The position numbers were made by a program, and so were the translations under genes. This document shows positions 1 through 9,171 of a DNA stretch of 9,171 nucleotides, piece by piece. The notes under the pieces are model-generated. The model saw only the letters and a program-made list of their open reading frames with translations, was not told where the DNA came from and did no database searches. The stretch's first letter is position 1. Each line of letters starts with the position of its first letter. Origin of the DNA: a virus (taxonomy: Duplodnaviria > Heunggongvirae > Uroviricota > Caudoviricetes); IMG/VR virus record IMGVR_UViG_2740892019_000003, one strand, 5' to 3'.

Positions 1-1316
1 GTACAGCCAAAGGCATCCATCTTCGTGACGTTACGGCCGTAACGGGCAATGGCCTGCGTATCCTCCACAAGCTCTGTCGCCGTCTCCCAGCCGTTGTTCG
101 GGTCAATCCAGTTCACCTCAACGGCATTATGGCGGTCTTTCAGGGCGCTGAAGCTGTAGCGGAACGGCGCGCCATCATCCGGCATCACCACATTACTGCG
201 GTTATAGGTCCACACCTTATCTGATGGCCGGTCCTGCACGAACGTCAGCGTCTGCCCGTTCCATACCGGCATACAGCGCATCGCCGAGCAGAAATCACTG
301 AGCACATCCCACGCCTTGCGCTGTGTGGTCAGGTACGCATTACAGGTGATGCGCGGCTCCGTGCCGCCAAATCCGTCAGGCACCGACTGGTCGCAGTACT
401 GGCCGATGACATACAGCGCCCATTTATCCACATCCGCCGCACCAAGACGTTTCCCCATACCGTAGCGCGGATGGGTCAGCATATCCCACAGACACCAGGC
501 CATGTTGTTGCTGTATGCCGGTTTAAACGTTCCGTCCCAGATACCGCTGTATTGCCGCGTCTGCGGGTTATAATTCGACGGCACCTGCAGAATACGCCCG
601 CGCAGATGATAATTACGGCTCACCTGCTGGCTGCCGAACTGCTCCGAGTCCACCTGCACGCCGACCAGTGCCGTGTTCGGGTAGCACTGTTTCACATCGA
701 TGATTTCGGTGTATGACGACCAGAGCGTTTTGTTCTGCAACTGGTCTGTGGTGCTGTCCGGCGTCATCCTGCGCATCCGGATATTAAACGGGCGCGGCGG
801 CAGGTTACCCACCACCACCGAGGCCAGATACTGCGAGGTGGTTTTGCCCTTAATGGTGATGTCTTTTTCCGTCACCCAGCCACCGTTACGCTGTATCTGA
901 ACCAGCAGGCGGACTTCCGACGGATTCCTGTCACCCTTTGAGGTGGTTTCCACCAGTGTCTGCACGCCGAAAGTAAAACGCAGACGGTCAATGTTTGCCG
1001 ACGTGATGGTCCGGGTGATCGGCGTGTCATATTTCACTTCTGTACCGAGCACCGTCTCGGAGCCGGAGGATTCAAACCCCTCCGGCGGTGTCTGCTCCTG
1101 CTCACCGGCACGGAACACCACCGTGACACCGGATATGTTGGTATTCCCCTCAGTGTCCAGCACCGGCGTACTGTTCAGCAGCACGCTTTTTAATCCCTCC
1201 ACCGGACCTTCAATCGGCCCTTCGCTGATGGCATCGATCACACTCAGCAACTGCGTGGACTTCAGGTTGTCCTTCGCTTCGCGCGGGGTATGCCCCTTAC
1301 TGCTGCCTTTACCCAT
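1..1316 (-). CDS. J: Tail tip/central fibre protein J, N-terminal ~438 codons (partial; ORF runs off the left edge of the window)
   Basis: Reverse complement of 1261-1316 reads ATG GGT AAA GGC AGC AGT AAG GGG CAT ACC CCG CGC GAA GCG AAG GAC AAC CTG AA = MGKGSSKGHTPREAKDNLK, the N-terminus of lambda gpJ as I recall it. Absent from the ORF track only because no stop lies in the window. GGAG sits 8 nt upstream of the ATG (plus 1325-1328) and a GAGGA abuts it. Position after I with a 60-nt spacer matches lambda. Confidence 0.9.
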   Translation of the reverse strand, partial: MGKGSSKGHTPREAKDNLKSTQLLSVIDAISEGPIEGPVEGLKSVLLNSTPVLDTEGNTNISGVTVVFRAGEQEQTPPEGFESSGSETVLGTEVKYDTPITRTITSANIDRLRFTFGVQTLVETTSKGDRNPSEVRLLVQIQRNGGWVTEKDITIKGKTTSQYLASVVVGNLPPRPFNIRMRRMTPDSTTDQLQNKTLWSSYTEIIDVKQCYPNTALVGVQVDSEQFGSQQVSRNYHLRGRILQVPSNYNPQTRQYSGIWDGTFKPAYSNNMAWCLWDMLTHPRYGMGKRLGAADVDKWALYVIGQYCDQSVPDGFGGTEPRITCNAYLTTQRKAWDVLSDFCSAMRCMPVWNGQTLTFVQDRPSDKVWTYNRSNVVMPDDGAPFRYSFSALKDRHNAVEVNWIDPNNGWETATELVEDTQAIARYGRNVTKMDAFGC

Positions 1317-1338
1317 TCCTCACGCTCCATAAACAACA

Positions 1339-1358
1339 AAACCGCCCGTAGGCGGTTT
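1339..1358 (-). terminator. Perfect 8-bp inverted repeat with 4-nt loop (AAACCGCC-UACG-GGCGGUUU on the minus-strand RNA) followed by a U-rich tract, in the I-J spacer; terminator-like hairpin
   Basis: Seen directly: plus 1339-1346 aaaccgcc, loop cgta, 1351-1358 ggcggttt. On the minus-strand transcript the stem is followed by UGUUGUUUAU; the loop UACG is a UNCG-type tetraloop. Lies between the I stop (1377-1379) and the J start (1316). Confidence 0.35.
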
Positions 1359-1376
1359 CACATAAAACATTTTGCA

Positions 1377-2048
1377 TCAGCGACCAATCACCACAACCTG
1401 ACCACCGTCCCCTTCGTCTGCCGTGCTGATCTCCTGAGAAACCACACGTGACCCCACGCGCATTTCACCGAACAGAACGGGCAGAACATTGCCCTGGGCA
1501 ACCATGTTATCCAGTGAGGAGAAATAGGTGTTCTGCTTACCGTTATCCGTACTGGTCGCTGTGGGCGTCCGGGCTTTCGGTGCCAGCATCTGCGCCACAC
1601 CGCCAAGCACCATACTGGCACCGAGAGAAAACAGGATGCCGGTCATACCACCGGCCCCAATGGCTGCCCCCCATGCTGCAAGGGTGGCTCCGGCGGTAAA
1701 GAATGATCCGGCAATGGCGGCTGCTCCCAGGACAATCTGGAATACACCACCTGACTTGGCCCCGGCGACTCTGGGAACAATATGAATCACAGCGCCATCA
1801 GGCAGAGTCTCATGTAACTGCGCCGTTAATCCGGACGTGCTGACATCCTGCCCGGCAATCCGTACCTGATACCAGCCGTCGCTCAGTTTCTGACGAAACG
1901 CCGGGAGCTGTGTGGCCAGTGCCCGGATGGCTTCAGCCCCCGTTTTCACACGAAGGTCGATGCGGCGACCAAATCGTTGTAAATCCCCGTAAAGGCAGAT
2001 GCGCGCCATGCCCGGTGACGCCAGAGGGAGTGTGTGCGTCGCTGCCAT
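1377..2048 (-). CDS. I: Tail assembly protein I (223 aa): N-terminal ubiquitin-like beta-grasp region ending ...VAGAKSGG, then a Gly/Ala-rich hydrophobic segment
   Basis: 223-aa ORF MAATHTLPLASPGMARICLYGDLQRFGRRIDLRVKTGAEAIRALATQLPAFRQKL... recognised as lambda gpI; same length as lambda I. Overlaps the 3' end of K by 103 nt in a different frame, as in lambda. Confidence 0.95.
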   Translation of the reverse strand: MAATHTLPLASPGMARICLYGDLQRFGRRIDLRVKTGAEAIRALATQLPAFRQKLSDGWYQVRIAGQDVSTSGLTAQLHETLPDGAVIHIVPRVAGAKSGGVFQIVLGAAAIAGSFFTAGATLAAWGAAIGAGGMTGILFSLGASMVLGGVAQMLAPKARTPTATSTDNGKQNTYFSSLDNMVAQGNVLPVLFGEMRVGSRVVSQEISTADEGDGGQVVVIGR

Positions 2049-2689
2049 TTGTCGGTATACCTCTCTCGTTTGCTCAGTTGTTCAGGAATATGGTGCAGCA
2101 GCTCGCCGTCACCACAGTAAATGGCGGCATGATTCGGCACCGATGAACCAAAACAGCACAGCAGCACATCGCCCGGCTGTGCCGTTGACAACGGCACCTG
2201 ATACAGCCCCGTCGCCTCCAGATTATCCAGATAAAGATTCTGGCCGTTACGCCACCAGTCATCCCCGCGATGAAAATCCGGCATCTCAATCCCCGCCAGA
2301 TGGTAAGCATCCCGGAACAGCGTGTAACAGTCCGTCACCCCGTGCTCAAAGCGCCGCCCGGTGAGATGCGGCACACAGCGGAACTTATGAATCTCACCCC
2401 GGCAGACCAGCCACCACGGCAAATCACTCTGCACCTGCAGCCGCCGGTCGGCCTCACTCAGCCAGGGAAGACCACCGGGGTGGCTGTGAACCAGCGCCAC
2501 AATCTCACCCTGCATCTCTGCCTGCAGCCAGTCCTCCGGAGCCATCCGGAAATACTCCTCCGGCTCACCGGAAATATTCACGCAGGGAAAATATCTTTCC
2601 CCCTCCGGCGTTCTCACCACGAAGCCGCACGACTCCGCTGGCGCACATTGCCGGGCGTGCGCCAGAATCGCTGATTCTGTCTCTGTCAT
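1946..2689 (-). CDS. K: Tail assembly protein K, long form 247 aa (JAB/MPN metallopeptidase motif HSHPGG...SEAD plus C-terminal NlpC/P60-type Cys/His); the classically annotated 199-aa form would start at the internal ATG at 2545
   Basis: ORF MTETESAILAHAR...HSHPGGLPWLSEADRRLQVQSDLPWWLV...GVTDCYTLFRDAYH...NHAAIYCGDGELLHH recognised as lambda gpK. ATG at 2687-2689 lies 5 nt after the L stop with no obvious Shine-Dalgarno; the internal ATG (2543-2545) has GGAGGAG 9 nt upstream (plus 2555-2561). Confidence 0.9.
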   Translation of the reverse strand: MTETESAILAHARQCAPAESCGFVVRTPEGERYFPCVNISGEPEEYFRMAPEDWLQAEMQGEIVALVHSHPGGLPWLSEADRRLQVQSDLPWWLVCRGEIHKFRCVPHLTGRRFEHGVTDCYTLFRDAYHLAGIEMPDFHRGDDWWRNGQNLYLDNLEATGLYQVPLSTAQPGDVLLCCFGSSVPNHAAIYCGDGELLHHIPEQLSKRERYTDKWQRRTHSLWRHRAWRASAFTGIYNDLVAASTFV

Positions 2690-2694
2690 GAGAT

Positions 2695-3393
2695 TTACTG
2701 CGAAAGTTTGTTAATGGAAAGGAAGCCGCCAAAGTTATCGACGTTATTGCGGAACTTACAGCCACTCAGGCATTTGCTGCATTTATCCTTCGTGATATCG
2801 GACGTCGGCTGGTCATATTCATCCGCGACAGCCGGACCGTTATAACCGCACTCATCACCGCGATAGGTCCAGGTGCAGGTGTTGGCCAGCATGATACGCC
2901 CCGGAAAAACAGCGCCATCCGTTTCCGTCGGCGTGGCCAGTACAAAAGAGGCACTGACTGCGCTCAGTTCGCTGCACTGCTCGATGCGCCAGCGGCTGAT
3001 CACCTCCTGCTCCGGATCGGCGTCTCTGTTTCCGTTGACGAAGTTCACCGCATCCAGAAAACGGGCGTAAACCTTACGCCTGACCACCGTTCCGCCGACC
3101 AGACTCTGCAGGTCTTCCGCCATCCCGGTAACCATACCGTACAGGTTAGAAACCGTCAGCGTGGGGCGCGTACTGGTGCCTTTGCCATTCAGTTCGAAAC
3201 CACTCCCCTGAATGGGATACGCCTGATACTGTCGCCCCTGCCAGGTGACCGGCTCACCTTTTTCGTTCTGCTCATTACAGAAAAAATAACGTTCTCCACC
3301 AACCTCTGTCAGATCGATTTCCCAGAGCACCACGCTGGCCGACTGCTCCGCACGGGTGCATTCATTCAGTGTTTCCTGTCGGATATCCTGCAT
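2695..3393 (-). CDS. L: Tail tip protein L (232 aa) with C-terminal Cys cluster (C173, C182, C205, C208, C212)
   Basis: ORF MQDIRQETLNECTRAEQSASVVLWEIDLTEVGGERYFFCNEQ...KDKCSKCLSGCKFRNNVDNFGGFLSINKLSQ recognised as lambda gpL; length 232 aa. Start overlaps the M stop (TGATG on the minus strand at 3395-3391). Confidence 0.95.
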   Translation of the reverse strand: MQDIRQETLNECTRAEQSASVVLWEIDLTEVGGERYFFCNEQNEKGEPVTWQGRQYQAYPIQGSGFELNGKGTSTRPTLTVSNLYGMVTGMAEDLQSLVGGTVVRRKVYARFLDAVNFVNGNRDADPEQEVISRWRIEQCSELSAVSASFVLATPTETDGAVFPGRIMLANTCTWTYRGDECGYNGPAVADEYDQPTSDITKDKCSKCLSGCKFRNNVDNFGGFLSINKLSQ

Positions 3394-3722
3394 CAGTTCA
3401 CCACCTGTTCAAACTCTGCGCTGAACTCAACACGCAACATACTGACCCGCGACGACCATTTTGCGCAGATCACCTTTATCTGCCGCCAGTCATAAGGCGG
3501 CGTCCACAGAAAGGCTTTCCAGCCTCCGTGCTCTGCCAGAAACGATTCCAGCGCCGTGGCCTCCCAACGGGGGACAGAAATCGTCACGCTGTACGTTTTC
3601 AGGTTGGCATTCAGCCCGGCAGGCGCGCGCTGGGAGTAACCATCACCAAAGCGCACCTTCCTGACGGAAGGGGCCGAAGCCACATCCATACCGGGTTTCA
3701 CTTTCCAGCGGAAGGTTTTCAT
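3393..3722 (-). CDS. M: Tail tip protein M (109 aa)
   Basis: ORF MKTFRWKVKPGMDVASAPSVRKVRFGDGYSQRAPAGLNANLKTY... recognised as lambda gpM; 109 aa. ATGA start/stop overlap with H (3719-3722); GGAGG 6 nt upstream. Confidence 0.95.
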   Translation of the reverse strand: MKTFRWKVKPGMDVASAPSVRKVRFGDGYSQRAPAGLNANLKTYSVTISVPRWEATALESFLAEHGGWKAFLWTPPYDWRQIKVICAKWSSRVSMLRVEFSAEFEQVVN

Positions 3723-6280
3723 CGTCCACCTCCGGAGAACAGGCCACCATCACGCATCTGTGTCTGAATTTCATCACGGGCACCCTTGCGGGCCATGTCA
3801 TACACCGCCTTCAGAGCAGCCGGACCTATCTGACCGTTCGTGCCGTCGTTATTAATCACCACATGGTTATTCTGCTCAAACTTCCCGGACGCCTGCGACC
3901 GGCTGTCCGCCAGGCTGCCCGGTGTACCGACATAACCACCGGTGGCATAGCCGCGCATCAGCCGGTAGAGATTCCCCACGCCAATCCGGCTGGTTGCCTC
4001 CTTCGTGAAGACAAATTCACCACGGTGAACAATCCCCGCAGGCTCATATTTGCCGCCGGTTCCCGTAAATCCCCCGGTCGCAAAATGGAATTTCGCCGCA
4101 GCTGCCTGAATGGCGGTACCGCCTGACGCGGATGCGCCGCCACCAACAGCCCCGCCAATGGCGCTGCCGATACTCCCGACAATCCCCACCATTGCCTGCT
4201 TAAGCAGAATTTCTGTCATCATGGACAGCACGGAACGGGTAAAGCTGCGCCAGTTCTGCTCACTGCCGGTCAGCATCGCCGCCATATTCTGTGCAATACC
4301 ATCAAAGGTCTGCGTGGCTGCACTTTTAACCTGCGACATACTGTCCGTGGCGCTCTCTTCCCACTCACTCCAGCCGGACCTGAGGCCTGCCATCCAGTTC
4401 CCGCGAAGCTGGTCTTCAGCCGCCCAGGTCTTTTTCTGCTCTGACATGACGTTATTCAGCGCCAGCGGATTATCGCCATACTGTTCCTTCAGACGCTGTT
4501 CCGTGGCTTCCCTCGCTGCCTGCCGGTCAGTCAGCCCCCGGCTTTTCGCATCAATGGCGGCCCGTTTTGCCCGTTGCTGCTGTGCGAATTTATCCGCCTG
4601 CTGCGCCAGCGCATTCAGGTGCTCCTGATACGTGACCTTATCGCCAAGTGCAGCCAGCTGGCGTTTGTACTCCAGCGTCTCGTCTTTATGCGCCAGCAGG
4701 GATTTCTCCTGTGCGGACAGCTGGCGACGTTGTGCCGCCTCCTCCAGTACCGCGAACTGACTTTCTGCCTTCCACAAATCCCGGCGCTGCTGGCTGATTT
4801 TCTCATTCGCTCCGGCATGCTTCTCCAGTGTCCGGAGTTCTGCCTGAAGCGTCAGCAGGGCAGCATGAGCATTGTCTTCCTGACGATCGCCCGCAGACAC
4901 CTTCACGCCGGACTGTTTCGGCTTTTTCAGCGTCGCTTCATAATCCTTTTTCGCCGCCGCCATCAGCGTGTTGTAATCTGCCTGCAGGATTTTCCCGTCT
5001 TTCAGTGCCTTGTTCAGTTCTTCCTGACGGGCGGTATATTTCTCCAGCGGCGTCTGCAGCCGTTCGTAAGCCTTCTGCGCCTCTTCGGTATATTTCAGCC
5101 GTGACGCTTCGGTATCGCTCTGCTGCTGCGCATTTTTGTCCTGTTGACTCTGCTGTTCAGCCTTCTTTCGGGCGGCTTCAAGCGCAAGACGGGCCTTTTC
5201 ACGATCATCCCAGTAACGCGCCCGCGCTTCATCGTTAACAAAATAATCATCCTTGCGCAGATTCCAGATGTCGTCTGCTTTCTTAAACGCAGCCTCTGCC
5301 TTAATCAGCATCTCCTGAGCGGTATCAGGACGACCAATATCCAGCACCGCATCCCACATGGATTTGAATGCCCGTGCTGTCCTGTCTGCCCAGGTCTCCA
5401 GCGTACCCATGTTCTCTTTCAGGCGGCGGGTCTGGTCATCAAACCCTTTCGTTGCGGCCTCGTTCGCCGCCTGCAATGCCCCGGCTTCATCGCCGGAACG
5501 CTGCAACTGAGCAACATACGCAATCTGCTCCGCCGTCACGTTATGGAACTGGCGCGCCATCGCCGTCAGCCCCGACGTCGGGTCAGTGGTCAGCTTCCCG
5601 AAGGCTTCAGCGACCTTGTCCACCTCCACGCCGGATGCAGAGGAGAAACGCGCCACACTCTGGCTGATGGATGCAATCTGAGCCTCACCGCTTACCCCCG
5701 CCTTAACCAGTGCACTGAGTGACTCGCTGGTCTGGTTAAACGTCAGCCCTGCCGCCTGCCCGGCTCTGGACAGGACCAGCATACGATCTGCCGTCAGACC
5801 CGACTGATTACCGGAAAGGACCAGCGTTTTGTTGAAATCGGACAGGGTTGAGTTACCCTGATACCAGGCATACGCCAGCGCACCGGTCGCCACCGCCAGC
5901 GAGGTGGCCCCGACCATCGGCAGGGTGATCGCACCGGCAAGCCCCCGGAACATGGGGATCATCCCGCCGAAGGAGTCCTTAACCTGACCACCCTGTTGCA
6001 GCAGGATCAGCCACGGGCTTTGCCCGCCTGCAAGCTGCGTGGCCACGTCGGTGAACTGTGCAGGCAGCATACGCATGGCGGCTTTATACTGCCCGACGGA
6101 AATCCCCGCTTTCTGTGCAGCCAGCGCCTGTCGGCTCAGCGACTGTTCAACGACTGCCGCTGTTTTTTTCGCATCACTTTCCGTACCGGAAAAATGACGC
6201 CTGACTCTGGCCATCTGCTCGTCAAATCTGGCCGCATCCAGACTTAAATCAACGACCAGATCGCCTACCGGTTCAGCCAT
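3719..6280 (-). CDS. H: Tail tape measure protein H (853 aa)
   Basis: 853-aa ORF MAEPVGDLVVDLSLDAARFDEQMARVRRHF... with a long charged, Ala/Gln/Lys-rich helical middle and a Gly-rich hydrophobic C-terminal segment (IGGAVGGGASASGG); recognised as lambda gpH at the same length. Start ATG 6278-6280 overlaps the end of T. Confidence 0.96.
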   Translation of the reverse strand: MAEPVGDLVVDLSLDAARFDEQMARVRRHFSGTESDAKKTAAVVEQSLSRQALAAQKAGISVGQYKAAMRMLPAQFTDVATQLAGGQSPWLILLQQGGQVKDSFGGMIPMFRGLAGAITLPMVGATSLAVATGALAYAWYQGNSTLSDFNKTLVLSGNQSGLTADRMLVLSRAGQAAGLTFNQTSESLSALVKAGVSGEAQIASISQSVARFSSASGVEVDKVAEAFGKLTTDPTSGLTAMARQFHNVTAEQIAYVAQLQRSGDEAGALQAANEAATKGFDDQTRRLKENMGTLETWADRTARAFKSMWDAVLDIGRPDTAQEMLIKAEAAFKKADDIWNLRKDDYFVNDEARARYWDDREKARLALEAARKKAEQQSQQDKNAQQQSDTEASRLKYTEEAQKAYERLQTPLEKYTARQEELNKALKDGKILQADYNTLMAAAKKDYEATLKKPKQSGVKVSAGDRQEDNAHAALLTLQAELRTLEKHAGANEKISQQRRDLWKAESQFAVLEEAAQRRQLSAQEKSLLAHKDETLEYKRQLAALGDKVTYQEHLNALAQQADKFAQQQRAKRAAIDAKSRGLTDRQAAREATEQRLKEQYGDNPLALNNVMSEQKKTWAAEDQLRGNWMAGLRSGWSEWEESATDSMSQVKSAATQTFDGIAQNMAAMLTGSEQNWRSFTRSVLSMMTEILLKQAMVGIVGSIGSAIGGAVGGGASASGGTAIQAAAAKFHFATGGFTGTGGKYEPAGIVHRGEFVFTKEATSRIGVGNLYRLMRGYATGGYVGTPGSLADSRSQASGKFEQNNHVVINNDGTNGQIGPAALKAVYDMARKGARDEIQTQMRDGGLFSGGGR

Positions 6281-7111
6281 ACCGGACTCCTCCTGCGATC
6301 CCTTCTGATACTGTCATCAGCATTACGTCATCCTCCGTCATGCCCGCCATATCCGGGGAAGCGGGGATAACTTCATTTCCGTCCGGGTCAAAGCGGACGC
6401 CTCCGGTAAGCCCTGCCGCTTTCTGCATCAGCACATCATCTTCAGGCTCTTCGTCATCCTCACGCCGGTTCAGCAAACTGAAATCCAGCGGATGCATATC
6501 CGGATCGCTGAAAAACAGGCTGAGCACAGTGTACGTCAGCCCGGAAAAGTGCATATCCAGCAGAACATCATGAAAATAATGGGTACTGTAAAAGCGGTGC
6601 CAGTCGGCATACTCCGTGGATGACATCCCGGCAAGCATGGCGCGCCAGTCAGGTCGCCCCATCTCTCGCGCCAGTTTCAGGGCAAAACTCAGCTCACCGT
6701 CGAACACTTTCCCGCAGAAACAGGCTCTGCAGGCCCGGCGTCCTCTGTCTGGTCAGGGGCATCATTCACCACAAACTCATACATTCCGGACAGCCGGTAC
6801 ACCACGTTTTCAGCATGAGAAATTGCCTCTGTAGGCCAGGTGGTAAGCACTTCCTGCTCAATCTGTTTAACGGCTTCATTCATGGACGGCATCTGCGTCT
6901 TCTTCGGATGGTTATGCCACAGGGACATCGCCACCACAAAAGCGCCGGTTCTGATGGCGTCTTCCACAGTAAACTTCCGGTTGCTGTCTGACTCCGCCTG
7001 TTCTGCCTGCCGTTTCATCAGGGCGAGATGCTCAATACGCTGTAGGGCTGACAGTTCAGAAAGCGTGACGGTCACGCCGTTATGTTCAAATGATTCGGTT
7101 TTCAGGAACAT
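6273..7111 (-). CDS. GT: Tail assembly chaperone GT, made by a programmed -1 ribosomal frameshift joining the G frame to the T frame at 6707-6713
   Basis: G frame (6689-7111) and T frame (stop at 6273-6275, open upstream past the slip site) overlap. Slippery heptamer G GGA AAG sits in the G zero frame (encoding Gly-Lys of ...SAGKCSTVS); after a -1 slip the reading continues GGG AAA GTG TTC GAC GGT GAG = G K V F D G E..., i.e. the track ORF 'MFDGELSF...' with its GTG read as Val. Confidence 0.85.
6287..6294 (-). promoter_or_regulatory. Shine-Dalgarno for H (AGGAGGAG), embedded in the 3' end of the T coding frame
   Basis: Plus 6287-6294 ctcctcct = AGGAGGAG on the minus strand, 6 nt upstream of the H ATG. 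Confidence 0.7.
6689..7111 (-). CDS. G: Tail assembly chaperone G (140 aa)
   Basis: ORF MFLKTESFEHNGVTVTLSELSALQRIEHLALMKRQAEQAESDSNRKF... recognised as lambda gpG; 140 aa. GGAGAG 6 nt upstream of the ATG (plus 7118-7123). Confidence 0.95.
   Translation of the reverse strand: MFLKTESFEHNGVTVTLSELSALQRIEHLALMKRQAEQAESDSNRKFTVEDAIRTGAFVVAMSLWHNHPKKTQMPSMNEAVKQIEQEVLTTWPTEAISHAENVVYRLSGMYEFVVNDAPDQTEDAGPAEPVSAGKCSTVS
6707..6713 (-). other. -1 programmed ribosomal frameshift slippery heptamer GGGAAAG (X XXY YYZ type)
   Basis: Plus 6707-6713 ctttccc = GGGAAAG on the minus strand. Lies 6 codons before the G stop, in the correct phase (G GGA AAG in the G frame). Confidence 0.85.
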
Positions 7112-7126
7112 CGCTGACTCTCCGGA

Positions 7127-7867
7127 TTAGCTGTCGGTGACGGTGATTTCTGCAACGGCAGCAAACTCACCATTACCGGATACGACCGGAATGTTGACCT
7201 TGCCTGCAGCAACGCCGTTCACGGTGATGGTCATACCACTGACCGACACGGTGGCTTTTGTTTTATCCGCAGACACCGCACGGAAGCTCTTGTCGGTTGC
7301 GCCTTCCGGCTGGAATGCCACGGTCAGCGTGGTGCTCTGCCCTTTCACTACGGAAGCACTGGCTGGCGTTACCGTCATGCCGGTGGCCGCCGTCACCGTG
7401 CTGCGATCTTCTGCCATCGACGGGCGTCCCACATTGGTGACCTTCACCGTGCGGGTAATCACTTCCTTCGCCGTCACCGCCTTACCGATACTGCTGACCC
7501 AGCCACGGAACACATCGACCGTGCCGTTCGGGAAGCGGATTTTATAGGCACGGGTATCACCTTCATTAAACCACGCCAGCAGCGCCTGCTGCCCCTGCTC
7601 TCCGGGCATCCACGCCAGCGTGAAGCTGGTATCTCCGGCTGACTTCTGCCCCTGTCCGGTCGCGGTCCAGTCCGCATCTTCATCATCGAGATAACTGTCG
7701 TCATAGGACTCAGCGGTCAGTTCGCCGGGCGTCAGGTCTTTAACTTTAGCCAGACGCGACCAGTCAACGTCTGAAAGCGGGTTCGCATAAGGGTCACCGT
7801 TCCCCTTATAAACCCACAGTGTGGTCCCGGCACCTTTCACCGGCATTGTAGGATTTGGTACAGGCAT
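7127..7867 (-). CDS. V: Major tail tube protein V (246 aa) with C-terminal Ig-like (Big_2-type) domain
   Basis: Track ORF 7127-7897 begins at an upstream ATG inside U. The start matching lambda gpV ([22 protein letters not shown]...) is the ATG at 7865-7867, preceded by GAGGA (plus 7872-7876) and giving 246 aa. C-terminal ~90 aa are Thr/Val/Ser-rich beta-strand-like sequence ([33 protein letters not shown]...). Confidence 0.93.
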
Positions 7868-7874
7868 ATCGTCC

Positions 7875-8270
7875 TCACATTTCATAGGTAATGACATAAG
7901 TCAGATCGGCTGAACTCCACAGGCCCGCATCATCGTCGCGCCGGTAGTCATAGCCACTGGCCACCATACTGGTGATCAAATCTGACAGTGCCGGGATATC
8001 GCTCATCACCGGATAAATCCGGGACTCCATCCACGAATCCAGCTCTGAATCCGGCACCTGAGCAGGCAGGAAAACTTCAATATGCAGCTCCGCCTGCCAG
8101 GTATCGCTGTCCAGCTCTTCGCCCGTGTATTCAGCGCCGGTGAGATAAACGGCAATTGCCGGAAAATCCGCCTCATCAAAAACAGCGGGGCGACCATCAA
8201 AAAGCGTCGCCCCGGTGTCATGCTTCTCCAGTGCATCCAGTACGGCTGCACGGAGTTCAGTATGTTTCAT
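7875..8270 (-). CDS. U: Tail terminator protein U (131 aa)
   Basis: [56 protein letters not shown]... recognised as lambda gpU; 131 aa. 4-nt overlap with the Z stop (8267-8270). Confidence 0.95.
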
Positions 8271-8845
8271 CGCTTTATTACCATTCTCAGTTGATGCTGC
8301 AGCGCATAGCCCAGCTCTTTCGGAAGACGTTCACGCCGTATCCGTTCAATATTCTGTTTAAACGCCGTGGTCAGCGGCACCGCCATCGGGATTTTCACCA
8401 CATCAATGGGGTAACGGTTTTTTCCGGCCACACGCTGCATAACATGCCACCGGCCATTTTTCAGTTGCTGAATAAACGCGCCGGGAATACGACGGTTACC
8501 CACCACAAGCACGCTGCCGCCACCTTTCAGGGATGAACGCTGCCCCTTTTTACGACGCCTGCGGCGGGACAGGACAACCCGCGCATTACCCAGCTTGATT
8601 ACGGGCAAATCCCCCCGGTTAACTTTGATTCTGGCCTGCGGATTTTTGACCGTGGCCCTTTTCAGCCTGGCCCTTTCCTTTACCAGTTTCCGGCGTACCT
8701 TTGTCTCACGGGCAACCTGTGACGCAGACTGCGATATCGCGGATGAAGCAACGCGGTTAATGGCCATTGCGGCGGCACCGGGCACCGCCGTTCTGCTGAT
8801 ACGGCTGAGGTTTTCAACGGCCTGCTCAAGACCTTTTATGGCCAT
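8267..8845 (-). CDS. Z: Tail completion protein Z (192 aa)
   Basis: ORF MAIKGLEQAVENLSRISRTAVPGAAAMAINRVASSAISQSASQVARETKVRRKL... recognised as lambda gpZ; 192 aa. AGGGGG 4 nt upstream of the ATG (plus 8850-8855). Confidence 0.95.
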   Translation of the reverse strand: MAIKGLEQAVENLSRISRTAVPGAAAMAINRVASSAISQSASQVARETKVRRKLVKERARLKRATVKNPQARIKVNRGDLPVIKLGNARVVLSRRRRRKKGQRSSLKGGGSVLVVGNRRIPGAFIQQLKNGRWHVMQRVAGKNRYPIDVVKIPMAVPLTTAFKQNIERIRRERLPKELGYALQHQLRMVIKR

Positions 8846-8856
8846 ACATCCCCCTT

Positions 8857-9171
8857 TCAGCGGCGACGGTTAACGGCAGGCGGTACGCCCCGCCCAAGCC
8901 AGAGATGACAGCTTCCGCCATCATCCGGCGAAATCCGGTCTATCCAGAAGTTTTCCTCACCGATGGTCAGCGTGTCGCCGCGCCGCAGCTGCCGCACATC
9001 ATCAGTCCGGACAAACAGGGACGGGCTGGAGCCTTCAACGCGCACGCCCTGTCCGGCATAGCTGATATTTTCAGGGTCATCAAAAACACCACGTATCACA
9101 GCACCGGACTGCTCACCGGATGTCATGGTGGCTGACGTTCCCATGTACCCGCGTATCGTTTCATCGGCGCA
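8857..9171 (-). CDS. FII: Head-tail joining protein FII, C-terminal ~104 codons (partial; true start lies beyond the right edge of the window)
   Basis: Track ORF begins at an internal Met (MGTSATMTSGEQSGAVIRGVFDDPENISYAGQGVRVEGSSPSLFVRTDD...). The same frame stays open upstream to the window end (...ADETIRGY-MGTSAT), matching the C-terminal part of lambda gpFII. Stop TGA at 8857-8859. Confidence 0.9.
   Translation of the reverse strand, partial: CADETIRGYMGTSATMTSGEQSGAVIRGVFDDPENISYAGQGVRVEGSSPSLFVRTDDVRQLRRGDTLTIGEENFWIDRISPDDGGSCHLWLGRGVPPAVNRRR

What the first reader, a model, noticed from the sequence alone, without database searches (positions are those of the whole stretch)
1377..2689. 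K/I gene pair resembles a ubiquitin-like protein plus JAB deubiquitinase-type peptidase cassette inside the tail operon
K carries a JAMM/MPN zinc-peptidase signature (H68-x-H70-x7-S78-x2-D81, nt 2447-2488) with candidate upstream Glu residues (E29/E31), plus NlpC/P60-like Cys121 (DCYTLF) and His188 (NHAAIY). The overlapping downstream gene I encodes a small N-terminal domain ending in Gly-Gly (residues 100-101, nt 1746-1751; ...PRVAGAKSGG) followed by a hydrophobic Gly/Ala-rich tail. That is the arrangement expected if the JAB domain of K cleaves I after the di-glycine. Comparative-genomics work has proposed this for lambda K/I, but to my knowledge the biochemistry is still thin, making it the most mechanistically interesting part of the window.
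Basis: partly seen in the sequence, partly recalled or inferred. Interest (0 to 1): 0.55.

Follow-up and report, generated by a model that had tools for sequence, protein, structure and literature searches.

The report
Lambda tail K/I protease–ubiquitin-like pair
These are the phage lambda tail genes K and I: K carries a deubiquitinase-type protease that trims a ubiquitin-like cap off I during tail-tip assembly, an idea published in 2006 and now reported to be confirmed experimentally, so the finding is correct but not new.

Summary
The window is a lambdoid tail operon on the minus strand (FII'-Z-U-V-G/T-H-M-L-K-I-J'), about 96-97% identical to lambda-like phages. K (1946-2689) has a Prok-JAB domain and an NlpC/P60 domain, both above Pfam cut-offs. 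I (1377-2048) has an N-terminal beta-grasp ubiquitin-like (Ubl) domain whose model matches SAMP1, MoaD and ubiquitin. Behind it come a hydrophobic segment and the C-terminal plug domain seen in solved lambda tails.

The interpretation matches the 2006 prediction of Iyer, Burroughs and Aravind. A 2025 conference report says the Davidson lab showed gpK cleaves the Ubl from gpI. [quoted passage not shown]

Corrections:
- The catalytic Glu is E19, not E29/E31.
- The NlpC/P60 His is H187, not H188, and the third triad residue is H199.
- The family-conserved Ubl C-terminus is G96-A97, not G100-G101, so the likelier scissile bond is A97|K98.

JAB and Ubl co-occurred in 18 of 18 diverse phages. One cyanophage fuses JAB, Ubl and plug in one protein and has no NlpC/P60 domain. 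What the NlpC/P60 half does remains open. Novelty: already known.

The parts
1946..2689 (-). Gene K (247 aa plus stop), a two-domain tail-tip assembly peptidase. Its ATG lies 5 nt after the stop of L.
   Evidence: ORF list and translation. 96-97% nt identity to K of lambda-like phages.
2375..2680 (-). JAB/MPN+ (JAMM) zinc-peptidase domain, K residues 4-105.
   Evidence: Pfam PF14464, E 4.6e-14. PDB 2KKS, E 1e-6. The AF2 model matches PfJAMM1 (5LD9, and 5LDA with SAMP2), Rpn11, CSN5 and AMSH.
2633..2635 (-). Codon of E19, the catalytic glutamate of the JAMM motif (P-A-E-S-C-G).
   Evidence: Aligns with E of 'NEACG' in 2KKS. Conserved in 19 of 19 sequences, whereas E29/E31 vary.
2447..2488 (-). 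JAMM core motif H68-S-H70-x7-S78-x2-D81 (zinc ligands plus Ser).
   Evidence: Conserved in 19 of 19 sequences.
2018..2359 (-). NlpC/P60 (C40) papain-like peptidase domain, K residues 111-224. The triad is C121 (2327-2329), H187 (2129-2131) and H199 (2093-2095).
   Evidence: Pfam PF00877, E 1.9e-12. The model matches MepS/Spr, LytE and Acd33800. The triad is conserved in 18 of 18 sequences with the domain.
1377..2048 (-). Gene I (223 aa plus stop), precursor of the tail-tip plug protein.
   Evidence: E 6.5e-138 to lambda gpI in PDB 8IYK, 8IYL, 8K35 and 8XCG.
1946..2048 (-). 103-nt K/I overlap in different frames (K residues 214-247, I residues 1-34).
   Evidence: Single-base frameshifts here explain the singleton K-I 'fusion' proteins in databases.
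1758..2009 (-). Ubiquitin-like beta-grasp domain of I, residues 14-97 (ThiS/MoaD/SAMP class).
   Evidence: Pfam PF06805 matches residues 14-97. The AF2 model has a beta-beta-alpha-beta-beta-beta topology with pLDDT 64-71. Foldseek hits: SAMP1 3PO0 at E 1.7e-4 and TM 0.70, then MoaD, CysO, Urm1, ubiquitin and SUMO.
1758..1763 (-). G96-A97, the family-conserved C-terminal dipeptide of the Ubl. The proposed scissile bond is A97|K98.
   Evidence: G96 in 56 of 60 and position 97 as A/S/G in 57 of 60 diverse homologues. G96 in 19 of 19 sequences. Aligns with the terminal GG of MoaD and SAMP1. The Pfam domain ends at residue 97.
1746..1751 (-). It lies in a short variable connector (K98-S-G-G101).
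   Evidence: G100 in 31 of 60 and G101 in 46 of 60. Absent in MED4-184 and Salmonella S135. Residue 101 is reported as resolved in the closed tail.
1650..1745 (-). Hydrophobic Gly/Ala-rich segment of I, residues 102-133. Structural papers predict helices H1 and H2 (the first helix falls here) to be membrane-inserting.
   Evidence: Sequence. Helices 103-118 and 123-131 in the model, at low confidence. Literature.
1380..1649 (-). C-terminal structural domain of I, residues 134-223. It forms the trimeric plug in the tail-tip lumen that holds the C-terminal coiled coil of gpH.
   Evidence: PDB 9E7M chains cover residues 133-222. Modelled as 135-223 and 134-222 in virions. tblastn finds this domain in 806 phage records.

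Best explanation
K and I are the lambda-type tail-tip assembly pair. I is made as a precursor with four parts. Residues 14-97 form a ThiS/MoaD-like ubiquitin-fold domain. Residues 98-101 are a short connector. Residues 102-133 are hydrophobic. Residues 134-223 form the plug domain that ends up as a trimer inside the tail tip, holding the C-terminus of the tape measure protein. K is an assembly-only enzyme that is absent from virions. Its N-terminal JAMM zinc-peptidase domain (E19, H68, H70, S78, D81) recognises the Ubl as a deubiquitinase recognises ubiquitin, and cuts the Ubl off at its C-terminal tail. The cut is most probably after G96-A97 and less probably after G100-G101. The cut is reported to happen only after I has docked with its partners (J and L), so removal of the Ubl acts as a one-way checkpoint that licenses the next assembly steps. 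Shown here: the domains, folds, catalytic residues, co-occurrence and fusion. Taken from the literature: that cleavage occurs, and that it depends on assembly state. Inferred: the exact scissile bond and the steric-shield or solubilising role of the Ubl. The role of K's second domain, an NlpC/P60 domain with an intact Cys-His-His triad, is not explained.
For: Both K domains are significant in Pfam and I matches Lambda_tail_I. The K model matches JAMM1 (including its complex with the Ubl SAMP2), Rpn11 and CSN5, and also NlpC/P60 enzymes. The N-domain model of I matches SAMP1, MoaD, CysO, Urm1 and ubiquitin. The JAMM residues are conserved in 19 of 19 sequences. In 18 phage loci chosen only by the C-domain of I, JAB and Ubl are both present in 18 of 18. 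Prochlorococcus phage MED4-184 encodes JAB-Ubl-plug as one ORF and has no K-type NlpC/P60 domain in its whole genome. Solved lambda tails show only the C-terminal part of gpI and no gpK. The only gpI peptide in the virion mass spectrometry has the length of the C-terminal tryptic peptide 202-223. Iyer et al. 2006 predicted this mechanism (PMC1779556). A conference summary reports that gpK cleaves the Ubl of gpI, and only after gpI engages the tip complex (PMC12908700). [quoted passage not shown] For the A97|K98 site: conservation, alignment to the MoaD and SAMP1 termini and residue 101 being resolved in the tail.
Against: I found no primary research paper with the lambda cleavage data, only a meeting summary. 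The F-pyocin authors did not identify the protease, and they saw the N-terminal region removed by host proteases when the protein was expressed alone. The I model is of low to moderate confidence: pLDDT 46 overall and 64-71 in the Ubl. The co-occurrence sample contained no locus lacking JAB or Ubl, so joint loss could not be tested directly. A K-I complex could not be modelled or inspected with the tools available.
Confidence: 0.85

Rival explanations
1. The mechanism is the same, but the cut is exactly where the reader put it: after G100-G101, ubiquitin-style, giving mature I that starts at V102.
For: JAMM enzymes classically cut after Gly-Gly (established knowledge). G101 is fairly common, in 46 of 60 diverse homologues and 16 of 19 sequences. 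The hydrophobic segment begins at V102.
Against: G100 occurs in only 31 of 60 homologues. MED4-184 and Salmonella S135 have no Gly after the G-A dipeptide. G96-A97, not G100-G101, aligns with the MoaD and SAMP1 termini, and the Pfam domain ends at residue 97. gpI is reported as resolved from residue 101 in the closed tail.
Confidence: 0.25
2. The papain-like NlpC/P60 domain of K, not the JAB domain, removes the N-domain of I. The JAB domain would then only bind the Ubl or have another substrate.
For: The C121/H187/H199 triad is invariant in 18 of 18 sequences with the domain, so the domain is probably an active peptidase without an assigned substrate. Some papain-fold enzymes are deubiquitinases (established knowledge).
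Against: MED4-184 keeps JAB fused to Ubl-plug and has no NlpC/P60 domain anywhere in its genome. The JAMM catalytic residues are equally invariant. The RcGTA homologue has only NlpC/P60, degrades peptidoglycan, and RcGTA has no gpI match. The talk summary ascribes cleavage to the deubiquitinating domain.
Confidence: 0.05
3. The Ubl domain is not removed. It stays attached as a flexible, unresolved part of virion gpI, and K acts chiefly as a peptidoglycan hydrolase or chaperone.
For: The N-terminal residues of gpI are simply unseen in cryo-EM maps. One group speculated that the unseen N-domain could be a cell-wall enzyme. RcGTA g14 degrades peptidoglycan.
Against: gpK is not detected in virions. 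None of the readily detectable tryptic peptides of the Ubl was found in virion mass spectrometry. The N-domain has a beta-grasp fold, not a hydrolase fold. The N-terminal region of F-pyocin PA0640 is lost on maturation. The talk reports cleavage.
Confidence: 0.05
4. The Ubl of I is a true modifier. After release it would be activated and conjugated to another tail or host protein, with K's JAB acting as the maturing or deconjugating enzyme.
For: The fold class (MoaD, SAMP, Urm1) includes conjugated modifiers. Bacterial Ubl-conjugation systems that act on phage tail fibres exist (established knowledge, not tested here).
Against: The window holds only the lambda tail genes FII, Z, U, V, G/T, H, M, L, K, I and J. 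None of them is an E1-like or E2-like gene. The conserved terminus is G-A or G-S rather than G-G. No conjugates have been reported.
Confidence: 0.02

Closest known systems
Phage lambda gpK/gpI (TAPK/TAPI of Iyer, Burroughs & Aravind 2006; PDB 8IYK, 8K35, 9E7M for gpI)
   Same: These are orthologues. The nucleotide identity is about 96-97% and gpI matches at E 6.5e-138. Lengths (247 and 223 aa), the gene overlap, the domains and the operon order are the same. The mechanism was predicted for exactly this pair.
   Different: There are only a few substitutions, for example Q67 versus R, the 161-163 stretch, and F192 versus Y in I. Nothing differs functionally.
Pseudomonas F-type pyocin PA0639 (gpK-like) / PA0640 (gpI-like plug)
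   Same: The pair sits in the same position in a lambda-like tail module. Only the C-terminal part of PA0640 is in the particle. Its N-terminal region is present in stalled tips and removed on maturation. Deleting PA0639 gives tip-less tubes. PA0640 matches my Ubl profile at E 8e-11, with 'IVPLVIGSK' at the Ubl end.
   Different: It is a tailocin, not a phage. The protease was not identified. The Ubl ends in G-S rather than G-A.
Archaeal and bacterial JAMM-Ubl pairs: PfJAMM1-SAMP2, HvJAMM1-SAMP1, Mec+/CysO, QbsD/QbsE
   Same: A small prokaryotic JAMM peptidase acts at the C-terminal tail of a ThiS/MoaD-class beta-grasp protein. These are the best fold matches for both partners. Iyer et al. place the phage JAB domains in the same clade as those of sulfur-carrier operons.
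   Different: Those Ubls are free modifiers or sulfur carriers that end in Gly-Gly and work with E1-like enzymes. Here the Ubl is a disposable pro-domain fused to a structural protein, it ends in Gly-Ala or Gly-Ser, and no E1 is present.
Eukaryotic ubiquitin-fusion precursors (polyubiquitin, Ub-ribosomal protein fusions) processed by deubiquitinases
   Same: A ubiquitin-fold domain is translated in frame with a cargo protein and is removed by a dedicated peptidase at the Ubl C-terminus.
   Different: In eukaryotes the released ubiquitin is the reusable product. Here the cargo (the plug) is the product, the Ubl is presumably discarded, and cleavage is gated by assembly state.
RcGTA g14 (Rcc01697) tail peptidase
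   Same: It is the homologue of the NlpC/P60 half of K, sits at the same operon position, and is needed for tail formation.
   Different: It is 150 aa with no JAB domain. It has peptidoglycan-degrading activity and is possibly packaged in the tail channel. RcGTA has no gpI match.

Membership tests
JAMM/MPN+ metallopeptidase (Pfam Prok-JAB PF14464) | Profile match above the curated cut-off | tested here: met
   52.7 bits against a cut-off of 25, E 4.6e-14, K residues 4-105.
JAMM/MPN+ metallopeptidase (Pfam Prok-JAB PF14464) | Complete E...H-x-H-x7-S-x2-D catalytic motif | tested here: met
   E19, H68, H70, S78 and D81 are present and identical in 19 of 19 sequences. E19 aligns with the Glu of 2KKS.
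JAMM/MPN+ metallopeptidase (Pfam Prok-JAB PF14464) | MPN fold | tested here: met
   AF2 model with pLDDT about 90 over residues 1-40 and 51-70. Foldseek hits: PfJAMM1 5LD9 at TM 0.65 and rmsd 2.7, plus Rpn11, CSN5 and AMSH.
JAMM/MPN+ metallopeptidase (Pfam Prok-JAB PF14464) | Zinc-dependent cleavage at the C-terminus of a Ubl | not testable with these tools
   Reported for gpK and gpI only in a conference summary.
NlpC/P60 (C40) papain-like peptidase (PF00877) | Profile match above the curated cut-off | tested here: met
   47.5 bits against a cut-off of 23, E 1.9e-12, K residues 111-224, full profile length.
NlpC/P60 (C40) papain-like peptidase (PF00877) | Cys-His-His/polar catalytic triad | tested here: met
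   C121, H187 and H199 are invariant in 18 of 18 sequences with the domain and in the close homologues.
NlpC/P60 (C40) papain-like peptidase (PF00877) | Peptidoglycan stem-peptide endopeptidase activity | not testable with these tools
   Shown for the RcGTA homologue g14. Unknown for gpK, which is absent from virions.
ThiS/MoaD/SAMP-type ubiquitin-like beta-grasp proteins | Beta-grasp fold | tested here: met
   The model has the secondary-structure order beta-beta-alpha-beta-beta-beta. Foldseek hits: SAMP1, MoaD, CysO, Urm1 and ubiquitin at E 1.7e-4 to 1e-2 and TM 0.67-0.76. Model confidence is only moderate.
ThiS/MoaD/SAMP-type ubiquitin-like beta-grasp proteins | C-terminal Gly-Gly directly after the last strand | tested here: inconclusive
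   The equivalent dipeptide is G96-A97, which is G-[A/S/G] in 57 of 60 homologues. The later G100-G101 is poorly conserved. The alignment to MoaD and SAMP1 is weak.
ThiS/MoaD/SAMP-type ubiquitin-like beta-grasp proteins | Partner E1-like adenylating enzyme; use as a sulfur carrier or conjugated modifier | tested here: not met
   All genes in the window are lambda tail genes and none is E1-like or E2-like. It therefore shares the fold and is processed like a Ubl, but it is not a modifier system.
Lambda tail assembly protein I family (PF06805 plus the plug domain) | Profile match, plus the C-terminal plug domain seen in solved tails | tested here: met
   97.5 bits against a cut-off of 23.8. E 6.5e-138 to 8IYK chain I, and residues 133-222 match 9E7M.

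The most novel reading that the evidence does not exclude
K's second domain, the NlpC/P60 peptidase, has a triad that is invariant across very divergent phages, yet K is not packaged into lambda virions. It may be a second assembly protease rather than a cell-wall enzyme. One candidate job is the cut that converts the tape measure protein gpH into gpH* and gpHC in its glycine-rich C-terminal region. That cut lies next to the gpI plug, and its protease has never been identified.
Probability: 0.1. Interest if true: 0.6.

Novelty: already known. Interest (0 to 1): 0.22.

Why it matters
The K/I pair is a clean prokaryotic example of a ubiquitin-fold domain and a JAMM peptidase working as a unit without any conjugation machinery. 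That bears on how the ubiquitin system arose. It also shows how an irreversible proteolytic step can enforce the order of assembly in a phage tail or tailocin. These points are already in the literature: the prediction dates from 2006, and experimental work was reported in 2025-2026. This window adds no new biology. The useful residue from this check is a set of corrections: E19, H187/H199, and G96-A97 as the conserved terminus. There are also two sharp open questions: the exact scissile bond, and the substrate of the NlpC/P60 domain.

Tried and rejected
- Literature searches for a primary paper or preprint on gpK/gpI cleavage found only the 2006 prediction, structural papers and a meeting summary. 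One search was swamped by radar-jamming papers.
- Database proteins carrying JAB, NlpC and Lambda_tail_I together looked like natural K-I fusions. They are singleton frameshift artefacts within the 103-nt overlap.
- P0286 (2783 aa, 23 matched stretches) looked like a poly-Ubl protein. It is a low-complexity repeat protein with no hit to any of my four family HMMs.
- The search for related loci with the diverse plug-domain alignment failed because no block was conserved enough. I used tblastn against annotated phages instead.
- A sequence profile of the Ubl domain does not reach MoaD significantly in PDB (E 1.4). Only the fold search does.
- Record counts per domain (JAB 1641, NlpC 1748, plug 806, Ubl 325) differ mainly because of sensitivity, so they cannot serve as a strict co-occurrence test. 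They do show that JAB-less K proteins are rare in phages.
- The second Gly-Gly of I (133-134), just before the residues resolved in some maps, lies in a variable, gapped region, so I did not pursue it as a second processing site.
- A K-I complex could not be modelled.
Full report
**What the window is.** The six-frame ORF list shows a single minus-strand operon. The minus-strand reading of 1300-2800 and the translation of 1-1316 confirm it. The gene order is FII (C-terminal part, 8857-9144), Z, U, V, G/T, H (853 aa), M, L, K (1946-2689), I (1377-2048) and the N-terminus of J (from 1316). The K-I stretch is 96-97% identical in nucleotides to lambda-like Escherichia phages such as ev207, Lambda_4C10, phage 21 and DE3. 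There it is annotated as tail tip assembly proteins K and I. Pfam identifies L and M as well.

**Checking the observation.**
- H68-x-H70-x7-S78-x2-D81 is at nt 2447-2488.
- C121 lies in DCYTLF.
- G100-G101 is at nt 1746-1751.
- The K/I overlap is 103 nt.

The only slip is that the His in NHAAIY is residue 187, not 188. The signatures are not chance. K passes Pfam's curated thresholds for Prok-JAB (52.7 bits, E 4.6e-14, residues 4-105) and NLPC_P60 (47.5 bits, E 1.9e-12, residues 111-224). I passes for Lambda_tail_I (97.5 bits, residues 14-97).

**Folds.** An AlphaFold2 model of K (pLDDT 80) matches solved structures through both domains. The N-domain matches Pyrococcus JAMM1 (alone and bound to the ubiquitin-like SAMP2), Rpn11, CSN5, AMSH and the bacterial JAB protein 2KKS. 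The C-domain matches MepS/Spr, LytE and other NlpC/P60 enzymes. The I model is poor overall (pLDDT 46), but residues 14-92 reach 64-71 with a beta-grasp order of elements. Foldseek places that part with SAMP1, MoaD, CysO, Urm1, ubiquitin and SUMO (E 1.7e-4 and up, TM 0.67-0.76 on the target). The ubiquitin-like assignment is therefore supported by fold. A sequence profile alone does not reach MoaD (E 1.4).

**Catalytic residues.** In 30 close homologues, E19, C121, H187 and H199 are invariant and H68, H70, S78 and D81 are at least 90% conserved. I then took 18 phage loci from Ralstonia, Pasteurella, Burkholderia, Serratia, Acinetobacter, Moraxella, Pseudomonas, Klebsiella, Salmonella, Cronobacter, Synechococcus, Prochlorococcus and E. 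coli phages. In all 19 sequences, counting the window, E19, C21, H68, H70, S78 and D81 are identical. D120, C121, H187 and H199 are identical in all 18 that have the domain. The catalytic glutamate is E19 in the E-x-C-G motif, which aligns with the Glu of 2KKS. The spacing E19...H68-x-H70...D81 is the classical JAMM arrangement (established knowledge).

**Where the Ubl ends.** I compared 60 full-length representatives that are less than 60% identical to this I.

| Position | Conservation |
|---|---|
| P92 | 60/60 |
| G96 | 56/60 |
| 97 (Ala, Ser or Gly) | 57/60 |
| G100 | 31/60 |
| G101 | 46/60 |

In the 18 loci G96 is universal. Two phages, MED4-184 ('IVSGAWFWIAA') and Salmonella S135 ('VEGAISAAAA'), have no glycine after the G-A dipeptide. 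Profile alignments put I 'HIVPRVAG' opposite MoaD 'FFPPVTG' and SAMP1 'LFPPVSG'. That makes G96-A97 the counterpart of their terminal Gly-Gly. The Pfam domain also stops at residue 97. Ge & Wang report gpI as resolved 'from position 101 onward' in the closed tail. I therefore think the scissile bond is more probably A97|K98 than G101|V102. This is an inference, not a demonstration.

**Functional coupling.** The 18 loci were chosen only by the C-terminal plug domain of I. JAB and Ubl are both present in 18 of 18, and NlpC/P60 in 17 of 18. The exception is Prochlorococcus phage MED4-184. It has one annotated ORF that reads JAB-linker-Ubl-hydrophobic segment-plug. Its whole 38.3-kb genome has no K-type NlpC/P60 domain on either strand. 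This makes JAB plus Ubl the minimal unit, and it argues against the NlpC/P60 domain being the enzyme that processes I. Across 50,697 phage records the JAB and NlpC/P60 halves of K hit 1641 and 1748 records, with almost the same per-genus counts. JAB-less K proteins are therefore rare in phages. K and I need not be adjacent, as in Ralstonia YO382_1, Moraxella Mcat18, a Pseudomonas phage and mEpX2. The sample held no locus lacking JAB or Ubl, so joint loss was not tested directly. RcGTA fits the pattern: it has a JAB-less g14 and no gpI match.

**What is already known.**
- Iyer, Burroughs & Aravind (2006, PMC1779556) described TAPI as a ThiS/MoaD-like Ubl with a conserved C-terminal glycine. They described TAPK as JAB plus NlpC/P60. 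They predicted that the JAB domain releases the Ubl by cutting at that glycine.
- Cryo-EM papers from 2023 to 2025 show only the C-terminal part of gpI, as a trimeric plug holding the C-terminus of gpH. None of them finds gpK in the virion.
- The virion mass-spectrometry table lists one gpI peptide at 9.87% coverage. That figure matches only the 22-residue C-terminal tryptic peptide 202-223. None of the four well-behaved Ubl peptides was seen.
- A report of the October 2025 phage conference states that the Davidson lab showed gpK cleaves the Ubl from gpI. [quoted passage not shown] Loss of the gpK homologue PA0639 gives tip-less tubes. The authors call this a proteolytic checkpoint but do not identify the protease.
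- I found no full paper with the lambda biochemistry.

**Mechanism.** I is a precursor. Its Ubl domain is recognised by the JAMM domain of K and is clipped off once I sits in the J-I-L tip precursor. The result is an irreversible step that licenses docking of M, H and the tube. K then leaves. Whether the Ubl acts as a steric shield, as a solubiliser of the hydrophobic segment 102-133, or as a docking handle for K is not known. The intact, invariant Cys-His-His triad of the NlpC/P60 domain remains unexplained. Three options are open:
- Peptidoglycan hydrolysis, as shown for RcGTA g14, although gpK is not packaged in lambda virions.
- A purely structural role in assembly.
- A second proteolytic substrate, such as gpH, whose processing protease is unknown.

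**Verdict.** It restates a published prediction that has since been addressed experimentally, in a window that is nearly lambda itself. Novelty: already known. Interest is low, except for the two open details above.

Noticed in passing
window 1336-1361 (minus strand), between the I stop (1377-1379) and the J start (ATG at 1316): A terminator-like hairpin (11 pairs, 5 of them G-C, loop of 4) followed by a T-rich run sits inside the late tail operon just upstream of J's Shine-Dalgarno sequence. Phage HK225 has an annotated rho-independent terminator at the equivalent place before its central tail fibre gene (L013 3515-3539).
   Followed up: partly
window 2543-2545 (K residue M49) versus 2687-2689 (M1): Many database entries, and a 2020 review, treat K as a 199-aa protein starting at M49. 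That start removes the first 48 residues of the JAB domain, including the catalytic E19. Conservation from residue 4 onward shows the 247-aa form is correct. The 199-aa clusters carry only the NlpC/P60 Pfam label (P0178, P0181, P0183, P0184).
   Followed up: partly
window 2007-2048 (I residues 1-14): The start of I is ambiguous. ATG-1 has a GAGAGG box about 11 nt upstream and M14 has none. Most distant homologues, however, begin at the position of M14, right at strand 1 of the Ubl, and a large NCBI cluster (P0013, 210 aa, 5268 members) is annotated from M14. The first 13 codons lie in the overlap with K, so their conservation may be due to K.
   Followed up: partly
L009 / L019 (Prochlorococcus phage MED4-184, NC_020847.1, 33706-34674): A natural single-ORF fusion of JAB, Ubl, hydrophobic segment and plug. 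The whole genome has no K-type NlpC/P60 domain. Two long J-like ORFs downstream (34668-35300 and 35267-38326) are not annotated in the record.
   Followed up: yes
L017 (Synechococcus phage S-H1) 1831-2238 and 2217-2609: The JAB and NlpC/P60 halves of the K homologue lie in two separate, slightly overlapping ORFs in different frames. This could be a true split, a frameshift or a sequencing error. The I homologue there carries a long C-terminal extension; the stop-to-stop ORF is 435 aa.
   Followed up: no
proteins P0136, P0157, P0212, P0239, P0010, P0012: Apparent K-I fusion proteins in public databases are singleton products of frameshifts inside the K/I overlap. P0001 and P0004 carry internal duplications of I that look like assembly artefacts.
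   Followed up: yes
window 3719-6280 (H, minus strand), C-terminal glycine-rich stretch '...GSAIGGAVGGGASASGG...': The tape measure protein has the glycine-rich region in which lambda gpH is cut to gpH* and gpHC. The literature says neither the site nor the protease is known.
   Followed up: no
window 7127-7897 and 6273-7111 (minus strand): The V ORF is listed from an upstream ATG (256 aa), and the lambda-type start is probably M11 (MPVPNPT...). G (6689-7111) and T (6273-6707) show the overlapping arrangement expected for the G/G-T frameshift chaperone pair.
   Followed up: no
PDB 9L9P chain A (199 aa, 'Putative tail assembly protein'): A solved structure of a gpI homologue deposited as a single chain. 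It matches both the Ubl profile (E 4e-13, Ubl ending 'IVPIPTGSKTGG') and full-length I. If the Ubl is ordered there, it would be the first experimental structure of this domain. I could not inspect it.
   Followed up: no

Follow-up and report, generated by a model that had tools for sequence, protein, structure and literature searches.

The window, by which we mean the whole stretch of 9,171 nucleotides analyzed here (IMG/VR virus record IMGVR_UViG_2740892019_000003), almost certainly carries the lambda-type G/T programmed -1 ribosomal frameshift site of a lambda-like Escherichia coli prophage (Lambdavirus-type). The slippery heptamer, GGGAAAG, is located within gene G at 6713..6707 of the minus strand. 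No feature of the sequence speaks against this reading. The site is already known, being the classical lambda G/GT recoding, and it adds no new biology. The slip itself, its frequency and the functions of the proteins involved would be those described in the lambda literature, from which they are carried over here by way of the identity of the site.

The tail module and its G-T region

Every long ORF in the window is encoded on the minus strand, and together they make up a lambda-type tail module with the order Z-U-V-G-T-H-M-L-K-I-J. The first genes are Z (8845..8267, PF06763), U (8270..7875, PF06141) and the tail-tube gene V (7867..7127, 246 aa, PF16461 plus Big_2). They are followed by G, which codes for the tail assembly chaperone gpG (7111..6689, 140 aa, PF06894 with E=3e-60, ending at TGA 6691..6689), and by the T frame, the C-terminal part of gpGT (6707..6273, 144 codons, PF06223 with E=3e-14). 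Next come the tape measure protein gene H (6280..3719, 853 aa, PF06791 plus PF09718), M (3722..3393, PF05939), L (3393..2695, PF05100), K (2689..1946, 247 aa, JAB/MPN plus NlpC/P60), I (2048..1377, PF06805) and J, which extends beyond the low-coordinate end of the window. G and the T frame are thus found between the tail-tube and tape-measure genes (V-G-T-H). The start of G is preceded by a Shine-Dalgarno (SD)-like GGAG 7 nt before the ATG, and that of H by a strong SD, AGGAGG, also 7 nt before the ATG.

Two gene starts elsewhere in the module deserve a comment. The mechanical ORF of V begins at ATG 7897 (256 aa) and overlaps U; this start is an artefact, since a GAGGA Shine-Dalgarno precedes the ATG at 7867, which gives 246 aa, and the related records annotate the corresponding 741-nt CDS. 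The longest ORF of I (from 2048, 223 aa) would share 103 nt with K; the homologue in the PGAP annotation begins at the equivalent of 1949 (190 aa), and public annotation is ambiguous on the start of this gene.

The relationship with lambda is very close throughout the G-T region. Both NCBIfam equivalogs match one conceptual fused polypeptide, TIGR01674 (phage_lambda_G) at residues 1-136 of the fusion (214 bits versus a cut-off of 74) and TIGR01715 (phage_lam_T) at residues 140-245 (182 bits versus a cut-off of 77). At the DNA level, identity over the 1 kb of the G-T region amounts to 99.6% with Escherichia phage PhiR63_1 and to 96.8-97.6% with the lambda-group phages and phage 21. In a four-way alignment, the sequence matches lambda NC_001416 exactly over the heptamer and ~40 nt on either side of it. 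Searching the PDB with the sequence of the 279-aa fusion did not return any relative.

Of 5426 complete E. coli genomes, 4568 contain related modules, frequently several per genome, and hence the window is most likely chromosomal prophage DNA. Many such prophages are cryptic, and one relative, in Shigella flexneri, holds a degraded copy. The G-T site might then be a relic within a defective prophage, in which the frameshift has lost its importance or the module stays silent. We give this reading hardly any credence: the ten tail ORFs of the window are all full length with full-coverage family matches, and there is no damage to G, the slip site or T, which hardly differ from those of the plaque-forming PhiR63_1. 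It is, moreover, a reading of the activity of the element and not of its nature. The site confirms that the window represents an intact lambda-type tail module.

The slip site and the status of T

The heptamer begins at offset 398 of G and, since 398 mod 3 = 2, it is phased as G_GGA_AAG, with GGA and AAG coding for Gly134 and Lys135. After the AAG there are five sense codons in G (C-S-T-V-S) and then the TGA, the minus strand reading ...GTT TCT GCG GGA AAG TGT TCG ACG GTG AGC TGA. When the G at 6707 is used twice, the -1 reading becomes GGG AAA GTG TTC GAC GGT GAG CTG AGT TTT. The -1 frame is open from 6752 (its upstream stop is 6755..6753) and continues for 144 codons past the slip to TGA 6275..6273, where it overlaps the H start at ATG 6280..6278 (ATGGCTGA). 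The initial annotation had placed GGGAAAG in the zero frame of G six codons before the stop, followed by a -1 frame open for 144 more codons up to the H start; the phase, the position of AAG as the sixth-last codon and the overlap with H bear this out. The plus-strand interval assigned to the site, 6689-6720, also brackets the minus-strand features correctly.

The conceptual fusion CDS is join(7111..6707, 6707..6273) on the minus strand. It codes for a GT protein of 279 aa and 31,250 Da, compared with 140 aa and 15,580 Da for gpG. The predicted junction is ...SAGK/VFDGELSF, and the peptide across it reads ...PVSAGKVFDGELSF... A GT product of ~31 kDa had been proposed beforehand, and the conceptual translation agrees with it in mass and has an identical junction. 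The slip-site mutant proposed along with it (GGGAAAG to GGCAAGG) needs a correction, as it would alter gpG, replacing Gly-Lys by Ala-Arg. A silent alternative in this gene is GCG GGA AAG to GCC GGC AAG, which keeps Ala-Gly-Lys.

The heptamer as a bare word is not enriched, with two copies of GGGAAAG observed in the window versus 1.37 expected, a count that is not above chance. What stands out is the arrangement. Among the nine genes scanned (2382 codons) there are only three in-phase X_XXY_YYZ heptamers, and the -1 ORF that follows them is 144 codons long in G, 4 in Z and 1 in L. The 144 codons after the G heptamer also carry a recognised protein domain (PF06223). The arrangement at the G heptamer is far from chance.

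Two other places in the module resemble shift sites. The second copy of GGGAAAG (2601..2595, minus strand) is inside K and begins at codon position 2; we rejected it as a shift site because it is out of phase, and it is a chance occurrence for the same reason. At the Z/U junction (8273-8279, minus strand) there is an in-phase A_AAG (A_ATA_AAG), separated from the Z stop by a single sense codon (CGA). U is read in the -1 frame at this point, its ATG at 8270 sharing an ATGA with the Z stop, and a hypothetical -1 slip would yield a Z-Ala-U fusion. Considering that the scanned genes contain 11 in-phase A_AAG, this one is probably there by chance.

The T frame could also be viewed as a gene of its own, translated from GTG 6707 or from a downstream ATG into a free gpT, with the heptamer being incidental. 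This is how a mechanical ORF call presents it (a GTG-initiated ORF of 144 aa), and in RefSeq lambda (NC_001416, L001) and in the PGAP annotation of E. coli NZ_CP117020 (L014) T is likewise a stand-alone CDS, without a joined GT product. However, upstream of 6707 the T frame is devoid of ATG, GTG and TTG codons as far back as its stop at 6755..6753. The only SD-like element at GTG 6707 is a GGGA 1 nt away (-4.3 kcal/mol), a nonfunctional spacing, whereas values of -6.6 to -10.8 kcal/mol, at spacings of 3-7 nt, were obtained for the starts of Z, G, H and M. The codon equivalent to GTG 6707 is GTC in the Stx2a phages and E. albertii, GTT in one further relative (L043), GCA in the Stx1 type and GCC in N15, phi80 and most prophages. 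None of these is an initiation codon, yet conservation of the T-frame protein sets in right at this codon, with the start V/A-F/L-x-G/S-E-L-x-F-x-L-x-LARE-x-GRPDWRAMLAGM. The ATGs located downstream (6662, 6638 and 6626) lack SDs, and their use would remove the most conserved residues of T.

Independent initiation of T thus seems very unlikely, judging from the lack of a usable start or SD and from the non-start codons of the relatives. The initial annotation had argued that T is not the separate GTG-initiated ORF that it appears to be, a view that would fall with a functional ribosome-binding site and start for T; we looked for these and found none in the T frame. In lambda, the T sequence is made solely as part of gpGT (PMC5009743).

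T should therefore be annotated as the 3' part of the joined GT CDS described above and not as a free GTG-initiated gene. The -1 frameshift and the joined GT CDS are annotated at the same site in the curated records of phage 21, phi80, N15 and LLS, while the error of a separate T persists in the RefSeq lambda and PGAP E. coli records. In the automatically annotated PhiR12_2, mEp043 and CP-1639, T begins at an internal ATG.

Conservation of the site and of the RNA that follows it

We collected 96 close loci (80 from IMG/VR and 16 genome contigs), of which 95 contain the junction. GGGAAAG is kept in all 95, with a T frame of 144 codons. The relatives from the IMG/VR scan are 96-99% identical and serve for conservation counts but not for covariation. 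A divergent set of 25 loci was obtained from a species-level genome scan of other Enterobacterales (Trabulsiella, Kluyvera, Enterobacter, Citrobacter, Yokenella, Pluralibacter, Pantoea and Proteus), with 36-78% identity in T. An in-phase N_NNA_AAG, as GGGAAAG, GGAAAAG or GGTAAAG, is found at the homologous position in 24 of these 25. The sole divergent locus without a slip site is the one from Shigella flexneri (L133, CP182557), in which the T-homologous frame is open for just 28 codons with no G ORF upstream, i.e., a degraded prophage remnant.

Phage records gave the same result. A shift-prone heptamer is present at the same position and in the same phase in 13 of 13 records (70-99% DNA identity): GGGAAAG in the lambda group and the Stx2a phages, AAAAAAG in Stx1 and CP-1639, and GGAAAAG in N15, phi80, mEp043, LLS and Kp4865-4. 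The -1 ORF is 113-152 codons long across them, and it runs up to or into the tape-measure start in every record except CP-1639, where a gap of 43 nt separates it from the annotated H start. Taking the close, divergent and phage loci together, the universally conserved core is the A-site A_AAG. The site had been described as the conserved chaperone recoding arrangement of long-tailed phages, and the V-G-T-H order, the family matches and the retention of the site in relatives all support that description.

The genome scan also recovered lambda-identical G-T sequences (96-98% identity to the window) in short contigs, many of them with ~1x coverage (L096-L110, L121, L129 and L134), from assemblies of organisms with no relation to the hosts, such as Neobacillus, Kitasatospora, Shewanella, Pseudomonas, Chromatium and Enterococcus. 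These are almost certainly contamination with lambda control DNA.

The A6 present at the site in Stx1 and CP-1639 (AAAAAAG) brings up another origin for the GT fusion, slippage of the RNA polymerase stuttering on the A run instead of a shift by the ribosome, which is a known alternative route to such fusions (PMC5009743). However, the run is just A3 here and A3-A4 in most relatives, far short of the lengths that support polymerase slippage. The in-phase conservation of A_AAG is a ribosomal (tRNA-Lys) signature, and slippage by the polymerase would not explain why the phase is kept. In addition, the level of GT in lambda depends on the thiolation of U34 of tRNA-Lys (PMC3296357). Transcriptional slippage is accordingly an exceedingly improbable source of the fusion, and we retain the ribosomal frameshift.

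Stimulatory elements were searched for around the heptamer. The Rfam scan at gathering thresholds gave no family in the whole window, and no upstream SD-like stimulator of the dnaX type was found in the 20 nt before the heptamer. The minimum free energy (MFE) fold of the 120 nt after it is not more stable than that of shuffled sequences (z = -0.91). The absence of significant structure fits a low-efficiency site.

A set of candidate nested RNA helices was nevertheless delineated at 6699..6629 (minus strand) from the MFE fold, Alifold and pair counts. It would consist of an 8-bp outer helix (6699-6692/6636-6629), starting 7 nt 3' of the heptamer, that encloses a hairpin (6673-6658/6653-6638) with an invariant UGGCGCG...CGCGCCA. 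The candidate pairs are standard in 95.5% of the cells in 12 diverse phages versus 22-42% in slid controls, and in 87% across 32 distinct sequences. Nearly all of them are invariant, the single well-populated covarying pair being G-C/A-U at columns 46:114, which probably goes back to one event. Among the most divergent relatives (Pantoea and Proteus), the pairs break instead of being compensated. At the codon level, 7 of the 12 degenerate codons for invariant residues within T codons 5-23 use one codon in all 12 sequences, versus 3 of 27 further downstream in T. Phylogenetic non-independence together with mosaic recombination could explain this synonymous fixation.

We do not claim a downstream stimulator, given the z-score, the reliance of the pairing on invariant sequence and its breakage in divergent relatives. 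That the ~70 nt after the slip site (6699-6629) form a conserved nested fold tuning the G:GT ratio is, in our opinion, improbable. What hints at it are the fixed synonymous positions of T codons 5-23 and the start of the helix at a spacing of 7 nt, which is the canonical one. If true, it would be a stimulator or attenuator so far unrecognised for lambda-type G-T sites, as far as we have checked.

Proposed mechanism and comparison with known systems

The lambda G/GT frameshift was reportedly described by Levin, Hendrix and Casjens in 1993 and by Xu, Hendrix and Duda in 2004, 2013 and 2014. It ranks among the founding examples of programmed recoding in DNA phages and sets the chaperone stoichiometry for a tail of the correct length. 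As related in the accounts that cite Levin et al. 1993, the -1 frameshift at G_GGA_AAG of lambda is experimentally established, at ~4%; the zero frame is kept by ~96% of ribosomes, and the gpG:gpGT ratio is ~30:1 (PMC5009743, PMC3296357, PMC7618472). The same sources state that this ratio is critical in tail assembly, that neither gpG nor gpGT is present in the virion, that gpG and the G part of gpGT bind gpH, and that the T part binds gpV and nucleates the polymerisation of the tube (PMC5009743, PMC3296357, PMC7618472).

G_GGA_AAG is highly shift-prone in E. coli (PMC5009743, PMC3296357, PMC7618472), where the slip of tRNA-Lys on A_AAG is especially efficient (PMC5009743). The level of GT responds to the thiolation of tRNA-Lys U34 (PMC3296357), and hypomodification of U34 leads to a higher shift frequency and a lower phage yield (PMC5009743, PMC3296357, PMC7618472). 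The main text of one of these papers (PMC3296357) prints the slippery sequence as GGGTTTG (GGT-TTG / GGG-TTT), whereas its own Table 1 and the genome have GGGAAAG; the former is a misprint.

By analogy, most ribosomes translating G in the window would read G_GGA_AAG in frame and stop five codons later, releasing gpG (140 aa). A small fraction (~4% in lambda) would slip back one nucleotide, with tRNA-Gly re-pairing from GGA to GGG and tRNA-Lys (anticodon mnm5s2UUU) from AAG to AAA; from the sequence of the heptamer, both tRNAs can re-pair in the -1 frame. The shifted ribosomes would go on in the T frame to produce gpGT (279 aa, 31 kDa). The common G part of both proteins would bind the tape-measure protein gpH, and the T part would recruit the tail-tube protein gpV. 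The ~30:1 ratio of G to GT, set by the slip frequency, would be required for the correct assembly of the tail, and neither protein would be part of the virion.

The counterpart in lambda itself has the same genes in the same order (V-G-T-H), the same lengths (140 aa for G, 144 codons for T and 853 aa for H), the same heptamer (G_GGA_AAG), the same distance from the heptamer to the G stop and the same overlap of the T stop with the H start, in DNA that is ~97% identical. The differences are few substitutions in G (e.g., Q70K, N117D and E120D) and in T (e.g., A/D, A/T, G/D, V/M and D/G), none of them at the recoding site. In N15, phi80, mEp043, LLS and many prophages (G_GAA_AAG), as well as in the Stx1-type phages (A_AAA_AAG), G and T are homologous to those of the window, and the site has the same position and phase. 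The N terminus of T is conserved from the first codon past the slip site in these relatives. What differs is the P-site codon (GAA, AAA or GTA versus GGA here), and several relatives have a shorter T (113-117 codons).

Outside phages, the E. coli dnaX gene (tau/gamma, A_AAA_AAG) relies on an SD-like element before the heptamer and a strong hairpin after it and shifts with a frequency of ~50% or more, giving a truncated product. The site in the window, in contrast, is without an upstream SD-like stimulator or significant structure, its efficiency would be low, and its product would be an extension. What both would have in common is the slip of the single tRNA-Lys (mnm5s2UUU) of E. coli from AAG to AAA on a heptamer (PMC5009743).

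Among unrelated long-tailed phages, TP901-1 (gpG/gpT, GGGAAAG) and P2 (E/E+E') also have a pair of ORFs that overlap each other, placed between the genes for the tail tube and the tape measure, and -1 slippage gives rise in them to a minor extended chaperone (PMC4493119, PMC5009743). They differ in that no detectable sequence homology is expected with them, whereas the window belongs to the lambda family proper. The placement of the ORFs, the in-phase heptamer, a T without a start of its own, the homology of G and T to lambda gpG and gpT, and a slip site conserved despite the divergence of its flanks are all found here, as in the lambda-type G/GT system.
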